This document shows positions 1 through 64,000 of a DNA stretch of 64,000 nt, one piece after another (the stretch's first letter is position 1; every line of letters starts with the position of its first letter). Position numbers and translations under genes: made by a program. The notes beneath the pieces were generated by a model, which saw nothing but the letters and a program-made list of their open reading frames with translations, had not been told where the DNA came from and made no database searches. This stretch comes from a virus. Its lineage: Duplodnaviria; Caudoviricetes. The DNA is taken from IMG/VR virus record IMGVR_UViG_3300021368_000002. The stretch is one strand, 5' to 3'.

Positions 1-96
1 GAAGCAAATGGTAATCATACAAATGCAGCCAAAATTTTAAAAATAGGTAGAACTAATCTTCTTGCTAAAATGAAAAAATATAAGATTAGTTCTTAA
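1..96 (+). CDS. C-terminal end of a Fis-type helix-turn-helix protein (partial; not in ORF track)
   Basis: Frame 1 reads EANGNHTNAAKILKIGRTNLLAKMKKYKISS*, matching the HTH_8 pattern GN.T.AA..L.I.R..L..K.KKY.I. Confidence 0.7.
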   Translation, partial: EANGNHTNAAKILKIGRTNLLAKMKKYKISS

Positions 97-892
97 ATTT
101 CCAAAGTTTCTTTCGAGAACCTTCGTTAATCAATTCAATAATACCTGCTTCTATTGCTGCCCTAACAGCATAATTTACAGGTTCGTTAGTGCTAAATCCA
201 ATTTCGCTTTCGACTAATTTTGTGCCTAAATCAAAAAACTTAAAAATATCTGCGCCTGATCTATAACTTGCTATAGTTTTTTCTGTAGCTACACTAAGCA
301 AAACTTTACCTGTGCTCACACTAACAATTCTCATAACTACTGTGACTGTGTCTACCCTATATTCTGTTTGAGCACCTACGCCTAAATACCTGGCACCTGC
401 ACCACCTACTGCTGTGTTACTATCATAACCTACTATACCGCCTTCTAATATCAATCCTGCAAACACCATTGGCTTCAAAGGTGTCGGTCCATTAGGAAGT
501 TCTTTTTCATATACTTCTCTTGTGTTACGTATAAGCTGTCTTTCTTTTATAAGGTTGTCCATACCTACACGTTCTACAACTTCAAACCATGTGCCTTTGC
601 CTACATCTTGTAGAGCTTTAATCACCCAAACTTCACCGCCTTGTGTAACAGCTGAACTTAGATTTGCAATATTATCTGCAGGTTTACGTTGCCCTGTTTT
701 GTCTAAAAAACTATATACAGCGATTGTAATTTTAGGACCGTCTAATGGAGGGACAGCATCTAACCTTTCAGCAATAGGGCTTATCTGAACTGTAGGACTA
801 CGATCTGCTTCTTCTAATTTTTTTAAGCTATCTATAGCAGCACAACCAGAAAGTATGGTCATGGCTAAAACAAGTAGTGCGGTGCGAAACAT
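86..892 (-). CDS. csgG: CsgG-family curli secretion channel lipoprotein
   Basis: Lipobox ILSGC; WFEVVERVGMDNLIKERQLIR and GGIVGYD motifs; adjacent to csgF-like gene. Confidence 0.85.
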   Translation of the reverse strand: MFRTALLVLAMTILSGCAAIDSLKKLEEADRSPTVQISPIAERLDAVPPLDGPKITIAVYSFLDKTGQRKPADNIANLSSAVTQGGEVWVIKALQDVGKGTWFEVVERVGMDNLIKERQLIRNTREVYEKELPNGPTPLKPMVFAGLILEGGIVGYDSNTAVGGAGARYLGVGAQTEYRVDTVTVVMRIVSVSTGKVLLSVATEKTIASYRSGADIFKFFDLGTKLVESEIGFSTNEPVNYAVRAAIEAGIIELINEGSRKKLWKFKN

Positions 893-1354
893 TTAAAAAT
901 TAAACTCCCCTGCTCCTGGTATAGTTATTTCAGTATACCCGTCTGGTCCATCTACTATCAATGTAATTGCACCAGTATCTGTATCCTTAGTCCATGTAAT
1001 TGTTGCACCCTCTACTTCTGCTGTTCCTGTATTAGCACAGCTATCGCCACAGTCAGCAAACATTGCATCTACCATTTGCTTAGACAATGTAGCATAAATT
1101 CTTGATTCTACATTTCTTATAAATTTTGCGAGAGTGGTATTTTCCAACTCTCTTTCTAACCTAGCCGCTTCAGCATCTGCTGCTTTCCTTGCGTCTTCCT
1201 TCCTATTGTGTTGTAGTTGTTCAACAGAAAGAACGTGTGTACTATATCCATTTCCAAAATGAAATGCAGGTGATTTAAAACTCCAGGTTAGATCACTTGC
1301 AGCTACGTTAGGCAGTGCAAAAAATAAAAAGAATAAAAAAGCCAAATATTTCAT
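893..1354 (-). CDS. csgF: CsgF-like curli assembly component
   Basis: Signal peptide followed by LTWSFKSPAFHFGNG (CsgF F.F.nP.F.G.G pattern); upstream of csgG. Confidence 0.7.
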   Translation of the reverse strand: MKYLAFLFFLFFALPNVAASDLTWSFKSPAFHFGNGYSTHVLSVEQLQHNRKEDARKAADAEAARLERELENTTLAKFIRNVESRIYATLSKQMVDAMFADCGDSCANTGTAEVEGATITWTKDTDTGAITLIVDGPDGYTEITIPGAGEFNF

Positions 1355-1383
1355 ATTCTATACCTCATATATATAGGTATTTA

Positions 1384-2709
1384 TTAAAAATGTAGCTTGA
1401 AAGAAAATCCACCTTTTGTAGGATCAGTTGCGCCTGCTTTTGTTTCAACAGTTACTTTAGCGTTAATTTTTGCAGGCCATTGTGTAGTAAAGCTCATTAC
1501 ACCACGTACTAATTTTGCATCTTGCTGGATAAAGTTAAAGCCAAGTATTTCTAAAACTGCTGCTTCAAAGTTTGGTATAATTCCGCCGTTGATTGCATTC
1601 ATTGCGGCTGCTTTAACTACATAAGTAAGTTTTCCTGCATCTAAAGCATTACCTTTTGTTCTAAGTTCACTAAACAAATTTTGGTATTGCGGTAATTCTG
1701 TTTTTTGTTTCCTGCTGTCTAAAATCTCTTGTATTGCTTCTGGTGTCCAAGGAAGGAATTCATGAAATTTAGTAGGAATTGATTGTGGATCTGCTTCGTA
1801 GCACAAGTTCATAACTTTATAAACTTGACTGATTGTTGTAGGCTTTGGCAAATTAGGATTTTTTACAAGCTCTATAAAGTCGATGGCAGTTTTATATTGC
1901 TTTTTTTCATACATCGCTTTTGGAATTTCTAAAGTTGAAATACTTGGCGGAGCGCCACCGCCTTTGCCTTTACTGCTAATGTTAATTTGGTGTCCTGAAT
2001 TAGGATCTATAAGAGCGTAACTGTCTGCTAATGGTGCGTTTGATGCTTCTGGAAATACTAGAGTAAGATCTTCTATCTGTGTACCCATCCATTTTATAAA
2101 CTTTTCTTTAGCAGGAAAATTACTTACACCTTGAATAAGAGCTTGCACTCCTAAATATTCGCCTGCATAATCATTAATTGCAGCCACTACGCCTTTTCCT
2201 AGTTCCTTTACAGGTACAGTAGGATTTTGACCTGCATTTATTTGCTTAGACATTTCCTTTACAGGATCGCCTGCTTCTTGTACTGAATAATTGGCTGCTA
2301 AAATTTCACTGTGGAGATCGCCTGCCTTAATTCTTCTATCTACAATACCTATATCGCTAGGTTTAAGGCCGGCAGCTTCTTTTGGTATATCTTTGTTTGC
2401 AACGGTCTGGCCTGGGGGGATTGCTTGTCCGCCGTAGTCTTTTGTTTTTAGAAAACTTCCTAGTGCAAATTCTTTACCGTCTTTGCCCTTGATAGTAACT
2501 TTATTTGTAAATTCTCCGTTATCTAAAAGATCTTGGAATCTATCTGCTTCTTTAGGATCTGCAATAAATTCTGTGCCGTCAGTAAAATATAATGGTTTAC
2601 CTGTACGAATATTATTTAATAGATTGTTAAATCTATTCATATCCTTAGTAAGTTTACCCGGTGTCAGGGTTGTCAGGGCTTCTACAATTTTAAATTCTTC
2701 GTAACGCAT
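1384..2709 (-). CDS. Hypothetical protein with T4-like capsid-targeting N-terminus (probable internal head protein)
   Basis: 441 aa ORF starting MRYEEFKIVEA; ATAAATAC late-type box 3 nt upstream of ATG. Confidence 0.55.
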   Translation of the reverse strand: MRYEEFKIVEALTTLTPGKLTKDMNRFNNLLNNIRTGKPLYFTDGTEFIADPKEADRFQDLLDNGEFTNKVTIKGKDGKEFALGSFLKTKDYGGQAIPPGQTVANKDIPKEAAGLKPSDIGIVDRRIKAGDLHSEILAANYSVQEAGDPVKEMSKQINAGQNPTVPVKELGKGVVAAINDYAGEYLGVQALIQGVSNFPAKEKFIKWMGTQIEDLTLVFPEASNAPLADSYALIDPNSGHQINISSKGKGGGAPPSISTLEIPKAMYEKKQYKTAIDFIELVKNPNLPKPTTISQVYKVMNLCYEADPQSIPTKFHEFLPWTPEAIQEILDSRKQKTELPQYQNLFSELRTKGNALDAGKLTYVVKAAAMNAINGGIIPNFEAAVLEILGFNFIQQDAKLVRGVMSFTTQWPAKINAKVTVETKAGATDPTKGGFSFKLHF

Positions 2710-2716
2710 AAAGTAT

Positions 2717-3409
2717 TTATGCTAATTTAGGGAATAACATATCTGTACAGAATTTATCAACATCTTCCTCAGGAAGTCCTAGAGATTTCATTACATTTGG
2801 TGTATGTGGATTTTGTTGCTGATTATGACAGTAGTAGTCTTGGCAAGCAGACACGATTGCAGGATCACCTTCTCCATCAGTTATGCCTACTTCGTCAAAG
2901 TATGCTCTTAAATTATCTAATGCAATACGTATGATCTCAGTTGCTTCTTCATCTGTCTTTACATTACCAGCGGCAAGCATTTTGTCTGTAAAGATATTAC
3001 GAGCCCATTCTGGCAGTTCACGTTGCTTTTCTGGTATAAAGTGTTCTACACTTTCAAAGTAACCTTGTATCATATCGTGATTAGGGTCAGCACTTGGTGA
3101 AAAGTCGTGGAACGCACCTGTCATTTTATTTTTACCAGCAATAACATCAAAGCCGTAAATAGGTGCAGGATTGTTCAGTTGAGGGAAAATACAAACGTGC
3201 ATCATCCATAGTCCTTTTGAGTCCCTAGCATCAACAACATCTATATGAGCTCTTCGCACACTTTTGTTTGCCCAAACTCTGTTAATCCAACCACTGTCAG
3301 GTCTATTAAAATGATCTAATCCATCTTCTTGTATTTCTGTTGCCTGTTCATCAAAAATATTAATTATTTCATCTTTGCATTCTATTAGTTTATCCCAAAT
3401 CAAACTCAT
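2717..3409 (-). CDS. pcyX: Ferredoxin-dependent bilin reductase, PcyX/PcyA type
   Basis: RRAHIDVVDAR..GLWMMHVCIFP..PAPIYGFDVIAG..MTGAFHDFSP; directly downstream of heme oxygenase; likely start MSLIWDK at 3409. Confidence 0.85.
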   Translation of the reverse strand: MSLIWDKLIECKDEIINIFDEQATEIQEDGLDHFNRPDSGWINRVWANKSVRRAHIDVVDARDSKGLWMMHVCIFPQLNNPAPIYGFDVIAGKNKMTGAFHDFSPSADPNHDMIQGYFESVEHFIPEKQRELPEWARNIFTDKMLAAGNVKTDEEATEIIRIALDNLRAYFDEVGITDGEGDPAIVSACQDYYCHNQQQNPHTPNVMKSLGLPEEDVDKFCTDMLFPKLA

Positions 3410-3935
3410 CTGCAAGTTCCTTAAATAATTGTGTAGCAAATTCAAAACAGACAATAGCTTCCTCTGCCATTGAATCGTTTATCTTTGCTCTAATTTTTTC
3501 TTTATATTCGTTAACATCACAATCAAATTTGTAATAGTTACCTTCTCCTGGTACCCGCTTGGCTATCATTTGTCCGCCGCTTAGGTCGCCCATATGTCTT
3601 ACATAGACGTGTGCCATAATTTTATCTGCATCGTCCATGATAGATAACATATGTTTATGGTATTCTTCTATAACGTCTGTGTACTTGACAACTTTGTCTT
3701 TAGGCCATAGTTCTCTAGCATCTTTTAATATTGCTGGCCCACGTCTAATGTTTGGTATGTCATTAAATAATCCATGAGCCATTGCCATTGCTTCTAAAAC
3801 ATCATAGCAAGCGTGTTGGTGCCAAAGGTAACAAGCATACTGTTCATCAGTTAGCTGTCCTTTGAACATTGCTTTTACAAATGTTTGGCGTTCTGCATTT
3901 TTATGATGTTCCCAAGTAAGGTCTTTTAAACTCAT
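3390..3935 (-). CDS. hemO: Heme oxygenase
   Basis: EHHKNAE proximal His helix; AHVYVRHMGDLSGGQ signature. Confidence 0.93.
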   Translation of the reverse strand: MSLKDLTWEHHKNAERQTFVKAMFKGQLTDEQYACYLWHQHACYDVLEAMAMAHGLFNDIPNIRRGPAILKDARELWPKDKVVKYTDVIEEYHKHMLSIMDDADKIMAHVYVRHMGDLSGGQMIAKRVPGEGNYYKFDCDVNEYKEKIRAKINDSMAEEAIVCFEFATQLFKELADEFDLG

Positions 3936-4249
3936 TCTTCCTCAACTTTGATTTGCAACGGAAAGCCATTTTGTCTGCTTAAATTAGTTGCTTCTATTGC
4001 CTTTTGTTCAGCTATTTCATATGTATATATGCCTGCTACTCCTGCACCTTCATGATGAATGGTTAGAGTTAACTTTTCAGCAGTATCGGATGAGTGTCTA
4101 AAAATCTGTATGAGTAATTCTATTACAAAATCAATCGGTGTATTGTTATCATTTAAAAGAATTACCTTATATAGAGGTGGTTCAAATGCAGTATCTTTAA
4201 TTTTTTCGTCGATAACAATTTCTTCTAAAATATCAATATCAGCTGACAT
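3932..4249 (-). CDS. clpS: ATP-dependent Clp protease adaptor ClpS
   Basis: YKVILLNDNNTPIDFVIELL..IF and IHHEGAGVAGIY..EIAEQK motifs. Confidence 0.93.
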   Translation of the reverse strand: MSADIDILEEIVIDEKIKDTAFEPPLYKVILLNDNNTPIDFVIELLIQIFRHSSDTAEKLTLTIHHEGAGVAGIYTYEIAEQKAIEATNLSRQNGFPLQIKVEEE

Positions 4250-4296
4250 TACATTCTCCTTGGAAAAGAGGGGGGATACCTTCCCCCCTAACTATA

Positions 4297-4761
4297 TTAT
4301 TCTTGAGTTTCGCCTTCTAGAATATTGTTACCATCTACGATTTTAATACGCTTAGGTTGTAACTCTTCTGGAACTTCACGCTTCAAGTGGATGTTTAGCA
4401 TACCTAGTTCAAGGTTTGCACAATGCACTTCTACGTGATCAGCAAGTGTAAACTCTCTACGGAAGTTTCGGCCACCGATGCCCTTGTGTAGATAGTTTAC
4501 TTCATCTCCTCCTTTAGGAGCTGTTCCTTCTACTCTCAAAATATTACCGTCTTTAGTAATTTCTAAGTTATCCATACCAAAGCCAGCAACCGCAAGAGAG
4601 ATCATATACTCGTCTTCGTTGATTTGTGCAATGTTGTATGGAGGATAACCGTTACCGTTTGGACTGTTTGCAAATGAACGTTCTAGTTCATTGAATAGTC
4701 TGTCAAAGCCAATAGTTGCTCTGTGAAAGTTAGGTAGGTCTAGAGTTGTTAGTCTTGTCAT
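4297..4761 (-). CDS. hsp20: Small heat-shock protein (Hsp20/IbpA type)
   Basis: IGFDRLF, YPPYNI, LAVAGF, YLHKGIGGRNFRREF and LGMLNIHL motifs. Confidence 0.95.
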   Translation of the reverse strand: MTRLTTLDLPNFHRATIGFDRLFNELERSFANSPNGNGYPPYNIAQINEDEYMISLAVAGFGMDNLEITKDGNILRVEGTAPKGGDEVNYLHKGIGGRNFRREFTLADHVEVHCANLELGMLNIHLKREVPEELQPKRIKIVDGNNILEGETQE

Positions 4762-4815
4762 GTTTTTTCTCCTTTAATAAGCAAGTTAACATTTGTGCCC
4801 TTTTCGGCGCACGTT
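4762..4815 (-). promoter_or_regulatory. ROSE-like RNA thermometer in the hsp20 leader
   Basis: Minus strand reads ...GUGCGCCGAAAAGGGCAC...UUGCU-UAUUAA-AGGAG...AUG; U(U/C)GCU facing the SD is the ROSE hallmark. Confidence 0.55.
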
Positions 4816-4864
4816 TTATTTATCATCATAATACTATAATATAATAAAAAAGAACGATTGTCAA

Positions 4865-5464
4865 CTAAAATTTTATTAATATTTCAGTGCCAACCCATAT
4901 TCTTCTTGGCTGATATCTGTCATTAGACTGTGTCTGTACAAAAATTCCATAGTCTACTTTTTTGCCTTTCCACTTTGTTCCAACATAAGTCATTATCAAG
5001 GGAATTTGTTTGGTATCTATTACGTAATGCGGCTCTACAAATATGTATGGTTGTCCTATCAATTCATACTTTTGCCATTTATATCCTATTCTTGGTCTAT
5101 AACGTAATTGATTATCTCTACGTTGCCGCTCTCTATATTCAAATCGTGACCAATAAAAAAATCCGTTATCATAATGTTTAATTTGAAAACGGACGTTATT
5201 CAGTTTTTGATCGTTAAGAGTTTGACGTCTGTACTCAAATTGATAAGGAGTATCCTTTATTTTATATCTTATCCATTCGTGATTATCTGGATGGTTATGG
5301 AATTGTTTTATTCCGAAACTAAGTTCATTGTTGACTTTAAAATCAAAGTTAAGTTCAGTCCTTTCAAATCTTTCTATATCAGCAAGAGCTGGAAAGGCCG
5401 TTAAAAGTAAAATAATAAAAGTTGTTGCAAGTTTCATAAATCCTCCGTTGTAAGTACAGAACAT
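4865..5464 (-). CDS. Outer-membrane beta-barrel-like protein (DUF2490-like)
   Basis: Signal peptide MKLATT..PALA; alternating aromatic strands; NQLRYRPRIGY motif; C-terminal Phe. Confidence 0.55.
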   Translation of the reverse strand: MFCTYNGGFMKLATTFIILLLTAFPALADIERFERTELNFDFKVNNELSFGIKQFHNHPDNHEWIRYKIKDTPYQFEYRRQTLNDQKLNNVRFQIKHYDNGFFYWSRFEYRERQRRDNQLRYRPRIGYKWQKYELIGQPYIFVEPHYVIDTKQIPLIMTYVGTKWKGKKVDYGIFVQTQSNDRYQPRRIWVGTEILIKF

Positions 5465-5488
5465 TTATCTCTTTTGCAACAACTTGGT

Positions 5489-6646
5489 TTAAAATCCGAC
5501 TGTGTTTTTTTCGTATACTGCATTGTGCGTTTGTGTACAACGCACAAACGTGGTGCATTTACTTAGATGCTTTAATCTTACTGCACCTGCGTAAGTACAA
5601 GCAGAACGCAACCCACCCAAAATATTTTGAATAGTATTACCCACTGCTCCTCTGTAAGGCACAAGAACTTCTCGTCCTTCACTACTTCTATACTCCTTAA
5701 GGCCACCAAAATGTTTGTCGTTCGCGGCCTTTGAACTCATTCCGTAGAATTGTACAAACTGCTTGTTTTCTATTACAGGATGATAGGTTTCGTCATTTTG
5801 CTTAAACCAGTGTTCACCTGTTGCGTAATATTTGGTGATTACTTCCCCACCGCCTTCATCGTGCCCAGCAAGCATCCCGCCAAGCATAACAAAATCTGCT
5901 CCGCCTGCAAAGGCTTTAGCGACATCTCCAGGGCAAGTACACCCGCCGTCAGCAATAACGTGACCCCCAAGTCCATGTGCGGCATCTGCGCACTCGATAA
6001 CCGCAGATAACTGCGGATATCCAACACCAGTTTGTATGCGAGTAGTGCAAACACTCCCGGGACCAATGCCCACTTTAACAATATCAGCTCCTGCAAGGAT
6101 AAGTTCCTCCGTCATTTCGCCAGTAACTACGTTACCTGCAATAATTACAATTTGTGGATACAGCTGTCTAAACTGCCGTACAAACGCAACAAAACGCTCA
6201 CTATACCCATTTGCTACATCAATACAAACATATTTTAGATTACCGTCTGCTTGCTCGTATACGTCACGAAACTTTTGATGGTCAGTATCAGTAATACCGA
6301 TACTCATAGCAACATAGTTTGTACGTTCATACATATCAGTGTCAAAATAACCCACAAGCTCTTGCACAGAATAAGTTTTCTTCAAGCAAGTGAATAAGCC
6401 GCCAGCAGCCAATTTATCGGCGATAGCGAACGTACCAACACCGTCCATGTTAGCAGCCATAATAGGAACACCACGCCAATGACGGTTATCAGGACGTATT
6501 TGCTCCATAGTCATATCTTCTGGCTGCCAATTACGCCATGTATAGCCTCGTTCTAGATCAACTTGTTTACGACTGCCTAATGTACTACGCTTAGGACGTA
6601 TCAAAACATCTTTGTAATCTAATTTGTTATCTGACTCAAGACGCAT
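5489..6646 (-). CDS. guaC: GMP reductase
   Basis: [28 protein letters not shown] and [13 protein letters not shown] motifs. Confidence 0.95.
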
Positions 6647-6648
6647 TT

Positions 6649-6909
6649 TTAATAACCTAAATCCTGCTCACGTTTTTTTACTTTCTTAAGCCAACGAGCT
6701 CTACCAGCAGCTTTTGCTTTCTTACGCTTTTCACTAGGTTTTGTATAAAATTGACGTTCTCTAAGTTCTTGTAGGATTCCGTCCTCTTGAACTTTCTTTT
6801 TAAATTTACGTAATGCGTAATTGAAATCACCGTTACGCACCTCAACAGATAGGCCTGTCTTTTGACGCTCGCCTTTCTTATTATTATTGATGTTGTTGTT
6901 TCTTCTCAA
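6649..6909 (-). CDS. rpsU: Ribosomal protein bS21
   Basis: [39 protein letters not shown]; probable TTG start at 6909 behind GGAGGT. Confidence 0.92.
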
Positions 6910-7336
6910 TGTAACCTCCAAATGTGTCTGATAAGAAATCTAGATTGTATTGCCTGTTATCACTTAATATATTATAATACAGGTATTCAGTATTTGTCAA
7001 CCAAAAAACATTGTCATGTGAAATTAAATAACTTGTAAAATTCTTTACAACATTATCTGAATTATCAACATCATAAATTACAATATTTGATTGCTTGATC
7101 AAAGTCAAGAGCCATTTTATATCTATATTATCATTTTCTAAAACATAGACATTAACATCAAACTCTATAGTTTCTAGATGTTTTTGTAGCTCTAATTTTA
7201 GTCCTTTACTAGGACAGATTAAAACAATACTATAAGTGTTATTGTATAGTATGTCAGGTGGAGTAATTAATCTAATCTTTGTCACGTTGTATCCGTTGCC
7301 ATATTGTATTATTGCCTTGCTCGGCATTTTGTTCAT
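6884..7336 (-). CDS. Hypothetical protein
   Basis: 150 aa ORF in operon context. Confidence 0.5.
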   Translation of the reverse strand: MNKMPSKAIIQYGNGYNVTKIRLITPPDILYNNTYSIVLICPSKGLKLELQKHLETIEFDVNVYVLENDNIDIKWLLTLIKQSNIVIYDVDNSDNVVKNFTSYLISHDNVFWLTNTEYLYYNILSDNRQYNLDFLSDTFGGYIEKKQQHQ

Positions 7337-9329
7337 ATGTTGGATTAGTTTCTTTCTTGACTTGCTCGCCTTTTTCTAGCATGATATACTTTTTAGTAGG
7401 CAAATACTTCTGCCAAGGAACTTCATCTAACTTACCTTGTATATATGCTTGCTTTTGTTCCTTGATAGTGCTATCTGGATTTTCATCTTTCCATTGACGT
7501 TTAGCTTTTTGCCAATCTTCAAGTTGTTCTTGTTCTTCTAGTTCTTGGGCTCTTTCTTGTTCCTCGGCAGTTGTAAGTAAAGGTCCTGTGTCCTCCTCCA
7601 CTGTCTGCCCTGCTGGAACACTTGCCCCATCGCTATCTTGCCCCATTCGTTCATCGCTGTCCACATTGACTTCTTGTAATGGTAGCTCAAGTTGGTTTTC
7701 ATCATTGTGTCCATCATTTGTAGGCTCATCAATTGGATCTTTAGTAGGTGGTATATCATCTACTTCTCCTTCTTCATTTTTTTCTTCAGTCTCCTTCTCA
7801 GGAGTATTAACAGTATAGCCAGGGTTGTCAACTATTCGTTGTGCCCTTGCTTGCTCGTATTGCCGAAGCCAGTCACCGCGGTCATCTTTGCGTTTTCTAA
7901 ACTCAAAGGTATATTGGCTTGCTATCAGCAATAAGACTGCTAGTGGGTCAAATACAAATATAATAATAAGTATCACCCAACGAACTGCTTCCTCAAGAAC
8001 AGTATTGTCTGCTGTGTCTCCATATACAAATTCTGCAATGTATTTGATTGGTCCTACTTCTGCTTCTAATTTCCTGTATTCTGCTTGTAAAGCATATTTT
8101 TCTTCTGTTAATGTGTCTATCTCGTCTTCTGCTTTTTTGATACGTGCTAGTTGCTCATCTACTGCCGCATCTATTTCATCAGCCTTGTCTGTCTGTGCTA
8201 GTTGTGATCTTAGACGTTCAATCAGTGCTTGGCTGTTAGCAACCTGGTCTTCTGCACTTTTGCGTAGTCTTTGTATTTCATCTCTTGCTGTTTGAATTAC
8301 TGGTGACTCTGTTTGACGTACTTCGTCGATCTTGCTTAACATAGTCAATTCGCGATCTTTTAATGCAGGTATCTGTGTCTGTCGAATATCTTTAACAACA
8401 CCTGCTAGGCGTTCACGTTCTGTGTCAACTGTAGTTGTAGCATTTTGACGAAGTTTGCTGATGTCGCCTTGTATTTGTGTTATGCGTTCACGCTGGGCCG
8501 CAACCCAAGCAACCAGAGCTTTACGGGTATTATTACCAAATGCTCCATCACTTGTTACACCAATAATTGCTTGCCCTGCTCTAATCTGATCTCGTTCACC
8601 ACTATTAACTTGGTTTGTTACACGAATAATTTCTTTTTCAATTGTATCTATTTGTTCAAGTAAAGGATCTACTGCACTTGTATCAGCACTTAGATTTGCA
8701 ATTTTTCCTTCGTATTCTCTTGCACTAGTTTCAAGTCTAAGTATTTCTGCTTGAATACTTGTTAGTTGATCTTCGTATGGTTTTGTTCGATTTGCATCGC
8801 CTGCTCTAGCATCTTCTATAATTTTATTTTGCTGTGTAATAGCAGGTTGAATACGTTCAAATGCTTTATCTATACGTTCCTGCTCTTTATCAATTTGTGC
8901 TTGTATATTGGCATCTGCACCTGTGCCGCTTGACTCTAGTTGTTTTATCTTAGCTTCAGCACGATCTATAACAGCATTTAATCTACCTAGCTCACTATCA
9001 ATTTGTTCAACCTGTGCAATACTTTCTTCGCTTGCACTTGTCTGTTCAATATGTGCCTTTGAAAGGAAACCAAAAATGCCCATGCTTGTTATAAACATCA
9101 GCACAATTACAGCAGTTGTCAAATAAGTTTTAAGCCACCAAGTTGCCTGCTTCCAATACTTGTGTAACCATACCGCAGTGACTAGTTTGCCGATTTCTAA
9201 TGCGCCGCCCATAACCATAATAGGGAAAGCGGCTGCGGCAAAGATTGCCACAAGCCCTGCGATAGAGTAATAAATTGCTACACCGCTAATTGTAAGAGCG
9301 GTAATTAAAACTAATATTCCTAATGCCAT
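7272..9329 (-). CDS. Membrane-anchored long coiled-coil protein
   Basis: Three N-terminal TM helices, long heptad region, further TM near aa 450, acidic tail; follows the cell-wall hydrolase. Confidence 0.7.
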   Translation of the reverse strand: MALGILVLITALTISGVAIYYSIAGLVAIFAAAAFPIMVMGGALEIGKLVTAVWLHKYWKQATWWLKTYLTTAVIVLMFITSMGIFGFLSKAHIEQTSASEESIAQVEQIDSELGRLNAVIDRAEAKIKQLESSGTGADANIQAQIDKEQERIDKAFERIQPAITQQNKIIEDARAGDANRTKPYEDQLTSIQAEILRLETSAREYEGKIANLSADTSAVDPLLEQIDTIEKEIIRVTNQVNSGERDQIRAGQAIIGVTSDGAFGNNTRKALVAWVAAQRERITQIQGDISKLRQNATTTVDTERERLAGVVKDIRQTQIPALKDRELTMLSKIDEVRQTESPVIQTARDEIQRLRKSAEDQVANSQALIERLRSQLAQTDKADEIDAAVDEQLARIKKAEDEIDTLTEEKYALQAEYRKLEAEVGPIKYIAEFVYGDTADNTVLEEAVRWVILIIIFVFDPLAVLLLIASQYTFEFRKRKDDRGDWLRQYEQARAQRIVDNPGYTVNTPEKETEEKNEEGEVDDIPPTKDPIDEPTNDGHNDENQLELPLQEVNVDSDERMGQDSDGASVPAGQTVEEDTGPLLTTAEEQERAQELEEQEQLEDWQKAKRQWKDENPDSTIKEQKQAYIQGKLDEVPWQKYLPTKKYIMLEKGEQVKKETNPTYEQNAEQGNNTIWQRIQRDKD

Positions 9330-9332
9330 ACA

Positions 9333-9857
9333 TTAATCCCATCTATAAAATATATGTTGTCCAATCCGTCCAATAAGTGTTTTATGTTTTGCCCATTTAG
9401 GATTTACATACTTTGCATGATAGTGTGTTGCGCCTTCTGTTATTCCAACAAACTGTTTGTCCCAAAGCATATAATAAGCAAGTGTTTGTGCCGAAATCCA
9501 AGCGTCTTGATCTGATGGATCATCTGCTTTGCCGTCGCAATACCAACTAAACTGACAAGCATTACGCACCATTACCATTTTGTTTGGATCTTTCCAACTT
9601 GGCTTTTGTTTACCTTGTTTTACTACTTCGCAAATAGTGTTTGGATACCGTGTGTCCTTAACTCTGTTCAATACAACATCTGCTACTGCCGCCTGGTCTG
9701 CCTTACTGCTGCTTCTTGCTTCGTAATAGATATTCAAAGCAAGACAATACTCTTCAGGATTGCTCTCTGCAGTGTACAATGACTTAACTTCTGCCATTGT
9801 AGCATTTGTAGAGAACAGAACTGCTACGCCTAAGATGGTGCCTATAATAAATCTCAT
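9333..9857 (-). CDS. SleB/Hydrolase_2 cell wall hydrolase
   Basis: CLALNIYYEAR, CQFSWYCDGK, ATHYHA and GQHIFY motifs; signal peptide. Confidence 0.9.
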   Translation of the reverse strand: MRFIIGTILGVAVLFSTNATMAEVKSLYTAESNPEEYCLALNIYYEARSSSKADQAAVADVVLNRVKDTRYPNTICEVVKQGKQKPSWKDPNKMVMVRNACQFSWYCDGKADDPSDQDAWISAQTLAYYMLWDKQFVGITEGATHYHAKYVNPKWAKHKTLIGRIGQHIFYRWD

Positions 9858-9913
9858 GGTTATAAACCTCGTGTAATATTTAACCTGTTTTTCGTGCTAA
9901 CTTCAATACTAAC

Positions 9914-10369
9914 TTAATTCCTACGCATCTGTGATGCTTCGATAGCTTGTTTTTTGCTTGTGATAGGAACAAGATTGCTCTTGTGTGTTGTAGTGATACC
10001 AATAATATAGTCGCCTGTATACTGCTGATTTTCACGCTTTGGTGCATAACCTGCAATATTATTAGACAAACTTGGGTAATTAGGAGTTTCTCTATAGTTT
10101 GCACTTTTCTGCGGCACATATGACCCGTTTGACACACTTTTCTGCGGCTTATACTCACCCCTAGTATAGGCAATGTAATCATCTAAAGTGTCAAATTGTG
10201 CTTCATGACAATGCATTTGCCGCATACGCTTATTGTGTTTGCGCCATTCAACTTCTAATTTGTTACGTTGATTGTCTGTAAGGTTCTTTGCCTTACGCTT
10301 CTTGTAATTTGTAGTGGTCATATAAGGACCTACAAGGTGCATAGTCATAAAAAACTCCTGTTGTAACAC
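9914..10369 (-). CDS. Hypothetical phage protein
   Basis: 151 aa basic ORF downstream of a TTGACA promoter near 10407. Confidence 0.6.
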   Translation of the reverse strand: MLQQEFFMTMHLVGPYMTTTNYKKRKAKNLTDNQRNKLEVEWRKHNKRMRQMHCHEAQFDTLDDYIAYTRGEYKPQKSVSNGSYVPQKSANYRETPNYPSLSNNIAGYAPKRENQQYTGDYIIGITTTHKSNLVPITSKKQAIEASQMRRN

Positions 10370-10413
10370 ATTTGTAGTATTACTATAACAGGAGTTTAAT
10401 GTATTGTCAACCT

Positions 10414-10893
10414 TTATTTGTCCATTTTAGCCACAGCAGCATCGTAATCTGCTCTGTCAATGATTCCTTCACGTAAAAGTTTTTCTCTGTTTGCCATATG
10501 TTTCATTTGTATTTCTTCTTTTGAACCACCAAAATATGCTACTGCATGGCCTTCTTCAACAAGAATATCTGTTAACCGTTCTGCGGGTTGATCTTCCCAA
10601 CGTTCTACCATAAAGTCTCCTAAGATACGTCCGAACTTGCCTTTCATATCTTCACCGTTTTTATTAATTTGTGTTTTTAATATTACATCGCCTTCTAGTA
10701 GTTCTTTTACTCTAGCCTTTGCAGCTTCGCCGAATAAATCTTCAACTTTATCTCTTGTTCTTGATTCTGGTGTATCAATGCCCATGATTCTCACACGTTC
10801 ATCTTTCATTACAATACCAAAACCTAAATCAATATCAACATCAACGGTGTCACCGTCTATTACTTTTATCACAGTTGCTCTGTACTCATACAT
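10414..10893 (-). CDS. Staphylococcal nuclease (SNase)-like endonuclease
   Basis: VIDGDTVDVDIDLGF, RVRIMGIDTPES and KFGRILG motifs; GAGGGC RBS. Confidence 0.9.
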   Translation of the reverse strand: MYEYRATVIKVIDGDTVDVDIDLGFGIVMKDERVRIMGIDTPESRTRDKVEDLFGEAAKARVKELLEGDVILKTQINKNGEDMKGKFGRILGDFMVERWEDQPAERLTDILVEEGHAVAYFGGSKEEIQMKHMANREKLLREGIIDRADYDAAVAKMDK

Positions 10894-10903
10894 TGCCCTC
10901 TCC

Positions 10904-11224
10904 TCATTTTTTAAATAGTTCCCAAAACTTGCCCATTAGTATTAATATGCCTCCTAGTATCAGCCATGCTATTGCAGGACCACCTCCGTCTGTATACCAT
11001 ACTACTGGAAAGCCTAATAACCATACAGTCTTTGCTGCATAGCTTTTCCAATTCCATAACACATATATTACACCGTCCCAGCTACGCCACTTCTTTGGTT
11101 TGTCTGGACCAAAAGTTGTTTTAGCATCGAGGTGTCTATAAAGTTCTGGATTTCTTTTGTAATAAATCCAAACTACTAAAAACATCAGCCCTATAAAGAT
11201 TAAAGCTGCTGTGTGTTCGCCCAT
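10904..11224 (-). CDS. Small membrane protein
   Basis: Three hydrophobic segments. Confidence 0.5.
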   Translation of the reverse strand: MGEHTAALIFIGLMFLVVWIYYKRNPELYRHLDAKTTFGPDKPKKWRSWDGVIYVLWNWKSYAAKTVWLLGFPVVWYTDGGGPAIAWLILGGILILMGKFWELFKK

Positions 11225-11418
11225 TATTCAGATCCAAACATTCCAATTAAATCGGGGCCGTAAGTTCCAGCTGCCCATGCTAATGCTACGATAGTAATAA
11301 CACCGTAAACTAGCCATTTCATTTTGAAGTCATCGACTTCCATTTTAAGGGCAACTAATTCGTTACCCAAAATTCTTACTGCTACTTCTAGTTTGCCTTT
11401 ATCGTCTGGTTGTGCCAT
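11224..11418 (-). CDS. Small membrane protein
   Basis: C-terminal TM segment; coupled to the next gene. Confidence 0.5.
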   Translation of the reverse strand: MAQPDDKGKLEVAVRILGNELVALKMEVDDFKMKWLVYGVITIVALAWAAGTYGPDLIGMFGSE

Positions 11419-11613
11419 TCATCTTCCTTGTCCGCGATATTTTTTATAACTTTTGCGTCTACTTTTGTTCATACTAGCCGTTTTAATCATACCATTGTTG
11501 CCACCGATAGACGTCTTTTTCCGTGTCGGTTCAAAAACACTTTTAAACCCTACTACTTGTCTTGCCATAATAACCTCCAATCGTTATATGTGTATTTATT
11601 GCTAGGAGGTCAT

Positions 11614-11643
11614 AAAAAAAGGGTGCCGAAGCACCCTAGTTTT
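11614..11643. terminator. Intrinsic terminator hairpin
   Basis: A7-GGGTGC-CGAA-GCACCC; U-tract on the minus strand after the 11658 gene. Confidence 0.65.
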
Positions 11644-11657
11644 AAATATCTAAAAAA

Positions 11658-12110
11658 TTAGAAGTTAAATGAAACACCTACTTCAATTTCTCCACGATCT
11701 TCATCGTTTAGGTTCCATGATGTGTCACCATAAACAGTAGTTGATTCCGATAAATCATAATCAAAACCTAGATCGATAGCTGGACGATGCCCATCTTCAA
11801 ATACATTCATAATTGCAATATCATCGCCACTTGCATGATCAGTTGCATACACTGTAACCAATGTGCCTAATGAGAATGTTAATGGACCATCTGCACCTGG
11901 TGTCCAGTTAACAACAGGCTCGATTGTCACGTTATTAGTTTCTGCATCTACTAAGTGAAATGCTTTTAGTTCTGTATCTAATGATACTCCAGGCGCTAAA
12001 TCTACTGCCTGTGCTGTGCTTGCAGCCATTACTGCTGCCAATGCGATTAGTGTCTTACGCATAAAATTTCCTTTCAAATATGTAACGGGTTTGTTGACGA
12101 ACGCCAACAC
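11658..12110 (-). CDS. Secreted/outer-membrane beta-barrel-like protein
   Basis: Signal peptide MRKTLIALAAVMAASTAQA; terminal EVGVSFNF typical of outer-membrane proteins. Confidence 0.6.
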   Translation of the reverse strand: MLAFVNKPVTYLKGNFMRKTLIALAAVMAASTAQAVDLAPGVSLDTELKAFHLVDAETNNVTIEPVVNWTPGADGPLTFSLGTLVTVYATDHASGDDIAIMNVFEDGHRPAIDLGFDYDLSESTTVYGDTSWNLNDEDRGEIEVGVSFNF

Positions 12111-12159
12111 TCTATTTATTGCGGTGCAGCATCTAAACTAATGGTTGTGATGCAGATAA

Positions 12160-12423
12160 AAAAAAGTGTTGCATCTCTGCAACACTTTTCTAGCCGTTTG
12201 GTAACAAGGTGGACCAACCCCGTGAATCATGCCGCTAGGGCTAACTCAGGTGCAAAGTTATCGTTTGCATTTGTGTTTTGTAAACTTGCCTACCTGTCGA
12301 ATCCTATTTCGCCCCCATCATAATTACTCTACGCCGTAAATTTGTGGTTTTTACGCTACAGAGTAATTATGGTGGAGGCGCCCGGTACCGCCCCGGGGTC
12401 CAAATACGCTTTGTAACGCCTAC
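12160..12423 (-). ncRNA. ssrA: Circularly permuted (two-piece) tmRNA; tag ANDNFAPELALAA*
   Basis: Acceptor piece GGACCCCGGGGCGGUACCGGGCGCCUCCACCA ends at 12370; intervening hairpin 12317-12369; 5' end GGGGGCGAAAUAGGAUUCGAC at 12316; tag frame 12268-12227; TTGACA-N17-TATAAA promoter at 12458; terminator at 12159-12190. Confidence 0.95.
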
Positions 12424-12438
12424 GATTTATTTATAGCA

Positions 12439-12636
12439 TCACTGTGATTTATTGTCAAGATAATTTTTTATATTTGGCGCAAATAAAGCCACCAACCCAA
12501 AGATAAGTAAAAATACAAACCAACCTATTGCAATATAGGCTCCTGCTCCCCATTCGTAATCTACATACATAGGTGCAAAAATAGCACTTGCTATACCTGC
12601 TAAAATACAAATTGTCCAATATATTTTTTTACCCAT
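12439..12636 (-). CDS. Small two-TM membrane protein
   Basis: Two hydrophobic helices. Confidence 0.5.
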   Translation of the reverse strand: MGKKIYWTICILAGIASAIFAPMYVDYEWGAGAYIAIGWFVFLLIFGLVALFAPNIKNYLDNKSQ

Positions 12637-13312
12637 TTTTTCCTCTTATGTATTTTAAGGCACCTTGTACAAATCTTCCTAAATGTGCTTGCGGGGTAGT
12701 AATTTTATCTATTTCTTCTTTACTTGCAAAATGCAAATTTAATTTGTAAGGTTCATTTGTCAATGGTATAATTTGACACAACGGATTGCCTGTTTCTAAT
12801 GTAATTATTCTATTAGTATGTTGATGTGCCATAATATTGATATGTGTCAAAGGTATGTGGTGTAATTTTAGTACACCTGGCAATCCAAACAATCCGAAAT
12901 CGTCTGCATACTCCCAAGTTGGCCAAATCATTAAAAAATCTATGTCCTTATTTGCCTTTATGTACCACGGACTCATTAGTTTAAAATGAATATGATTGTC
13001 TAAAAAGCCTCTACGCTGTTCAGGAGAGTGCATTTGAACACAATCTTCGCCACATACCTGATAACCAAATTCACCACTATCAATCTTCAACATAATATCT
13101 TCCCAAGCAGGAATCATAAAACCATGTTGATATAGATCTAATATTCCCATGCAATGTTTTATAGATCTATTTTGTGCCAAAGCACCAACAGGTGCATCCT
13201 CAATGGCTGGTATTCTTTTAAACCAGTCAGGCATACACTTGTTGGATTTTTGTATTGGTGCTGCTTTAAATGCAGCCTGATTGTTAGTGTAACAATCTAT
13301 AACTAGAGTCAT
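12629..13312 (-). CDS. Hypothetical phage protein
   Basis: 227 aa ORF with PDWFK and KHCMGILDLYQHGFMIPAW segments. Confidence 0.6.
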   Translation of the reverse strand: MTLVIDCYTNNQAAFKAAPIQKSNKCMPDWFKRIPAIEDAPVGALAQNRSIKHCMGILDLYQHGFMIPAWEDIMLKIDSGEFGYQVCGEDCVQMHSPEQRRGFLDNHIHFKLMSPWYIKANKDIDFLMIWPTWEYADDFGLFGLPGVLKLHHIPLTHINIMAHQHTNRIITLETGNPLCQIIPLTNEPYKLNLHFASKEEIDKITTPQAHLGRFVQGALKYIRGKNG

Positions 13313-13551
13313 TACATCTCGTTCTTTTTGTCTTGAATTTCTTTTCTACGGTCTTTTGTAAGTTTACCAAGATCTCCAAGAGCTTTACGAGCTCTAGCAG
13401 CCGCAGCTTTTACGCCTTTATCATCAAAGGTTTCTGCTTCTTTTAGGTAGTTGTTGTACGCTTGTACTATTTCTTCATGTAGTGTCATGCCTATCTCCTT
13501 TTTTATGGGCCTGCAAAAACGTCTCCAGATCCTGCTGCGACAGAAGTGCAT
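13312..13551 (-). CDS. Histone H1-like (Hc1-family-like) small basic protein
   Basis: F.DKGVKAAAARARKALGDLGKLTKDRRKEIQDKKN; likely start MTLHEE. Confidence 0.65.
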   Translation of the reverse strand: MHFCRSRIWRRFCRPIKKEIGMTLHEEIVQAYNNYLKEAETFDDKGVKAAAARARKALGDLGKLTKDRRKEIQDKKNEM

Positions 13552-13793
13552 CCGTCAAGAGCGTCTCCAACTCTACCGCATCCAAGATTGTTGACAAAAA
13601 CTGTAGTTGATCCAACAGAAATAGGAGCGGTGTGACTAGGACACGGAACTCCTGGAAGAAGGTGTGATGTGTTAACGTCAGTCTGTCTGCTTACTGCAAT
13701 ATTATTTACAAATACATTAGGACTGCCTACTGCTCTTGTCATTCCTGAGCAATGATCAACATCTGCATCACCTATTCTAGTTACTGCTGGCAT
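13503..13793 (-). CDS. PAAR tail-spike tip protein (T4 gp5.4-like)
   Basis: PAVTRIGD..HC, GSPNVFVN, PSH, GSTTVFVN, GRVGD and GSGDVFAG motifs. Confidence 0.9.
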   Translation of the reverse strand: MPAVTRIGDADVDHCSGMTRAVGSPNVFVNNIAVSRQTDVNTSHLLPGVPCPSHTAPISVGSTTVFVNNLGCGRVGDALDGCTSVAAGSGDVFAGP

Positions 13794-13986
13794 TTTCTCT
13801 TTCCCTCTTCATTAAATCTTGTAGCCTATTGTTCCATTGTTCTATCTCCTCATGCTGTTCTTCTGTATGAGGTGGCTCCGGGACTGTAGGCTTAAATTCT
13901 ATTACGTGATCAAAGTCTAATGGAATATCTTCGTATTCAGTATACGTTTCTAATACTCCATTTCTTTTAACCACAAACTTACTCAA
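13777..13986 (-). CDS. Hypothetical protein coupled to the PAAR gene
   Basis: 69 aa ORF overlapping both neighbours. Confidence 0.6.
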   Translation of the reverse strand: MSKFVVKRNGVLETYTEYEDIPLDFDHVIEFKPTVPEPPHTEEQHEEIEQWNNRLQDLMKRERENASSN

Positions 13987-14234
13987 AGCGTATGACCTGT
14001 TCCTGTATAACCTGTTGCTTCTACATAGTTCATGAAGTCATCCTTTGAACCAATTACTTTATCTAATATTTTTATTTGCGGAAATGTCCTAGCACCCGGA
14101 AAGTTTTCAAATACTTCTTCACGAGTAAAATCTACATCTAATTGCTTGTACACATATTTAAAGCCTCTAGTTTCGCAAAACTGTTTTGCTTGATCGCAAT
14201 GCGGACAAGCAGGCTTACCCCAAATCTCAATCAT
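13983..14234 (-). CDS. Glutaredoxin
   Basis: CPHC active site, TFPQI motif; adjacent to nrdB. Confidence 0.92.
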   Translation of the reverse strand: MIEIWGKPACPHCDQAKQFCETRGFKYVYKQLDVDFTREEVFENFPGARTFPQIKILDKVIGSKDDFMNYVEATGYTGTGHTL

Positions 14235-15334
14235 AAACTAAATCCTTTTAACATATCTTTATCAACGTCTTGTTTAATACCGCCAATAACATAACTTTCA
14301 ACTTCTGTCTCTTGCGGAGCAACTTGAAGACCTGAAGAACTTAACCAATGCTGTGTCCACGGTAGTGGATTTGTGTTTACTGGTGCATCAAAGATTGCAT
14401 CAAAGCCTAGTGCTTTCAGTCTACGGTTTGCAATGTACTCTACATATTGATGCAGTAGTGTGCTGTTAAGACCAATCATCGAACCATCTTTGAACAAATA
14501 GTCAGCCCAGTCTTTTTCTTCTGCAACACACTCACGCCATAACTCGTACACTTCTTCTTCACACTCTTTTGCAATCTTAGCCATTTCTGGATCGTCTTTG
14601 CCTTGAGCCCAAAGTTTAAGAACGTGTGTGCTTAGTGCAAGGTGTTGTGCTTCATCACGAGCAATAAGTGAAATAATCTTTGCAGAGCCTTCCATCAACT
14701 TTAATTCACCAAAGCCAAAAGTACAAGCAAATGAAACATAGAAACGTAATCCTTCAAGAATGTTTACCGTTTGCATTGCAAGATACAGTTTCTTCTTGAC
14801 TTCATACATCGAACCTTCACCACGGTGCATAAATGCATCTGCGGCTTCATTAAACGCATCATAATGTTTAGTAACAGAAACAGCACGTTGAATAATTTTG
14901 TCATCATCAAGAATTGTATCAAATACTTCGCTTGGATCTGGATACACGTTTTTCATAATATGTGTATATGAACGTGAGTGAATTGTTTCAAAGAAGTCCC
15001 AAGTAACAATACAGCCTTCTAGCTCAGGTAAACTTACATGAGGCAAGAAAGCCAAACAAGGACCACGTCCTTGTACACTGTCTAGCAGTGTTTGATACTT
15101 TAGGTTAGCAGTAAAGATATGCTTCTGTTCTGGACGAAAGTTTGCATAGTCTGCTCTATCTTTTTGCAAACTTACTTCTTCTGGTCTCCAAAAGTATCCC
15201 AGCATTGTCTGATTTAATTTATCAAATACTGGAAACTTAAATGTATCATACCTTTGGGTATTTTGTTCTGCACCAAAGAACATTGTTTCTTTAGTGAAGT
15301 CTACTTTTTCCTTGTTAAACACTGTGCGTGACAT
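14231..15334 (-). CDS. nrdB: Class Ia ribonucleotide reductase beta subunit
   Basis: FWRPEE, ETIHSRSY, LEGLRFY and DEAQH motifs. Confidence 0.97.
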   Translation of the reverse strand: MSRTVFNKEKVDFTKETMFFGAEQNTQRYDTFKFPVFDKLNQTMLGYFWRPEEVSLQKDRADYANFRPEQKHIFTANLKYQTLLDSVQGRGPCLAFLPHVSLPELEGCIVTWDFFETIHSRSYTHIMKNVYPDPSEVFDTILDDDKIIQRAVSVTKHYDAFNEAADAFMHRGEGSMYEVKKKLYLAMQTVNILEGLRFYVSFACTFGFGELKLMEGSAKIISLIARDEAQHLALSTHVLKLWAQGKDDPEMAKIAKECEEEVYELWRECVAEEKDWADYLFKDGSMIGLNSTLLHQYVEYIANRRLKALGFDAIFDAPVNTNPLPWTQHWLSSSGLQVAPQETEVESYVIGGIKQDVDKDMLKGFSL

Positions 15335-15393
15335 CTGATTTCCTTATGTTTCTCTGTGTATAGTATATACTACTTATCTACAAGTGTCAAGCA

Positions 15394-17724
15394 TTAAATT
15401 GCACACGCTTCGCACATTTCATCATCTTCTGTAGCCAAAGTAGCTGGTTCAACCTCTGGTTGATTGTCGTGCCATCCTAATGAGTGTGCTGGTTCATCTA
15501 CCATTTCACTTGGATCTGTTTTGTAATCATATGTGTTTTGGTAGTAAGAAGTTTTCCAACCTAGCTTGTAAGTATTTAACAAGTCTTGCATCATAACACT
15601 CATTGGTACTTCGTTGTCTGGATACTGGGTAGGATTGTAACTCCAGTTTCCTGAAATAGCTTGATCAAAGAACTTTTGCATTACTGCGACAACGTTGATG
15701 TAACCTTCGTTGCTAGGCATTTCCCACAACAAGGTGTAGTGTTGCTTAAGACTTTGATATTGTGGAACAATCTGCTTAAGAGGCCCTTTTTTGCTTTTCT
15801 TAACGGACAGGTAGCCTCTAGGTGGCTCGATACCATTTGTTGCGTTCGACACAACGGAACTGCTCTCTGAAGGCATCTGTGCGGACAGTGTGCTGTGCCG
15901 TAATCCGTGCTCTCTAATATCGTTGCGTAAAGATTCCCAATCATATTTTAATTTGTTTTCTACAATAGTATCTACATCTTTTTTGTATGTATCTATAGGC
16001 AGGATGCCGTCTGAGTATTTAGTGCGGTTAAAGTACTCACACGCACCTCTTTCCTGCGCTATTTTGTTGCTGGCACGTAGCAAATAGTATTGGAATGCTT
16101 CAGTAAGATCATGCACAAGTTGCCATGCTTCCTGATCAGCATAGTTTACTTTATTCTTTGCCAAATAATGTGCTAGTCCAATATAACCAACTCCAAGCGA
16201 GCGTCTTGCTTTTGTAGAAATTTCTGCTGCTTTGATAGGATAGTTTTGATAATCAATTATTTCTTCTAATGCACGAACTGCTAATTCGCAAAGATCTTCT
16301 AAATCGTCTAACTCTTTAATTACACCTACGTTAATTGCACTTAAAATACAAAGAGCAATCTCTCCGTTCTCGTCGTCAATGTGCTCTAATGGCTTTGTTG
16401 GTAATGTAATTTCTTGACACAAGTTACTCATATAAACTGTGTCTTTGAACGAACTATGTGTATTAGAGTGATCTACATTCATAATATAGATACGTCCTGT
16501 TTCTGCACGTTCTTTAATTAATGCTGAAAATAATTCCATTGCAGAAATCTTTTTCTTTTTGATGCTTGTTTTGCGTTCATACATTTCATACATTTCTTTA
16601 AACGCATCCGCATCACCAAAGTATGCTTCATATAAGCCAGGCACATCATGTGGTGAGAAAAGAGTAATATCTCCGCCGCTCAACAATCTTTCGTACATAG
16701 TTTTGTTAAGTTGGATTGAGTAGTCTAGTTTACGTACACGGTTGTCTTCTGTGCCTTTGTTGTTCTTTAGCACAAGAATATCTTCAATCTCTTGATGCCA
16801 AAACGGGAAGTGTGTAGTAGCACTACCACCACGTACACCATTTTGTGTACAACAGCGTACAGTTGCTTCAAACTTCTTTAGGAACGGAATAATACCTGTA
16901 TGAGCTACTTCTCCTCCTCTGATTTTAGAGTTGACGCCTCTAATTCTTCCTGCGTTGATACCGATGCCAGCCCTCTGCGCAGTGTACCTTCCAATAGACA
17001 TATCGGAAGCAAAGATACTGTCAAGAGTGTCGTTACTGTCAACGAGGACACATGAAGCAAACTGGCGGACAGGGGTGCGGACTCCTGCCATAACTGGCGT
17101 TGGGATGTTGATTTTAAAAAGTGAGGTCGCATCATAATATCTCCTTACATAGTGCATACGTTCGTGCTTAGGATATTGCGAAAACAAAGTTGCTGCAATC
17201 ATCATATACATGAACTGAGGAGTCTCAAATAACTGGCCTGAAGATCTGTCCTGACAAAGATATTTGTCTACAACTTGACGCAGCCCTGCGTAGGTAAAAT
17301 TCTCGTCACGCTTGTGATGAATATATGAATCCATCCTTGCAATTTCTTCGCTATCATATTCATCAAGGATTGCTGGATCGTAAACACCTCTCTCAATGTT
17401 TTTATCGATCATTTCTCGCAATGTAATTGGCTCATAGCGACCGAACACTGTTTTGTTTACAGTGTAACCTAACAAACGAGCAGCAGCAGTTTGGTAATTA
17501 GGTGCATCAAGAGAAATCAAATCGTTTGCACTACGGATTAGAATTTCTTGTATTTCCGTTGTGCTCATACCATCGTAAAACTGTAAATTAGCATTCATTT
17601 CAATTTGGCTACTACTTACGCCTGCTAAACCTTTACAGGCTTCTTCTACAACAAAATGTATTTTGTCAATGTTTAATAATTCTTTAGTGCCATCTCTTTT
17701 GATAATATGAATGCCATTGGCCAT
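15394..17724 (-). CDS. nrdA: Class Ia ribonucleotide reductase alpha subunit with ATP cone
   Basis: IIKRDG ATP cone, PTPVMAG, SNLCQEI, C-terminal CEACAI; no intein or intron evident. Confidence 0.97.
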   Translation of the reverse strand: MANGIHIIKRDGTKELLNIDKIHFVVEEACKGLAGVSSSQIEMNANLQFYDGMSTTEIQEILIRSANDLISLDAPNYQTAAARLLGYTVNKTVFGRYEPITLREMIDKNIERGVYDPAILDEYDSEEIARMDSYIHHKRDENFTYAGLRQVVDKYLCQDRSSGQLFETPQFMYMMIAATLFSQYPKHERMHYVRRYYDATSLFKINIPTPVMAGVRTPVRQFASCVLVDSNDTLDSIFASDMSIGRYTAQRAGIGINAGRIRGVNSKIRGGEVAHTGIIPFLKKFEATVRCCTQNGVRGGSATTHFPFWHQEIEDILVLKNNKGTEDNRVRKLDYSIQLNKTMYERLLSGGDITLFSPHDVPGLYEAYFGDADAFKEMYEMYERKTSIKKKKISAMELFSALIKERAETGRIYIMNVDHSNTHSSFKDTVYMSNLCQEITLPTKPLEHIDDENGEIALCILSAINVGVIKELDDLEDLCELAVRALEEIIDYQNYPIKAAEISTKARRSLGVGYIGLAHYLAKNKVNYADQEAWQLVHDLTEAFQYYLLRASNKIAQERGACEYFNRTKYSDGILPIDTYKKDVDTIVENKLKYDWESLRNDIREHGLRHSTLSAQMPSESSSVVSNATNGIEPPRGYLSVKKSKKGPLKQIVPQYQSLKQHYTLLWEMPSNEGYINVVAVMQKFFDQAISGNWSYNPTQYPDNEVPMSVMMQDLLNTYKLGWKTSYYQNTYDYKTDPSEMVDEPAHSLGWHDNQPEVEPATLATEDDEMCEACAI

Positions 17725-17764
17725 TTTTTGACTCTCCTTGTTTTTGATCTATTTAAATGAATAT

Positions 17765-18193
17765 TTATTTGGTTTTGTGCATAGGATATTTTTTCTGAAT
17801 TTGAAGTGTTGCTGGCAACTCCTTAACATCAATGTGTGTATTTTTATCATATCCAATCACTCTATTATTAATGACGAGGAGATAGTAATCGGCTGATTTT
17901 GTACTATCTATACCAATATGTATCTCAAAGTCGGACCCCGAAAAGCGGTCGGTTAACTGTAAAGAATAGCATTGTCCTAGTACGATACAAAAGTCACAAT
18001 ACTGATTCTCTTGTATAAGTTCCCAAGGACTAGGCCAGCTTTTTTCATCCCACGGGTCAGTATGTATACTAACTGTAGGAACATCATTATATTTGTCTAC
18101 TACATCTTGTAAAGGATCTTCAGCAGACTCTAGAGACACTCTAAAATCAGACCAAGCCCGTAGCCTGACTTCATAAGAACTATCCCTAAACAT
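17765..18193 (-). CDS. Hypothetical phage protein
   Basis: 142 aa ORF coupled to the tail protein gene. Confidence 0.6.
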   Translation of the reverse strand: MFRDSSYEVRLRAWSDFRVSLESAEDPLQDVVDKYNDVPTVSIHTDPWDEKSWPSPWELIQENQYCDFCIVLGQCYSLQLTDRFSGSDFEIHIGIDSTKSADYYLLVINNRVIGYDKNTHIDVKELPATLQIQKKYPMHKTK

Positions 18194-19881
18194 TAATTGA
18201 CATATGTGAGTTTGTATGAAAAGTCTGCTCCGTCATATGTAGAGCCTTGCCTTTCATCAAATTGGTTTGTGTAAGTAACAAATGCTGTATCGCTTGCAGC
18301 ATCGTACTTAGAATAAAATCTAAGTTTCGGTAAGTTTGTTGCATCAAATGCATCATTGCCTCTTATATCAAAATCGTCTGTTAATTGTGCGTTTGTTTGT
18401 GTTGCGTTTATGTTTACATTTAATGTACCCGAACGTTGGATGTCTCCAGCTTTGGATTTATAAATGTAGTCTATTTTTACCTTCCTATCAGCTTCTCCTG
18501 GCAGTCTAATTAATTCTACTTTAGTAGTAGTTGATAGGTTTTCTATTACTAATTTATTATGTACACGTCTTTGAGTGTGTATTCCTGGACCAGCAACTTC
18601 TGCTTTATAAAAGTCGCCAGCGTAAGTAACCATATCCTCACTGACCTTAGATCTATCAAACCATTCTCCTGTGCTTTGATTATTAAAGTCGGTAAGTTTT
18701 ATTACTGAATATTGCTGTGTTGTTTCACTAGCACCATCGTTACCACATCCTGCGTAATAGTTAAAGTCCATATAGTTTTGCTGTCCTTTTTCTATCCAAA
18801 TTGCTTCACGCATGATGTTTGTAAACCTATTGTTAGATATTTTTGATCTACTCGGACCGTCTGTGCTGCCATCAACATTTAGTATTACTTCGCCAAACAC
18901 AATGCCTCTGCCTAAAGTATCAAATTTACAATCATCAATCAATGTGTCAACAACATCATAGTTACATTTAATTGCATATGTCATATTGTTAAAATCACAT
19001 CCAACTATTTCATTGTTAGCAGTTGTTGTGTTGTTAAAAGCGGTCATCTCTATTCCTGCTTTTAAAGGATTAAGTGCATCCGAAGTGACCCAAGCAGTTG
19101 ACATAGCAATGTTTGTAAATTTACTTTCCTTCATTGCCTCGGCTAGTATTATAGTTGCGTCTTGTAAACTGTTGTTAATTGTAAAATCTGATAGTTCAAT
19201 ATTTTTAGGCTGATTAGATACTGATGTAGTTGCTAATCCTTCACCAACAACATTTGTTTTATTGGCTGCTCCTGCTGTCCAATCAATAGAAACATTTGCT
19301 CCGCTAGATCCGTCATAGGAGTTAACAACCTGAAATGCAGGATCTACTGAACTGTTAAAAATAGTTTTACCTTTACCTGACCCAACAATTTTACAGTTGC
19401 TAGGAATATATATTGTATCAGTAAGAGTGTATTCTCCTGGATTAATAATCAATGTTACACGACTAGGTATATTTGAATTGCTTAAATCAACAGGGAAAAG
19501 TTGTAGGATAGCATTTTGTAATTCTCTTGTAACATCTTCACCTGGCAATATTGCAAAGTTTGCTCCGTTAACTTGATCATCAAGTCTACTTTGCAATGTT
19601 CTCTTTACAGGATGGTTACCGTCCTTGCCTGTTAATACACCTTGATCGTTTGCTTTATATTCGTAAGTTTCACCTATAATAGAAAATATATCACTATTTT
19701 CAGTCAGTATCTGCGTATTTCCTACAGCAGGCGCTCCTTCACTAACACTTCCGTTACCAATATAAAGTTCTTGCGAATCCACTGCCCAACCAAACTCTCC
19801 GCTTGCTAACTGCGGAATGCCAGTTCCTGTGTTCTTTTGCCCTCTGCGAACTTGGATTCTTGATATTTGTACAACAGCCAT
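18193..19881 (-). CDS. Tail fibre/spike-like protein with beta-helix (pectin lyase-like) domain
   Basis: N-terminal RIQVRRG..LASGEFGWAVDSQELYIGNG docking motif; PGEYTLTDTIYIPSN..IVGSGKGKT beta-helix start. Confidence 0.7.
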   Translation of the reverse strand: MAVVQISRIQVRRGQKNTGTGIPQLASGEFGWAVDSQELYIGNGSVSEGAPAVGNTQILTENSDIFSIIGETYEYKANDQGVLTGKDGNHPVKRTLQSRLDDQVNGANFAILPGEDVTRELQNAILQLFPVDLSNSNIPSRVTLIINPGEYTLTDTIYIPSNCKIVGSGKGKTIFNSSVDPAFQVVNSYDGSSGANVSIDWTAGAANKTNVVGEGLATTSVSNQPKNIELSDFTINNSLQDATIILAEAMKESKFTNIAMSTAWVTSDALNPLKAGIEMTAFNNTTTANNEIVGCDFNNMTYAIKCNYDVVDTLIDDCKFDTLGRGIVFGEVILNVDGSTDGPSRSKISNNRFTNIMREAIWIEKGQQNYMDFNYYAGCGNDGASETTQQYSVIKLTDFNNQSTGEWFDRSKVSEDMVTYAGDFYKAEVAGPGIHTQRRVHNKLVIENLSTTTKVELIRLPGEADRKVKIDYIYKSKAGDIQRSGTLNVNINATQTNAQLTDDFDIRGNDAFDATNLPKLRFYSKYDAASDTAFVTYTNQFDERQGSTYDGADFSYKLTYVN

Positions 19882-19903
19882 CTACGTTCTCCTATATCTA
19901 TAT

Positions 19904-20617
19904 TTATGCGTAGTTCTCGTAATATTGATAGACTCTGTTGTACCATTCCTGTCTCCATTCCTCGTACTCGTCTGGCCATATATCAAATTGTTGATATTCT
20001 CCTGCACGGCTACACATAAACACATGACCTTCACGAATAGTGGTTCCATATATCTCATTGTGTGCTTCTGCATATGCGACAAGTTGTAAAAAATAATCTA
20101 CAACCCACTCAATCTTCTTAGGCTTATTTGTCTGTTTAAAATCCATAATTGAAGGTTGACCTTTGTACTGTCCTACTAAGTCTGTTGTACCAGCATACAT
20201 ATTAGGCATATACAAATTTACTTCACTTCCCCAAATTTCATCAACATCTGTTAATGCTTGTTCTTTAATTTGAGTTGCCATCATGTGAGCTTGCTTTGCA
20301 TAGGGATTACTACCAGGTGTAGGCCATTCACCAGTTTCCACATAATCTTCTAGATATTTGTGCATTCTAGTTCCAACGCCGGCAGCTTCTGTAGTAATCT
20401 CTCTTGCTTTTTGCTCACCTACACGTTTACGCCAAGCAATAAGATGTGTCTTGTCTTTGGTTGCGTCAAGGATAGTGGTAACACTAGCTACTGCGTTACC
20501 ATCGGGAGTAGCGTATAATCTTTTGCCGTTTACTTCTTTTCTATTAATTGGTTGGTAATTAAACTTTTCAATTAGAAGAGTCATTAGCACCCTCATCTTC
20601 TGTTTCCCAATCATCAA
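19904..20617 (-). CDS. PD-(D/E)XK exonuclease (lambda-exo/Cas4-like)
   Basis: SVTTIL, GTRMHKYLE, AGTTDLV..IMDFKQ and QLVAY motifs. Confidence 0.88.
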   Translation of the reverse strand: MMIGKQKMRVLMTLLIEKFNYQPINRKEVNGKRLYATPDGNAVASVTTILDATKDKTHLIAWRKRVGEQKAREITTEAAGVGTRMHKYLEDYVETGEWPTPGSNPYAKQAHMMATQIKEQALTDVDEIWGSEVNLYMPNMYAGTTDLVGQYKGQPSIMDFKQTNKPKKIEWVVDYFLQLVAYAEAHNEIYGTTIREGHVFMCSRAGEYQQFDIWPDEYEEWRQEWYNRVYQYYENYA

Positions 20618-20927
20618 ACATGAATGGGTCAGTGTAGTAAGGGTCTACAGTACTAAACGGATCGTCCTGCGCTTCGACAGACTTGATTTCTGGAATGTAG
20701 TGCATCATCATATTTTGAACACCCATTTTAAGTGTCATTGTTGAACCTGCACATCCCGAACAAGCACCGCCTAATTCTAATAGTAATGCGCCGTCATCAT
20801 AGGAGACAAATTCAATATTACCTCCATGGCTTGCAACAGCAGGCTTTACGTGGCTTTCGATAAGTGCTTTGATTTCTTGAATAATTTCTTCGTCTGTTCT
20901 TTTAGTCATAATATTTCCTTTACACAA
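20568..20927 (-). CDS. NifU C-terminal/NfuA-like Fe-S cluster carrier
   Basis: VKPAVASHGGNIEF and GACSGCAGSTMTLKMGV (CxxC) motifs. Confidence 0.9.
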   Translation of the reverse strand: MCKGNIMTKRTDEEIIQEIKALIESHVKPAVASHGGNIEFVSYDDGALLLELGGACSGCAGSTMTLKMGVQNMMMHYIPEIKSVEAQDDPFSTVDPYYTDPFMFDDWETEDEGANDSSN

Positions 20928-20968
20928 TATATAGTGTAGTTTCAGTTAGTTAGTTTGTCAAGTGATTT

Positions 20969-21286
20969 TTACAAATCTTTCAAATTTGTTGCTCTTTTGG
21001 CCATTGCACTTACTTCGTCACCATCACCCTGTCCTGCTCCACCCGGAGCATCAAAGTCACTGTTACTTACAAGGGTTATAGTTTCTTTGTCAAAGTTTTT
21101 TACAATGCCTTGGATACGTTGATCCATGTCATAAGCAGCTTTGAAAACATCGTAATCAAATTGCTGGTCGCCCATGCCGCCCATAACGTCATTAAGCTCT
21201 GTAAACGAAATATCTACATTGCTATCATCTTTTGCTTTAGTAAGTAAAACTTGAAGTAAAGTTGCTGTGTCTACAGCTTCATTCAC
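20969..21286 (-). CDS. Hypothetical protein
   Basis: 105 aa acidic ORF. Confidence 0.6.
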   Translation of the reverse strand: MNEAVDTATLLQVLLTKAKDDSNVDISFTELNDVMGGMGDQQFDYDVFKAAYDMDQRIQGIVKNFDKETITLVSNSDFDAPGGAGQGDGDEVSAMAKRATNLKDL

Positions 21287-22152
21287 TTTTTTTTTGAAAG
21301 GATTTGTCCTAGCTTGCGTGAACGTTCTACAGACTCTCGTTTAGCTCTACCTGCTTCTTCTTCGCCGCCTGTAGCTGCTTCGTCTGCACCAAACTCATCA
21401 TCTAGTCCTGCTTCGGCATCAATGTCGACATCGCCCATATCATCGTCGCCACCTTCCATATCGGTTGTTGGCTCCATATCCATTTCCATGTCATCAGCAC
21501 CCATAGCATCCATAGGTTCGCCGTCACCTGTTAGTTGGCCTACACCTGCTGTTAGACTTTCGCGAGTTGATTCCATTGCTGTGTACATTGCTTCTAGCGC
21601 AGGCTTAACTGTGTTTACAAACGCTTCACTTGCTTCGCTGCCCATTTCGTCACGGATAGCATCAGCTAGTTCTAGCATTGATTCAGTTTGCATTTCAGCT
21701 GTATCTTCCATCCAGCCTGTAACACGATCAACCATATCTTTAGCTGCCATTACTAGTTCTGCTTCGTCTTCTGCGCCTTCGGTAACAACTGCTTCATCAG
21801 TTTTCTTTTTATTTTTATCTTTAATGGCTTTCTTCATTGGCTCTTTTTTATCGCCATCTTTATCCATATCTAAAAAGTCAGGCTTTGATTTTTCTTGAAT
21901 AGCTTCGCGTTCCTTAATAGCAACATTAAGAACATCCAAATACATTTTAGATTTTTGATAGTTTTCGCTTTTCACAGCATCAAAACTTTCGTTAGTTTCA
22001 ATTTGACTCAGTGCAGTACGAATTTTGTTTCTTGCATTTTCTAATTGCTCTAAAGTAAATGCCTCAAGATCTAAACGCTGGCCGAATTTTTGTGCCAGGT
22101 TTTCGTTAAGCATTTCTGCTGTAATTGGTTTTGCTATTTCTGATATAATCAT
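21283..22152 (-). CDS. Acidic scaffold-like head protein
   Basis: Helical, very acidic C-terminus; internal ..E-A/E-S/E-G sites resembling prohead protease cut sites. Confidence 0.5.
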   Translation of the reverse strand: MIISEIAKPITAEMLNENLAQKFGQRLDLEAFTLEQLENARNKIRTALSQIETNESFDAVKSENYQKSKMYLDVLNVAIKEREAIQEKSKPDFLDMDKDGDKKEPMKKAIKDKNKKKTDEAVVTEGAEDEAELVMAAKDMVDRVTGWMEDTAEMQTESMLELADAIRDEMGSEASEAFVNTVKPALEAMYTAMESTRESLTAGVGQLTGDGEPMDAMGADDMEMDMEPTTDMEGGDDDMGDVDIDAEAGLDDEFGADEAATGGEEEAGRAKRESVERSRKLGQILSKKK

Positions 22153-22194
22153 GTTTCTTTCCTATATGCGCTCCGCAATGTTACTTTGTATTTA

Positions 22195-22602
22195 TCAAAA
22201 GAAAATAAATTTATTCAACTTATCGGCTACTGCTTTTCTTCTGTCTACTGCATCAGACAGTCTAATTTCAGAAATATCACGTTTTAAGTCGTCTTTTGAA
22301 TGTTTAAGGGTGTGTTTATAAAACATACAGTCAATATCATACTTGCTATATGTTCTATCTAAATCTAATATTTCCAAAGCACGATGGCTTTTATTAGCTA
22401 ATGCAAGTGCAGCGTTTTTAGAATAGGTTTTTCCTAAACGGTTTTTTGTTTTTAGACAATATACAATATATCCATCTGACTTAGGAGTAATTATAATTTT
22501 ACCTATTCTAATACTATTATCTTGAATGTGAGGAATAGGAGTCTTGGCTAAGCCTGACTCTATTATATACGCTAAATCATTCAGGAGTTTTACTTTGTCC
22601 AT
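22195..22602 (-). CDS. Hypothetical protein
   Basis: 135 aa ORF. Confidence 0.55.
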   Translation of the reverse strand: MDKVKLLNDLAYIIESGLAKTPIPHIQDNSIRIGKIIITPKSDGYIVYCLKTKNRLGKTYSKNAALALANKSHRALEILDLDRTYSKYDIDCMFYKHTLKHSKDDLKRDISEIRLSDAVDRRKAVADKLNKFIFF

Positions 22603-22789
22603 AACCCACTACCATTGTCATACCGTTACACACTAATTTAGTTACCATGCTCTTTCTAATAAGACTATCAATTATGAATTGTTCTCGTTCATTAAAACTA
22701 TGTAGAGGCTTTGCGCCAAACGTTTTGTCTAGCACTTCAGACTCTTCATTAGTCAAGATAGTCCTTACAGTTAAATCACCAATCTTCAT
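22577..22789 (-). CDS. Hypothetical protein
   Basis: 70 aa ORF, translationally coupled. Confidence 0.5.
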   Translation of the reverse strand: MKIGDLTVRTILTNEESEVLDKTFGAKPLHSFNEREQFIIDSLIRKSMVTKLVCNGMTMVVGYGQSKTPE

Positions 22790-23025
22790 TGTTCAACCTG
22801 TACAATATCTCCTGGCTTGATGCCCCTATCCACTGTTCCTGTTGTCTTGGTGTTTAGCGTTAGCTTACCTGCAGGATCTTTAGATATCATTCCAGGTTTT
22901 TTTGGATCTTTTGGTACTACTGTTTTAATTTTGGTAGATGGATCTTGTAGCACAGTTTCATCATCGTTATCATCTAGAACTTGCAGGTTCATGTTTGCTT
23001 CTTTAATGACATCAAATAATTTCAT
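22786..23025 (-). CDS. Hypothetical protein with capsid-targeting-like N-terminus
   Basis: Starts MKLFDVIKEA. Confidence 0.5.
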   Translation of the reverse strand: MKLFDVIKEANMNLQVLDDNDDETVLQDPSTKIKTVVPKDPKKPGMISKDPAGKLTLNTKTTGTVDRGIKPGDIVQVEQ

Positions 23026-23026
23026 A

Positions 23027-23308
23027 CTACATCTTCCTTGGTTTTAGGTTAATTCTTTTCAGCTTCTTACTAGCTGGGTTTGTTCGTTGTGTTCTGCTTC
23101 TTTTAATTTTTAAACTACTCGCCTTATGAGCTTTTGTCTTTTTAAGCGAAGCAGATTTTTTTAAATTTAATGGCTTTGTGCAAGTTGAAGGCTTTGCAAC
23201 GATACGTCCTTTTCTTGTACCACTTGTGCATCTGTACTTCCTTACATTCTTACTGCCTTTACGGCTCCAAACTTGCGTTACGCTTTCGATAATCTCTCTT
23301 AAATTCAT
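23027..23308 (-). CDS. Basic putative internal head protein (paralog 1)
   Basis: Starts MNLREIIES; VWSRKG..VRKYRC.SG.RKGRIVAK..C shared with the next gene. Confidence 0.6.
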   Translation of the reverse strand: MNLREIIESVTQVWSRKGSKNVRKYRCTSGTRKGRIVAKPSTCTKPLNLKKSASLKKTKAHKASSLKIKRSRTQRTNPASKKLKRINLKPRKM

Positions 23309-23586
23309 CTTCGTGACGCCTTGTTTAGTGCTTGTACTCTACGACTTGCTGGATTAATTCTTTTGGTTCTTTTAGATTTCCTAGCCATCTTAGAACCCAA
23401 TCTTGCTTTCGTCATTTTTAACTTCAAGCGTTTCTTTACATCAGGTGCAGCAAAACATTGAGAAGCCTTTGCTACTACTCGTCCTTTACGTTTACCAGCA
23501 GAACAACGATACTTGCGTACCACACTCTTTCCTGATCTTGCCCAGACAGGCTTTTCTACTAATGATGTTAGTTCTCGTAATAGCAT
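23305..23586 (-). CDS. Basic putative internal head protein (paralog 2)
   Basis: Starts MLLRELTSLVE; ATAAATAC box 3 nt upstream of ATG. Confidence 0.6.
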   Translation of the reverse strand: MLLRELTSLVEKPVWARSGKSVVRKYRCSAGKRKGRVVAKASQCFAAPDVKKRLKLKMTKARLGSKMARKSKRTKRINPASRRVQALNKASRR

Positions 23587-23603
23587 AAAGTATTTATACT
23601 ATT

Positions 23604-23873
23604 TTAATTGAATTGAAATAAGATAACGACTATAGTTGATAATAGTCCGGCAACAATAGTTCCTGCTGTACCAATAAGTATCTTAGTCATGCTTTGCTGA
23701 CCAGCAGTAATATCTTCGTGAATACGCTCTACTTTTTCTTCTATTTTAGTAAGGCGGCCCTCAAGCACCTCGTAACGCTGAGCGCAAAGGTCTACGTGTG
23801 CTTCTAAATTTTCTTTTTCTAAGTCTGTTGGCTGTGCCATACATATCTCCATTGTACCCCTACTCCAGGGCAA
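23604..23873 (-). CDS. Coiled-coil plus C-terminal TM protein (XhlA/holin-like)
   Basis: RLTKIEEKVERIHE coil followed by a hydrophobic C-terminus. Confidence 0.5.
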   Translation of the reverse strand: MPWSRGTMEICMAQPTDLEKENLEAHVDLCAQRYEVLEGRLTKIEEKVERIHEDITAGQQSMTKILIGTAGTIVAGLLSTIVVILFQFN

Positions 23874-23927
23874 TTAGTAAACTCGTGGTTGGCCTAATGA
23901 ATGGATGCCTTTTTATTGCCTATGTAA

Positions 23928-24311
23928 CTATTTATCAATCAAGCTAAAAATAATGTTAATTTTGCTAGAATTCTTAGTAAAAAATACTGCGTCTTTAAAT
24001 TTAACACTTTCGTCTAATCCTTGTATGAAAGGTACAAGATCAAAGTCTTCTATTAAACTTTCTAGTTCAAGTCCGCCGTATTCAATATCAAACTCTACAT
24101 TCCAGTAGTGCTTTATGTTTTTATATATTGAACCGAACCCTTCGTGTGTACCTTTAATTTTTTCTATTTTAAAATTAGTTGGATTAGATCTCATACCTAT
24201 TGTTTGGTAAACAGTCATAAAGTTAGCCTGTTGATTAACTTCTTTTTCGCCTTCACCGCGTCTTGCTTTAGTTTCTGTCACGTCTACAATAGTTTTTAAA
24301 TTAAATCTCAT
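23928..24311 (-). CDS. Hypothetical protein
   Basis: 127 aa ORF with TAAATA box upstream. Confidence 0.55.
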   Translation of the reverse strand: MRFNLKTIVDVTETKARRGEGEKEVNQQANFMTVYQTIGMRSNPTNFKIEKIKGTHEGFGSIYKNIKHYWNVEFDIEYGGLELESLIEDFDLVPFIQGLDESVKFKDAVFFTKNSSKINIIFSLIDK

Positions 24312-24329
24312 ACTATATTTACAGGCATA

Positions 24330-24360
24330 AAAAAAGAGCCACTATAAAAGTGGCTCTTCT
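24330..24360. terminator. Intrinsic terminator hairpin
   Basis: A6-GAGCCACT-ATAAA-AGTGGCTC. Confidence 0.6.
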
Positions 24361-24378
24361 GTGACAGTAATTAATTAA

Positions 24379-24696
24379 TTACTTTGCAGCGTTAAATGTT
24401 GCTTCAATAGTTGTAGCAGCACCTGTTACGCCTAGTGCATCTGTGCTATCAGCAGCTAGTACTGGTCCCTGTACAGCAAAAAATACTGCGTCAGTTGTTC
24501 CAGAAACAAAAGCTGATCCGTCAGCTGTGCCCACACCTGCGATTGTGTGTGTTAGTGCTAGTTCCTGCACTGCTGCGTCTAGGTTAGCTTGTGTCATGTT
24601 TGTTAGAGCAAACTTCACGATTTGTGTGTTTGCACCTAGGCCGTTGCCTAGTTTTACGTCATAGTTTGCTGCGTTAGCAAATCCGATTCCAGCCAT
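24379..24696 (-). CDS. Small Ala/Gly/Thr-rich virion (capsid decoration-like) protein
   Basis: Structural-type composition; strong AGGAG SD; own terminator. Confidence 0.5.
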   Translation of the reverse strand: MAGIGFANAANYDVKLGNGLGANTQIVKFALTNMTQANLDAAVQELALTHTIAGVGTADGSAFVSGTTDAVFFAVQGPVLAADSTDALGVTGAATTIEATFNAAK

Positions 24697-24808
24697 TTTC
24701 TTTCTCCTTAACTCTGAAATGACAATACCGCGACTCTGCGGCGTTGTTATATGTATTTAGCAATATAAAGAAAAAAGTGCTATAATAGCCTTAAAATGAC
24801 GGAAAATT

Positions 24809-25681
24809 TTACTTCTTAGTATAATTTTTTGATCTTTGGTGTAATAATCTTAGTTGTTGAACAAATCCAGGACCAGCCTGCACTATATCATTAAGCATTT
24901 TTACTGCTGGCATATAACCTCTTACTGCGGTATTAGGAATACTTTCCCCATTTTCTGCTTTTTTAAGGAAAAGTCTTGTTTGTGCTAGATTCTTATTACC
25001 AACTATCAGTCTGTATAATAAAAGATCTCTGTCATCAAAACCTAAATCAGGATTACTAACTGTAGGGTTAGTATCTTTGACACCTGTGCTTTCTAGACCA
25101 AACTGTGCTATTGCTTTAGAAAGATCATCAATTAAGTCGCTTGCTCTTAATCGTGTTCTAGCAGCTAAGAGGAGATTGGTAGCTGCTGTTTTCTTTTCTA
25201 TTGTATTAAGTTCTGCAAAATTAATAATTCTGCGTCTAGTATTTTTTAAAGTTGTGTCCGTTATACCAAGTTGTCTTTCAATTGCTACAAAAGTTTCCAT
25301 AACATTAGTTGGAGGACTTCCTGTTCCCAGTGTTTTAATGTAAAAATGTATTTGGCGCAAAGGAACGTTTGTTTTCTGTCTTGCTTTCCAAGCAGCACCA
25401 GGATCTTTTAAAACTGAAAGAGCTTTTTCATCTCCGTTCACCCAGTACATAAAATTATACATATCTGTACTAGCAGGGCGGAATTTAGAATATTCTCTAT
25501 ATCCAGAACTTCTTCTGCAATAATCACTTGCTGTCTTTGCATAGGCAGGAAACTGACGTAATAATTCTATACATAACATACTTAGGTATAAATTTAATTT
25601 GCAATCAGCATAGGTAAGTTTGCGAGCATCATTTGCGTCGCGAGTCATCCTACCTTCTTGAAGTTCTTTAATAAAGTCCAT
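24809..25681 (-). CDS. Hypothetical protein with capsid-targeting-like N-terminus
   Basis: Starts MDFIKELQEG. Confidence 0.55.
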   Translation of the reverse strand: MDFIKELQEGRMTRDANDARKLTYADCKLNLYLSMLCIELLRQFPAYAKTASDYCRRSSGYREYSKFRPASTDMYNFMYWVNGDEKALSVLKDPGAAWKARQKTNVPLRQIHFYIKTLGTGSPPTNVMETFVAIERQLGITDTTLKNTRRRIINFAELNTIEKKTAATNLLLAARTRLRASDLIDDLSKAIAQFGLESTGVKDTNPTVSNPDLGFDDRDLLLYRLIVGNKNLAQTRLFLKKAENGESIPNTAVRGYMPAVKMLNDIVQAGPGFVQQLRLLHQRSKNYTKK

Positions 25682-26088
25682 TATCTACCTTTGGCATAAT
25701 CCTGTGCATCTCTATCGATGTCGTCATCGCTTGGACGCTTATCTTCTGGATCTTCGTCATCGTCTGATGGCTCTGGATCTTTTACACCTGCTCCCATTTT
25801 TGCGCTTGCACTTTTACGCATTATTGCTTTAGCAGTTTCAACATCAACTTCAGCAGCCTTCAATGCTTCACCTGCTGATCTTGGACCAAACTGTCCACCT
25901 ATTGAAATTAGCTGTGTGCTTAATTCAGCAGCCTTATTAAATTCTTCGTCGTCCCACTTGATACCACTTGCTGGTTCTAGTGCTGCTCTAATTTTATGTC
26001 CCATATCAATAAATGGTTTATGTTCAGGCTTAATTTCAAAATGTGTTGGAATATTAGCCTCTGTGTTTACAAATTCTGATGCTCTCAT
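25681..26088 (-). CDS. Hypothetical protein with capsid-targeting-like N-terminus
   Basis: Starts MRASEFVNTEA. Confidence 0.55.
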   Translation of the reverse strand: MRASEFVNTEANIPTHFEIKPEHKPFIDMGHKIRAALEPASGIKWDDEEFNKAAELSTQLISIGGQFGPRSAGEALKAAEVDVETAKAIMRKSASAKMGAGVKDPEPSDDDEDPEDKRPSDDDIDRDAQDYAKGR

Positions 26089-26099
26089 TATTATCTCCT

Positions 26100-27293
26100 C
26101 TAACGCACCTTCGCTCTATTAGCCTTTGAGAAATACTCTCTAGGTACTAATTTAATATCGCCTTCTGGATGTGCCATAACATATCCTTCGCCGCCTGAAG
26201 ACTTTCCTATCTTCTGTACAACGTCTGCATCATGCGAGTCAAACTGGTTAATAATATCATCTTTTACTTTAATTATTCCTGATACGACTTTCCATAATGC
26301 ATTAAAGGCAGTTGGATGTTGTCCTATATGTTCTAAAACTCTAGTACGCATAGGTCCACTTAATTTACTACTCGCTACCCAATCTTTAAAGTCTACTCCA
26401 AGGTTATTTAATCCTGTGTCAACTTTACTATTCAGATATGTATACAACATATCTGCAAATCCAGATAGTTTCTTTTGTTTTAATTCTACTTGGTTAAGAA
26501 GCTCATCTATTTTAGGAGCGTTCATTTTAACTATAGTTTCTAATTGTTTAATGCTTTTCATATCTACATTGGCTGCTTGAACTGCATAAGTAGGCGGCAT
26601 AGCTAAAACTTCGCTGCCTTGTAATGCAGATTCTAATCCTTGCGGAGTAACTCCTGTTTCTTTGCCTTGCAAATCAATATACCTGTGGATTACGATTCCT
26701 GTTTTACTAGTACCAATCTTCATGCCCAATGCACTGTCGGCATCAACTTCATATGTAACTAACTGTGGAGTAAAACTGTATCTTCCATTAAGTTTTGGAG
26801 GAGTGTTATAATACAACAAATCGCCTTTAAAATATCCTCTAAAGTTAGGAGCAACAGCTTTTTGATATTCGTCAAATATGTCTTTCATATTTTGAATAAA
26901 TTTTTCTCTGTCTGCTAGTTTCTTAGGGGAAGGGTCTTTAACTTTTCTATTACCTAAAACTTTACCTAACATATCTGCACTTGTTGCTTTACCATCATAT
27001 CCTTTAGCACTGAAACCTGATTTATCAGTAAGGATGAAGTCACCGTTTTCATTACGGCCAAATATAAGTGCAGGCGATCCATCCCATTTTATTGTAGTAT
27101 CTTTGTGACCACCTGTTGCCATACTTTTCAAAGCATTTAATGCTCTAGTTGCACCTTTACTACCTTCCCAGAATACTATATCTTCTGCGTGTTGAATACG
27201 AGCTTCTGCTTCAGTTAAAACTTCGCAACCGCAAGGTTCACTATAGCATTTTCCACAGACCCATTCTACTATTTTAAATTCACTGTATCTCAT
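26100..27293 (-). CDS. Ligase-like (KxDG covalent nucleotidyltransferase) protein with capsid-targeting N-terminus
   Basis: Starts MRYSEFKIVE; motif I TIKWDGSP, FKGDLLY, GEGYV and IKLV motifs. Confidence 0.6.
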   Translation of the reverse strand: MRYSEFKIVEWVCGKCYSEPCGCEVLTEAEARIQHAEDIVFWEGSKGATRALNALKSMATGGHKDTTIKWDGSPALIFGRNENGDFILTDKSGFSAKGYDGKATSADMLGKVLGNRKVKDPSPKKLADREKFIQNMKDIFDEYQKAVAPNFRGYFKGDLLYYNTPPKLNGRYSFTPQLVTYEVDADSALGMKIGTSKTGIVIHRYIDLQGKETGVTPQGLESALQGSEVLAMPPTYAVQAANVDMKSIKQLETIVKMNAPKIDELLNQVELKQKKLSGFADMLYTYLNSKVDTGLNNLGVDFKDWVASSKLSGPMRTRVLEHIGQHPTAFNALWKVVSGIIKVKDDIINQFDSHDADVVQKIGKSSGGEGYVMAHPEGDIKLVPREYFSKANRAKVR

Positions 27294-28126
27294 TGTACCA
27301 ATACACTACTGTTTAATGTTTTTGTTAAAGACAGAATTCTATCTAACTGCTTATCGGCAAGTGTTTCAAAAGTTTTTGACTCAGGAACTTCCTTACCTTG
27401 TTTCAACATATTTTCTTTCCAAGGACCTATAAGTTCTTCGTAGTTTGGATCCTTTTTAAGAACCGCAAGCATACTATCAACTGTATGAGTATCTTTTTCT
27501 GTAGCAGATGGTCCTAATAGTAATTTAGCAATCTCATCCCAATCGTCTGCTACTACTTTGTCGCCTTGGTTTGGATCAACAAGTCCAAACTTAGGGCTCA
27601 TCTTAAATCCTCTACCTCTAGCCAAGCTAGAAAGTAAAACTGCTCTGTCAGCACCAGTGTATTGTCCTGTGCCTCCACGCTTGGCTCCACGTTGGTAAGC
27701 TGGCTTAGCTGTCATCATAAAGTCAACTTGTACATACCCTTCGCCACCTTGGATAGGCATACGGAAATGTACTTGGTCACCTGCATTGTGAATCCATCCA
27801 CCTGTAAACTTGCGACCTTGATTCATTATTTCATTATCTGCAATGCCTTTGCTTTTGCACCAAGCAGTTAGTTTGGCAATCAATTCGTCTTTGCTTATCT
27901 TATTTAGGTCAGTATTTAAATCTAAATCACCTGACGAATTCTTTTCAAAAGAACCATCTGGATCTGTCTTCTTACCTGTTGTGCCTAATAAGTCATCATC
28001 GATAAATTCTAATCCTGTAATCTTTTCAATTGCATCTACAGTAGGTCTGACTGCTGGTGTAGGAATACGCTGCGTTAGCGGACCTTGCTCTGTTTTGAAT
28101 ACGTTACCACCTTCTTTAAGAATCAT
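27290..28126 (-). CDS. Pol-beta-like nucleotidyltransferase-fold protein
   Basis: LLGTTGK..SSGDLDL (GDxD) and VQVDFM third acidic residue. Confidence 0.6.
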   Translation of the reverse strand: MILKEGGNVFKTEQGPLTQRIPTPAVRPTVDAIEKITGLEFIDDDLLGTTGKKTDPDGSFEKNSSGDLDLNTDLNKISKDELIAKLTAWCKSKGIADNEIMNQGRKFTGGWIHNAGDQVHFRMPIQGGEGYVQVDFMMTAKPAYQRGAKRGGTGQYTGADRAVLLSSLARGRGFKMSPKFGLVDPNQGDKVVADDWDEIAKLLLGPSATEKDTHTVDSMLAVLKKDPNYEELIGPWKENMLKQGKEVPESKTFETLADKQLDRILSLTKTLNSSVLVQ

Positions 28127-28376
28127 TACGCTTGGCCTCTATTATTTTTTGCATACCACGTTTGAATTTACGAGGATCTCCAGACTTTATGCTATTAATA
28201 AAACGTCTTTCTAATTCACCTGCTGTTTGAGGATCATAAGTTCTGTTTATACGGTTCATTAGATTAATTGCGCTTTCTAATATATTATTCGCACTGGATT
28301 CAATTAGGAAATCATTATCCCTATTAGGATGCAAATTATTAAGTTCTTCAAGTATACTTCTTGTGTGTTTTTTCAT
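28116..28376 (-). CDS. Hypothetical protein
   Basis: Likely start MKKHTRSILEEL at 28376. Confidence 0.5.
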   Translation of the reverse strand: MKKHTRSILEELNNLHPNRDNDFLIESSANNILESAINLMNRINRTYDPQTAGELERRFINSIKSGDPRKFKRGMQKIIEAKRNDS

Positions 28377-28426
28377 TTTATATCCTCGTAATGTATTTAG
28401 CGCAGGAATAAATATGAGTAGTACAC

Positions 28427-29206
28427 TTGGGGGAGGGCATAATGTCAATAAAAGATATGAATTTCAAAGAACGTTCCTTATTATTTGCAAAACTTGCGAG
28501 CATTGCTTATAGTAACGAAAAAGAAGCAAAAAGTCAAGTGAAAAAATTAGGGTTTACAACAGTAGAATTTTACAACAGAGACGGAGCACAAGCATATCGC
28601 TTTATGAACAAAGATGACATTGTTATTGCTTGCCGTGGTACACAACCTTCAGAGTTTAACGATATAAAAGCAGATCTAAAAGCCATGCCAGTAATGGCAG
28701 AAACAGTGTCAAGAGTACACAGAGGATTCAAAGCAGAAGTAGATGAACTTTGGCCAATGGTTGAAGAAGACATCCTCCGCAAAGTTAATATTAAGAAAAC
28801 ACTTTGGTTCTGTGGGCACTCGCTTGGTGCAGCAATGGCAACCATTATGGCAAGTCGTTGCAAACACAACATCGATCTAAACGATCCTATCGAACTATAC
28901 ACATACGGGTCTCCAAGAGTAGGATGGAGAGCATACTGCAAGAGCCTAAACGTTGAACATCATCGTTGGGTAAACAACAATGACGTTGTAGCAAGAGTGC
29001 CACTTGCTATAATGGGGTATGTACATCATGGGCAAGAGCATTACATGAACGCATACGGAAACATTCGCAACATGACACCTTGGCAACGAGTTAAAGATCG
29101 CTGGCGCGGTATGTGGATGGGCATTAAGAAAGGAAGTATTGATAACTTTTCAGATCACAGCATGGTAAACTATGTTGCTAATTTAGAAAGATACAATAAA
29201 GAATGA
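28427..29206 (+). CDS. Lipase class 3 (alpha/beta hydrolase)
   Basis: ACRGT, VHRGF, GHSLG nucleophile elbow, TYGSPRVG, NNNDVV and DH motifs. Confidence 0.92.
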   Translation: MGEGIMSIKDMNFKERSLLFAKLASIAYSNEKEAKSQVKKLGFTTVEFYNRDGAQAYRFMNKDDIVIACRGTQPSEFNDIKADLKAMPVMAETVSRVHRGFKAEVDELWPMVEEDILRKVNIKKTLWFCGHSLGAAMATIMASRCKHNIDLNDPIELYTYGSPRVGWRAYCKSLNVEHHRWVNNNDVVARVPLAIMGYVHHGQEHYMNAYGNIRNMTPWQRVKDRWRGMWMGIKKGSIDNFSDHSMVNYVANLERYNKE

Positions 29207-29207
29207 A

Positions 29208-29423
29208 GTGAAATATTTTTTAGTAGTAATGTTTCTAATGCAAGATGGCACTTGGTTGCCCGGGGACATTATTGCGCCCGATGGCTGGAGTGCTTTGCAA
29301 TTTGAAACAGAAGAGTTGTGTTTAGCCGCAGAAGATAGAATCAACAAAAATTTTAATATGAGTGACTTCGCAGGAAAAGCATACGGCGTTTGCCTAGATT
29401 GGCAGCCAGGAGAGTCTATCTAA
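29208..29423 (+). CDS. Small secreted Cys-containing protein
   Basis: Hydrophobic N-terminus; FETEELC motif. Confidence 0.5.
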   Translation: MKYFLVVMFLMQDGTWLPGDIIAPDGWSALQFETEELCLAAEDRINKNFNMSDFAGKAYGVCLDWQPGESI

Positions 29424-30172
29424 TCCTTACGGATTGAGTTGTTATAGTCTAATGCTTCTTCAAGCAGAGTCATACGAGTATTAGCACTGACGTTTGCACT
29501 GCGTACGGTTGCAAGGGTATCTTTAGGCAAGCAGTGTCCTCCAAAGCCTCGCTCTTTTGTTACGTGGCTATGACTTTCGCCAATACGATCATCAGCTGTA
29601 ATAAACTTACGCACCTTTTCAAAGTCTACACCTTCACCCGCACAATAGTCATACACTTGGTTAAAGAAAGTTACCTTGGTTGCTAGGTAACTATTTCTAA
29701 GTTGCTTCATTAGGATAAGTTCTTCAGGCTCGGCAGGAGTAATATTGATATTACCTAGAGCACCTAAAAACAATCCACTCCAGAATGCTACACTTTCTCC
29801 GCCAAAGTAAAAGTCACGTTTGTTAAGGGCATCTTCTTCCCAGTGTGCCGCACGTAGGAACTCTGGCGAGAACGTTATGTTCTTGTTCTTGCAAGTATCA
29901 GTTATCAATCTCCAACCTTCAGGAGAGATCGTACTCTTAATTAGGATTGGCACATCAGGTGCTTCGTCAATCACATCACACACATTGGTTACATCACAAT
30001 GTCCACTTACGTCTTTTTGCGGTGTGCTAACACATATAATTATTGCATCTGCGTGAGCAAGATTACCGTACTCGCCCTGTGCAGGATCTGAGATTATAAT
30101 CTCATGTGATTGTTTAAATATCTTTTCGTGGGCCTTGCCAACAAAGCCGTAACCTGCAATACCTATTTTCAT
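29420..30172 (-). CDS. UDP-glucose/GDP-mannose dehydrogenase family protein (lacks C-terminal domain)
   Basis: GYGFVG, ICVSTP, IKSTI, SPEFLR and GFGGHCLPKD motifs. Confidence 0.9.
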   Translation of the reverse strand: MKIGIAGYGFVGKAHEKIFKQSHEIIISDPAQGEYGNLAHADAIIICVSTPQKDVSGHCDVTNVCDVIDEAPDVPILIKSTISPEGWRLITDTCKNKNITFSPEFLRAAHWEEDALNKRDFYFGGESVAFWSGLFLGALGNINITPAEPEELILMKQLRNSYLATKVTFFNQVYDYCAGEGVDFEKVRKFITADDRIGESHSHVTKERGFGGHCLPKDTLATVRSANVSANTRMTLLEEALDYNNSIRKD

Positions 30173-30405
30173 CGTTTACCTAATGCTCTTAGCATCATCT
30201 CCTGATCATGTTTCTTTAAATAGTCTTCTTCTATGTCACCATAGGTGCTACACTTATCTAGTTCCTGTTGCACAAAGAACAGTAGTTCGTACAGTTCTCG
30301 TTTGCTACCCCAAGTGTTAAAGCCGTCCATCCTTGGATCTGTTGCGGCCCAAGTGATCTTGCCTATGGTTCTACAGATATCTTTTATGTCCCAATCTTTT
30401 ATCAT
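30169..30405 (-). CDS. Hypothetical protein
   Basis: 78 aa ORF coupled to the dehydrogenase gene. Confidence 0.5.
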   Translation of the reverse strand: MIKDWDIKDICRTIGKITWAATDPRMDGFNTWGSKRELYELLFFVQQELDKCSTYGDIEEDYLKKHDQEMMLRALGKR

Positions 30406-30442
30406 ACAATATATAACATAGTTTTGTTATCAAGTCAAGAAA

Positions 30443-30472
30443 AAAGGCAGTGTCGTCGTTCACTGCCTTGGC
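30443..30472. terminator. Intrinsic terminator hairpin
   Basis: A6-GGCAGTG-TCGTCGTT-CACTGCC. Confidence 0.55.
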
Positions 30473-30475
30473 TTC

Positions 30476-31447
30476 TTAAAGTCCGTTTGGTAAGATCACA
30501 TAATGGATAGCCAATACCAGTGCAACTGATGCACCCAAGCCTACCATCATCTTACCAAAGTCTTTTGCAACAAGTGGAAACACTGATTTGGTTTTCTTCT
30601 TACCAAAGTATGTTGCCATTGCAAGTTCTCGTCCTGCAAGTAAACCTACGAACACCCAAGTTGTACTCATTGGGATGTCATTCAGTTCCTTAAAGAAGTA
30701 CAAGCACAACCAATAGAACAAGTCGATCAATGTAGCACTACGCACATATCGTGTGTTGTGCTTCTCTAGAACAATCTGTTGGATCTTGCCGCCTTTTTCT
30801 CTAAACATAAAGAACAAGCCCGCAACAAACACAACCGATATAAAGATCATCATATCAACTGGCACCACCCGTGGTAGGAAAACTGCGATGTTTGCCATGT
30901 CATGACTTAGCCATGTCCACCACAAGCCGCCTGTTGCTACCCATTGTGCAATACGCCAAAACTTCTTGTTGCCTTCGCTAACTGGCTGTGTTTCATCATA
31001 CCACTTAGCAAAGAACTTGTGTATTGCAAACCAAATGCAATATGCAAATGCGGCTGCAACACCGTAACCCATAATAGATTTCATTAGCATTTTTTCCAAC
31101 ACAAAGGTTGAAGCAAATACTGATAGAACTAAGAATGAAGTTGATACCGGCACACCAAGTCTAGTAAGGGCTACTAGGATAGCAGGTGCTGCCGCATGAT
31201 ACCATTGGACTTCCTGCCAAGGTATTCTCGTTAGTCGTTCGTAACTGATGTCTCCACCATTTACACTCCAACCATACCACAGGGTTGCAAGTAACACTGC
31301 ACTTGCCGCGGCCCATAATGTTTTATAGTTGAATCTCTCATTGTTTGATGCCATCCATGTACCGAGAGTTTGTACTGAATCGTTTGCTATAACCGCATAT
31401 GCGGCAAGCAGGAACCCAACAAGGCTCCATAGTGTGAATGCGTCCAT
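30476..31447 (-). CDS. PiT/PHO4-like phosphate (or sulfate) permease
   Basis: About 9 TM helices; AND/HD signature halves (IANDSV, SHDMAN) and PVSTS/PMSTT repeats. Confidence 0.7.
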   Translation of the reverse strand: MDAFTLWSLVGFLLAAYAVIANDSVQTLGTWMASNNERFNYKTLWAAASAVLLATLWYGWSVNGGDISYERLTRIPWQEVQWYHAAAPAILVALTRLGVPVSTSFLVLSVFASTFVLEKMLMKSIMGYGVAAAFAYCIWFAIHKFFAKWYDETQPVSEGNKKFWRIAQWVATGGLWWTWLSHDMANIAVFLPRVVPVDMMIFISVVFVAGLFFMFREKGGKIQQIVLEKHNTRYVRSATLIDLFYWLCLYFFKELNDIPMSTTWVFVGLLAGRELAMATYFGKKKTKSVFPLVAKDFGKMMVGLGASVALVLAIHYVILPNGL

Positions 31448-31824
31448 TTTTTATCTCCTCGCTTGACGGCTTTACCCCGTCGCTCACTATTAAGACCGAG
31501 CTCGACGTCTGCTCGGCAATGTTATTTACACTATAAGATAAATTCTTAACTGTGTCAACCTAAAGTTGACAGACTCATGCAAAAATAGCATAACAGTCTT
31601 TACAAAAAAGCAGTAGACTTTTGTGTTATACTATAGTATAGTATGATAAATAGTTGGGAATAGGACAGTGATACTGCACTATTTTAAACTCCTAGAGCGT
31701 CTTCAGCTCTATAAAAATGATGAAGGGCATTTCCTATGCCATACAAAGGTAGCGCCGGGAGAGACCGGGGTACGTGACAGACCTTATTAGCCACACATAC
31801 ACATATACAAAGGAGAATGTAGCA

Positions 31825-32061
31825 ATGACTACACTAATCAATACGGCCAATTGGGTTGGCCTGCCATCTATCGCGGGATGGTTAAAGAAGCAAAGCGTAA
31901 AAATCAAAGCAAGAAGACTTGCAAATCAAACTGTAAAAGAACTATCAAGACTTTCAGATCGTGAACTAAACGATATGGGTCTTTCACGCTGTGACATTCG
32001 TTATATTGCTGAGAAGCATTATGATGATATGGTAAACAAAAATCTAGTGGGGTGGGTGTAA
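31825..32061 (+). CDS. DUF1127 (YjiS-like) small protein
   Basis: TVKELSRLSDRELNDMGLSRCDI motif; AGGAG SD before ATG 31825. Confidence 0.85.
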   Translation: MTTLINTANWVGLPSIAGWLKKQSVKIKARRLANQTVKELSRLSDRELNDMGLSRCDIRYIAEKHYDDMVNKNLVGWV

Positions 32062-32267
32062 TGACTGCAATAACTCACACTAGTTTTTATACAATCACCT
32101 GTAAAGTTTGTACTGTAATTAGAAATGCACTAATTGCATTTTTTGTTGGCATGATCGCAATGGGCGAAAATGCTGGCAGATCAAGAGCTGCTGCTGAACT
32201 AGCTCGTAACGGAATGATGGATGAAGCCAAAGCTCTAATGCTAAGAAAGGATAAAGAAGATGTATAG
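32052..32267 (+). CDS. Small protein resembling Rhodobacterales short DUF1127-like proteins
   Basis: GRSRAAAELARNG..EAKALM segment. Confidence 0.5.
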   Translation: MGVMTAITHTSFYTITCKVCTVIRNALIAFFVGMIAMGENAGRSRAAAELARNGMMDEAKALMLRKDKEDV

Positions 32268-32370
32268 TTGGAAAGACTTAGTTAAAACAACTGCTATCTT
32301 TATCGGAATGATGGCATTCCTTGCTGCATTCCTAACATTAAACGGATTGCATTACGCAGGAGTTCTATAA
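32260..32370 (+). CDS. 36-aa membrane peptide (below ORF-track cutoff)
   Basis: MYSWKDLVKTTAIFIGMMAFLAAFLTLNGLHYAGVL*; overlaps the upstream stop. Confidence 0.45.
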   Translation: MYSWKDLVKTTAIFIGMMAFLAAFLTLNGLHYAGVL

Positions 32371-32374
32371 TAAG

Positions 32375-32584
32375 ATGAGCGGACAACGCCGCTGGTTGAA
32401 ATGGTGGGCAAGAACTGTTGGTATGCCTATTGGTATTACCGATGACGACAAACCAGAGTTCCTGCCTATTAGCCAAAAAGACGTAAAGCGAGCTTTATGG
32501 GCTCGCACCTTTTGGATCATACTGCACATTCTAACGTGTTTTATGATCATTGCAGGAAACGGCAGAGCATTAGGTCTGTGGTAA
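32375..32584 (+). CDS. Small membrane protein
   Basis: C-terminal TM segment; operon context. Confidence 0.5.
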   Translation: MSGQRRWLKWWARTVGMPIGITDDDKPEFLPISQKDVKRALWARTFWIILHILTCFMIIAGNGRALGLW

Positions 32585-32678
32585 CTGCTACAAAACAGCA
32601 CATCACCTATCGCAAGGGTTGACATTACGCCAAACCCTTGCTATATATTATACACAGATTTACACGGAAGGAATCGTA

Positions 32679-33110
32679 ATGAGAAATCTTATCACTGCCG
32701 CCGCCCTTGCCAGTTTTATTACAGTACCAGCATTTGCAGCGGATATTTCAATCGATATGTTAAACAAGCGAGATGACGGAGCCAAAATGGTTTACGGTCA
32801 AGATATTGCTACTGTTGACGTAGGCGACACTATTACTTGGCTACCAACATCTAAAGGACACAATGTAGAATTTATTGCAGGTCCAGATGGTTGGGAAGCG
32901 CCAAAGAAATCTAAACTATCAAAAGAATATTCATATACATTTGACACACCAGGTGTATACTTGTATCAATGCACGCCACACAAAAGCATGGGCATGATTG
33001 CTCTTGTCGTAGTTGGTGAAGACACTTCTAACCTAGACGCAGTAGCTGACGCAAAGGTGCGTGGCAAATCCAAGAAGAAACTCAAGGAACTGCTAGGTGA
33101 CATTAACTAA
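32679..33110 (+). CDS. paz: Pseudoazurin (type-1 blue copper protein)
   Basis: Signal peptide; MLNK, GDTITW, GHNV and YQCTPHKSMGMIALVVVG give the His/Cys/His/Met copper ligands. Confidence 0.92.
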   Translation: MRNLITAAALASFITVPAFAADISIDMLNKRDDGAKMVYGQDIATVDVGDTITWLPTSKGHNVEFIAGPDGWEAPKKSKLSKEYSYTFDTPGVYLYQCTPHKSMGMIALVVVGEDTSNLDAVADAKVRGKSKKKLKELLGDIN

Positions 33111-33513
33111 GATAACATCCCGCATACCGGAGTTCTGTATGAGTCATTGGCTCATACGGATTCCACTCATTGTAGTATTCCTACAGCAAGGCTTTGCCAA
33201 ATGGCCTATTGATCTTGACACTGCTGAATCGTTTGGACTAACACTGTTGGTTTGGACGTTTGTTGTGTTGGGTGAGATTGGTGCAGGCTTTGGACTTATT
33301 GCTGGAGGAATACTTTATTATTTTAAAAACTGGATTAAGGAACTAGGTGATCTAATCACACGTTTCTCAGGCATTGTTATCACAGGTATTATGACTGGTG
33401 TCATATGGGTAGGAGAGCCAGACAGTTTTTGGGACGTAATACTTTATGATAACTTCCACGTCCTGTTATGGGTCGGCGGTATGTATTTTGCACTAAGAGG
33501 GAATAGAACATGA
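33097..33513 (+). CDS. DoxX-family membrane protein
   Basis: LIRIPL.VVFLQQGFAKW; four TM helices. Confidence 0.7.
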   Translation: MTLTKITSRIPEFCMSHWLIRIPLIVVFLQQGFAKWPIDLDTAESFGLTLLVWTFVVLGEIGAGFGLIAGGILYYFKNWIKELGDLITRFSGIVITGIMTGVIWVGEPDSFWDVILYDNFHVLLWVGGMYFALRGNRT

Positions 33514-33731
33514 ATAAGCCAAATACAAAATTTGAACTGAGTGTGAAAGATATTAGGATTATCGAAGAAGCACTTAACAATAAAGTATCTCGTAGAAGCA
33601 AGCGGATGCTTGAAGGAGAAGATCCTGAAATACTAATGTCTGAAGCAAAAGAAATTAGAGATCTATTAGGCCGATTGCATAATCAAAAACAGTTTTATCG
33701 TCCAACCAAAGGCGTCTACGTTGGTGGTTGA
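33510..33731 (+). CDS. Hypothetical protein
   Basis: 73 aa coupled ORF. Confidence 0.5.
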   Translation: MNKPNTKFELSVKDIRIIEEALNNKVSRRSKRMLEGEDPEILMSEAKEIRDLLGRLHNQKQFYRPTKGVYVGG

Positions 33732-33791
33732 CAAATACTAAATAATACGTTATATTAATAACACTACACACAGACACAGAAGGAGAATACA

Positions 33792-34103
33792 ATGTCAAAA
33801 GTAGAAACAACCTACGGGGAAACTATCCTCAAACAAACACAAGAAATTGCCGATATGTTTAAACAGGCAATGCCAAAAGTATCAACTAATAAAAACGGTT
33901 ACGAAATTCGCACTAAAGTACTAGAGATGGCTCAAAATAATGTTTGGCAAGATTATCACGCTAAACTGGGTGCATTTGAAACTTCAATTAAGAAGGATGG
34001 TGACGAAGTAGTGACCAAAGTAACAATGCCAGAAGTACCAGGCGTTGACGCTGTGATGGAAGCTGCTGAAAAGTTTTATGCTTTCGTTAACGGTAATAAA
34101 TAA
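33792..34103 (+). CDS. Hypothetical phage protein
   Basis: Own TTGACA promoter at about 33729 and AGGAG SD. Confidence 0.6.
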   Translation: MSKVETTYGETILKQTQEIADMFKQAMPKVSTNKNGYEIRTKVLEMAQNNVWQDYHAKLGAFETSIKKDGDEVVTKVTMPEVPGVDAVMEAAEKFYAFVNGNK

Positions 34104-34195
34104 AGTATAACAAAAAGAACATTGTGGGCATAGCCCAGCGTAAAGTAATTTAAAGTAGCAGCCCCTAGTTATTAATTTAGCTAGGGGTTAATCTT

Positions 34196-34945
34196 TTATG
34201 GGCTACGATTATTTAGATGTTCTTGATTATCCATTTCGTGTAACACACCTTCACCAAACACGCCCATTTCGTGCGAGCCTGAGATACTTGCTAGTTGGAA
34301 TTGGATGTCAGTCTTTTCTGCGTACACAAATGGTATGCGTCTTTGGATATTCATATTGTTGAAGAATGTTGTTCGTGCTACGTTTAAGATCCTGCCTGAT
34401 TCATTAGCAACATAGTTTCTAAACACCGCAGGTTTTGCCGCTGTGTTATCTGCTGAGAAAGCATCAATACGATATAGAGCAAACTGGTAGCCTCTAGGTA
34501 TAGTCGATATGCTGTCTTGGCAACGACCATCCCCTGGACGTATGCCTTTGTAGTATGTGGGTGTTCCAGCTAAGTCATCGCCTATGTCAATTGTTCCTGC
34601 GTTTGATCCTGCAAGTATGATAGCACCATTTAGTCTTAGATATTCTTTTGTAGTGCTAACCACACTTGTGCCTGCGAGTGTGACTGTTTCACTTATCCTG
34701 TCATAGTTAGCATCTAGTCCTTGTATGAGCAAGTTCATTGTGTCTGCGGCATTGGTGCTTTTGACTTGCATTATCTGTGCGGCTGGAGGAAACACATAGT
34801 CTGTGGTATCACCTCTATACCACATTGCTCTTAGGTTAGTGCCAGCATCTTCATTATAGCCAAATATGTTCCACGCTTCGTTGCCATTAGTTTTACCTAG
34901 TGCAACTGCGGCTTCCCAGTTGATATACTTGTCATTACTTGCCAT
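34196..34945 (-). CDS. Probable virion structural protein
   Basis: Beta-rich ORF with GLDANY..ISETVTL.GT..V.TTKEYLR segment. Confidence 0.5.
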   Translation of the reverse strand: MASNDKYINWEAAVALGKTNGNEAWNIFGYNEDAGTNLRAMWYRGDTTDYVFPPAAQIMQVKSTNAADTMNLLIQGLDANYDRISETVTLAGTSVVSTTKEYLRLNGAIILAGSNAGTIDIGDDLAGTPTYYKGIRPGDGRCQDSISTIPRGYQFALYRIDAFSADNTAAKPAVFRNYVANESGRILNVARTTFFNNMNIQRRIPFVYAEKTDIQFQLASISGSHEMGVFGEGVLHEMDNQEHLNNRSP

Positions 34946-35231
34946 ATGGTGAAGGGTCCTTCACTCTAATATCTGCTGGATGCTTAGGACCATTTACACC
35001 GCCGCCTGCGTCAGTTGTGACAGCGTCAACTGGAGCAACTACCTCGTTTGGAGCATTACTTAACGGGCTTGCATTGTCTCTATTTTGTAACATTGCAAGT
35101 ATTTGCTTAAATCTACTTGTTTGCTCACCTGGTTCATTAGGTACACTCACATCAACACTCATTGTAGGTTGTTGTTGTTCTTCTTGGTCTAGTAAATCTA
35201 GTACAGCTCTAATAATATCTTGCGCTCGCAT
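34935..35231 (-). CDS. Hypothetical protein
   Basis: Starts MRAQDIIRAV; late-type TAAATA box upstream. Confidence 0.5.
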   Translation of the reverse strand: MRAQDIIRAVLDLLDQEEQQQPTMSVDVSVPNEPGEQTSRFKQILAMLQNRDNASPLSNAPNEVVAPVDAVTTDAGGGVNGPKHPADIRVKDPSPYGK

Positions 35232-35268
35232 TTAAAACTCCTGTTATTGTATTTAGCGTAAATAACAT

Positions 35269-36468
35269 ATGATAGATAAAGAACCATTTGAACAGATACT
35301 TAAAGATTTAAAAGATCAAGGCAAGTATCGAGTTTTCAACGATATTGTTAGAGAGCGAGGGGATTTCCCTACAGCCATATGGTATGGACCGTATGCAATC
35401 AAAAATATTGTTAACTGGTGTTCGAATGACTATCTAGGTATGGGTCAAAACAAGGTAGTTATTGACGCAATGCATACTGCACTTGATCAAACAGGAAGTG
35501 GATCAGGTGGCACTAGAAACATTGGCGGCACATCACATTATCATGTTGCCCTTGAATTGGAACTAGCGTCTCTACACAGTAAAGAGAGTGCGCTCTTGTT
35601 CACTTCGGCATATGTCGCCAATGAATGGTCACTAATAGCTCTAAGCAAAATTGTTCCCGACATTGTGTTTTTGAGTGATTCAAAAAATCATGCAAGCCTC
35701 ATACAGGGTATCCGACACAGTGGTGCTGACAAACTAATATGGCAGCACAACAATATGAGTGATTTAGAGGAGAAGTTAGCACAAGTTACCGCCGAAGGAC
35801 GAACACCTTGCATAGTCTTTGAGTCTGTGTATAGCATGGATGGTGATGTCTCGCCAATTTCTTCGATCTGCGATCTAGCAGACACTTATGGTGCTATGAC
35901 CTATATTGACGAAGTCCACGCTGTAGGATTGTATGGAGAAGCTGGAGCAGGGTATCTAGAGAAGCTAGGTATTAAAGATAGGGTTGATATAGTCAATGGC
36001 ACTTTAGGTAAGGCCTTTGGTGTACAGGGTGGATACATAGCTGCCGATAGGACCGTTATAGACGCAATCAGATCTGTGTCTAGTGGATTCATATTCACCA
36101 CCAGCACTAGTCCTGTGATTTGTGCCGGTGCCCTTGCATCTATAAAATATCTAAAAGACCATAATGAGCTAAGAGAACAACATCAAGAAAGAGCTGCTTC
36201 TTTAAAACTTATGCTGAAACAAAAAGGTATAGAAGTATTAGAAGATGCTTGTACACACATCATACCAGTAATGGTAAGAGATGCCAAAAGATGCAAATCA
36301 ATGAGTGATGCATTATTAAATGATTATGGTATATACATACAGCCAATTAATTATCCAACAGTGGCTGTCGGGGAAGAACGTTTACGCATCGCGCCTACTC
36401 CTTTACATACAGATGCGATGATGCATCATTTAGTTGATGCACTTAGAAAGGTATTCGATGAATATTAA
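35269..36468 (+). CDS. hemA: 5-aminolevulinate synthase (Shemin C4 pathway)
   Basis: [45 protein letters not shown] Lys in [16 protein letters not shown] and [10 protein letters not shown] motifs. Confidence 0.95.
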
Positions 36469-36874
36469 AAAAACGTTTTGGCTAGTCTTGGGCTTTATGA
36501 GTCTCGGAATGGCCTATGTAGGAGTTGTCGTTCCTGGCATTCCATTTAGTATCTTCTTAGTATTTGCTGCCTATTGTTTTGCAAAAAGTTCTAAGCGGAT
36601 GCATGATTGGATTTACAATCACAAATACTTTGGTCCTTTCCTAACTAACTGGACGCAAAAAAGTGTGTTTCCTACCAAAGGCAAATACGCAATGATTCTA
36701 GTGATGGCATCGTCACTTGCATTCCTTTGGTTCACTACAGAAAATATCAAAGCTGTTGCTTGGAGCGGAGGGTTCATGGCACTGGTTGCAATTTGGGCAT
36801 GGAGGTTTCCAGGAACAGTCGACGAATGGCAAAGACGAAAAGATCAAGGTCTAAAGATAGGCTGGATAAAGTAA
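36458..36874 (+). CDS. ybaN: YbaN/DUF454 inner-membrane protein
   Basis: [21 protein letters not shown] and FGP..TNW motifs. Confidence 0.85.
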
Positions 36875-36885
36875 AGGCCCCGCTG

Positions 36886-37485
36886 TTACAGGTAGGGTTC
36901 CCAACTAGGATGCCGTACATCAATTTCTAATTGCTTACGCTTGTTCACAAGTTCCCAGTAATCAGGTTGGTACGGCATTTTTAGTGGCTTCATTTTCATT
37001 TTGTTGCCTTTGGAACTATTACATGGCCCGCAAGCAGCGACAATGTTGTTCCATGCGGTTTTGCCTCCCATACTAAGTGGTCGGACGTGATCTAATGTTA
37101 ATAATCTTCTAGGGAATTGTGTGTTGCAGTATTGACAAGTGTAAAGGTCGCGGAGGTAAAGGTTAGTTTTAGAGAATCTAGGCGTTCGCCGTCGCCGTTG
37201 AAATTCTTTAAGCATAATCACAGCAGGAACTTTAGTTTCCCAATTTGCACTGCTAACAACCCAATCATCATACCATTCAAGTACATCACACTTGTCTAGC
37301 CACATATAGGTAATGGCTTCTTTCCATTGTACAGCTGATAAAGGTAAGTATGAAACGGGTTGTGCGTCTGCATTTAACACAAGAACATCTGACACAACTA
37401 GAACTCCTTTTGGACTAGTATTAATATTTATCAGTGGGAATACACACAGCTTGAGTATTGGTAGGAAAATAGCCTTCAGAACCAC
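36886..37485 (-). CDS. HNH endonuclease (McrA-like)
   Basis: LVLNAD.QP, RDLYTCQYC, TLDHVRPLSMGG and NIVAACGPCNSSKGN motifs. Confidence 0.92.
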   Translation of the reverse strand: MVLKAIFLPILKLCVFPLININTSPKGVLVVSDVLVLNADAQPVSYLPLSAVQWKEAITYMWLDKCDVLEWYDDWVVSSANWETKVPAVIMLKEFQRRRRTPRFSKTNLYLRDLYTCQYCNTQFPRRLLTLDHVRPLSMGGKTAWNNIVAACGPCNSSKGNKMKMKPLKMPYQPDYWELVNKRKQLEIDVRHPSWEPYL

Positions 37486-37621
37486 CTACTGTGAAACTTA
37501 GTTTTTCTCTTGCTTCAAAGCATTCTATCATATCATCGAACACATCACCATTAGGTCCTAGTGCATTCACTGCAATAGGATCAGTACCGCCTAAGATAAT
37601 ATATACCAACATCCATTTCAT
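37421..37621 (-). CDS. Small secreted Cys-containing protein
   Basis: Hydrophobic N-terminus; FDDMIEC motif. Confidence 0.5.
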   Translation of the reverse strand: MKWMLVYIILGGTDPIAVNALGPNGDVFDDMIECFEAREKLSFTVGGSEGYFPTNTQAVCIPTDKY

Positions 37622-37872
37622 ATCGATTCACCTTGTTCTATTTGGCTTGCTTCAAGAAAATCTTTTAGTTTGTCCTCATTGACACACAAGAGCTTCTCTA
37701 GGCCATCTCCAGGAAATTCATCTTTCAAATGTAGATATATTGTAGGACCATTATCCTTTACCCATTCTACGCATTGTTCGGGATTATCAAAAATAGGATT
37801 GCTCCAAATGTAAACATCCTTTTGGTCTCCACTATAAACAAGAGACATAATTGCAACTAGGAAGACTTTCAT
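37618..37872 (-). CDS. Small secreted Cys-containing protein
   Basis: Hydrophobic N-terminus; FDNPEQC motif. Confidence 0.5.
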   Translation of the reverse strand: MKVFLVAIMSLVYSGDQKDVYIWSNPIFDNPEQCVEWVKDNGPTIYLHLKDEFPGDGLEKLLCVNEDKLKDFLEASQIEQGESI

Positions 37873-38222
37873 TGAGTAGGCCCTCCACTATAGGGTGCGA
37901 AATTTTTTCCTGTCATTAACATACAGCCTATTCCATCACCAAAAATCTGCATTACCGAAAATGTTCCTGTGTCTTGATTGGTAAAGAAAAATAATCCTCC
38001 CGTCATCATTTGGCCACTTCGTGCTTCAAAAGTAACCCCGTCGCCAAAAAACAAAAGTTCTTCACCATATTTTTCTGTTACCAGTGTCATCATTTCCGGT
38101 GCATAGTCACACGCTGAACGTGTGAAATAAAATCTCTCTTGGGGTTGGGTTTCTTGGGCTATACTTTGAGCTCCAAACACAACCGCAAGCAGAAAAAATG
38201 CAACCGCGGTTAGTTTGGTCAT
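37869..38222 (-). CDS. Secreted hypothetical protein
   Basis: Signal peptide; two Cys; FTNQDTGTFS segment. Confidence 0.55.
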   Translation of the reverse strand: MTKLTAVAFFLLAVVFGAQSIAQETQPQERFYFTRSACDYAPEMMTLVTEKYGEELLFFGDGVTFEARSGQMMTGGLFFFTNQDTGTFSVMQIFGDGIGCMLMTGKNFAPYSGGPTQ

Positions 38223-38348
38223 ATCCGTTCTCCTATCTGTTCAGATACTCCAAATAGTTTTGAGCCACAAGCTGATCTATTTTGTCTTGTAACTTTCGCC
38301 ACTCCTTGGAGTCTTCAGCATAACGGCTTTGATCCTGTCTAAGCATTT

Positions 38349-38900
38349 TTAGAACCAGGCTGATATTGTTTCCTTCGTGCATTGTTCTAACGCCTTTTCC
38401 CATTGTTTTTCACCATCATACTGAAATACTATAGCACGGTCTGCTGGCATTGTCAACCACCCATTGTAATTTTGATAAGGAAAAGTTCCGTTTATCTCTG
38501 CTTGGAGCTGACCCTTAGACCATACTGCTAATCCTGTGAACACTCTATACTGTCTTGGAGCGTTACCAGTGCCTATTTTTTCTATCATAAATTCATCACT
38601 ACTAGCGGCTAGGCCCCGCTGTAGCAGGTAGGTATTACCACTATACCAATCATCTTCATGCACCAATGTGACGGCTTGCCCATTTACAGGCCCACCACAA
38701 TGTATCACTTCGTCTGTGATTGCAGGGCAACCTTTAGATTCTAAAAAACTCTGGAATGGAAAATTACTAGGTTTATTTAATACTACACCAACGCTGCCAT
38801 TATCAGCGTCTTCAATCATTAACACCACAGACCGGGTAAACATCCTATCTTTTAGATTAGGATGTGCGATTAGTAGATAGCCTTGGAGACTTTTTGACAT
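38349..38900 (-). CDS. YqgE/AlgH (DUF179) family protein
   Basis: LLIAHP.L.D..F.RSVVL, GSVGVVLNKP, GGPV and GLAVWSKGQLQAEI motifs. Confidence 0.9.
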   Translation of the reverse strand: MSKSLQGYLLIAHPNLKDRMFTRSVVLMIEDADNGSVGVVLNKPSNFPFQSFLESKGCPAITDEVIHCGGPVNGQAVTLVHEDDWYSGNTYLLQRGLAASSDEFMIEKIGTGNAPRQYRVFTGLAVWSKGQLQAEINGTFPYQNYNGWLTMPADRAIVFQYDGEKQWEKALEQCTKETISAWF

Positions 38901-38908
38901 AATATCTC

Positions 38909-39184
38909 CTAACTGTAATCCGGTAAAGGTCCGCCGTGAGCTTTTCCTTTAATCTTTTTACCACCAACCTTAATTCTTCTCTTGCCTACCTTATGACTTT
39001 TATTGCCACTACGGGTTCTAAGGCCTTGGCTTTTACAACTAGCCAACGCTGAGGCTCCTAATTTAGAATTAGGTTTGGAAGAACGACAAAGCTCTTTAGA
39101 GGCTTGCCATTCTTCAATATCTTCGACTAATGTTAATAATTCATCTATTCTCATGCTATCTGTATTTATCCGCAGGATTATCAA
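38909..39184 (-). CDS. Basic protein with capsid-targeting-like N-terminus
   Basis: Likely start MRIDELLTLVE (39154) behind an ATAAATAC box. Confidence 0.5.
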   Translation of the reverse strand: MIILRINTDSMRIDELLTLVEDIEEWQASKELCRSSKPNSKLGASALASCKSQGLRTRSGNKSHKVGKRRIKVGGKKIKGKAHGGPLPDYS

Positions 39185-39371
39185 AATCCGTGTCGGCTGA
39201 TTCGCATAATCTGAAAGTCAGCGCCTTTCGAGGTCCCCTGGTTGTATTGATATTGATCTCTCCTGATTTCTCATGGAATTCTATTTTCGTGATTTTAGCT
39301 CTATCATTTTTTGGTCCGACAAGTATCTCTTGTCCTAACTCTAGGTTAAGATTGATATTCTTCAATGTCAT
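39156..39371 (-). CDS. Small SH3-like hypothetical protein
   Basis: 71 aa ORF with GQEILVG..AKITKIE segment. Confidence 0.5.
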   Translation of the reverse strand: MTLKNINLNLELGQEILVGPKNDRAKITKIEFHEKSGEININTTRGPRKALTFRLCESADTDFDNPADKYR

Positions 39372-39499
39372 GGGATTCTCCTTTTCGACTCAAAGGGCTG
39401 AGGCCTTCAAAGTATTTATTTTTCCAAAACAGGTTGACAATCTGTAGAGACTATAGTATATTGTATAGACAATGAGGCAACGAACTGAGGGGTTCAAAC

Positions 39500-39772
39500 A
39501 TGAAAACACTTAAACAATATATCAACGACAACAACCGTTGGATCGCAATTTTTGGCAATCCGCAGATGTCGTTTCCATTATCGCAAAAAGATGTAGATGA
39601 ACTGGCACAGACACTAGACAGCAACCTGTCTCCAGAAAATTTACATTGCGATGGTGAGATTTCGGTTGCAGAAGCAAATCGTAAATATCGCTTCTATGCA
39701 ACGGTAGCCGCAGAGCTTGAGGCATACTGCCGTTCAAACTCGCTTGCAATGCCAACCATTTACGAACTTTAA
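39500..39772 (+). CDS. Early hypothetical protein
   Basis: Promoter and GAGGG leader; LSPENLHCDGE motif. Confidence 0.65.
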   Translation: MKTLKQYINDNNRWIAIFGNPQMSFPLSQKDVDELAQTLDSNLSPENLHCDGEISVAEANRKYRFYATVAAELEAYCRSNSLAMPTIYEL

Positions 39773-39783
39773 GAGGGACTGAT

Positions 39784-40116
39784 ATGTATTACATCTACGA
39801 ACAATCGACTACCTATATCATTGGCAAGCCAGACCGCAATGGTGTGGCTCGTCCAGATCATCGTCAGAGCTATAAAACAATGGCGGCGGCCAAAGCCGGG
39901 CTCACACGAATTGCAAAGGCGGAAGGCTTGTTGAAGACAGATCCTAACCATGCTGAGTATCGTTATGCGATAGCAGAAGCAGATTATTTCCATAAGAACA
40001 TTGAGAAGCAGGTGAAGCGAAAGGTGCTTGAAGGCTTTGGTGGCAAGGAGTTTATGGAACCTATCAACACCCCTTCCTATATGTCACCGTCAAGTGAATC
40101 ATATTGGAGTATGTGA
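39784..40116 (+). CDS. Early hypothetical protein
   Basis: RBS present; C-terminal TPSYMSPSSESYWSM. Confidence 0.65.
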   Translation: MYYIYEQSTTYIIGKPDRNGVARPDHRQSYKTMAAAKAGLTRIAKAEGLLKTDPNHAEYRYAIAEADYFHKNIEKQVKRKVLEGFGGKEFMEPINTPSYMSPSSESYWSM

Positions 40117-40642
40117 TATGGGAATGAAAATTACAGATTTTGTCCACGATGGTTTTTGCAAGATTGCTGATGTAAGATGGCATCCATGCGAACAAAGAAT
40201 TAGAGAGGGTAAATGGACTTTGGTAAACACAAACGACCTACTCCTCTTTTCAGAGCATGATAGTTGGATCTATTGTATTGTAGAAGGCGACATCATTAAG
40301 AAACTTGGCGAAACAGGTAACCCCTTAGGCGTGCAGAACAAAGATGGATCTTTGGCTACAGGCACCCAGGGCAGACTAGGACGTCTTTGTTCTATGGGCA
40401 GTATCAACTCCGACACCACCGACACCGACACCCGTATTAGATATGAATTGCAAGATTCTATAGATGCAGAGGTTGTATCTATTTGGGCCAAACCATGTGA
40501 GATTGTATATACTACAGTTTCGTTCCATGGACAGGAAAAACAAGTCAAGCTCACCACCCATAAGGATTTAGAAAGAGTGATGCTGGATCATATCTATGCT
40601 GAAACAGGAACATATCCTGATCTAAACAAAGGCAGAAAGTAA
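40028..40642 (+). CDS. GIY-YIG-like protein
   Basis: WIYCIV..DIIKKLGET pattern; true start probably near 40097. Confidence 0.45.
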   Translation: MKALVARSLWNLSTPLPICHRQVNHIGVCDMGMKITDFVHDGFCKIADVRWHPCEQRIREGKWTLVNTNDLLLFSEHDSWIYCIVEGDIIKKLGETGNPLGVQNKDGSLATGTQGRLGRLCSMGSINSDTTDTDTRIRYELQDSIDAEVVSIWAKPCEIVYTTVSFHGQEKQVKLTTHKDLERVMLDHIYAETGTYPDLNKGRK

Positions 40643-40718
40643 CCAAAAGAGGTTGACATTTGCTAGTGTCGACCTTATTATGTATGTATAAGTTGAAACA
40701 ACAGACAAGAGGGTAACA

Positions 40719-40994
40719 ATGTCTAATTCAGTAACAAAAGCCGTCCAAGAGATTTACAAAATGGACAACGATCAGCTCAACCAAGTCGTTGAAGCGATTA
40801 AACTTCGTAGAACTTATTTGACTCGTGAGGCAGCTCGGTCTTTCCGAACAGGACAGATTGTGTCGTTTACATCTCGCACAGGTGGCAAAATTACAGGTTC
40901 TATTCAAAAGGTCAACCGTAAGTATATTATCGTTGATGCCCATGTAGGTGGCACACGATACAAGGTGCCTGCGTCAATGCTGGAGACTGTATAA
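40719..40994 (+). CDS. Early SH3-like hypothetical protein
   Basis: Promoter and GAGGG leader; GQIVSF..G.IQKVNRKYIIV segment. Confidence 0.65.
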   Translation: MSNSVTKAVQEIYKMDNDQLNQVVEAIKLRRTYLTREAARSFRTGQIVSFTSRTGGKITGSIQKVNRKYIIVDAHVGGTRYKVPASMLETV

Positions 40995-41194
40995 TGTTAG
41001 CCTATTGCGATTACATTGCAGACACTATCAAGCGATCATTTAATAATGACAAGCCTGATAATATGATTAAAAGTGTAGGTCCTATTCAAATGGACCTACA
41101 TCCAACCGAAGGGTATTTCCTGTCTACCAAAAAGACGATGAGCATGACAGACATGAACGGAAAGACCTATATGATTACAATAGAGGAGGCGTAA
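40994..41194 (+). CDS. Early hypothetical protein
   Basis: Translationally coupled ORF. Confidence 0.55.
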   Translation: MLAYCDYIADTIKRSFNNDKPDNMIKSVGPIQMDLHPTEGYFLSTKKTMSMTDMNGKTYMITIEEA

Positions 41195-41359
41195 ATGAAC
41201 GAACTTGTTGAAATGATCGAAGACCTTGAAACGATCTCTACCATGACCATGCACCCTGCATTGGAAGAAACAATCGAACGCATCACCCAGAAGTATGAAC
41301 AGCGTTTGGCTGATGCAGAAGCAGATCTTGAACGCCAATACGAGATGGACTTTGCTTAA
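41195..41359 (+). CDS. 54-aa acidic coiled-coil protein (below cutoff)
   Basis: GGAGG SD; MNELVEMIEDLE...RQYEMDFA*. Confidence 0.55.
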   Translation: MNELVEMIEDLETISTMTMHPALEETIERITQKYEQRLADAEADLERQYEMDFA

Positions 41360-42002
41360 TCCTAACACCATAACAGGGAGGTATCTTGCATTCTACCAAG
41401 ACCTCCTTGAACATTGCGACACCTGCGTAGGTGAAGCATTGGGTTCCAATCAGCCAGCGGCTCGTGCTAAAGATTTGAGAAACAGAGGCTATGTTTTTAA
41501 GAAGCACGGCAACCAATATGTTCGCTCAGTGTTCTGCGAAACCTGTGGCAAGTCTACTCCACATCGTCAATTGGAAAGTGCCGAGCCGGTCAATGCTGCC
41601 ATACACAGAGCAGGATGGAGCGCCAAGTTCGTCAAGCGAGTAAAAAAGGTCCTTTCCAACTACGATGAAATAGAACGGCGGACACTCAACCCTGCCCAAC
41701 TAGAAATTGATCACCGTGTTCCCCATATCCGATTTGAAGAAAGTGAACAGCTCGACGAAGCGACAATCACGGACAATGAAATCCGTGAACGGTATATGCT
41801 CCTCAAGCGAGACAATAACCTGCTCAAAAGTCGTGCCTGCGAAAGATGCGAACGAGACGGAAAGAGACAGCCTAGTCGCGATGGTGTCCAGTTCTTTTAC
41901 GAAGGCTCAGATGTATTCACAGGATCTTGTGTAGGGTGCTATTGGCACAATCCAAGTCTCTGGACAGAAAAACTTAATCAAAATCTCTTGACAAATGCCT
42001 AG
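41295..42002 (+). CDS. HNH endonuclease with N-terminal HTH (KpnI-like architecture)
   Basis: QPAARAKDLRNRGY; LEIDHRVP..NNLLKSRACERC; terminal C..CYW. Confidence 0.7.
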   Translation: MNSVWLMQKQILNANTRWTLLNPNTITGRYLAFYQDLLEHCDTCVGEALGSNQPAARAKDLRNRGYVFKKHGNQYVRSVFCETCGKSTPHRQLESAEPVNAAIHRAGWSAKFVKRVKKVLSNYDEIERRTLNPAQLEIDHRVPHIRFEESEQLDEATITDNEIRERYMLLKRDNNLLKSRACERCERDGKRQPSRDGVQFFYEGSDVFTGSCVGCYWHNPSLWTEKLNQNLLTNA

Positions 42003-42050
42003 ACTGACGCTATATTGTATGTATAGTTAGAAACAACGGAGGGCAATCCA

Positions 42051-42269
42051 ATGGCAACAGATTTGAAAAGCACCACAGAAGATGTTAGTTTGACTCGCTT
42101 CTGGGGTGGCAAAGACCGCGGAACTTGTGTTCAAGTCACAACCACATACACCGCTCGTAGAGAAGACTTCTTCAAACATATATCGTTGACTCGAGAACAG
42201 GCTCGTTCTGTTGCTGAGGATTTGATGGCATTTGCTGAAGGTAATGAAGAGGCAGACTATTCATTATGA
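42051..42269 (+). CDS. Early hypothetical protein
   Basis: Promoter and GAGGGC leader. Confidence 0.65.
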   Translation: MATDLKSTTEDVSLTRFWGGKDRGTCVQVTTTYTARREDFFKHISLTREQARSVAEDLMAFAEGNEEADYSL

Positions 42270-42405
42270 TTTATGTGGTTAAGGACTCAAAAGGCAATAC
42301 GGTAGCACTCTGCTCAGATATAAAAGACGCTGAAGCATATCTAAAGAGTGCTGCCGTTGATAAAACAACCTACACGATTGAAACAATAAAAAACAAGGAA
42401 GAAAA

Positions 42406-42807
42406 ATGACCCATACCTTTTTCGAAAAAAATTCAAACTATATTGTAGAAGAACAATTCGACTCCGAACCGTTCATCGTCGAAGTGTCATGGGCACCAGA
42501 CTCAACCCAACTGGAGTTGGTATTTGATCCTTCAGAAGACTATTTCGAAGAGCTCCAGGAAAAGATCCGTGATGGTGTTTGGGAGCATTTCATCCTTAAA
42601 GTGGCTGTCTATTATGATGGACTGGAAGTAGGCAGTTCCTATCTGGGATCTATCGTTGCAGAATCACCTGCAGATTATATCAAAGACGATCCAGACAATC
42701 ATGTAGACGAAATGGTCAGAGAAGCACTCGACGAAGCCCAGAACGAATGTCTTAAACGATTAGACCGTTTGAAAGAAGATTTCCTAGGATTGTCCATTAC
42801 TGGTTGA
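42406..42807 (+). CDS. Early acidic hypothetical protein
   Basis: AGGA SD; 133 aa. Confidence 0.6.
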   Translation: MTHTFFEKNSNYIVEEQFDSEPFIVEVSWAPDSTQLELVFDPSEDYFEELQEKIRDGVWEHFILKVAVYYDGLEVGSSYLGSIVAESPADYIKDDPDNHVDEMVREALDEAQNECLKRLDRLKEDFLGLSITG

Positions 42808-42864
42808 CACGAGTGTGATCAGAATGTATTATTAGGGTATAGTTAGAAACAACGGAGGGCTCCG

Positions 42865-43149
42865 ATGGCTTATTACACCTACACTCAAAAACCAATTGGT
42901 GTTTTTGTAGAAAAAGACACTGGCAATTATTTTGAATATTCGGTTAATGACGAGCCCTATTCAAACCCACTTGCTGAGGACTTTCCACACAAGGTATGGG
43001 TAGGTGGAGGAGGTGTTGCTGGCATGACTGGCTGGCGCTTTGCCCATGTTCGCAAGACTGTGGCAACTATAGTCGTAGACGAAGATGAGTATGGTCTACC
43101 TGTTGTAGAGAAATGGTATTTGAAATCCAATAAGGAGTATGCGGTATGA
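42865..43149 (+). CDS. Early hypothetical protein
   Basis: Promoter and GAGGGC leader. Confidence 0.65.
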   Translation: MAYYTYTQKPIGVFVEKDTGNYFEYSVNDEPYSNPLAEDFPHKVWVGGGGVAGMTGWRFAHVRKTVATIVVDEDEYGLPVVEKWYLKSNKEYAV

Positions 43150-43418
43150 GATTTGATAATCTCGTGTTTTTCGGATCGCCTGAAGGCATCAAAAGAGCAA
43201 AGGTTCAGTTCGGCAAGTATGAACTGAGTGTGATACAGGAGCCCAAAAAGAACTCCTATGAAATCGCAATCTTTGACGAACAAGGAAGTTTCGTTCAGCT
43301 CCCTGGTATCCATAGAATCCCTGTGGATGATAGAGACTTCGTAGACGATGTGATCCCTTATCTTCAACCCGAGGCTGTTTCGGCAATCATGCTCAAGTTG
43401 GCATCCATTTCAGGTTGA
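43146..43418 (+). CDS. Early hypothetical protein
   Basis: Coupled ORF with AAGGAG SD. Confidence 0.6.
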   Translation: MRFDNLVFFGSPEGIKRAKVQFGKYELSVIQEPKKNSYEIAIFDEQGSFVQLPGIHRIPVDDRDFVDDVIPYLQPEAVSAIMLKLASISG

Positions 43419-43488
43419 CAATACAAAAATAGATGTTATAGTAAGAGTATAGTTAGAAACAACAAAACGCCTTAGGAGGGCTCCACAA

Positions 43489-43944
43489 ATGGCAACTCGT
43501 TCAAATATCGCTTACAAAACCGCAGAAGGCAAAATCCGTTCAGTGTATTGTCACTGGGATGGCTACCCTGCTCACAATGGTGAAATGCTCACTCGTCACT
43601 ATAGCGAACTAGACAAGGTGCGTCAGTTGATTGCACTAGGTTCTATCTCGTCTTTGCGTGAGGAGATCGGCGACAAGCAGGACTTTGATGATCGTTCGAC
43701 ACAGAATGACGCATGGACACTTGCCTATCACAGAGATCGCGGCGAGCAATTGAGCATCCAAGAATATGATGATGTTCCCAGCTGGATCGAAGACATGGAG
43801 GAGTATGCCTATCTTTGGACGGAAAACGGTTGGTTGGTAAACGACCACGGTGCAAAAGATGCCAACGGCTTTCCTATCTTCGACTATGTTGAAACGGTAG
43901 TCACAGATGAGATGCGAAAGCAGATTGGATGGGATAACGAATAA
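43489..43944 (+). CDS. Conserved-type phage hypothetical protein
   Basis: MATRSNI..SVYCHWDGYP..G..L..HY and YAYLW motifs. Confidence 0.7.
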   Translation: MATRSNIAYKTAEGKIRSVYCHWDGYPAHNGEMLTRHYSELDKVRQLIALGSISSLREEIGDKQDFDDRSTQNDAWTLAYHRDRGEQLSIQEYDDVPSWIEDMEEYAYLWTENGWLVNDHGAKDANGFPIFDYVETVVTDEMRKQIGWDNE

Positions 43945-44175
43945 TGACAGAGATGCATATGGCGTGGGATGCCTTACAAGCCCTTCTTATCGTAGGATTC
44001 ACAATCGGTGTGGTTTGTGCAGTGATATTCGCTGCCATTAGACTGGGCTGGCAACTAGCCCCTTGGCTGTTTATTGGTGCATTTATCGTATGGTTTTTCA
44101 ATCAAATCACTTGACATTACGTCTAGAGATGTTATTATATATGTATAGTTAGAAACAAGGCAATGGAGGGTAACA

Positions 44176-44730
44176 ATGCCAAACTGGTGTAACAACACAA
44201 TCACAATCAAAGGTTCAACTGAAACTGTAAAGGCTCTTTGGGACCAAGCCACACAAGAAGACTCAGGTTTGCTGGATGCAATGATTCCTATGCCTGAAGC
44301 ACTCAAAGGCACTACTTCACCTGATCCTCAGCCAGGACAAGCCAATTACAAAGGTCCACAGCCTGTGGTTGATGGCTTCACTAATTGGTATGATTGGGCT
44401 ATCAAGAACTGGGGCGTCAAGTGGGATGTTTCAACCGAAGGGCTTGAGTATGAAGATCTAGGTGACGGCACTGCCTCTATCACAGGCTGGTTTGATTCGC
44501 CTTGGGGACCTCCTATTGAAGCCATGCAGAAGTTCGCAGACGATATGGACGGTGCCTATGTCGAACTGTTCTATCACGAGCCAGGCATGGCATTCGTAGG
44601 CTGTTGGGACTCAGAAGGTGGAGATGACTATTATGAATATGCCTCTGCTGATGACATTCCCGATTACCTAGACGAAGCCTTTGGCATCTCAGAAGATCTT
44701 GCGATGTGGGCAGAAGAGGAGACAGCGTAA
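44176..44730 (+). CDS. YubB/Api92-like ferredoxin-fold (DUF1281-like) protein
   Basis: MPNWCNN, WYDWAIKNWGVKWD, FDSPWGPP and YHEPGMAF motifs. Confidence 0.75.
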   Translation: MPNWCNNTITIKGSTETVKALWDQATQEDSGLLDAMIPMPEALKGTTSPDPQPGQANYKGPQPVVDGFTNWYDWAIKNWGVKWDVSTEGLEYEDLGDGTASITGWFDSPWGPPIEAMQKFADDMDGAYVELFYHEPGMAFVGCWDSEGGDDYYEYASADDIPDYLDEAFGISEDLAMWAEEETA

Positions 44731-44894
44731 TGGATGCGGTATTGTTTGAAGACGTGGATCCAATGGAACTGGTATTAGAAGCAGTAGAGGACGCACTCAA
44801 AGGTCAGTGCGCCTCGTTTGAAATCATGAGTATTGATGGCGATGACACGGGCTTGACCTTTACTGTCTCTGCAGAATACAAGGAGAACTCTTAA
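44706..44894 (+). CDS. Early hypothetical protein
   Basis: Coupled ORF. Confidence 0.5.
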   Translation: MGRRGDSVMDAVLFEDVDPMELVLEAVEDALKGQCASFEIMSIDGDDTGLTFTVSAEYKENS

Positions 44895-45139
44895 TGGTAA
44901 TGAGCCTGCGTGAAACTTTCAAAAGCCCCGGCGTAAAAGCTCGCTGGGTCTGCGTGTATGAGAATGCACCTATGACGGTTCATGCTACCAAAGAAGATGC
45001 AATGAACCAATTGATCCGTGAACACAATCCTGCGATTCGTGTAACTGATCCTAGAGGCGTGACACGGGTGACCATAGACGAGCATCGATCGTTCGTATAT
45101 CACACCCACGAACCGGAGGCAGATGATGGGACCGTATAG
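44894..45139 (+). CDS. Early hypothetical protein
   Basis: AGGAG SD. Confidence 0.55.
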   Translation: MVMSLRETFKSPGVKARWVCVYENAPMTVHATKEDAMNQLIREHNPAIRVTDPRGVTRVTIDEHRSFVYHTHEPEADDGTV

Positions 45140-45335
45140 CGAAGAAACACAATATCGCAGAGCTCAGAGCATCTGCAACCTGTTGGAGCGATCGCCTGAT
45201 CTGCCCGCAGAAACTAGAGCTATTTGGCAGAATCACCTCGCCAATCTCGCTAGAAACGAAACCACTTACAATTGGCGAGTGAAAGAAATCTATTCTAAAC
45301 TAACAAGGAGGCCTTTGATCCAATGGGACGAGTAA
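45123..45335 (+). CDS. Early hypothetical protein
   Basis: Coupled ORF. Confidence 0.5.
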   Translation: MMGPYSEETQYRRAQSICNLLERSPDLPAETRAIWQNHLANLARNETTYNWRVKEIYSKLTRRPLIQWDE

Positions 45336-45508
45336 ACGACTGGACACTTGGTATGGAAGAAGATGCGAGCTGGATGAGCAGAGACGTGTTCGTTCGAGTG
45401 TATGGCATCCGTCAACAAGACATCTGGGAACGGATTAACAACCCTGAGGACTACTACGAACCAGAGCCTGACTTTGAAGCAATGGAAGAAGGTTTCTATG
45501 GCTCGTAA
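45323..45508 (+). CDS. Early hypothetical protein
   Basis: AGGAGG SD. Confidence 0.55.
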   Translation: MGRVNDWTLGMEEDASWMSRDVFVRVYGIRQQDIWERINNPEDYYEPEPDFEAMEEGFYGS

Positions 45509-45722
45509 GTTCGCAAAAAGATATTTGAAGCCTACAGTATTTGATCCCAAGGATCATTGGATGGTAGGCATTGAATGGCCCGTGCAAGGTTCCAAAGGCA
45601 ATGAATATCTAGTGACCTTGCACGACCAAGGCTTTGAATGTGAATGCACAGGATTCCAATTCCACGGTGCTTGCAAGCATAGCAAAGCCGTTCTCGCTCA
45701 AGTAGAAGGAGCAATGACATGA
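45402..45722 (+). CDS. SWIM zinc-finger protein
   Basis: GSKGNEY.V..CECTGFQFHGACKH (CxC..CKH); true start probably MARKF. Confidence 0.8.
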   Translation: MASVNKTSGNGLTTLRTTTNQSLTLKQWKKVSMARKFAKRYLKPTVFDPKDHWMVGIEWPVQGSKGNEYLVTLHDQGFECECTGFQFHGACKHSKAVLAQVEGAMT

Positions 45723-45928
45723 GCAAACCTAAACAGTTTAAGGGCCGGGTCTACACCTATTCACAGCCCTACACAACCTACAATACCTTTCCTAACTCTG
45801 CACCATTCACCAAACAGGAGATGCAGACACAACAGGAATTAGGTCGTTGGAAAACAATCGACTCAATCGTAGATAAGATGGATGAGTTCCCTGAAGTTGA
45901 GAGGTTGCTGGCCCAAATAGTGCGATAG
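45719..45928 (+). CDS. Early hypothetical protein
   Basis: Coupled ORF. Confidence 0.5.
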   Translation: MSKPKQFKGRVYTYSQPYTTYNTFPNSAPFTKQEMQTQQELGRWKTIDSIVDKMDEFPEVERLLAQIVR

Positions 45929-45953
45929 CACCTGCGGTTCTAAAAAAAATTTT

Positions 45954-46247
45954 ATGAGCATTGTATACGATATAGATGATGAAACACGGCAATACCTAGA
46001 GGCAGCTCTTAACTGTCTTGTTCATGTAGCAGATTGCCAAATACAAGATGCAGACGCAGAAGCTCTTTATCACATAGGTGACACACTAGCAGATAGATTC
46101 GGCATTGAAAAGATAGATGTTGAAACCGTGCAGGGCACTGACGAGAATGGTGAAGAGGTTACTGTGATCAGAGAACGCAAGCGACCTTCAAAAGGATTGA
46201 GTTGGAGTATTAGCCACGAAGATCCAGATGATATGAACGAAGATTAA
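45954..46247 (+). CDS. Acidic hypothetical protein
   Basis: 97 aa ORF. Confidence 0.5.
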   Translation: MSIVYDIDDETRQYLEAALNCLVHVADCQIQDADAEALYHIGDTLADRFGIEKIDVETVQGTDENGEEVTVIRERKRPSKGLSWSISHEDPDDMNED

Positions 46248-47228
46248 CACACCACGAGGCCCCGCTGTTAGAACCTAGATTACCTACACGACCTACAGGC
46301 CCCGCTGTATGGTCTCTGCGATCTGCGATAAATATCTTTCACATGGCACATGAACGAGATTTTGCAGACGAAACAGACGATCCTTGCGATCACATACCTA
46401 TCGAACGACTGTTGTTATGGTATACGTCAAATGAGCCACATCCTGAATACCCCAAGCAAATAGAAACACGAGATACTGAAGGCGATGCCCTATGATCTCA
46501 GTAGTAGAGAAACAGAATCGTAACCGTAAAACCTATTGGGTGGTAGAGCGGAACGGTAGTATATTGCTTATCACACACTCAAAAAGCATTGCCCAAGACT
46601 ATGCAGATAAACTACGAGCCAACACTAGAGACTAGTGTGAGTGCGAGTATAGTTAGAGTGAAAAACGGTGAAAAGTATTTGAACTATGCCTCTCGTCACC
46701 TTCCGTGACTCGAAAAAATTCACACTTAGAACCGTAGAGAACCGTGATTGTTGGATGGTTTTCTGCACACTAGCCACCATTTAACCACCATTGCAGGGCC
46801 CTTAAAACCGTCTTAAAAGGCGAGTTTGACCTTGGTCCACGGCTCGCAGGGAGAGGTGGTTTGAGGGGCCTCCGGCCCCACTTTGCCCCTACTCTACTAC
46901 TACAGTTTCAACCTACTCTGTCGCTAGTAGTGTTTCAACCTAAGACTCTGATTCTGCACATTTTTTCCACTCTTTGCTAGCCGTATATTATACACTCTCT
47001 ACACTATATAAGCAAGTTAAAAGACACATTAACTATACGATGTAACCTACTGTTATTATTAGACTTTTTCCTAAGTATTTGATTTTATTGGATTTTTTCT
47101 CGCGGCCATCGTGGTCTTTCGTTCTTTAGGTGTCGTTCGTTCTTTTTGCGATTTTGGATAAAAAGAGGTTGACAGGTGTGTAGGCAGGTGCTATAGTGTA
47201 TGTATAGTTAGAAATTAGGAGGGCACCT

Positions 47229-47444
47229 ATGCAATACGGAATGTTTACTAAAGAAGGCGATGCGAAAGTCCACAAGTTGGTCCTGCAAGCGAGGCAGTAT
47301 GCGGATTTGGATGGACCGATTAATCCTGTAGAGCAGGCGTGGAATTGGTTGCTAAACGAGCTCCATGCACTAGGCGAGGATCCGGCTTTTGAAGAGGCGA
47401 CCGACACAGCCGTTAGAGAGGCCTGTTACGACAGGCTAATTTAA
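47229..47444 (+). CDS. Early hypothetical protein
   Basis: Promoter and GAGGGC leader; GMFTKEGD and ATDTAVRE segments. Confidence 0.65.
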   Translation: MQYGMFTKEGDAKVHKLVLQARQYADLDGPINPVEQAWNWLLNELHALGEDPAFEEATDTAVREACYDRLI

Positions 47445-47521
47445 TCGCCAAAAGAGGTTGACACTATAGCGAACAGGTGCTATAGTGTATGTATAGTTAG
47501 AAACGCAGAGAGGGCACAATC

Positions 47522-47869
47522 ATGCAATTCATCGTAAGCACACAGGGACTTGAGAACTATGGCGCACACTGTGAGGACGGCAAGTTCCGTTCGGGCAATG
47601 CCTACTGGAAGTTCAAGTCAGGCACGGACTACCTTGTGTCGGGCCTAGAGCGGCCGCAAGATGCGATGGCATTCGTTGCCTCGTTCGGTATGGACAATTC
47701 AATCGGTTGGAAGGAGTTCCCATGCGAGGTTGTGAGCGAGGATGAATGGGAGTCACAGTGGAACATGGACGACGAGTTCGATGTGGAACACAGAGAGTTC
47801 AAGCTCTCTATTATGGTTAAGGTGGATCCGAGAGATCCGGCGACCTACAAACGGTTTTTGGCAAGGTAG
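47522..47869 (+). CDS. Early hypothetical protein
   Basis: Promoter and GAGGGC leader; TQ..ENYGAH..YWKFK.G.DY segment. Confidence 0.65.
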   Translation: MQFIVSTQGLENYGAHCEDGKFRSGNAYWKFKSGTDYLVSGLERPQDAMAFVASFGMDNSIGWKEFPCEVVSEDEWESQWNMDDEFDVEHREFKLSIMVKVDPRDPATYKRFLAR

Positions 47870-47923
47870 GGGTTGACAACCCCGCCACCTGGTGTTATAG
47901 TAGTTGTATAGTTAATAGAGAGG

Positions 47924-48136
47924 GTGATGACAATGTTTGTACTGATTTGGAAAGGTGAAGAGATTGATTCGTTTGAGTCCGAGGCAGAGGCCCGGAGCAT
48001 GGCGAGTGAATACAACATGGCCTACGGTGGAGGTGTCCACGTAGAGTTTGTCGAGGAAGACGACGGACAGCCAAGTTGGGAGCAGGAGTGGGAAGACTTC
48101 GGCGAAGACGCAGGATACGAGATGGAGTATCTCTAA
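47924..48136 (+). CDS. Early acidic hypothetical protein
   Basis: Promoter and GAGGG leader. Confidence 0.6.
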   Translation: MMTMFVLIWKGEEIDSFESEAEARSMASEYNMAYGGGVHVEFVEEDDGQPSWEQEWEDFGEDAGYEMEYL

Positions 48137-48336
48137 AGAGGCCCTCAGGTCGGGAGTATAAACCCAGTTAGACCGGAACACCTACATACAAGTTCCGGCG
48201 GGAGATGGGAAGGCGCCCTCGAGAAAGGCCTCCCACTTTTAACGCCCGCGGTTTTAACGCCCGTGACTTTTTGGGTCCTTTCGTGCGGTAAAAAGGTCAG
48301 AGCTCCGTGCCCTCCCGTTCCAGCTCTCCGGTCCTC
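48130..48336 (-). ncRNA. Candidate antisense-oriented structured ncRNA with three GAGGGC motifs (element A)
   Basis: Minus-strand TTGACA(48371-48366)-N17-TATATT(48348-48343); GC-rich hairpins; GAGGGC at 48314-48309, 48220-48215 and 48146-48141 with no AUG following. Confidence 0.55.
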
Positions 48337-48537
48337 AATTATAATATAGCACAAGCCTAGCACTATGTCAACCCCTTGTGCGAAAAAAGAATCCTTTGTT
48401 TTCAAGAGGTTAGAAAAAAAATAAAAATAAATTTTTCTGCTAAGTCATTGTTTTTAAACAAAACATTTTGCTTTACAAGTACGTATTGTTGTGTTATATT
48501 GTTTGTATGTTAACAAATGCATATAGGAGGGCAACAT

Positions 48538-48852
48538 ATGCAAACAACAACAAAAACATTAGACTGTGCTGTACGTGTAAATTGGGTAGCAGAGGATGCA
48601 GAATGGAAAGCAGAGTTTGAACAGTATGGCTATGACACAGATATGTGGGTTGCTGTAGGTGACTTTGATTATGAATGGAGAGATAACGTAGAAACTGTGG
48701 CTGTATTAAAAGACGAAGAATACGGTTTTATGTGTGGAAACGAAAGTGACAGGCGCTGCTACGGATTTACTGTGGATGTGTACAAAGCAGAGGAAGCAGA
48801 TGGCAACTACAGTTTTTGGATAACAGAGGAAGACTTTGAAAAAATAGGTTGA
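48538..48852 (+). CDS. Early hypothetical protein (TC/CC-free, no Pro)
   Basis: GAGGGC RBS then ATG at 48538. Confidence 0.6.
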   Translation: MQTTTKTLDCAVRVNWVAEDAEWKAEFEQYGYDTDMWVAVGDFDYEWRDNVETVAVLKDEEYGFMCGNESDRRCYGFTVDVYKAEEADGNYSFWITEEDFEKIG

Positions 48853-48913
48853 CAACTGTGTGTATGTGTGCTACTATGTACACATACACTAACAAGCAAT
48901 AGAGGGCAATGCT

Positions 48914-49165
48914 ATGCTTACAAAATACGAAAACGCAGTAACAAAAGCAATTGAATATTTTGCACTGCAAATTAACAACTGTGCGCACGACAGCGTAGTA
49001 GAAAACAACGACTACGGAATTTACGACAGCATAGACAGCATAAACTTTTTGTTTAGCAACTACAAAAATTTTGACAGCGTAACAGCACTTGCAAACTTTG
49101 CACTAGACAGCACACTGGATACTGTAGTGCGCGAAAACATATACTACGTGCTAACGGAAAAATAA
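48914..49165 (+). CDS. Early hypothetical protein (TC/CC-free, no Pro)
   Basis: Promoter and GAGGGC leader. Confidence 0.6.
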   Translation: MLTKYENAVTKAIEYFALQINNCAHDSVVENNDYGIYDSIDSINFLFSNYKNFDSVTALANFALDSTLDTVVRENIYYVLTEK

Positions 49166-49231
49166 CACTTGACAACTGTGTATGTGTGCTATAGTGTACA
49201 CATACACTAAACATAGCAGAGAGGGCAAACT

Positions 49232-49447
49232 ATGCTACAAGTACACATTTTACAACTGCAAGGCACAGGCGACGACGAGAAGGCTTGGGAGAACGCAGGG
49301 GTGTTTGCAAGTTGGGAAGAAGCACAAGAACGTGCAGCAGAATTTAGCAAAGAAGACATTGAGGAGTACGGCGAAGCGTTTTGGATAATGGGCGAGAATA
49401 TGCGTATTGAAACACATGACGTAGTAGACAACAACTGGGGGTACTAG
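49232..49447 (+). CDS. Early hypothetical protein (TC/CC-free, no Pro)
   Basis: Promoter and GAGGGC leader. Confidence 0.6.
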   Translation: MLQVHILQLQGTGDDEKAWENAGVFASWEEAQERAAEFSKEDIEEYGEAFWIMGENMRIETHDVVDNNWGY

Positions 49448-49519
49448 TAAAAAAAACAGTTGACAGCAGCAAGTTTTGTGTTATACTGTATGTACAGTTA
49501 AACAAAACGAGGGCTACGT

Positions 49520-49768
49520 ATGTTAACTACAAAACAACTTGCACGTAATGTGTTTTTAACTTATTGCAGCACTAGCAATACAATGTTTAAACATTGTAGC
49601 AAAACAAAGCCGCAGCACGTTAGCACAACAAACGTAAAAGCAGTAAAGCGCAACGTAAGCGCACAACTTGTGCAACAGTACAAAATGCTTCCTGCACTGT
49701 ACAACTTGTACAACAAAAACAAAAGTGTTAAGCAAACAGCAACACAACTAATTAACAGCATTGTGTAA
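49520..49768 (+). CDS. Early basic protein (GA/GG-free; no Asp, Glu, Gly or Trp)
   Basis: Promoter and GAGGGC leader. Confidence 0.55.
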   Translation: MLTTKQLARNVFLTYCSTSNTMFKHCSKTKPQHVSTTNVKAVKRNVSAQLVQQYKMLPALYNLYNKNKSVKQTATQLINSIV

Positions 49769-49842
49769 AAAAAACTTGACAACTGTGTGTATGTGTGCTA
49801 CTATGTACACATACACTAAACATTGCAACTAGTGAGGGCTAC

Positions 49843-50316
49843 ATGGCAATACATTACAGTACACAGGTACAAGACTACTTTGAACACTTGACAAACGAGT
49901 GTGCAGACGAAACACGTTTTACACAAGACGAAAAGTGTTTTGTGTTAGAATTTTTAGCAAACACACTGTATGGCTTAACGGAAGTAAACAGCGAAAGTTT
50001 GCGTGACGACAAGCAATTTGTGCGTATGCAAGATTGCAGTGAGGTAGCAGACAACTACGTAATGCTACTAAACAAACACAAACGCAGTGACTATACTGTA
50101 GTAAACGGCAAGTATGTGGAAAGTGACGAATACTATACGTTTACACTAGAAGATGCAGGCACTGCTATTTGCAGTTATGACACAGAGTATAGAGAGTGCA
50201 TAACAGAGCAATTTGAAGATGCACTTAACGAGTACTTTGCATTAAGCAAAGCAAACAAAATTGCAACACTTGATATTGCAAACTGTTTAGCGTGGCGAGT
50301 GTTTAACAGTTACTAA
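49843..50316 (+). CDS. Early hypothetical protein (TC/CC-free, no Pro)
   Basis: Promoter and GAGGGC leader; start MAIHYS. Confidence 0.6.
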   Translation: MAIHYSTQVQDYFEHLTNECADETRFTQDEKCFVLEFLANTLYGLTEVNSESLRDDKQFVRMQDCSEVADNYVMLLNKHKRSDYTVVNGKYVESDEYYTFTLEDAGTAICSYDTEYRECITEQFEDALNEYFALSKANKIATLDIANCLAWRVFNSY

Positions 50317-50513
50317 CGCTAACACTGTGCAGTGTGTGCAAATGCGTACACTGTGCGGCCCCGCTGTATAGCGGATAAAACATAACAAAAACAAGCACTT
50401 ACAAAAAAAATGCTAAGTGCTTGTTTTTAAACGAAACTTTTTGCTTGCATTGTGCAAATAGTTGTGTTATATTGTTTGTATAAATTAAATGTAACAGCAT
50501 AGAGGGTAATAAT

Positions 50514-50774
50514 ATGCAAAACACACAAACAAACAACTATGTATTTTTAGCAGCAGCAAACGCTGCTATTGTTGTAACTGTAAACAACAAAGTTGTTGCT
50601 ACAGACGTACAAACAGCAGACGCACTTGTGCAAGTGTTTTTAACACATAATATTAATGTACTAAAAGACACTATTATGTGTAGCAGCAGCATAGATTTTG
50701 CAGAAGAAGAGGGCTTTGCTAGTGACGCAAGTGCGCATAATATAATAGATGAAGCATTTGAAGCATTAGCATAG
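50514..50774 (+). CDS. Early hypothetical protein (TC/CC-free, no Pro)
   Basis: GAGGG leader; CSSSIDFAEEEGF segment. Confidence 0.6.
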   Translation: MQNTQTNNYVFLAAANAAIVVTVNNKVVATDVQTADALVQVFLTHNINVLKDTIMCSSSIDFAEEEGFASDASAHNIIDEAFEALA

Positions 50775-50879
50775 TACGCTAATACTTTAGTATAGCAAGC
50801 ACTATACAAAAAAGTGCTTGCTATTTTTATTTTTTGTGTTATATTAGTTGTATAAGTTAACAAGCATATGAGGGCTATT

Positions 50880-51149
50880 ATGCAAAATACAACAACAAAA
50901 ACCGCACGTAGCATTGTGCGTAACATCCTAAAGCAAAACAACGTAATGTATTCCTCACATAGTTATACAAACAAATGTGCAAATCCTGCGCTGCGTAATA
51001 TTTGCTTCCTCACTAAAAACTTAACTCCTGCTGTGCTGCAACAAATTGCTTCTTCGCTTAATGTTAGCAAAGTACACGCAACAAAGCCTAAGTTTTACAA
51101 TGTGCATCCGGATGCACGTTACCTACGCATTGTGCATTGCAAAATGTAA
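50880..51149 (+). CDS. Early basic protein (GA/GG-free except one site)
   Basis: GAGGGC leader then MQNTTT; one Asp, no Glu or Gly. Confidence 0.55.
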   Translation: MQNTTTKTARSIVRNILKQNNVMYSSHSYTNKCANPALRNICFLTKNLTPAVLQQIASSLNVSKVHATKPKFYNVHPDARYLRIVHCKM

Positions 51150-51222
51150 AAAAAACGGTTGACAAGTGTGTTTGTGTGTGCTACTATGTACACATAAACA
51201 CTAAAAAGCATAGGAGGGTTAT

Positions 51223-51414
51223 ATGCTTACACTTTGCAACAAAAAACTGCTGCGTGACGGCAGTTGCGTTTTTACAAACTTTAACTTTTACAACAAAGTA
51301 AAAGATGCAGACGGAGACGTGTGCTACTACTACGCAAACTTGCACTACAAAGGCACTACGCAAAAATGCAGTGTTAGTGTGCAAAACGGAAACGTAGTAG
51401 GTTGGCAAACGTAA
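51223..51414 (+). CDS. Early hypothetical protein (TC/CC-free, no Pro)
   Basis: Promoter and GGAGGG leader. Confidence 0.55.
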   Translation: MLTLCNKKLLRDGSCVFTNFNFYNKVKDADGDVCYYYANLHYKGTTQKCSVSVQNGNVVGWQT

Positions 51415-51659
51415 AAAGTTAAAAAAAATGCAAATTAGGGGTTGACAAACGGCTCCTCCTTTGCTATAGTGTATGTATAGTTAGAGAGCGAGGGCAAGAT
51501 GATACGTTTTATGACAGGACTTTTTGTAGTGATGGCAGCAGTAGGTACGCTAGAGGCGAACCACGAGGCGAGCTTGCTATGGTACGGAATGCTAGGCTTG
51601 GTTGGTTGTGCTGCAATGGCATGGCCGGTATGTGACGGAACACTGACAGGAGACGAATA

Positions 51660-51860
51660 ATGGATTGGCGTGAGTATGCACTAGAGCAGGTAGAGATTGG
51701 AACCATCGATCCTGAGCTGCTGGCGACTTGTTTGCTGAAGTATATGTCGCAGGACGACATCCAGGACTGCCTGGACACGAACGAGCTGACCCCTCGTTTC
51801 GCTGACGATCCCAACTTCCCAGCTGAGAGCAGCGATGCAGATATTTGCCTAGTTTGGTAA
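51660..51860 (+). CDS. Early hypothetical protein
   Basis: AGGAG SD; CLLKYMSQDDIQD segment. Confidence 0.6.
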   Translation: MDWREYALEQVEIGTIDPELLATCLLKYMSQDDIQDCLDTNELTPRFADDPNFPAESSDADICLVW

Positions 51861-51933
51861 AAAAGTGGTTGACAGGTGTGTGGTTAGGCCATATACTGTA
51901 AGAGTAAGTTAAACAAAGCAGAGGGCTTTATAG

Positions 51934-52221
51934 ATGAAAACTTTTAGTGTAGCAGGAACTTCGCGTTTGAACGGTACGGTTAAGATTCGCTTTGCAAATG
52001 ACTTTGTAAGCCGTATGAAGGTGCTGTTTAAGAACGGACACGAAGACGTCGAGTTGATCGAACTTGGCGGTGAGTTTACTAAATCCGAAGTTTGCCAGAT
52101 CCTAATGGCACATCCTAACTTCCAATCGGAAGAACAACAAGCAGCGATTTACGAATATGTAATCCGCAACTGCCGTGACATTAAAACCGAAATAGAGGAG
52201 AAGATGCTACAAGAGGCATAA
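51934..52221 (+). CDS. Early hypothetical protein
   Basis: Promoter and GAGGGC leader; VAGTSRLNG.VKIRFAND segment. Confidence 0.65.
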   Translation: MKTFSVAGTSRLNGTVKIRFANDFVSRMKVLFKNGHEDVELIELGGEFTKSEVCQILMAHPNFQSEEQQAAIYEYVIRNCRDIKTEIEEKMLQEA

Positions 52222-52302
52222 GATCACCTCGGGCGAAGTACGGTGAAGCCTACTTCGAGATTGGTAGAGCGGTGGGGCTCCAATCACTTTTCGAATTTCA
52301 TA

Positions 52303-52379
52303 GGGCCATTAGCTCAATTGGTTAGAGCACCGGACTCATAATCCGTAGGTTGACAGTTCGAGTCTGTCATGGCCCACCA
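52303..52379 (+). tRNA. tRNA-Ile2(CAU), or less likely tRNA-Met
   Basis: Cloverleaf GGGCCAT..ATGGCCC-A-CCA; anticodon loop CTCATAA; GACTCATAATC context resembles Ile2. Confidence 0.9.
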
Positions 52380-52382
52380 GAA

Positions 52383-52459
<77 letters not shown>

Positions 52460-52464
52460 ATACC

Positions 52465-52549
52465 GCTCGCGTGGTGAAATAGGTAAACACAACGGACTTA
52501 AAATCCGTCGCCGATAGGCTTGCCGGTTCGATTCCGGCCGCGAGCACCA
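52465..52549 (+). tRNA. tRNA-Leu(UAA)
   Basis: GCTCGCG/CGCGAGC acceptor stem; ACGGA-CTTAAAA-TCCGT; long variable arm; CCA. Confidence 0.95.
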
Positions 52550-52631
52550 AAACTTTTTTTAAAAAAGAGGTTGACAACCGCACTAAAAGATCGTATAGTG
52601 TATGTATAAGTTAAGCAAGAGGGCAAACACA

Positions 52632-52820
52632 ATGATTAGAATTTTTAACTCAGCACTAGAAGGCGAGCGTTGGATTCCACTGGACGAGGTCAACATTGTA
52701 ACACAAGGCATCGATCCTGTGTTTTCATCACCTTACATTTTGTTTGAGCACAAAGACTATCCACTAGGTGCGCTGCGAGCTGAGTTTACAGACGGCCATT
52801 GGGCTGCGGATTTGAATTAA
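52632..52820 (+). CDS. Early hypothetical protein
   Basis: GAGGGC leader then MIRIFN. Confidence 0.55.
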   Translation: MIRIFNSALEGERWIPLDEVNIVTQGIDPVFSSPYILFEHKDYPLGALRAEFTDGHWAADLN

Positions 52821-52889
52821 TTAGGGGTTGACATTCTAACGTTAGAGTGTATACTGTAAGAGTAAGTTAACAAAGGGCAAGAGGCGCAA

Positions 52890-53882
52890 ATGAATATCAT
52901 TATTAACGAAGGCACGTACAAGATACGAGGCAAAGACACTAGTGTAGCCGGTATGGTGTTTCCACTAGTAGAGGAATTTAAAATGGGTGCTGCAGGAGGT
53001 TACGTAACAGTCGACGGCAAGGCAGTCGCAGGCTTTCCAGATCGTAACATCAAGATCAAGGTGTCGGATGCGGATGCATACGAGTCAGTAGATGCTGCAC
53101 CTACGCAGAGAGAAGAGACCGACGAAGAGACCATTGAACGGTTGCGTGAACGATTTGAAATGCTCGAAGACATGACCCGAGCTGCTAAGAAAGGTGATGT
53201 GCGAGCAATGATCGTATCAGGACCTCCTGGTGTTGGTAAGTCGCACGGTGTAGAAAAAGTACTAGGCAAGCACGACTTGATTGCGCAGTTAGGCGATCGT
53301 CCTGCAAAGTACCAGGTGGTGAAAGGTGCTATGTCGCCCATCGGCCTCTACTGTAAACTGTTCAACTATGCCGACAAGGATAATGTATTGGTGTTCGACG
53401 ACTGTGACTCAATCTTCAGCGACGAACTATCGTTGAACATCCTCAAAGCAGCACTTGATTCGAAGAAGACACGTACCATCCATTGGAACACTGATTCATT
53501 CAAGCTACGTAACGAAGGCGTGCCGGATTCATTCGAGTTCAAAGGTTCAGCGATCTTTATCACGAACTTGAAGTTCGACAAGACCAAAGGCAAATTGCGT
53601 GAGCATCTAATGGCACTAGAAAGTCGTTGCCATTACATCGACCTTACGATTGATACCGAGCGAGAGAAGATGCTGCGTATCAAACAGATCGTCGGCGATG
53701 GTATGCTCCGTGAGTACAAGTTCGGTGAAGAACTACAGCAAGAGATCGTAGACTTCGTTGATATTAATAAGAAGCGACTAAGAGAACTGTCATTGCGTAC
53801 AGTACTAAAGGTCGCCGATTTGGCCAAGGCATTTCCTACCAAGTGGGAAGCCATGGCAGAGAACACTGTGATGAAGCGTTAA
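52890..53882 (+). CDS. P-loop (AAA-like) ATPase
   Basis: Walker A GPPGVGKS, Walker B LVFDDCD, FITN and LESRC motifs. Confidence 0.9.
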   Translation: MNIIINEGTYKIRGKDTSVAGMVFPLVEEFKMGAAGGYVTVDGKAVAGFPDRNIKIKVSDADAYESVDAAPTQREETDEETIERLRERFEMLEDMTRAAKKGDVRAMIVSGPPGVGKSHGVEKVLGKHDLIAQLGDRPAKYQVVKGAMSPIGLYCKLFNYADKDNVLVFDDCDSIFSDELSLNILKAALDSKKTRTIHWNTDSFKLRNEGVPDSFEFKGSAIFITNLKFDKTKGKLREHLMALESRCHYIDLTIDTEREKMLRIKQIVGDGMLREYKFGEELQQEIVDFVDINKKRLRELSLRTVLKVADLAKAFPTKWEAMAENTVMKR

Positions 53883-53994
53883 GCCCTCAACGCTCACAGT
53901 GAGTACAGCATACGAGCAACAGCCCTCACGCTCTGCTGTACGTCCGTGGCCCGGGTTGAGCTCTATGCCCTCAGAGCTCCCCGGGCTTTTTTTT
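53865..53994 (+). ncRNA. Candidate three-hairpin sRNA with GCCCUC in every loop, ending in an intrinsic terminator (element B)
   Basis: AGCGTT-aaGCCCTC-AACGCT; GTACAGCA..GAGC-aacaGCCCTCac-GCTC-TGCTGTAC; GCCCGGG..GAGCTCT-atGCCCTC-AGAGCTC..CCCGGGC-T8. Confidence 0.7.
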
Positions 53995-54064
53995 ACCAAA
54001 AGTGGTTGACATATGAGCACAGTGATCATATACTAATAATAAGAGTTAAGGAAACGAGGGTAAC

Positions 54065-54421
54065 ATGAAAAAATTCGCAATCAACACAACATCAAATCTT
54101 CTTTCAGCACTGGTTATTGCAGGCGCGATCTTTGTAGCACAACCTGCCAAAGCCGGTGACGACTTTGTGAAAGGACTGTTTGGTGTGCTGATACTTAATG
54201 AGATTCTAAACAACAACAGTTCGAACCACACACACTCTACGACGATTATCGATCGCCAGGTGTATAACGATCACGCTCGATCAATCCACAGCCGTTCAGA
54301 GACGATCCGTAGAGCAAGCCAACGAACTGTATGCTATTCGGAATACCGTGAAGCAACGAACGGCACGATCGTTCGTTACGATTACAACTGCCAAGGAAAT
54401 GTTCTTTCAGTAAGCAGATAG
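54065..54421 (+). CDS. Secreted/membrane early protein
   Basis: Signal-like AQPAKA followed by a hydrophobic helix. Confidence 0.6.
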   Translation: MKKFAINTTSNLLSALVIAGAIFVAQPAKAGDDFVKGLFGVLILNEILNNNSSNHTHSTTIIDRQVYNDHARSIHSRSETIRRASQRTVCYSEYREATNGTIVRYDYNCQGNVLSVSR

Positions 54422-54488
54422 GGGTTGACAGACACACAGTCAGATCATATACTGTAAGAGTAAGTTAAACAAAGAGAGGGCACACTCA

Positions 54489-54815
54489 ATGACACAAGTA
54501 GCAGTAATCCACACAGCATTCGAAGACACTCCCCGCACTGTAGCACTGGTAGACGCACCAGAAGGCACAGTAGAACAGCAGCTGGAGTATGCTTACCGTT
54601 GGACACAAAACATCATGGACAGTTGGTCAATGAAAGGTGAAGCCGATGGCAACGATCGAGTAACACTTATGGCTCCACTGTATGAAGATGAGAACGGTAA
54701 GCAATGGGGACACCGCAGCACAAGCATGGGAGATCATATGCTGCTAGGCACTACCAAGTACGTAGTATCAGCTGTCGGGTTTGAACAATTAGAGGTTGAC
54801 AGTGTAGCCAACTGA
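54489..54815 (+). CDS. Early hypothetical protein
   Basis: Promoter and GAGGGC leader; HRSTSMGD motif. Confidence 0.65.
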   Translation: MTQVAVIHTAFEDTPRTVALVDAPEGTVEQQLEYAYRWTQNIMDSWSMKGEADGNDRVTLMAPLYEDENGKQWGHRSTSMGDHMLLGTTKYVVSAVGFEQLEVDSVAN

Positions 54816-54861
54816 GGCTATACTGTAAGAGTAAGTTAACAAAGCAAGAGGGCAATACGCT

Positions 54862-55200
54862 ATGAACTACACTGTAAACGATCTTAAAGTAATCCTAAAC
54901 AAAGCACAGGCAGCAGCAGAAGCAGCAGCCGATCAGTTCGAGAACGAATACTTTCCGAACGGTGGCTGGGGAGCGTGTGGCTTTGCTTGGGTAGACATTC
55001 CAGTAAAAGGCAACACCAAGTTGGGCCGTGCGCTTAAGGCAGCAGGTGTAAGCAAGCATTGGAAGTCGGGCTTCCAACTGTGGAACCCAAGCAAGTATCC
55101 TACACAGAACGTGGACACGCTAGAAGCAGGTGCACGAGCAGCAGCAAGAGTGCTGCAAGGCTACGACATTCCAGCTTACGCAGGCAGTCGACTAGACTAA
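54862..55200 (+). CDS. Early hypothetical protein
   Basis: Promoter and GAGGGC leader; GACGFAWV motif. Confidence 0.65.
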   Translation: MNYTVNDLKVILNKAQAAAEAAADQFENEYFPNGGWGACGFAWVDIPVKGNTKLGRALKAAGVSKHWKSGFQLWNPSKYPTQNVDTLEAGARAAARVLQGYDIPAYAGSRLD

Positions 55201-55253
55201 CAGTAGCAGTCCTAGACTGTTACACTCAACTGATAAATGAGGTTAGTAGAGAG

Positions 55254-55285
55254 GGAGTAGCGGAGACGCTGCTCCTTTTTTCTTT
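55254..55285 (+). terminator. Intrinsic terminator ending the early promoter array
   Basis: GGAGTAGCG-GAGA-CGCTGCTCC-T6. Confidence 0.75.
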
Positions 55286-55473
55286 TCAAAAAAAAATTTC
55301 TCGAGAGGTCGGGAGGTATATAAAATAAATTTTGTTCTTGCAGTTTAGCGTAGTAGTCCTTTCTAAAAAATGGGGTGATGCAAAATCACCACCCAGAAAC
55401 GATAAGTACTTCACCATAATTTTTTGCGCGACCAAATTTTTTCACTACAGGACCCATTTCGGATAAACACTGT

Positions 55474-55677
55474 ATGCAACATCAATACTGTGCTTATACT
55501 GAGGATCGCGAATCAATGCGTCTAGCATATAAGCTAATACAAGAACACAATCTAAAGTTTGAAGCTCACATTAATCGTACACGCTTTTGGGTAGACTCAG
55601 ACACAGAACTCAACACACTATGCGCTCTACGCTTTAAGTGTATAGATTCAGAAACCAATCATTCACTAGGTGTGTAG
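55474..55677 (+). CDS. Small hypothetical protein
   Basis: 67 aa ORF. Confidence 0.45.
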   Translation: MQHQYCAYTEDRESMRLAYKLIQEHNLKFEAHINRTRFWVDSDTELNTLCALRFKCIDSETNHSLGV

Positions 55678-55880
55678 CTAGTACGAGTGCAAACGAGTAC
55701 GTATTGAGCGTAGCTCAATATCAGAACCTCTTAACAATGAGGTAGCGTAGCTTACATCATAAATACTCTTGTGCGTACAGTGCTTACTCACAGTTTGAAC
55801 ACTTGTCACAGGTATGCTTTAGTGTAGCTACATACTACTTGCAAACTAGTTGACACGCTGTACGCACTATTTTATTAAAG

Positions 55881-56099
55881 ATGTATAAACTAAAACTCAT
55901 ATACGATCCAGAGCCAAGAACACAAACGCTCAAAGAGTCAGTTACATTCTGTGCTGCCAATGACTTGTATATATCGCATGGTATTGATGCTTGTCAATGT
56001 AGTGCGAGTGAACTACTGTTTGATACAGATAGGGATCGTATGTTTGCACTTATAGTATTGAGCGCAAGCAAATCATTTACTCCAGTAGCAGTAAAATAA
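55881..56099 (+). CDS. Small hypothetical protein
   Basis: 72 aa ORF behind TTGACA at about 55850. Confidence 0.45.
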   Translation: MYKLKLIYDPEPRTQTLKESVTFCAANDLYISHGIDACQCSASELLFDTDRDRMFALIVLSASKSFTPVAVK

Positions 56100-56301
56100 A
56101 CACCATCTTTTAGTCAATCGCCATTTACGAATGGTTTTAGGGCTATACAAATGGTGTTGCTGCATGGTTGACTGGGAATTGTTTTTATAGTGTTGCCGAG
56201 TATCGTTGTACTGGCCTACAAATTTTTGCGTAAAACAGCTTCGCTGCTTGTTGAAAAATCGCGGAACCGCAAGCGGCTTTTGGGCTTCCGACCTTGCAGG
56301 C

Positions 56302-57606
56302 TTATTCGGCTTTGATCGCCATCCAGCGGATTGAACGTGGATCTGAAGTTGGAGGTGAATCTGTAAACGTAAATCCAGTTGAGTTGAATGTAGGACGGAA
56401 TGTTACGTTTTGCTGTTCTAGTTCGTTTCTCAGTGTGTGATGGAACTGTGTGCCACGCTGTGCATCGTATATGCGAATCTCGCCATCGTATGAGTCAATC
56501 GTAAATAGATACTGTGGTTCCCATCCCAGTGTTACAGTTACAGTACCAGCGGAGTTTGTGCAGTCAAATGAGCCGCCTCTTACAACACCTGAGCTTGCTG
56601 TGTCATGTGCAAATATGTATGCAACATAGTTATGGCTCAGTGCATTGGTTCTTGCGTTGTTGCCCACTAGTATTGATTCGTCAGTAAACAGTGTTCTGTT
56701 GGGGAATACCGTTGAGTCTGTTGCGTATCCTGTGGTGCCTGATTGGCGGTTTAGATCTTTGTACTGTAGATTGTCAAAGTTTCTATGCCATAGTGTGTTT
56801 CTTACTGTTTGGTTGTAGCACACAACGATCACCATTGACGGTTCTTCGCCTAGGTCGTGTGTGATTACTCTGTTGGCAGCGCCATTGCCTACCCAAGTCT
56901 GTACATCCATAAAACGCTGTGCTTTTTTGAATGTTGTGGCGATCATGTTCTCGCCGTCTGTTCGTGCGTGAGCACCTTGATCCGTGTTGTTTATGATCGG
57001 CGATGCTTCTATGTCGTAACCTGTAGCAAGGAACTGGCTTACACCTTGTGCATCTGCTTGTGCAGGACCTGTTTCTGTAGGTTGATAGAAGTTTGCACCC
57101 CATGCTGTTGAAAGCAACACAGCAGGTGCAGTTGAACTTGCGTCTTTGGTTAGCACAAAGCCCGTGTTGTTGGTTATGTCAACACCAGTTGCAATGGTTT
57201 GTGCTAGTAGTGTACCTGCGAATGTTCTGTTGTCAAACACGTTGCTCATTGTAGGAGCAGAGATTCCACTCAGCAGTTCACCTGTTGGTGTTTCAATTCC
57301 TGTTACCACACAACTGCAATCACCATAACTAACCCAGCCGACCAATCTATCTCCGTAGCCCATTACAACATTTGATTTTTCAAAAACACCCTTGGGAGGA
57401 ACTTCTGTGTCATATTCAATATATTCGCCTGTCACAGGATCGTTGCCTACAGTTTCTTTTGTAGTAGCAAGCCTAATAGCTTGTGTTTGGTTTGATCTGT
57501 TCACAAAGGAAACGTTCACAACTGAAAAATTTGCTTCTGGAGTTGCGTATAGGTCTGTTAGTGTGTTTCCTGCTAGGTTTTCTGCTGCTAGTCTTCCTGA
57601 TGCCAT
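56302..57606 (-). CDS. Tail fibre-like virion protein
   Basis: N-terminal domain paralogous to the next gene; FMDVQTWVGNG..R.ITH.LG.EP repeat module. Confidence 0.65.
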   Translation of the reverse strand: MASGRLAAENLAGNTLTDLYATPEANFSVVNVSFVNRSNQTQAIRLATTKETVGNDPVTGEYIEYDTEVPPKGVFEKSNVVMGYGDRLVGWVSYGDCSCVVTGIETPTGELLSGISAPTMSNVFDNRTFAGTLLAQTIATGVDITNNTGFVLTKDASSTAPAVLLSTAWGANFYQPTETGPAQADAQGVSQFLATGYDIEASPIINNTDQGAHARTDGENMIATTFKKAQRFMDVQTWVGNGAANRVITHDLGEEPSMVIVVCYNQTVRNTLWHRNFDNLQYKDLNRQSGTTGYATDSTVFPNRTLFTDESILVGNNARTNALSHNYVAYIFAHDTASSGVVRGGSFDCTNSAGTVTVTLGWEPQYLFTIDSYDGEIRIYDAQRGTQFHHTLRNELEQQNVTFRPTFNSTGFTFTDSPPTSDPRSIRWMAIKAE

Positions 57607-57614
57607 TTTAGTTC

Positions 57615-59201
57615 CTATGCTATCTTAGTTATGATTACCTGTCCGTGTGCGTCTGAGGTGCTGCCAACGTTTACACGGCTTGCACCACGTGTTCCGTTGA
57701 AGTATGAACCTCCTCCACCACCAGTGGAGTTTTCTGATGTACCAGCGCCACCTGAGTAGCCACCGCCACCTGAACCTTGGTCGTCGGTTGATCCGCCGCC
57801 TCCACCAAAGCCACCGCCGCCATTACCACCGTACAGTGAGTTTGAATTAAATGTGCTGCCACCTTGTAGATATCCATAGCCACCGTTGTTTGGAGTGCTT
57901 GCACCGTTGCCTAGATATCCGCCGCCAGCACCACCGTTTGAACTTGGACCTGAACCACCCGAACCGTTTGAACCGCCGTTGTATCCATCTGTTGAATTTA
58001 CACCACTTGTGCCTGAAACAGCATCACCATTTGTGTGAGTGTAACGTCCGTCTTGGCCTCCACCGCCTCCTGCGATAATCAAAGGATCTCTCGAGTTGTC
58101 TGATCCTATAGCAATAACAAACGTACCACCACCTGATCCGCCCTGACCGTGGCCACCTTGACCTACAGCAATTTCAAGCACTTCTTCTCTTGTGAGTTCG
58201 AAGAGGCCTTTGAGTCTATATCCATATCCTCGTCTATTGTTTGATGAATATGCTAGACCTGATGCGCCTCTTACGTCTATTTCGTATGTACCATCTTCAG
58301 GTACAGTCCAAAGTTGGAAACCTTGTGTTTCGACTGATATATATTCTCCTGCCCAAGACACTGACGAGTATGCGCTTGTTACTTGTGCAGAAGTAGGACC
58401 TTGACGACCAGTTTGTCCTGCATTAGTAAACGTATGAGATGTGAAATCATACAAAGGTGGTACAACAATCGGACCTCCGCCGCCACCTTCTCCTGTATCT
58501 TCAGCAACCTCAGGTTCCCATGCTAGTGGGCCAGTTTCAGGTGCGTTTACTACTTCAACTGAGACAGGTGATGCTTCTCCACCGTCTAGTGTCATTGTAA
58601 CTGTTTGTGTGTCTACAGTACCATCTCTCGGCACGTTAAAACTTTTGTTTGCACGTTCGCCCTCTACAATCATTGTACCTGTTAAGCTATTACCGCCTAT
58701 TTCTCCTGCGTCGGTAATACCGCTAAGTGTGTAAGGTATCGAAGTGCCGTCTGCTACATTTTTAGCTTCGATGTCAAAGCTAATTGTTTGTCCTTCTGTT
58801 ACGCTTGAACTATGCGCAGTAAACGTGTATGCTGCTGTTGATGTAATAGGAGACTGTCCAGGAACAACAATAGTATCCGAACTTGCAACACCTGTCATAA
58901 CAGCGTTTACGCTACCTTGTGTTGTTCTTATGATTACTCTGTCACCTGCTGAACACTGTAGTCCTGTGCGCTCAATTGTTTGTCTTGGCTGCATATGGAC
59001 TTCGTTTTCAATTACGCCTGCTAGGTCGAACGTGTCGTTTGGTGTTATGCATACAGACACTTTATTAACTGCGTTATGTCTGTTTACCAAGTGTAGAGTA
59101 AACGTTACAAACGAACCTACATCGTCATCTGTTTGATAAATGACATAGTCTGTAAACGGTGTTGCACAATCTTGGCTTGCAAGTTTACCATATACGGCCA
59201 T
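57615..59201 (-). CDS. Tail fibre-like protein with Calx-beta-like and Gly-rich receptor domains
   Basis: SSVTEGQTISFDI, HTFTNAGQTGRQGP, Q.WTVP and GGGG-rich C-terminus. Confidence 0.65.
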   Translation of the reverse strand: MAVYGKLASQDCATPFTDYVIYQTDDDVGSFVTFTLHLVNRHNAVNKVSVCITPNDTFDLAGVIENEVHMQPRQTIERTGLQCSAGDRVIIRTTQGSVNAVMTGVASSDTIVVPGQSPITSTAAYTFTAHSSSVTEGQTISFDIEAKNVADGTSIPYTLSGITDAGEIGGNSLTGTMIVEGERANKSFNVPRDGTVDTQTVTMTLDGGEASPVSVEVVNAPETGPLAWEPEVAEDTGEGGGGGPIVVPPLYDFTSHTFTNAGQTGRQGPTSAQVTSAYSSVSWAGEYISVETQGFQLWTVPEDGTYEIDVRGASGLAYSSNNRRGYGYRLKGLFELTREEVLEIAVGQGGHGQGGSGGGTFVIAIGSDNSRDPLIIAGGGGGQDGRYTHTNGDAVSGTSGVNSTDGYNGGSNGSGGSGPSSNGGAGGGYLGNGASTPNNGGYGYLQGGSTFNSNSLYGGNGGGGFGGGGGSTDDQGSGGGGYSGGAGTSENSTGGGGGSYFNGTRGASRVNVGSTSDAHGQVIITKIA

Positions 59202-59275
59202 GCTCTCGGTCTCCTTGAAATTATTATCTACTGTTATTTATCTTGAGCCATTGGTTTAAATTCCAAACTCGAGCA

Positions 59276-59710
59276 TCAAAGGCTATATTCAAAATTCTGG
59301 CAAGTGTCTCCTTTACGAAGAAATAATGCACCGTTGCGTAAATGAAATTTTTCTGCCATTTCGGTAAGAGGACTTAGTGTACAGAAACGCTGTATGTGTG
59401 GTTTATTTGTTTTTATAGCATCAGCTGCTTTGAAAATTATCTCTCTGCCTGCACCTTTGTCATAACTCCATACAGTATAAAACATAGCTGTATTAGGATT
59501 TTCGGTATGAGAGTCCATATATTTTTCATCTAATGCTACACCATTAGTATAGGCTACACAAACAATAGCTCTTGGAGAACTAGTTTGTTCATCTTCTAGC
59601 ATATAAACTTCTCTACCATCGCTTACACGCCAAGCAAGGGGAATATGCGGTCTAACAGGATCATCTTTTACATATCCTAAAGACCAATCATCGCTAACAA
59701 TTTTAAGCAT
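59276..59710 (-). CDS. Small GNAT-like protein resembling the malonyl-CoA decarboxylase catalytic domain
   Basis: TAMFYTVWS..GAG..II..F.TLSP resembles MCD AIFYSIS..G..LI..F.TLSP. Confidence 0.45.
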   Translation of the reverse strand: MLKIVSDDWSLGYVKDDPVRPHIPLAWRVSDGREVYMLEDEQTSSPRAIVCVAYTNGVALDEKYMDSHTENPNTAMFYTVWSYDKGAGREIIFKAADAIKTNKPHIQRFCTLSPLTEMAEKFHLRNGALFLRKGDTCQNFEYSL

Positions 59711-61177
59711 TTATTCTGTTCCTAAGTTATTTAAAAACTGTTTTAGTTTAGTAGAATCTGCTTCGGCACGTATTTTACCTACGGTATCACCTTCTGCTGG
59801 ATCTTCTCTAACTTCACTAGTTTCTGACGGCATACTACCGTTACGTTTTATTTGATCGTAGATTGTAGATTTGCGTTTATCAAATTCTTTAAATTCTTCT
59901 TCATCGCCTAAGTCTCGAATACGAAGACTATCTACATCAAATTCTAAATCAATTTTTTGACCAACACCACTTGATGAACGTGTTTTCATTAACTGTATCT
60001 GATAACGTCCACGCTCACGCATAGCCCTACTTGTAAAGATACCAATTAAGTTGTCAGCAGTATTAATCTTACTAATACCACCCGAAATATGCGAGTGATC
60101 AAATTCAATTTCTTCCACACTGCTTCTGTTCAACTGCGATGCTGTTACAAACAAACAGTTCAGTTCCATAGCCAAGTTACGCAGTTCTTCTGATACATAC
60201 TTGTCTTTAACAAACAAGTTCTCTGCACTAATCTTGGCAGCAATCGGATGCATCAAATCCAAGTAGTCTACAAGCAATACGTCTACCTTCTTGCCTGTTT
60301 TAATTTCATACTCTTTCAAATAACTGCGGATGTCATTTGCATTCTTACCTGTGGGCATATACTTAACTTGGAACGCACCTGACTTCTTACCAATCATCTT
60401 AACTTTCATTTCAACATCATCAATTGATTTGAAAATATCTCTGCTTGGAATATCTGTAGTCATTGAATCTACACGCATACTAACCAAGTTCTCTGAAAGC
60501 TCAAACGTCAAGTAAATAACATTCAATCCTGCTAGTGCCCAGTTCACACCCAAGTTAGCCAAGAACAAACTCTTACCCGAACCTGATCCACCTGCAAAGA
60601 TGTTTAGCTCGCCTCTGTTGAATCCTCCGAACAGTTTCTTATCCAATGCCGGCCAGCCTGTGCTTACTTGTCCGTTCTTGTCTTTAATCGCTTCCAAACG
60701 TGAACGAGGATCTTTCCAATAGTCAGTACCAAGATCTTTTTGAAGGCCAATCTGCACAGCTTTCTTAACCAAGTCTTCACAACTGCCATATTCACCTTTC
60801 TCAAGCAAGTCAGCACTCTTAAGGATAGCAGCTTCTAGTGCCTTGTGCTTGCTAAATGTTTCAAACTCTTGTAACAGCCAATCATAGTGATTTTCTGCCA
60901 AGTCACCTGGGTGTTTCAAGTTTGCATCTGTTGCTGCATTTATCATGTCAAACGTAGGCAGTGCATTGTGTTCTGTTACATAGTCATTCAAAAACTTTGC
61001 AGGTTCCTGCAAACGTCTATCAAATGTTTTTGGATCAAACACCGCTTGACAACGAACAAAGCTCTCTGCGTCTGTCATCATCATCTCAAGATATACTTTT
61101 TGTATATCATAACCATAATCTGTATTCTGTCTTGTCATGTTTATATTATACTGCCTTATACCACACTTTGTCAACAT
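59711..61177 (-). CDS. Replicative DnaB-like helicase (T4 gp41-like)
   Basis: GGSGSGKS, VDYLDLM, ASQLNR and KTRSS motifs; likely start MTRQNTD. Confidence 0.95.
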   Translation of the reverse strand: MLTKCGIRQYNINMTRQNTDYGYDIQKVYLEMMMTDAESFVRCQAVFDPKTFDRRLQEPAKFLNDYVTEHNALPTFDMINAATDANLKHPGDLAENHYDWLLQEFETFSKHKALEAAILKSADLLEKGEYGSCEDLVKKAVQIGLQKDLGTDYWKDPRSRLEAIKDKNGQVSTGWPALDKKLFGGFNRGELNIFAGGSGSGKSLFLANLGVNWALAGLNVIYLTFELSENLVSMRVDSMTTDIPSRDIFKSIDDVEMKVKMIGKKSGAFQVKYMPTGKNANDIRSYLKEYEIKTGKKVDVLLVDYLDLMHPIAAKISAENLFVKDKYVSEELRNLAMELNCLFVTASQLNRSSVEEIEFDHSHISGGISKINTADNLIGIFTSRAMRERGRYQIQLMKTRSSSGVGQKIDLEFDVDSLRIRDLGDEEEFKEFDKRKSTIYDQIKRNGSMPSETSEVREDPAEGDTVGKIRAEADSTKLKQFLNNLGTE

Positions 61178-62117
61178 CTACTTTGGTTTTTGTTTTTGCC
61201 AAAACAGCACCAATACAACTACCAGGGTCACCAGGATTAGGAGGTACCCATACGTTTTTCCAGTCTTTACTTATATTATCAATTGCACTTTTATTAAGGG
61301 CCCCTCCACCTGCAACAGCTAAGGCTTGTCCATTATTAGTTTTCCAATGAGCATAGTTACTTAAAATTTTTACACACCATTCAAAAATACCTTGGGTAGC
61401 GGCTGCAATGTCTGCAATATCTTGAACTGTTTTTAATTCTGGACGCCACCATAAGCACCCTCTATGCAAATTTTCTCGCATTTTAATATAAGGTATAGTT
61501 TTATCTTGGTCTACCCTAATTATTTCATTACAAATTGTATGCCATAACCTTGTAGGGTCTCCGGCTTTTGCGTGTTGGGCTATTAAATATTCATCACGTT
61601 GCGGAGTAAACCCCATACGTTGGGTCATAGCACTGTAAAATAACCCTAAGCTATGCGGATACCCTTGTGAAAATATTTTCTTTAGTTGTCCGTCCTTACC
61701 GTGCCATATTGTAAGGGTTTCAAACTCACCTATGCTATCTAAACATATCACTGCACAATCATCATGGGGTTGTGTATAATAAGCATATGCAGCATGACTA
61801 AGGTGATGTTGTGTATATTCAATAGGACAATCTATATTCCAGCGTTGCAAATAATTTTTTATATTATTCTCTTTTAGTTTCCAACCTTGTCCAGCACGAA
61901 GTTGACGAAGAGTTTTAAGAACAGGTCTTTCATACCAAATAACTTTGTTAGGGTAACCAAAACTTTGAATAGCTACATCTATTTGCATATTATTAAAATC
62001 AGGGTCATGTTGAATTCCGGAAAAGTCTTTTGCAAGACTTGCCCAGCCTAATTTGTTGTTTTCAAAAACTGCTAGACTGGCATCATGACTATTGCCAACC
62101 ATACCCCAAGTTATCAT
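61146..62117 (-). CDS. NodU/CmcH-family carbamoyltransferase (N-terminal Kae1-like domain only)
   Basis: HDAS, HHLSHAA, DSIGEFET, HSLGLFY, GGGALN and PGDPGSCIG motifs. Confidence 0.85.
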   Translation of the reverse strand: MITWGMVGNSHDASLAVFENNKLGWASLAKDFSGIQHDPDFNNMQIDVAIQSFGYPNKVIWYERPVLKTLRQLRAGQGWKLKENNIKNYLQRWNIDCPIEYTQHHLSHAAYAYYTQPHDDCAVICLDSIGEFETLTIWHGKDGQLKKIFSQGYPHSLGLFYSAMTQRMGFTPQRDEYLIAQHAKAGDPTRLWHTICNEIIRVDQDKTIPYIKMRENLHRGCLWWRPELKTVQDIADIAAATQGIFEWCVKILSNYAHWKTNNGQALAVAGGGALNKSAIDNISKDWKNVWVPPNPGDPGSCIGAVLAKTKTKVDVDKVWYKAV

Positions 62118-62223
62118 TTGTATATAAAAGGATCCTTTTCTTTCATTTCTTTAAGTTTACGTCTAAACTTAATCTCTTCTTTTAATTTTGTATAGGGCCA
62201 GGTAATCCAAGCCCATAACTTTT

Positions 62224-63207
62224 TTATGTAAACCATTTTTTTGCTCTCAACCTAATTTTCAATGGAGATTGTTCTGCTTGTGTTGCTATACTATGTAATG
62301 TATACAACCTACCGTATTTATCAACCGCCTCGCTGACATCTGTTACCTCTGAAGGCCATTCAGGCATACTAACCATATAGCCTAACTCTATTGCTTGTTC
62401 GACAAGTTTTTTACCCGCTTTATCTCTATCAGGAACAACAATTATATCTTTGTCTAATTTATTCAATAACATAGATTGTTGTTCAGAAATTTCAGATCCA
62501 CCTAATGCACACCCTTCGATGTGTATTGCATCAATTTGTCCTTCACAAACAATAGCAAAAACTTTGTTATATCCTTGTTCGTCTAGTCCGTACACAAAGC
62601 CGGGTTGTACTTCAGTAAGATACTTAGGTTTCTTGTCAGGTACAACACTACGCCCTGTCCAACCTACAATGCGTCCTTCATAATAAAAAGGAATAATAAG
62701 ACGATCACGATAACCTAAACTAGGCGACCAGTAATAGTCTGTATCGTCTACGTTTAGATTACGTGATGCCATATACTCAAGCACAGCTATACTAAACTTG
62801 TTGAAGTCAGTAATGTCTGTAATCTTGATAGCATCTTCTGGCAACGGAACAGTATTGAATGTAGGTAGTAGTGCAATTCGTGTTTGTGCTTCAACCCCTT
62901 CATTCTCTCTCATCACTTCAAGTGCCACCTTGTTGATTACATCGTCAGGCGCTCCTGTCCATTGTAAGAGCCTTCGCAACTTGTGTGAGAAATTCCTGCC
63001 CGGTTGCCAGGATGCTTTGAAGCCGCAGTTAAAACAATGATAACTAACGCCTCCGTCTGGGTTGCTTATTAAGCCACCTCTGCCTCGAGTGTCTGCACTG
63101 TGTCCGTTATGATGACAGCACGGCGCATTAAAGGAGAGCCATCCACTAGGCGTTTGTTTACGCTTAGACGGCAAGTATGTCAGAACTATATCTCTTACTA
63201 CACTCAT
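62224..63207 (-). CDS. DNA primase (Zn-finger plus TOPRIM)
   Basis: APCCHH..YHCFNCG, VCEGQIDA and PDRDKAG motifs. Confidence 0.92.
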   Translation of the reverse strand: MSVVRDIVLTYLPSKRKQTPSGWLSFNAPCCHHNGHSADTRGRGGLISNPDGGVSYHCFNCGFKASWQPGRNFSHKLRRLLQWTGAPDDVINKVALEVMRENEGVEAQTRIALLPTFNTVPLPEDAIKITDITDFNKFSIAVLEYMASRNLNVDDTDYYWSPSLGYRDRLIIPFYYEGRIVGWTGRSVVPDKKPKYLTEVQPGFVYGLDEQGYNKVFAIVCEGQIDAIHIEGCALGGSEISEQQSMLLNKLDKDIIVVPDRDKAGKKLVEQAIELGYMVSMPEWPSEVTDVSEAVDKYGRLYTLHSIATQAEQSPLKIRLRAKKWFT

Positions 63208-63242
63208 ACTATTATTATAGCGTAGTTATCTAATAATGTCAA

Positions 63243-64000
63243 TCAGTTTCGGACAAGTATTTTAGTTATTTTATTTGCTGGATCAGCTGTAGCAACAAAT
63301 CTTATAAAGCTATATACTCCATTGAAATTTATTGCTGTTGGTTGTGTTTCTGATCCAGAAAAAGTTACAGTGTCAATATCACTCCAGTATGTACCGCCTA
63401 TGATTTGGTTTTCTAAAGTTCCTTGAACTTTTACATCTCCTGAATAAGAATCTGTGTAAATTGCAGCAGTATGTAGTGCATCGTTGCCATTTATTCCTGG
63501 CTCAGCAGATACGGCTTCACTAACCCATGTTTCGTTGTCCTGGAGGAAGGTTTTTACTTCTACAGAAGCTAACGCTCCTGGAAATGCACAACTACTTAGT
63601 TTCATTGAACCACAAGCATCAAATGCAGTGTTAACATAGGTTAAGGTATTACTGTTTGTATCTTCTAAATAGATTGTATAACTTAAAAATTGATCATTAA
63701 CATTAAGTGTATCGTTGTCTGCAATTACGAATTTAAATAAACCTTTTGTAGAAGTAGTAGAACCGTCATCTAAAACAGTAGCGGACTTTTTTATAATCTG
63801 TCTATTGCTTTCATCGTGTATTACAATATATGGTGTGGTTGTAACTGTAATAGGTTTTTGATCTGCATTTAACAGCCTGAATTCGACCGTGTTATCGATC
63901 CCTCTGTATAAATTAATTTGTCTATGATACACTGGCTTGTACTCCGTAATGAAACCTGCTTCGTTTGAAACAATGTTGATTCTGTTTTTTACTAAATAGG
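63243..64000 (-). CDS. Probable structural protein (partial; frame stays open to the window end)
   Basis: Frame extends upstream of the GTG at 63932 (YLVKNRINIVSNEAGFITEYKPV). Confidence 0.55.
   Translation of the reverse strand, partial: YLVKNRINIVSNEAGFITEYKPVYHRQINLYRGIDNTVEFRLLNADQKPITVTTTPYIVIHDESNRQIIKKSATVLDDGSTTSTKGLFKFVIADNDTLNVNDQFLSYTIYLEDTNSNTLTYVNTAFDACGSMKLSSCAFPGALASVEVKTFLQDNETWVSEAVSAEPGINGNDALHTAAIYTDSYSGDVKVQGTLENQIIGGTYWSDIDTVTFSGSETQPTAINFNGVYSFIRFVATADPANKITKILVRN

Follow-up and report, generated by a model that had tools for sequence, protein, structure and literature searches.

An early-gene spacer of an uncultured marine phage holds two opposed conserved units, a tRNA-linked structured RNA and a predicted small RNA gene

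Introduction

Why does a block of early genes that runs in one direction carry a strong early-type promoter pointing the other way? The question is raised by a window of 64,000 nt (the whole stretch of DNA analysed here), which is part of a marine phage that, like its host, is uncultured and that encodes a class Ia ribonucleotide reductase, a DnaB-like helicase and a tail fibre. Between about 40 and 55.5 kb its genes lie on the plus strand, with promoters of a single type (GGTTGACA-N17-TAnnnT) in more than 20 copies; the family, which is of the sigma70 type, was defined by GGTTGACA, a spacer of 16-18 nt and TAnnnT, often with a TG extension. For one spacer in this block, termed element A, a sequence-only reading had proposed that a minus-strand promoter makes one antisense RNA of about 200 nt, in which three GAGGGC motifs serve as decoys that titrate either a second structured RNA, Element B, or a protein.

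We compared element A with its counterparts in 79 related viral contigs, retrieved by means of the early ATPase gene (52890-53879). A DNA search of a phage DNA collection with positions 47400-49000 gave no match. When the flanking proteins were used as probes, the downstream one had no matches and the upstream one only short acidic low-complexity matches, which were discarded. From the comparison of the relatives we conclude that element A is best described as two separate conserved units lying tail to tail, and not as a single 200-nt antisense RNA.

Results

The motif at the centre of the earlier proposal is a genuine feature of the early region. GAGGGC occurs 30 times in the whole window, as against 11.4 ± 3.6 times in shuffles, and at 16 of the 17 plus-strand sites between 40 and 55.5 kb an ATG follows 3-9 nt on. 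The ribosome sites of early genes are therefore genuinely tagged by GAGGGC, as the sequence-only reading had held. The gene upstream of the spacer, a 67-aa early gene taken from the ORF list (47933..48136, plus strand), has the variant GAGGGT 7 nt before its ATG and encodes a protein with an acidic C-terminus (..SWEQEWEDF..) and no Pfam family. Its early sigma70-type promoter (47873..47901, plus strand) is an 11/12 match with TG to the family, which counts at least 20 copies. Homologues of the gene end beside the element in two relatives (L046 and L265). Metatranscriptome contigs, whose strand is not given, cover the region of this gene at 47818-48007 and 47972-48146; the contigs of two marsh metatranscriptome runs, also strandless, cover only 47549-48146 and 48612-48839, with nothing in 48147-48611.

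In similarity searches among the relatives, the parts of the element turned up apart from one another. Two conserved units of opposed orientation are found in the 250-base spacer, namely a folded RNA at the end of the forward early gene (module 1) and a small reverse-strand RNA gene (module 2). The sequence features named earlier are all present: three minus-strand GAGGGC motifs (48314-48309, 48220-48215 and 48146-48141), none of them followed by an ATG; the arms of two hairpins, AGAGCT (48327-48322) with AGCTCT (48304-48299) and, in plus-strand coordinates, TGGGA-AGGC (48206-48214) with GCCT-CCCA (48228-48235); and a 12-nt duplicate, TTTTAACGCCCG, found on the plus strand at 48237-48248 and 48252-48263. 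These two direct copies, 15 nt apart (48237..48263, read directly), are absent from L046, L048 and L265.

What failed was the union of these features in one transcript. A hairpin followed by five U is reached already 37-47 nt from the inferred start, and for neither strand does the 207-nt stretch fold better than its shuffles (z +1.1 and -0.1). The second GAGGGC is the invariant loop of a plus-strand RNA, as described below, and the third, which on the plus strand is a GCCCTC just past the stop codon (48141..48146), is not conserved, being absent here in L046, L064 and L100. The data also indicate no protein partner. One minus-strand RNA of about 200 nt, with three decoys soaking up Element B or a protein, thus seems to us very improbable, even though all three motifs exist and read-through past a weak terminator would carry them all.

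The minus strand also has an open frame of 86 codons (48405-48145), which we considered as a gene and rejected. Every in-frame ATG, GTG or TTG precedes the inferred RNA start and none follows it, leaving the transcript with no start codon, and the frame has no Pfam family. Its pieces are kept separately among the relatives (promoter with box on one side, module 1 on the other) and never together as a single frame, the helices vary in length by steps that are not multiples of three, and the sequences past the box are unrelated between lineages. The chance that this frame is the gene is negligible.

One DNA contig of run X9 matches the window up to 48146 and resumes at 48431, with the whole cassette missing or replaced, and contigs of run X5 diverge at 48146 and 48431 too, one of them continuing with a module-1-like GCGGTTAGGC. 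Because the contigs break at these two positions, the whole element is taken to be a replaceable cassette among co-occurring strains. In L046 (7590-7640), L100 (1790-1840) and L064 (1120-1140), module 1 and the minus promoter have a short conserved block (..CATCGGGAG(T/C)GTA..) between them; it forms a GGAGT/ACTCC hairpin in L046 and L100 and is absent from the window. Rfam 15 yielded only noise-level matches on the spacer stretch, below gathering scores. Elsewhere in the window, Rfam matched 12187-12462 (minus strand, inside the minus-strand gene block) to permuted tmRNA with 77.6 bits and to alpha-type tmRNA with 69.3 bits, above gathering scores, and ARAGORN gave no tmRNA.

Module 1 (48152..48240, plus strand) is a three-helix RNA. 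A pattern scan recovered further copies, for a total of 15 distinct sequences, which in window coordinates pair as P1 (48152-48154 with 48163-48165), P2 (48173-48179 with 48192-48198) and P3 (48206-48214 with 48228-48235) and are followed in the window by a T-run (48237-48240). The joining strands AGUAnAAAC, GUUAG and GGCGGGA are invariant, as is the P3 loop, GCCCUCnnAGAAAG, listed for the window as GCCCUCGAGAAAG (48215-48227). The helices themselves covary: 94% of cells are paired, double-sided changes are seen in 12 of 15 pairs, none of 500 shuffles equals this, and the signal collapses when the helix partners are slid. P3 is the TGGGA-AGGC/GCCT-CCCA hairpin named above, and the second "GAGGGC" is therefore the complement of an invariant plus-strand loop.

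The strand of module 1 is settled by its tRNA context and its T-runs. Ten of the 15 distinct copies stand immediately 3' of a tRNA gene of the same strand, and in three of these ten another tRNA comes after the motif. Runs of T4-T9 stand after P3 in the window, L046, L057, L060, L062, L100, L145 and L153, while P3 is free of a T-run in L127, L138 and L142, where the motif is succeeded by a tRNA gene of its own strand. Additionally, a covariance model of module 1 found 8 copies in ATPase loci, all on the plus strand, which is that of the early genes. Counts of G-U versus A-C pairs (4 versus 2) are too few to choose a strand. Fold energy was uninformative for this choice, since even in the controls of known strand, module 1 and Element B, it favours the G-rich strand.

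Together these results lead us to regard module 1 as a plus-strand RNA, predicted to be co-transcribed with tRNAs or, in the window, with the small early gene. P3 has the form of an intrinsic terminator, a hairpin with a T-run at the place where the transcript should end. An exact 25-mer of the P3 loop was found nowhere in viral contigs, and at E<=10 neither the window copy nor L127 matched an Rfam family. Module 1 thus appears to be a new structured RNA motif, linked to tRNAs, with strong covariation and absent from Rfam.

The second unit begins with the promoter that raised our question (48343..48371, minus strand). It has TTGACA at 48371-48366, a 17-nt spacer, TATATT at 48348-48343 and TG at 48351-48350, which makes it an 11/12 match with an extended -10. 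No other minus-strand match in 44-54 kb scores 11/12, in agreement with the earlier claim that this is the sole minus-strand early-type promoter noticed in the plus-strand block, and no other strong minus promoter is nested in the 10 kb that precede the ATPase gene. Judged by its sequence, it belongs to the phage's sigma70-type early family and is of the same class as the plus-strand copies. Upstream of the -35, an A/T-rich stretch (48376..48410, minus strand; ..TTGAAAACAAAGGA..CTTTTTTC..) is common to the window, L046 and L265, where it is kept despite their differing transcribed parts; it is possibly a UP element or a factor site. The RNA predicted from this promoter (48290..48336, minus strand) would be about 47 nt long, starting near G 48336 and ending at a U-run (48294-48290), where a scan also detected a terminator-like site. 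Within it lies a 23-nt box, AACGGGAGGGCACGGAGCUCUGA (48319-48297), with the core GGGAGGGCAC.

The box is identical in seven lineages (the window, L048, L058, L095/L096, L185, L218 and L265), and in all seven a promoter is kept at the same distance from it. In L048, L058 and L095/L096 the promoter recurs with the sequence behind it; L185, L218 and L265 were added by a metagenome scan for the box, in which 120 matches, mostly chance in GC-rich DNA, included three genuine ones. The promoter spacers, the 5' part of the RNA and the sequence past the box differ among the lineages; the box is without a single change. In every lineage the RNA start is GAGGA or GAGGC, and the box lies 25-60 nt downstream. 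Among 185,579 bacterial and archaeal genomes the box had two matches, both in unrelated coding sequence and about the number due to chance, and it is therefore not host-derived.

Behind the box, 4 of the 7 lineages have a U-run, and the other three lack a T-run. The unit of L265 faces a homologue of the window's upstream gene, with a separate terminator for each. In L058 the whole unit, promoter included, is inverted and lies between plus-strand genes, co-oriented with its neighbours and with its own T-run. It follows from this inversion that the conserved product is the GAGGGC-sense RNA, and we conclude that what is conserved is a promoter leading to that RNA, with an anatomy resembling that of a small-RNA gene. 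The earlier idea of an independently promoted antisense RNA can thus be kept in part: a predicted non-coding RNA bearing the tag without a start codon recurs in the 7 lineages (inverted in L058), and the 200-nt length and the three decoys are given up.

In the window the predicted RNA has a 6-bp stem followed by U5, and the stem appears as AGAGCU, GUAGCU or GGUGCU across lineages. The AGAGCU stem is absent in L095 and L218, no compensatory changes occur, and in an alternative fold the tag is itself paired (AGGGC with GCUCU). Since the stem is not maintained, the selected feature is the box sequence and not the hairpin, which argues against the display of GAGGGC in an AGAGCT/AGCTCT hairpin loop. 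Of the two hairpins of the sequence-only reading, then, covariation in relatives upholds the one that belongs to module 1, as plus-strand RNA, and not the AGAGCT stem.

A functionless origin for module 2 has to be weighed at this point, in which an early promoter-leader cassette was inverted by modular shuffling and lost its gene. The promoter belongs to the class of the plus-strand early promoters, the minus units of L046, L100 and L102 begin with early-like leaders (..GTAAGAACAATAAGGG..GAGGGC..) and have no ORF, and the X9 contig that jumps from 48146 to 48431 comes from a co-occurring strain in which the cassette is missing or replaced. However, a 23-nt box unchanged in 7 lineages whose promoter spacers have diverged indicates purifying selection, and we consider such a relic improbable. 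Shuffling of this kind is familiar from the PeSL promoter/stem-loop cassettes of T4-type phages and their modular variable regions (PMC2839356, PMC4122927). The present unit is like PeSL in its promoter class, in the cassette-like indel among co-occurring strains and in its shuffled early array, and unlike it in that module 2 is inverted against the array and has a conserved non-coding box instead of a downstream gene.

Nested minus promoters were found in only 13 of the 33 relatives with enough upstream sequence, and the unit is therefore accessory. Of the nested minus promoters in the relatives' plus-strand block, 11 of 15 have GAGGG within 170 nt. Most of the others beside that of the window lead into GC-rich non-coding sequence with GAGGG, several times in predicted hairpin loops. 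The unit of the window appears to be a new RNA gene, predicted at about 47 nt, with a 23-nt box unchanged across diverged phages.

The repeats behind the promoter suggest another role, that of an origin-linked early promoter whose G-rich RNA primes or activates replication. The two 12-nt repeats of the window lie 70-100 nt downstream of the start, and in L095/L096 (5946-6085) five palindromic repeats of about 15 nt (RGTTTARYRTTAAAC), some 30 nt apart, stand directly behind the box; at least one such palindromic repeat is present in L218 near 1180. Perfect DnaA boxes lie just downstream of the minus promoters in L100 and L082, and a very A/T-rich stretch adjoins the promoter. Against this, the repeats are not the same from one lineage to another, and L048, L058 and L265 lack them. 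In the window, perfect DnaA boxes are missing, one-mismatch sites are at chance level (20 versus 20.4) and the GC-skew profile shows no turn at 48 kb; moreover, a terminator right behind the box is ill-suited to a primer RNA. We rate a link to an origin as rather unlikely. The closest parallel is T4 oriE, with an early-mode promoter and iterons (PMC3016281). The window is similar in having an early-type promoter beside short direct repeats in a variable early region, and differs in that its repeats are few (2 in the window, 5 in L095) and unconserved among lineages.

The minus promoter might instead fire against the end of the plus-strand unit, so that the minus RNA or polymerase traffic pairs with or blocks the plus-strand transcripts with GCCCUC hairpins, limiting read-through or triggering cleavage of a duplex. 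Consistent with such cis-antisense or convergent control, the window, L046, L064/L066 and L100 each have a convergent minus promoter 90-260 nt downstream of module 1, and others stand just past GCCCUC domains that trail plus-strand tRNA arrays in L045, L082/L104, L086, L090 and L102, loci without a clear minus-strand terminator. Overlap is expected in L064 and in the tRNA-trailer loci. In the window, by contrast, the minus RNA would overlap plus-strand features only by reading through 48290, and in the window, L048 and L265 the U-run after the box precedes any overlap with module 1 or a gene. Furthermore, the unit of L058 is co-oriented with its neighbours, with nothing opposed and no overlap, and interference alone leaves the invariant box unexplained. 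Control in cis is therefore, in our estimate, a minority possibility.

The sequence of the box points to a partner elsewhere. Element B (53880..53997, plus strand), the proposed partner, has three hairpins with GCCCUC loops, the last of which is a terminator. Plus-strand hairpins with GCCCUC loops follow the ATPase gene among the 59 relatives listed, and the last hairpin is often a terminator. Their commonest loop, GUGCCCUC (GUGCCCUCCC in several relatives), is the exact complement of the box core, and Element B of the window has two stretches of complementarity to the box, one of 10 nt (UCAGAGCUCC) and one of 7 nt (UGCCCUC). The duplex of the small RNA with Element B has a calculated energy of -49.2 kcal/mol, compared with -39.3 ± 4.3 in shuffles, of which 7 in 300 were as good. 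By the same measure, pairing of the small RNA with module 1 was no better than with shuffles. The proposed titration of Element B by a sponge is in keeping with the complementarity of the box to its loops (8-10 nt); a CsrA-like protein partner is not suggested by any of these features. On the plus strand, module 2 resembles an Element B hairpin, for example GAGCTCC..GTGCCCTCCC..AGCTC in Element B of L072, and may therefore be viewed as an Element-B-type hairpin with a promoter that transcribes its complement.

Discussion

The reading of module 2 that we favour, and hold tentatively as one that may well be wrong, is a trans-acting decoy or anti-hairpin small RNA, that is, a sponge or anti-sRNA encoded by the phage. 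From an early promoter of the host type, the minus strand would be transcribed into a short non-coding RNA of about 47 nt, whose invariant box copies the GAGGGC ribosome-site tag of the early genes without a start codon. On the other strand, module 1 follows the upstream early gene, has its invariant GCCCUC loop in the last hairpin and would end the transcript there. The GCCCUC-loop RNAs (Element B and module 1) could bind the tag of early mRNAs by base pairing; the small RNA would offer the same tag in trans, pair with the GCCCUC loops over 8-10 nt, and so relieve or time their action on early translation. Another partner, such as a protein, or a role at the DNA level is possible, because an invariant 23-mer exceeds what loop pairing needs.

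If this is true, a lytic phage carries a sponge against its own regulatory RNAs. To our knowledge, such a layer of control has so far been described mainly for bacterial and prophage small RNAs. A more ambitious extension, which we think unlikely as it stands, is that these marine jumbo phages run a three-layer RNA circuit, in which the GAGGGC tag of early mRNAs would be opposed by anti-tag GCCCUC hairpins made from gene 3' ends and tRNA precursors, and these would in turn be neutralised by the promoter-driven decoy, module 2. Such a circuit would set the timing of early translation without a protein regulator. Antisense and sponge RNAs with promoters of their own are already familiar from phages; what is new here is the proposed arrangement of tag, anti-tag and decoy within one lytic phage group, along with the invariant box and the module 1 motif. 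Whatever the function, two concrete objects hold, the tRNA-linked motif and the predicted RNA gene with its box.

Among known systems, AgvB and AsxR of EHEC prophages are phage-encoded anti-sRNAs or RNA sponges. Like them, the proposed decoy would be a short RNA of a phage, made from a promoter of its own, that imitates the target site of a regulatory RNA and would titrate that RNA. It would be unlike them in that the proposed regulator (the GCCCUC-loop RNAs) and the targets (early mRNAs) are both the phage's own, with no known link to Hfq. The terms anti-sRNA and RNA sponge are used here as in PMC4474525 and PMC7873438. With CsrB and RsmZ, module 2 shares a ribosome-site-like motif on a non-coding RNA. 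Those two are sponges of proteins, and CsrB has many GGA loops and the partner CsrA; unlike CsrB, module 2 has a single conserved tag and no indicated partner protein.

Convergent antisense RNAs of phages are also known, such as lambda OOP, which acts against cII, and CfrI of cyanophage S-PM2. Like these, module 2 is a predicted small RNA with a promoter of its own, is directed towards the 3' end of an early gene and would end in a hairpin and U-run. In contrast to them, the module 2 RNA, if ended at 48290, overlaps no plus-strand gene or RNA, and in L058 it is co-oriented. The plus-strand RNAs have parallels in the Cuckoo and CcsR RNAs of Alphaproteobacteria, which show C-rich, anti-ribosome-site-like hairpin loops downstream of a gene (PMC4615179, PMC8034643). 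Module 1 and Element B likewise have C-rich, anti-ribosome-site-like loops downstream of a gene; their loop is GCCCUC and not CCUCCUCCC, and their setting is a phage, linked to tRNAs. Membership in the Cuckoo/CcsR group was considered and rejected on this difference in the loop and on the Rfam searches of the window copy and L127.

Several minor observations concern the early regions of the relatives. Clusters of DnaA boxes (TTATCCACA, 3-6 perfect boxes in one orientation) occur in the early regions of L070 (2664-2760), L079 (184-234), L082 (3499-3615) and L100 (769-857 and 1931-1943). The palindromic repeats of L095/L096 have the look of iterons or operators.

In the relatives, nested minus promoters often stand opposite GCCCUC hairpin domains that trail a Met-Arg-Leu tRNA array. 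Such a trailing domain with a convergent promoter is found in L045 (1925-2004), L082 (7786-7875), L086 (308-397), L090 (4404-4485) and L102 (5200-5326). Unlike in these relatives, the Met-Arg-Leu array of the window (52303-52549) is followed directly by a plus-strand promoter. A 7-8-mer, CCGGCTG(C/T)T, occurs three times in or behind the minus promoters of L086 (about 330-435), L090 (about 4440-4523) and L102 (about 5230-5364), with one copy inside the promoter spacer and two in the transcribed part. CAGCCGG is also present after Element B in L090 and L091, and the recurrences of CCGGCTG(C/T)T may mark a protein site.

Follow-up and report, generated by a model that had tools for sequence, protein, structure and literature searches.

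Phage early-gene cassettes purged of UC and CC on their message strand, possibly to escape a reader of single-stranded RNA

In a 64-kb stretch of viral DNA (hereafter, the window), an island at 48447-51453 is almost devoid of the dinucleotides TC and CC (collectively YC; UC and CC in RNA) on its message strand. The depletion is real and far above chance. Across 48447-50901 (2455 nt), one TC (at 49690) and five CC (at 49610, 49691 and 50359-50361) remain where base composition predicts ~103 and ~67, respectively, and 51124-51453 contains no TC and no CC; these counts and positions agree exactly with those of the initial annotation of this DNA. Counted per 200 nt, YC drops from 10–37 outside to 0 across the island, which is the only one of its type in the window. 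A per-window and observed/expected dinucleotide check, proposed with that annotation, showed the depletion to be strong and strand-specific and to override protein coding. The ban is specific to pyrimidine–C, since CT occurs at its expected level (104 observed, 103 expected) and neither AC nor GC is depleted; the same holds for TT. The island is A-rich (37%), with T at 25% as against 30–32% in the flanks. Among the residual YC, the trinucleotide CCG is enriched threefold, for which the GGCCCCGCTG motif and lone proline codons are largely responsible. An assembly artefact, raised at the outset as a possible objection, is ruled out, since the island was recovered in independent DNA runs: those of at least six independent studies contain 79–96% of its sampled words, and contigs from two runs are identical to it, with zero differences.

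The island consists of eight small genes, all on the plus strand, each with its own sigma70-type promoter and a ribosome site reading GAGGG or GGAGGG. The YC-free zone begins 27 nt upstream of the −35 element of the first promoter (48472..48500; TTTACA-17-TATATT with a TGn extended −10), the last TC lying at 48445. The first gene (48538..48852; alternative ORF start 48517) encodes an acidic protein of 104 aa without proline, contains 0 YC, has likewise YC-free homologues in relatives L042 and L040, and is matched by exact RNA-library contigs at 48612-48839. A Class A promoter (48849..48877; TTGACA-17-TACTAT), set inside an alternating purine–pyrimidine inverted repeat, GTGTATGTGT...ACACATACAC, precedes a gene of 83 aa (48914..49165; 0 YC; RNA-library contig 48972-49184). 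A Class A-like promoter read from the sequence (49170..49196; TTGACA...TATAGT, 15-nt spacer) precedes a gene for an acidic protein of 71 aa (49232..49447; 0 YC), and the promoter at 49460..49487 (TTGACA-16-TATACT) a gene for a basic protein of 82 aa (49520..49768). Downstream of a further Class A promoter (49776..49804) lies the 157-aa gene (49843..50316; 0 YC; RNA-library contig 49876-50063). The first 2-kb unit is closed by an intrinsic terminator without YC (50393..50429), in which AAGCACTTA...TAAGTGCTT precedes a T run, and the same type of hairpin closes the islands of relatives. A Class B promoter (50445..50473; TTGCAT-17-TATATT) then precedes an 86-aa gene (50514..50774; 0 YC), whose family is the most widely distributed of the island, and a second YC-free terminator hairpin (50794..50836) overlaps the next promoter-like site (50818-50845), upstream of a gene for a basic protein of 89 aa (50880..51149). 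The final gene, of 63 aa (51223..51414; 0 YC), stands behind a Class A promoter (51159..51187). The first normal promoter (51442..51470) has YC back in its spacer, where CTCCTCC at 51453 marks the end of the island.

Two exceptions to the depletion that had been singled out earlier were found again: the palindrome GTGCATCCGGATGCAC at 51102-51117, inside the 89-aa gene, and the intergenic plus-strand motif GGCCCCGCTG at 50357..50366. The latter is the only conserved CC-containing element tolerated within islands; it is family-wide, strand-fixed and intergenic, with 5 copies in the window where 0.73 are expected, and 50 copies in 24 loci, all on the plus strand.

Banning YC from the message strand leaves proteins without proline and without TCN serine codons. 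The six YC-free ORFs of the island contain no proline at all, as first noticed in the initial annotation, and among 77 unique YC-free ORFs of relatives proline makes up 0.11% of residues, against 3.57% in normal genes, while serine is encoded by 307 AGY and 2 TCN codons. Most island genes are rich in GA/GG. Genes free of GA/GG form a separate small class, some cassettes banning these dinucleotides in addition to YC or instead of it. The two such genes in the island are as originally described: in 49520..49768 both sets are banned (3 YC left, 0 GA/GG), and 50880..51149 has normal YC (19) with GA/GG nearly absent (2). The former encodes a protein without Asp, Glu, Gly or Trp, and its homologue in L022, 84% identical, shows both bans too; the reading frame of the latter is kept in L040, L042 and L079, with changes mostly at third positions. 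The GA/GG-free genes are not a single protein family, their mutual identities being just 9–29%. The TCCT motifs of 50880-51149 were considered as functional anti-Shine-Dalgarno sites and rejected, as L079 has synonymous or different codons instead, and 49520-49768 showed no excess structure (z = +0.5) that would mark a highly structured RNA.

Searches of every island protein against Pfam and PHROGs returned nothing significant. AlphaFold models were helical for the 157-aa protein (pLDDT 74) and well folded for the 86-aa protein (pLDDT 87); for these two families Foldseek found nothing in the PDB at E < 0.2, and the ESM Atlas gave no usable match for the 157-aa protein. Rfam found three tRNAs over 46.5–53 kb and nothing else.

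The initial annotation had made its claim depend on relatives, and equivalent islands were found there: islands of this kind occur in about 35 of 79 contigs from related marine jumbo phages (PA5oct/Atu_ph07 supergroup), and homologous island proteins at 40–90% identity are all still YC-free. The trait is accessory, since one complete relative of 357 kb has no island. Eight control dinucleotide pairs of similar frequency yielded zero islands in this genome and in the 275-kb contig of another relative. ORFs fall into two classes, 90 with fewer than 1 YC per 100 nt and 1325 normal ones, and the modal count per gene is 0 rather than a few. Sequence comparison indicates that selection on YC absence is sustained across relatives: 12 homologous cassette pairs differ at 814 nucleotides with a total of just 3 YC, and of 13 population variants, not one introduces a YC, as 22% would by chance. 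Mutational decay does not account for this, as the island is A-rich, with T below the flanks and CT as expected.

Lone YC-free cassettes are also interspersed with normal early genes, in either orientation. The island is an array of mobile early-gene cassettes, with mobility evident cassette by cassette. A cassette consists of a small ORF behind a sigma70 promoter and a leader carrying a GAGGG ribosome site, and in some cases has a hairpin terminator. The hosts of the nearest cultured relatives are Pseudomonas, Agrobacterium, Sinorhizobium and Vibrio. The cultured phage Melnitz, which infects the OM43 clade, shares the promoter style and the 86-aa gene family, its homologue having normal YC, and its first 50 kb contain no island; for PA5oct a single 50-kb stretch was scanned (220–270 kb), which holds just one YC-free tract, of 244 nt. 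A megablast search with the island found no match among 50,697 phage records, nor did literature searches turn up any account of YC-free phage genes.

The ban tracks the coding strand and the direction of transcription, not the genome strand. In minus-strand cassettes of two relatives (L076, 5990-6657; L015, 6295-6690), which have their own promoters, the cassette's own message strand is YC-free, so that the rule initially suggested, that YC never lies on both strands locally, gives way to a ban on each cassette's coding strand. Its extent is roughly that of the transcription unit, promoter to 3′ hairpin: in islands including those of relatives, YC is missing from the −10 element to the hairpin and is back directly after it, short 3′ UTRs up to the hairpin being YC-free as well. 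Promoter spacers contain YC in 2 of 22 first-of-island promoters as against 80% of 318 normal ones. Each YC-free gene has its own promoter or YC-free sequence upstream, and in L022 a YC-free gene (11214-11417) is overlapped by a normal gene downstream on the same RNA. No early cassette, whether normal or YC-free, has YC in its leader before the start codon. Adjacent early genes with equivalent sigma70 promoters have normal YC (13–31 each in the flanks). Together, the strand logic, the promoter-to-hairpin extent and the normal neighbours point to a reader of single-stranded nucleic acid.

Our leading explanation, held at a little under even confidence, is that YC-free messages are hidden from a factor that binds YC in single-stranded RNA, for which the best guess is Rho; we infer both the RNA-level action of the selective agent and its identity with Rho. 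Rho has six primary binding pockets, each accommodating a 5′-YC dinucleotide, and is, to our knowledge, the one factor with exactly UC/CC specificity. On nascent RNA it reads as many as six CC or UC dinucleotides, and avoidance of Rho is known to exert selection on the composition of coding strands (PMC13323073). Selection has cleared the RNA-like strand of every pyrimidine–C step, leaving messages without UC or CC; such a transcript would offer Rho no loading place and would be completed without ribosomes trailing the polymerase, as during the first minutes after infection or under a host defence that stalls translation. YC might remain in genes downstream on the same RNA because Rho works only 5′ to 3′. 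Support comes from the banned set, which is exactly the ligands of the Rho primary site, from the dependence on transcription direction, from the match to the transcription unit, and from the polar pattern of a YC-free gene upstream of a normal one on the same RNA. Sustained selection against YC with no sign of mutational decay argues the same way, as do the GA/GG-rich genes, whose antisense RNA is YC-rich and Rho-prone, as in the published model. No Rho gene was found in five large relatives, which implies a host factor, Rho being assumed present in the host.

Several observations sit poorly with Rho. It is multivalent, and purging the last one or two YC at the cost of all prolines seems excessive. 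Nearby early genes with equally good promoters keep YC, so that some cause for shielding only a subset must be assumed. The promoter spacer is not transcribed from its own promoter, and its ban fits selection at the RNA level only if cassette shuffling passes on island-internal promoters. YC-free 3′ UTRs would be of little import for Rho and relevant for a nuclease, and the GA/GG-free genes (49520-49768, 50880-51149 and those of relatives) are left unaccounted for, 50880-51149 being YC-normal.

The main rival to Rho, rather unlikely in our estimate, is evasion of a YC-specific endoribonuclease that cuts single-stranded RNA. This may be an abortive-infection or defence RNase of the host, or a host-shutoff RNase of the phage, and only messages that need to survive, such as those of counter-defence genes, may lack the cut site. 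As a message dies from a single cut, a modal YC count of 0 and the loss of all prolines fit well, as do 3′ UTRs that are YC-free as far as a protective hairpin and protection limited to a subset of early genes; an accessory trait on fast-shuffling cassettes is expected in an arms race, and a second enzyme cutting after G–purine could account for the GA/GG-free genes. Yet we know of no natural RNase specific for UC plus CC, none of the known enzymes having this specificity. The five relatives contain no member of the RegB family, a weak negative given that the control search matched nowhere. Moreover, YC-rich downstream genes on the same RNA would expose the YC-free genes to 3′ decay after a cut, and the spacer ban is explained no better than by Rho. 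In a broader version, which we entertain with some doubt, marine or freshwater bacteria or jumbo phages would carry a novel effector directed at each pyrimidine–C step of single-stranded RNA (or of displaced DNA), with a partner acting at G–purine, and phages would keep swappable counter-defence genes in a reduced, ‘nuclease-proof’ alphabet. The cost, if so, would be a proteome without proline or without Asp, Glu and Gly.

Avoidance of a TC-specific enzyme had been among the initial suggestions; such an enzyme may target RNA, or the non-template strand once displaced, and not duplex DNA. For an enzyme attacking YC in the displaced strand of heavily transcribed cassettes, which we regard as improbable, candidates may include a TC/CC cytosine deaminase, a DarT-like ADP-ribosyltransferase or a single-strand-specific DNA nuclease. 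The ban does lie on the non-template strand, tracks transcription direction and starts upstream of +1, in the spacer/−10 region where DNA is melted or underwound, and cassettes YC-free on both strands would enjoy full immunity; TC/CC is also the APOBEC-type context (PMC7449416). The spacer, however, stays double-stranded in open complexes, flank cassettes with equally strong promoters are unprotected, and the island has no excess of T such as deamination leaves. Damage anywhere in a genome of 270–350 kb would be equally harmful, and the purge is limited to these genes.

More improbable still is a design for RNA folding and ribosome access, in which loss of YC would remove the Watson–Crick partners of Shine-Dalgarno sequences (GAGGG/AGGAGG) and of GA/GG runs, keeping the message open for maximal translation. 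GAGGG or GGAGGG sites in all island genes and YC-free leaders in all early cassettes, normal ones too, are in its favour. The ban, however, extends to ATC, GTC and isolated TC or CC, none of which could hide a ribosome site; G–U pairs remain possible, island RNAs have unremarkable fold energies (z = 0.5, −1.3 and −1.6), and normal early genes do without the ban.

Highly improbable, and largely refuted, are the duplex-DNA explanations of the initial annotation, namely that a first-injected segment was cleared of restriction sites or that the phage modifies YC/GR and keeps one strand unmodified for the host polymerase. They draw on the many IMG/VR contigs that end a few hundred nt or less from an island, on a carbamoyltransferase-like gene at 61146-62117, and on the proposed loss of palindromic sites, which stood for GATC, GANTC, GGCC, CCGG and CCWGG, none of which occurs in the island, but not for GTAC, GCGC and similar palindromes, which remain. 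Against clearance of restriction sites, the loss is not orientation-independent: inverted cassettes are YC-free on the opposite genome strand, the one-strand ban flipping with the gene, and lone YC-free cassettes are scattered amid normal ones, the island is internal in the 275-kb contig, and the rest of the genome is YC-full on both strands. A genome end was rejected as the cause of the contig breaks, which repeated promoters and strain-level cassette swaps explain; no terminal repeats were found, and the island, near which many contigs end, is internal in the window. Against modification, YC is at normal levels in flanking genes that have the same promoters; no TGT-like DNA transglycosylase (DpdA/dPreQ0 type, as in CAjan; PF01702) was found in five relatives of 237–358 kb, the controls matching in 14 of 14 genomes, and neither a TGT gene nor a hypermodification gene set turned up among the window ORFs searched.

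The ban is among the strictest nucleotide-level constraints on protein-coding genes known to us: two dinucleotides override the amino-acid repertoire, yet the proteins are predicted in silico to fold confidently. Were Rho the agent, its pressure on incoming phage DNA would be able to rewrite whole genes, and the cassettes would supply natural ‘Rho-blind’ transcripts and promoters for studying how Rho finds its targets; were it not, the islands would record a new activity of abundant aquatic bacteria that targets RNA or ssDNA in a sequence-specific way. In both cases, absence of YC is easily computed and flags a special class of phage early genes, perhaps with a counter-defence role, and YC-free writing is a design rule for transcripts resistant to the agent.

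Several known systems resemble the island in part. The first-step-transfer DNA of T5 lacks EcoRI sites, and the EcoP15I sites of T7 all lie in one orientation; there, too, short words are missing locally or by orientation from early phage DNA, but these are defined duplex sites, coupled with a genome end, whereas here the ban tracks the coding strand and leaves many palindromes intact. RNA viruses of vertebrates suppress CpG and thereby escape ZAP, purging a dinucleotide from RNA that, in their case, a host protein binds in its single-stranded form; that suppression is partial and genome-wide and costs no amino acid, while the ban described here is absolute, local and directed at two dinucleotides sharing a 3′ C. 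While the RNase MazF is active, only ACA-less mRNAs are still translated; those messages are likewise free of the short recognition site of a toxin, but they are mainly engineered and the site is a trinucleotide. The APOBEC3 footprint in papilloma- and polyomaviruses shares the TC/CC context and the strand specificity (PMC7449416), but is modest and carries a deamination signature, whereas the loss here is total, A-rich and confined to some genes, with no compensating TT/CT excess or T-richness (CT 104 against 103). Closest in kind is the purine bias of Bacillota (Nat Microbiol 2026, PMC13323073), in which the message strand is depleted of Rho's pyrimidine signals, the antisense strand is pyrimidine-rich, the bias follows transcription direction, and codon use is constrained. 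That bias is graded, genome-wide, statistical and borne by the cell's own genes (PMC13323073); the phage ORFs, for which Rho's role is one we infer, show no graded bias over most genes but a bimodal distribution, with an all-or-none ban on two dinucleotides in a few mobile cassettes, proline deleted and neighbours unbiased.

Across positions 48447–50901 (2455 nt), the plus strand contains 1 TC and 5 CC dinucleotides, exactly as counted in the initial annotation, where base composition predicts ~103 and ~67; the segment 51124–51453 has zero TC and zero CC. Because CT occurs 104 times in 48447–50901 against 103 expected, and AC and GC are likewise undepleted, the banned set is precisely a pyrimidine followed by C (YC, with GA/GG as its counterpart on the opposite strand). 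YC per 200-nt window falls from 10–37 outside to 0 within the island (48447–51453), the only one of its kind in the 64-kb window. Eight dinucleotide pairs of comparable frequency, taken as controls, yielded zero islands in related contigs of 275 and 358 kb. Assembly error, a possibility raised at the outset, does not account for the island: the island was recovered in DNA runs from seawater, marine and marsh metagenomes that span at least six studies, with 79–96% of sampled words present, and metagenome contigs from two runs reproduce it without any difference. Exact matches to genes 48538–48852, 48914–49165 and 49843–50316 also come from contigs of two marsh RNA libraries, with DNA carry-over being possible.

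The island comprises eight small plus-strand genes, each preceded by a GAGGG/GGAGGG ribosome site and nearly all served by their own sigma70-type promoter. Plus-strand class A promoters at 48849, 49776 and 51159 read TTGACA-17-TACTAT within an alternating purine-pyrimidine inverted repeat, with a copy carrying a 15-nt spacer at 49170 (plus strand). Class B promoters at 48472 and 50445 have an extended -10 element (TGnTATATT), and a weaker site of this class lies at 50818 (all plus strand). Two YC-free plus-strand hairpin terminators (~50393–50429 and ~50794–50836) split the island into units. The class A repeat (48849–48890, 49776–49817 and 51159–51200; GTGTATGTGT / ACACATACAC) covers the -10 element and start site, and could be an operator or a melting-aiding feature. 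Six of the genes contain 0 YC and encode mostly acidic products without proline; gene 49520–49768 has 3 YC and 0 GA/GG, and gene 50880–51149 has 19 YC and only 2 GA/GG (both plus strand). The flanking genes (47229–48136 and 51499 onward) carry normal YC, 13–31 per gene, behind equally good promoters (TTGACA-17-TATAGT), so early expression by host polymerase alone does not define the island. At its left edge, a near-consensus sigma70 promoter (48371–48343, minus strand; TTGACA-17-TATATT) points leftward into a GC-rich stretch of ~50 nt (48335–48290) ending in a hairpin and T run, which may be a small RNA; this promoter/hairpin element (48371–48290) recurs in the related loci L003, L005 and L015, inverted in L015.

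The window belongs to the genome of a marine jumbo phage that has not been cultured. The helicase and an nrdC.10-like ATPase encoded by the window share 46–53% identity with those of Pseudomonas phage PA5oct, followed by Agrobacterium phage Atu_ph07, Sinorhizobium phage Phosso and a Vibrio jumbo phage, and it also encodes ribonucleotide reductase and three tRNAs. Auxiliary genes on the minus strand (86–1354, 2717–3935, 4297–4761, 5489–6646 and 10414–10893) include CsgG and CsgF of curli secretion, HSP20, a ferredoxin-dependent bilin reductase adjoining heme oxygenase, an IMPDH/GMP-reductase-like gene and a staphylococcal-nuclease homologue. The carbamoyltransferase that the initial annotation placed at 61146 corresponds to a real carbamoyltransferase-like gene (61146–62117, minus strand; N-terminal domain, Pfam E = 5e-29), with a Toprim primase (62224–63207) and a DnaB-like helicase (59711–61177) as neighbours, but nothing visible connects it to the island.

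Scanning IMG/VR with the ATPase at 52890–53882 returned 79 loci at 51–86% identity, and equivalent islands are indeed present in relatives: ~35 of the 79 carry YC-free stretches of 0.3–3.5 kb in the corresponding early region. Open reading frames separate into ~90 with <1 YC per 100 nt and 1325 normal ones, with few between. The island genes encode genuine proteins that evolve under a constraint set at the nucleotide level. Homologues of island proteins in other islands share 40–90% identity in shuffled order and are all YC-free; 12 homologous pairs, differing at 814 nucleotide positions, contain a total of 3 YC. A random substitution would create one with a chance of ~22%. Likewise, none of 13 population variants in metagenome contigs creates YC, and the three that bring a new C place it after A in every case. 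Proline accounts for 0.11% of residues in 77 unique YC-free ORFs versus 3.57% in normal small ORFs, and serine in the former is encoded by 307 AGY and 2 TCN codons. For two families, structure prediction is nonetheless confident in the absence of proline (pLDDT 87 and 74).

The YC-free trait is accessory and convertible. No island was found in a relative of ~357 kb rated 100% complete, and in a 275-kb relative the cassette-type islands are confined to the early region, the sole further YC-free stretch being 253 nt inside an ordinary AT-rich gene. One family occurs in both states, with 1 YC in L011 80–301 and 12 YC in a 72%-identical normal homologue from another phage. The family of gene 50514–50774 also has a homologue with normal YC (11 in 267 nt) in the cultured T4-like OM43 phage Melnitz (L113 7860–8186, equivalent to MZ577097.1 about 31,700–32,030). 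Since this homologue shares the promoter and leader style (TTGACT-17-TATAGT-atatgtatag), the comparison suggests that early cassettes are common to marine T4-like and jumbo phages. In metagenome contigs from two studies, whole cassettes are missing or exchanged in the region 47174–51886, with joints inside promoters (for example, 47174 to 51885 and 49135 to 50377), which indicates that promoters are recombination sites for cassette shuffling. Within its 220–270 kb stretch, cultured PA5oct shows one YC-free tract of 244 nt (L080 44906–45148, equivalent to NC_071039.1 264,906–265,148; 3e-4 such gaps expected), ~140 nt of which (44998–45137) also lack GA/GG; it covers the doubtful ORF gp099, resembles the island in sequence style and offers a possible experimental handle.

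The ban follows the message strand of each cassette and not the genome strand, as its inverted examples demonstrate. In two relatives (L076 5990–6657 and L015 6295–6690), segments free of GA/GG on the plus strand are minus-strand cassettes that carry promoters, ribosome sites and a terminator of their own and contain no YC when read along their coding strand; this leaves the proposed rule that YC never lies locally on both strands unsupported. At the 5′ limit, YC ends at or just before the promoter: 55 island promoters contain none from the -10 element onward (mean 0.00), and a spacer with YC occurs in only 2 of the 22 promoters that come first in an island, as against 80% of 318 normal promoters. 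About 70% of these first-of-island spacers lack GA/GG as well as YC. At the 3′ limit, the 3′ UTR and hairpin are YC-free and YC returns directly after the hairpin. A YC-free gene can precede an overlapping normal gene on the same RNA (L022 11214–11417); no YC-free gene lacking its own promoter was seen downstream of a normal gene.

Lone residual YC are mostly single proline codons, CCG or CCT. A further exception to the ban is the 10-mer GGCCCCGCTG, which has 5 copies in the window against 0.73 expected (36876, 38612, 46258, 46298 and 50357, all plus strand) and 50 in 24 related loci; family-wide, it is always on the plus strand and intergenic, often paired ~40 nt apart, frequently placed at the 3′ end of YC-free units and usually followed by yTAG. 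Candidate roles are those of a promoter, a processing signal or a Chi/ops-like signal. A small cassette class bans GA/GG on the coding strand. Some members ban YC too (49520–49768; L022 7675–7920; L076 6415–6657, minus strand; and L076 6912–7163), and others have normal YC (50880–51149 with its homologues, and L010 1313–1564). Judging from sequence conservation, these genes are protein-coding, because their frame is conserved and changes fall mostly at third positions; the products are basic and devoid of Asp, Glu, Gly and Trp. With identities of 9–29%, they are not one protein family, and no unusual RNA structure was found in them.

What remains as the selective agent is a factor that recognises YC in single-stranded nucleic acid, one transcription unit at a time. 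The primary binding site of Rho holds 5′-YC dinucleotides, and Rho is, to our knowledge, the only factor that reads UC and CC alike. We tentatively interpret the ban as escape from Rho, in our judgement nearly an even call: a YC-free message strand would let island transcripts avoid the factor. Coding-strand composition is selected for Rho avoidance where ribosomes do not shield RNA, with the antisense left pyrimidine-rich (PMC13323073, 2026). The antisense strand of the island is YC-rich, which fits the Rho model together with the banned words, the strand logic and the 5′-to-3′ polarity. Four features fit it less well: that the ban is all-or-none, that only a subset of early genes obeys it, that it extends into promoter spacers and short 3′ UTRs, and that a GA/GG-free class exists.

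Strictness and gene subset are better explained by a YC-specific endoribonuclease, either host defence or phage shutoff, and we regard it as a real if unlikely alternative; we know of no enzyme with that specificity. An enzyme attacking the displaced non-template DNA strand would account for the reach of the ban into the promoter, but leaves the sparing of adjoining, equally transcribed genes unaccounted for and appears improbable. Design of ribosome sites or RNA folding is a very improbable cause. Passive deaminase decay is contradicted by composition, the island being A-rich with T below its flanks and CT at expectation. Scarcely credible are the DNA-level ideas of the initial annotation. 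Against first-injected DNA evading restriction stand the dependence on orientation, the occurrence of single cassettes dispersed among normal ones, the island's internal position in the window and in a 275-kb contig, surviving GTAC and GCGC palindromes, and a genome otherwise rich in YC. Against context-specific modification that blocks host polymerase stand neighbours that have normal YC behind the same promoters, and no TGT/DpdA gene was found in five large relatives.

Full-text literature searches yielded no account of phage genes stripped of YC. On the Rho reading, the YC-free island would be a new and extreme case of composition-driven escape from a host factor that binds RNA, and the known system to which we liken it is the avoidance of Rho by composition (PMC13323073).

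Follow-up and report, generated by a model that had tools for sequence, protein, structure and literature searches.

A conserved hairpin array at the end of an ATPase transcript carries loops complementary to the early-gene leaders of a marine jumbo phage

The transcript of an ATPase gene in an uncultured marine jumbo phage, distantly related to Pseudomonas phage PA5oct, ends in a conserved array of hairpins, here termed element B, whose loops are complementary to a short tag in the leaders of the phage's own early genes. The best reading, which we put at a probability of about one half, is that element B is a cuckoo-like anti-leader RNA, borne in a 3′ UTR, that collectively represses early translation. 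More broadly, we tentatively propose, at odds just short of even, that this jumbo-phage lineage possesses a private early tag of 6–7 nt through which a single multi-loop RNA switches off or co-regulates the early array. Coordinates refer to the window, the whole 64,000-nt stretch of viral DNA that was analyzed.

Folding of positions 53864–53994 on the + strand gives exactly three hairpins (z −5.45), in agreement with an earlier note on this sequence. The minimum free energy of 53860–53996 on this strand is −59.3 kcal/mol, compared to −37.2 ± 4.05 kcal/mol for shuffled sequences, and 0 of 200 shuffles equaled it. Hairpin 1 (53864–53901, +; loop AAGCCCUC at 53881–53888) overlaps the ATPase gene: its outer 5′ arm is coding sequence for the last ATPase codons (N-T-V-M), and its loop takes in the final two bases of the TAA stop codon (53880–53882). 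Synonymous changes in the Thr and Val codons are offset by changes in the 3′ arm, as judged by a 6-nt complement test that was used when an 8-nt exact version proved too strict. Of 131 unique elements, 85 have their first GCCCU at −1 to +5 nt relative to the stop codon. Hairpin 2 (53903–53941, +; loop AACAGCCCUCAC at 53918–53929) holds an extended conserved string of 15 nt, GCCCUCACGCUCUGC, and GCCCTCACG from the same hairpin was found in 92 of the 131 unique elements. No complementary partner for the 15-nt string was found in the window, which hints at an extra function, possibly protein binding or processing. Hairpin 3 (53948–53994, +; loop AUGCCCUC at 53965–53972) is GC-rich and is directly followed on the transcribed strand by U8 (53987–53994), which makes it an intrinsic terminator, as had been supposed; its loop itself bears the GCCCUC motif. 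An accessibility computation put the cost of opening the three loops at about 0 kcal/mol.

Retention of the loops in relatives had been set beforehand as a refuting test. A metagenome scan based on the ATPase alignment returned only close relatives (at least 71% identity) and enlarged the data set, with more than 588 ATPase homologs in one scan. Among 136 unique marine-metagenome elements, 127 carry the array directly 3′ of the ATPase stop codon, with 2–6 GCCCU loops per element and a median loop spacing of 40 nt. GCCCTC makes up 360 of the 392 loop-motif instances, the remainder being GCCCT followed by A, T, or G. The motif is unpaired in minimum free energy folds in 160 of 175 cases, 97.8% of motifs lie inside at least six spanning pairs, and native motif flanks fold at −19.0 kcal/mol versus −10.1 kcal/mol for partner-swapped flanks (p = 8e-140). 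In each of five contigs of 237–358 kb the multi-loop array is present once. A comparison of 53860–53996 with Rfam 15 returned no family at the gathering score or at E-values up to 5, and we found no published description of the element. A scan of genome contigs with GCCCTCACGCTCTGC gave scattered matches in unrelated bacteria, which we took as chance and uninformative.

The stems of the array also covary. When 104 distinct hairpins were aligned on the motif without gaps, the covariation score was 0.68, compared to 0.23 in shuffles (0 of 500) and at most 0.205 in slid controls; paired cells amounted to 73.4% versus 47.7% in shuffles, and double changes occurred at all 10 pairs. Alignment of entire three-hairpin elements with MAFFT and RNAalifold recovered the terminator base alone (6 pairs); stem lengths are too different for whole-element alignment to perform well, and motif-anchored analyses were therefore used instead. 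The pair closing the loop is U·G in 61 cases, U-A in 16, and C-G in 11, with zero mismatches. T runs are confined to the 3′ side: in 91 of the 127 elements the last loop is followed by at least four T, and 11 have an A run ahead of the first loop. The closing-pair wobble and the polarity of the U run identify element B as a structured RNA of the + strand.

The putative targets of this RNA are the leaders of promoter-proximal genes. GAGGGC occurs 30 times in the window against an expected 11.4 ± 3.6, and 0 of 100 shuffles reached 30. The sixteen leader copies that the earlier note had listed all lie on the + strand, 3–8 nt before the ATG of a promoter-proximal open reading frame, and divide into ten GAGGGCA and six GAGGGCT as stated. 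The GAGGGCA leaders are at 42039–42044 (ATG 42051; predicted pairing −10.4 kcal/mol), 47219–47224 (ATG 47229; −12.7 kcal/mol), 47510–47515 (ATG 47522), 48527–48532 (ATG 48539), 48902–48907 (ATG 48914), 49221–49226 (ATG 49232), 51490–51495 (ATG 51499), 52619–52624 (ATG 52632), 54476–54481 (ATG 54489), and 54848–54853 (ATG 54862). The GAGGGCT leaders are at 42855–42860 (ATG 42865), 43476–43481 (ATG 43489), 49509–49514 (ATG 49520), 49834–49839 (ATG 49843; an 11-nt duplex with loop 2, −12.6 kcal/mol), 50870–50875 (ATG 50880), and 51921–51926 (ATG 51934). One further + strand copy, at 50709, was absent from the earlier list.

Across relatives, AGGGC lies within 16 nt of the ATG in 595 of 824 unique promoter-proximal leaders (72%) versus 42 of 446 internal genes (9%). 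The position of the tag is tied to the ATG (sd 2.0 nt) and not to the −10 box (sd 4.8 nt), and the early leaders are short, A-rich, and unstructured. In the five contigs of 237–358 kb, GAGGGC-N3-9-ATG sites are concentrated in the 10–15 kb around the array. Four loci (L056, L125, L151, and L159) carry AGGGC right at the leader's 5′ terminus, apart from an AGAGGG Shine-Dalgarno (SD) sequence. Two other features of the region were noted: a nearby 3-kb early island is wholly purged of TC and CC, and metagenome contigs have joints between the promoter cassettes around element B.

The proposal that the loops are antisense to these leaders holds at the level of the motif, GCCCUC being the exact complement of GAGGGC, and extends one base further. 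The base 5′ of the loop motif is U in 56% of cases, A in 31%, C in 12.5%, and G in 0.5%, and the base 3′ of the leader motif is A in 70%, U in 18%, G in 8%, and C in 4%, such that the seventh-position frequencies of loops mirror those of leaders. Predicted pairing, calculated from loop-only duplexes plus the opening energy of the target, separates early leaders from other start regions: the 21 early leaders, none of them weaker than −7 kcal/mol, show a median accessibility-corrected energy of −10.5 kcal/mol, compared to about −3.1 kcal/mol for 60 other start regions (p = 3e-11). Folding of the whole of element B against leaders had given unrealistically long duplexes with positive net energies and was replaced by the loop-only calculation. 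GAGGGCA is predicted to pair at −12.3 kcal/mol with loop 3 versus −6.1 kcal/mol with the anti-SD sequence. The interpretation offered in the earlier note is supported in part; the tag is predicted to pair better with the loops than with the anti-SD, and given the tags at leader 5′ ends a pure anti-ribosome-binding-site description is too narrow.

Loops and tag occur together across clades. An outgroup at 52% identity has neither, the crown clade has both, and the basal loci (L038 and L149/155/156) are each limited to a single loop and roughly one tagged leader. A CCCUCC loop is present in the basal L149 group alone, and in L149 the tagged leader is that of the ATPase itself, with 10 nt of perfect complementarity to loop 1. 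Since the lineages in this low state are basal, the co-occurrence may reflect one evolutionary event. Fine covariation between loops and leaders of individual genomes is absent, the best leader-loop duplex having a length of 7.08 within genomes and 7.08 after permutation of genomes; likewise, the ATPase leader scores 7.06 against its own element B and 6.99 against those of other genomes, with no within-genome excess at flanking positions. The loop and tag motifs are invariant in the crown clade, so compensatory change does not prove intermolecular pairing.

Element B appears to be made as part of the ATPase transcript. A sigma70-type early promoter (TTGACA-16-TATACT) lies at 52828–52855 on the + strand, and no further strong promoter-like site was found between 52855 and 54006, which implies that B is the 3′ end of the ATPase mRNA or of read-through transcripts. 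The element adjoins the ATPase stop codon, has no promoter of its own, and provides the only terminator for that mRNA. The ATPase leader carries its own AGGGC tag (52874–52878, +), 11 nt before the ATG and with a separate GAGG downstream of it, for which the predicted pairing with loop 3 is −7.6 kcal/mol. The gene itself (52890–53882, +) encodes an AAA-type ATPase of 330 aa with no assigned function, similar to T4 NrdC.10 (phrog_1250); its domain evidence is a weak AAA_16 match, and no RNA-binding domain is recognizable. A nucleotide search of 50,697 GenBank phage records with 52800–54500 gave no match, and in PA5oct, which at the protein level is the nearest of the cultured phages, the ATPase homolog is followed by nothing more than a plain hairpin. 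Two metatranscriptome runs yielded exact contigs from neighboring early genes and none over B at a depth of 2–6 fold; such contigs show neither RNA ends nor strand and count neither for nor against a B RNA. Half of the words sampled from B are present in a 27-Mb DNase-treated marsh metatranscriptome, although this data set did not turn up among those containing the 4 kb around B, and they provide a hint of expression.

Element B is a modular array of three hairpins here and 2–6 in relatives, the last doubling as the intrinsic terminator, and every loop, about 8 nt in length, presents an invariant unpaired GCCCUC toward its 3′ end. On the reading that we favor, these loops would pair with the AGGGC(A/U) tags of promoter-proximal early mRNAs, usually within the SD region, through 7-bp duplexes of GAGGGCA with UGCCCUC or of GAGGGCU with AGCCCUC. 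Accumulation of B as a stable RNA would then occlude the ribosome-binding sites of the early array and lower early translation, while middle and late genes, with ordinary AGGAG-type sites, would be spared, and the arrangement could serve as a timing circuit. With one promoter producing B and about 24 producing tagged leaders, B would have to far outlast the mRNAs. Furthermore, the location of the tag at the leader 5′ end in some subclades means that SD occlusion cannot explain everything.

The most serious competitor, though an unlikely one, is that the array is a protein-binding platform or decoy whose GCCCUC loops are recognized by a protein, the complementarity to leaders being incidental. 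Candidate binders include the adjacent ATPase, a phage translational regulator, a host RNA-binding protein, and a host nuclease or deaminase acting on single-stranded YC. A sequence-specific loop binder would equally yield invariant loops on freely varying stems, and the constant linkage of the array to the same ATPase gene would suit such a role. In CcsR/cuckoo RNAs the product of the upstream ORF binds the RNAs (PMC8034643). The conserved string of hairpin 2 that lacks an RNA partner and the absence of per-genome intermolecular covariation are also consistent with protein recognition, and the TC/CC-purged early island suggests some YC-directed activity. However, a protein platform leaves unexplained why the loop motif complements a clade-specific tag exactly, down to U/A/C against A/U/G at the seventh position, and why loops and tag appear jointly on the tree; the ATPase, moreover, has no recognizable RNA-binding domain.

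It is also possible, and we consider it quite unlikely, that element B is purely a cis-acting 3′ UTR, in which a terminator and exonuclease-blocking hairpins are perhaps combined with 5′–3′ autoregulation of the ATPase mRNA. The terminator common to B and this mRNA, the overlap of hairpin 1 with the stop codon, and the AGGGC in the ATPase's own leader would all follow, and the sole tagged leader of the basal L149 group is the ATPase's, with its 10-nt match to loop 1. Against this, stability and termination need no invariant loop repeated 2–6 times, about 72% of crown-clade early leaders are tagged and not the ATPase's alone, and the ATPase leader fits its own element B no better than that of another genome.

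A further alternative accepts the same loop-leader pairing and reverses its sign, so that B would shield early mRNAs from a 5′-end-dependent or SD-directed endonuclease, or tether them together. Tags at the transcript 5′ end and off the SD in several subclades point in this direction, as does the production of B together with its targets and not later. We nevertheless regard a positive or protective effect as very unlikely, given that most tags overlap the SD at 3–8 nt from the ATG and that the A-rich, unstructured leaders offer no inhibitory structure to relieve. The C-rich loops of RNAIII and RsaE block 30S binding when placed at the SD position. The same outcome, a block to 30S binding, is described for known C-rich-loop RNAs that pair there (PMC4615179).

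Finally, a DNA-level element acting through single-stranded hairpins (a replication origin, a priming or packaging signal, or a PeSL-type recombination hotspot) would fit the single copy per genome and the promoter-cassette joints of the region, but is highly improbable given that the + strand G·U closing pair in 61 of 88 cases would be a C·A mismatch on the other strand, that the U-run polarity points to a + strand transcript, that the array is tied to a gene's stop codon and ends as a terminator, and that the published descriptions of PeSL stem-loops include no conserved loop motif (PMC4122927).

A second element, A, had been proposed as a minus-strand sponge for element B, and this proposal is not supported. 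A is not a single unit but consists of two halves: the left one, which is conserved, is a + strand RNA with a GCCCUC loop and the same polarity as B, and a minus-strand GAGGGCA could be displayed by the short right half alone. As one folded unit A was rejected (z −1.21 on the + strand, z +1.21 on the − strand). The left half (48173–48240, +) is a second candidate RNA, comprising a hairpin with the stem CCGGAAC/GTTCCGG, a terminator hairpin, and a T run; the terminator stem is GGGAAGGC/GCCTCCC and its 13-nt loop (48215–48227) starts with GCCCUC. This half is kept with compensatory stem changes in L003 and L014/L100/L103, the homolog in L014 being located after a tRNA gene. The right half (48290–48371, −) has a minus-strand promoter (TTGACA-17-TATATT, 48371–48343), a weak hairpin that displays GGGAGGGCAC, and a T run; no other part of A could serve as a GAGGGC decoy. 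The fold of this right half is no better than that of shuffled sequences (z −0.67), and one homolog was found among 159 loci (L015, where it is co-oriented with the ATPase). An ORF of 70 aa upstream of A matches only short fragments elsewhere.

Known phage small RNAs are mostly prophage-derived and act on host genes, and the temporal control of lytic phages is credited to proteins, among them sigma-factor modifiers, RegB, and RegA. Were element B to repress the early array collectively, a conserved RNA reading a tag on all early leaders would represent a new layer of phage developmental timing, an RNA-based counterpart of T4 RegB/RegA, and the first known case of a riboregulator governing the temporal program of the lytic phage that encodes it. 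It would also explain the unusual GAGGGC motif, which is kept only on promoter-proximal genes, and would offer a compact orthogonal tag/antitag pair from which a synthetic switch of translation could be made; over 130 naturally occurring variants of the array's sequence are already available. With over 588 ATPase homologs in one scan, coastal and estuarine metagenomes contain this family in abundance, and the circuit would thus be ecologically widespread.

The closest known parallel, already pointed out in the earlier note, is the cuckoo/CcsR family of Alphaproteobacteria, which includes RSs0680 and SmelC397. Its members have 2–4 adjacent hairpins that share a C-rich, anti-SD-like loop motif on stems varying through compensatory mutations (PMC4615179), and Rhodobacter CcsR RNAs originate in the 3′ UTR of the mRNA of the upstream ORF (PMC4615179, PMC8034643). 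The resemblance is upheld, as element B likewise lies in a 3′ UTR and has 2–6 hairpins whose stems covary around an invariant loop motif. The two differ in loop motif (CCUCCUCCC in cuckoo/CcsR, GCCCUC in B), in upstream gene (a DUF1127 protein versus a 330-aa AAA ATPase), and in genome (alphaproteobacterial chromosomes versus a lytic-type jumbo phage), and the motif of B fits the phage's own early-leader tag better than a generic SD. RNAs derived from 3′ UTRs are freed by endonucleolytic processing (RNase E) and accumulate as discrete species. Like CcsR, SorX, and CpxQ, element B uses the terminator of the upstream mRNA and lacks a promoter of its own.

In Gram-positive bacteria, C-rich hairpin loops of Staphylococcus aureus RNAIII (H7/H13/H14) and of RsaE/RoxS pair with the G-rich SD sequences of many mRNAs, and the terminator hairpin of RNAIII itself bears a targeting loop. 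The actinobacterial 6C RNA is another regulatory RNA with C-rich loops (PMC6486639). These RNAs and element B share the use of several C-rich-loop hairpins, and the terminator loop of RNAIII is like that of B. The sequences are unrelated, however, and B is the tail of an mRNA rather than an independent gene; its putative targets, in contrast to theirs, are the phage's own early array, reached via a dedicated tag of 6–7 nt.

Among phages, the PeSL of T4-like phages combines a terminator stem-loop, a sigma70 early promoter, an SD, and a start codon for each small early ORF, and these cassettes mediate modular shuffling (PMC2839356, PMC4122927). The promoter-leader cassettes around element B fit this description, and contig joints lie at these cassettes. 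PeSL stem-loops are repeated before many small ORFs, whereas B is a single multi-hairpin locus per genome, and the described PeSL stem-loops have no conserved SD-complementary loop, whereas B has one. In T4, early gene expression is shut off by the RegB endoribonuclease together with the translational repressor RegA. RegB cuts GGAG in early SD sequences (PMC3014915). The purpose proposed for element B is the same, namely to silence early mRNAs collectively and post-transcriptionally by way of a short ribosome-binding-site motif, but the effectors are proteins in T4 and a candidate base-pairing RNA in the phage described here.

Element B, the hairpin array at the 3′ end of the ATPase transcript (53864-53994, plus strand), folds as the earlier note had described: its three hairpins and their loops were reproduced, with 53860-53996 folding at -59.3 kcal/mol (z -5.45; 0 of 200 shuffles fold as well) and U8 directly following hairpin 3. 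The loops of hairpins 1-3 are AAGCCCUC, AACAGCCCUCAC, and AUGCCCUC, each with a predicted opening cost of about 0 kcal/mol, and the ATPase stop codon lies inside loop 1. Rfam 15 has no family that matches the element at E up to 5, GenBank phages gave no nucleotide match, and full-text literature on GCCCUC with phage and on phage sRNAs acting on early genes yielded no description of it; in phage PA5oct, the corresponding position is occupied by a plain hairpin. The 15-nt string GCCCUCACGCUCUGC at 53922-53936, which spans the hairpin 2 loop together with its 3′ arm, shows much more conservation than the stem requires, and 92 of 131 elements share GCCCUCACG / GCCCTCACG, the conserved hairpin 2 string that extends past the motif; no complementary site for these strings was found within the window. 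In many relatives, the hairpin 2 loop holds a second word, CCCCUC.

A search with the adjoining ATPase recovered 79 IMG/VR loci and 80 JGI/ENA metagenome loci (more than 588 matching stretches overall), and removal of duplicates left 136 distinct elements downstream of the ATPase, which always precedes the array among these relatives. Two to six GCCCU motifs, starting from the stop codon or just past it at a median spacing of 40 nt, are present in 127 of the 136. Minimum-free-energy folds left 160 of 175 motifs unpaired in hairpin loops, and when the motif was forced open, at least six spanning base pairs enclosed 97.8% of 366 instances; the median fold energy was -19.0 kcal/mol with native flanks vs -10.1 kcal/mol with the 3′ flank of another hairpin (p 8e-140). 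To evaluate covariation, we aligned 104 distinct hairpins without gaps, with the motif as sole anchor, and chose the register from the inner three pairs, a choice in which pairs 1-7 had no part. Paired cells made up 73.4% of this alignment vs 47.7% in shuffles, the covariation score was 0.68 vs 0.23 shuffled (0 of 500 shuffles; slid-partner controls at most 0.205), and double changes occurred at 10 of 10 stem pairs. The 5′ arm of hairpin 1 consists of Asn-Thr-Val codons of the ATPase, and an exact Watson-Crick complement of an element's own ACNGTN lies downstream in 45% of elements vs 3.5% for elements with a different arm; the non-coding arm therefore compensates synonymous codon changes. Across five contigs of 237-358 kb (one rated complete), close GCCCTC pairs were found at the array locus only, bar one likely chance match, and a reversed-pattern control gave 0. 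We conclude with high confidence that this structured RNA family is real, abundant, and apparently undescribed.

The loops are complementary to a tag, AGGGC or GAGGGC, in early-gene leaders. The window contains 30 copies of GAGGGC vs 11.4 expected, and the 16 leader sites listed in the earlier note were confirmed: all are on the plus strand, 3-8 nt ahead of the ATG of promoter-proximal ORFs, as 10 GAGGGCA and 6 GAGGGCT. Among 824 distinct main-clade leaders following a TTGAC-N16-19-TAnnnT promoter, 595 (72%) carry AGGGC no more than 16 nt from the ATG, 485 of these as GAGGGC; of 446 first-ATG ORFs with no promoter nearby, a class with AGGAG-type sites or none recognisable, only 42 have the tag. 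Because the tag keeps a tight spacing from the ATG (5.3 ± 2.0 nt) and a looser one from the -10 box (23.3 ± 4.8), it is a translation-level feature. Its consensus is G-AGGGC-A-A; outside the tag, the leaders are unstructured, with 51% A. Base frequencies at the seventh position are complementary in rank order between loop (5′ of the motif: U 56%, A 31%, C 12.5%, G 0.5%) and leader (3′ of the motif: A 70%, U 18%, G 8%, C 4%). On whole contigs, 11 of 13, 19 of 24, and 9 of 12 occurrences of GAGGGC-N3-9-ATG lie within 10-15 kb around the array. In the subclades of L056, L125, L151, and L159, the AGGGCAAC tag comes directly after the -10 box and so lies at the 5′ end of the transcript, with a separate AGAGGG SD. 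Some leaders (L024, L063, and L079) have two tandem AGGGCAA units.

Predicted pairing energies, taken as loop-only duplex energy plus the cost of opening the target, separate these leaders from other start regions: the median was -10.5 kcal/mol for 21 promoter-proximal regions (21 of 21 at or below -7, 18 at or below -9) vs about -3.1 kcal/mol for 60 others, one of which reached -9 (Mann-Whitney p 3e-11). GAGGGCA is predicted to pair at -12.3 kcal/mol with loop 3 and -6.1 with the canonical anti-SD, while AGGAGG shows the opposite preference (-4.0 and -9.2 kcal/mol). There was no within-genome excess of extended complementarity, either for the mean best duplex (7.08 nt in own vs 7.08 in permuted genomes) or for the ATPase leader against its own array (7.06; comparison value 6.99).

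We rooted the ATPase tree on a 52%-identity clade (L068-L073) that has neither GCCCUC loops nor tagged leaders. L038 and then L149/L155/L156 branch at the base, each with one GCCCUC loop (hairpin 1) and one tagged leader among 9-12; the other 137 rows have two to six loops and mostly tagged leaders, except L051, in which about 700 nt (L051:2186-2900) are inserted between the ATPase stop and an array that is intact downstream (GCCCTC at 2910, 2947, and 3059). Because the low-state lineages are basal, the loop-tag association may rest on few events. The L149 group retains the three-hairpin fold with the motif in loop 1 only, and its sole tagged leader is the ATPase's own, matching loop 1 over 10 nt (GAGAGGGCUA vs UAGCCCUCUC); this fits a system that would have begun as a 5′-3′ pair inside the ATPase mRNA and later spread to the whole array. 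L038 also has a GCCCCUC variant, and its leaders at 802, 1136, 2220, 4150, and 5521 are of a different design, each GGAG site having ahead of it, in its own leader, an AACUCC that resembles a built-in anti-SD.

Element A, a second site at 48173-48371 proposed earlier as a sponge for B, consists of two separate things. Its left half (48173-48240, plus strand), conserved in L003 and L014/L100/L103, is a two-hairpin unit with compensating stem changes in which GCCCUC starts the terminator loop, possibly a second effector of the same polarity as B. The right half (48290-48371, minus strand) carries a consensus promoter and a weak hairpin that displays GGGAGGGCAC; its fold does not beat shuffles, and its one homologue is in L015. 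Given these properties of the two halves, the sponge idea is unsupported. Nearby, an early-gene island (48447-51453, plus strand) has parts free of TC and CC dinucleotides (48447-49610, 49693-50358, 50363-50901, and 51125-51453) with C at 14-18% of bases; in the early DNA on either side, each dinucleotide stands at about 4.5-5%. The depletion suggests that a YC-directed nuclease or deaminase is being avoided, and the B loops are built of exactly these two dinucleotides. Marsh metagenome DNA contigs over 47174-52575 join different promoter cassettes with skips of 0.3-5.3 kb, such as 47221 to 47526 or 47226 to 52551. Entire cassettes, swapped at repeated promoter-leader units, appear to distinguish related phages of a single sample, as in PeSL-type shuffling.

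The window comes from a large phage genome, and its genes include ribonucleotide reductase, a DnaB-type helicase, and tail-fibre-like genes. Small plus-strand ORFs fill about 39.4-55.2 kb, nearly each preceded by a consensus sigma70 promoter. The 330-aa AAA-type ATPase (52890-53882, plus strand), directly followed by B, belongs to a large family of no known function (T4 NrdC.10-like, phrog_1250; 1307 matching phage records), often mislabelled 'thioredoxin' in GenBank. The nearest relatives of the helicase and ATPase are in Pseudomonas jumbo phage PA5oct and Agrobacterium phage Atu_ph07 (46-53% identity), and a permuted (two-piece) alpha-type tmRNA gene (12187-12462, minus strand; Rfam tmRNA_permuted 77.6 bits, alpha_tmRNA 69.3 bits) gives a hint of an alphaproteobacterial host. 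A tRNA-Met(CAT), tRNA-Arg(TCT), and tRNA-Leu(TAA) cluster (52303-52549, plus strand) closely precedes the ATPase promoter; contigs of both metagenomes and metatranscriptomes reach a far higher summed depth over it, and many loose ends there come from tRNAs of other organisms. In two DNase-treated marsh metatranscriptomes, many early genes were represented by exact contigs and the adjacent minus-strand block (55.35-57 kb) by none; at a depth of only 2-6, no contig crossed B. A third, much smaller RNA run contained 6 of 12 sampled words of B and did not appear among the runs matching the surrounding 4 kb, which would suit an abundant, stable B.

The most likely mechanism, to which we assign a probability of about 0.5, is that the B loops base-pair collectively with the tags of the phage's own early leaders and thereby would repress their translation. 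That the array is instead a protein-binding platform seems rather unlikely, an exclusively cis-acting 3′ UTR element is unlikely, and we doubt that loop-leader pairing is positive or protective. A DNA-level element is highly improbable, since the loop-closing pairs (U.G in 61 hairpins, U-A in 16, C-G in 11, no mismatches), with the 61 U.G becoming C.A on the opposite strand, and the side of the T runs (91 of 127 elements have one past the last loop, and 11 of 127 have an A run before the first) point to the plus-strand transcript, which by these asymmetries is the functional strand; the commonest loop is GUGCCCUC, its motif directly adjoining the stem's 3′ strand.

The target cassettes resemble PeSL modules (PMC2839356, PMC4122927), and a text search of one description (PMC4122927) found no loop complementary to the SD in the text covered. 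Cuckoo/CcsR RNAs have two to four adjacent hairpins that all repeat one anti-SD-like loop word, stems that vary mainly by compensatory change, and a 3′ UTR origin in Rhodobacter (PMC4615179, PMC8034643). B is like them in its adjacent hairpins, repetition of one loop word, compensating stems, and 3′ UTR location, but differs in the loop word and in having no Rfam model match or DUF1127 neighbourhood. If it pairs, it would act as C-rich loops do in RNAIII, RsaE, and 6C (PMC6486639), and would fill the purpose that RegB and RegA have in T4 (PMC3014915).
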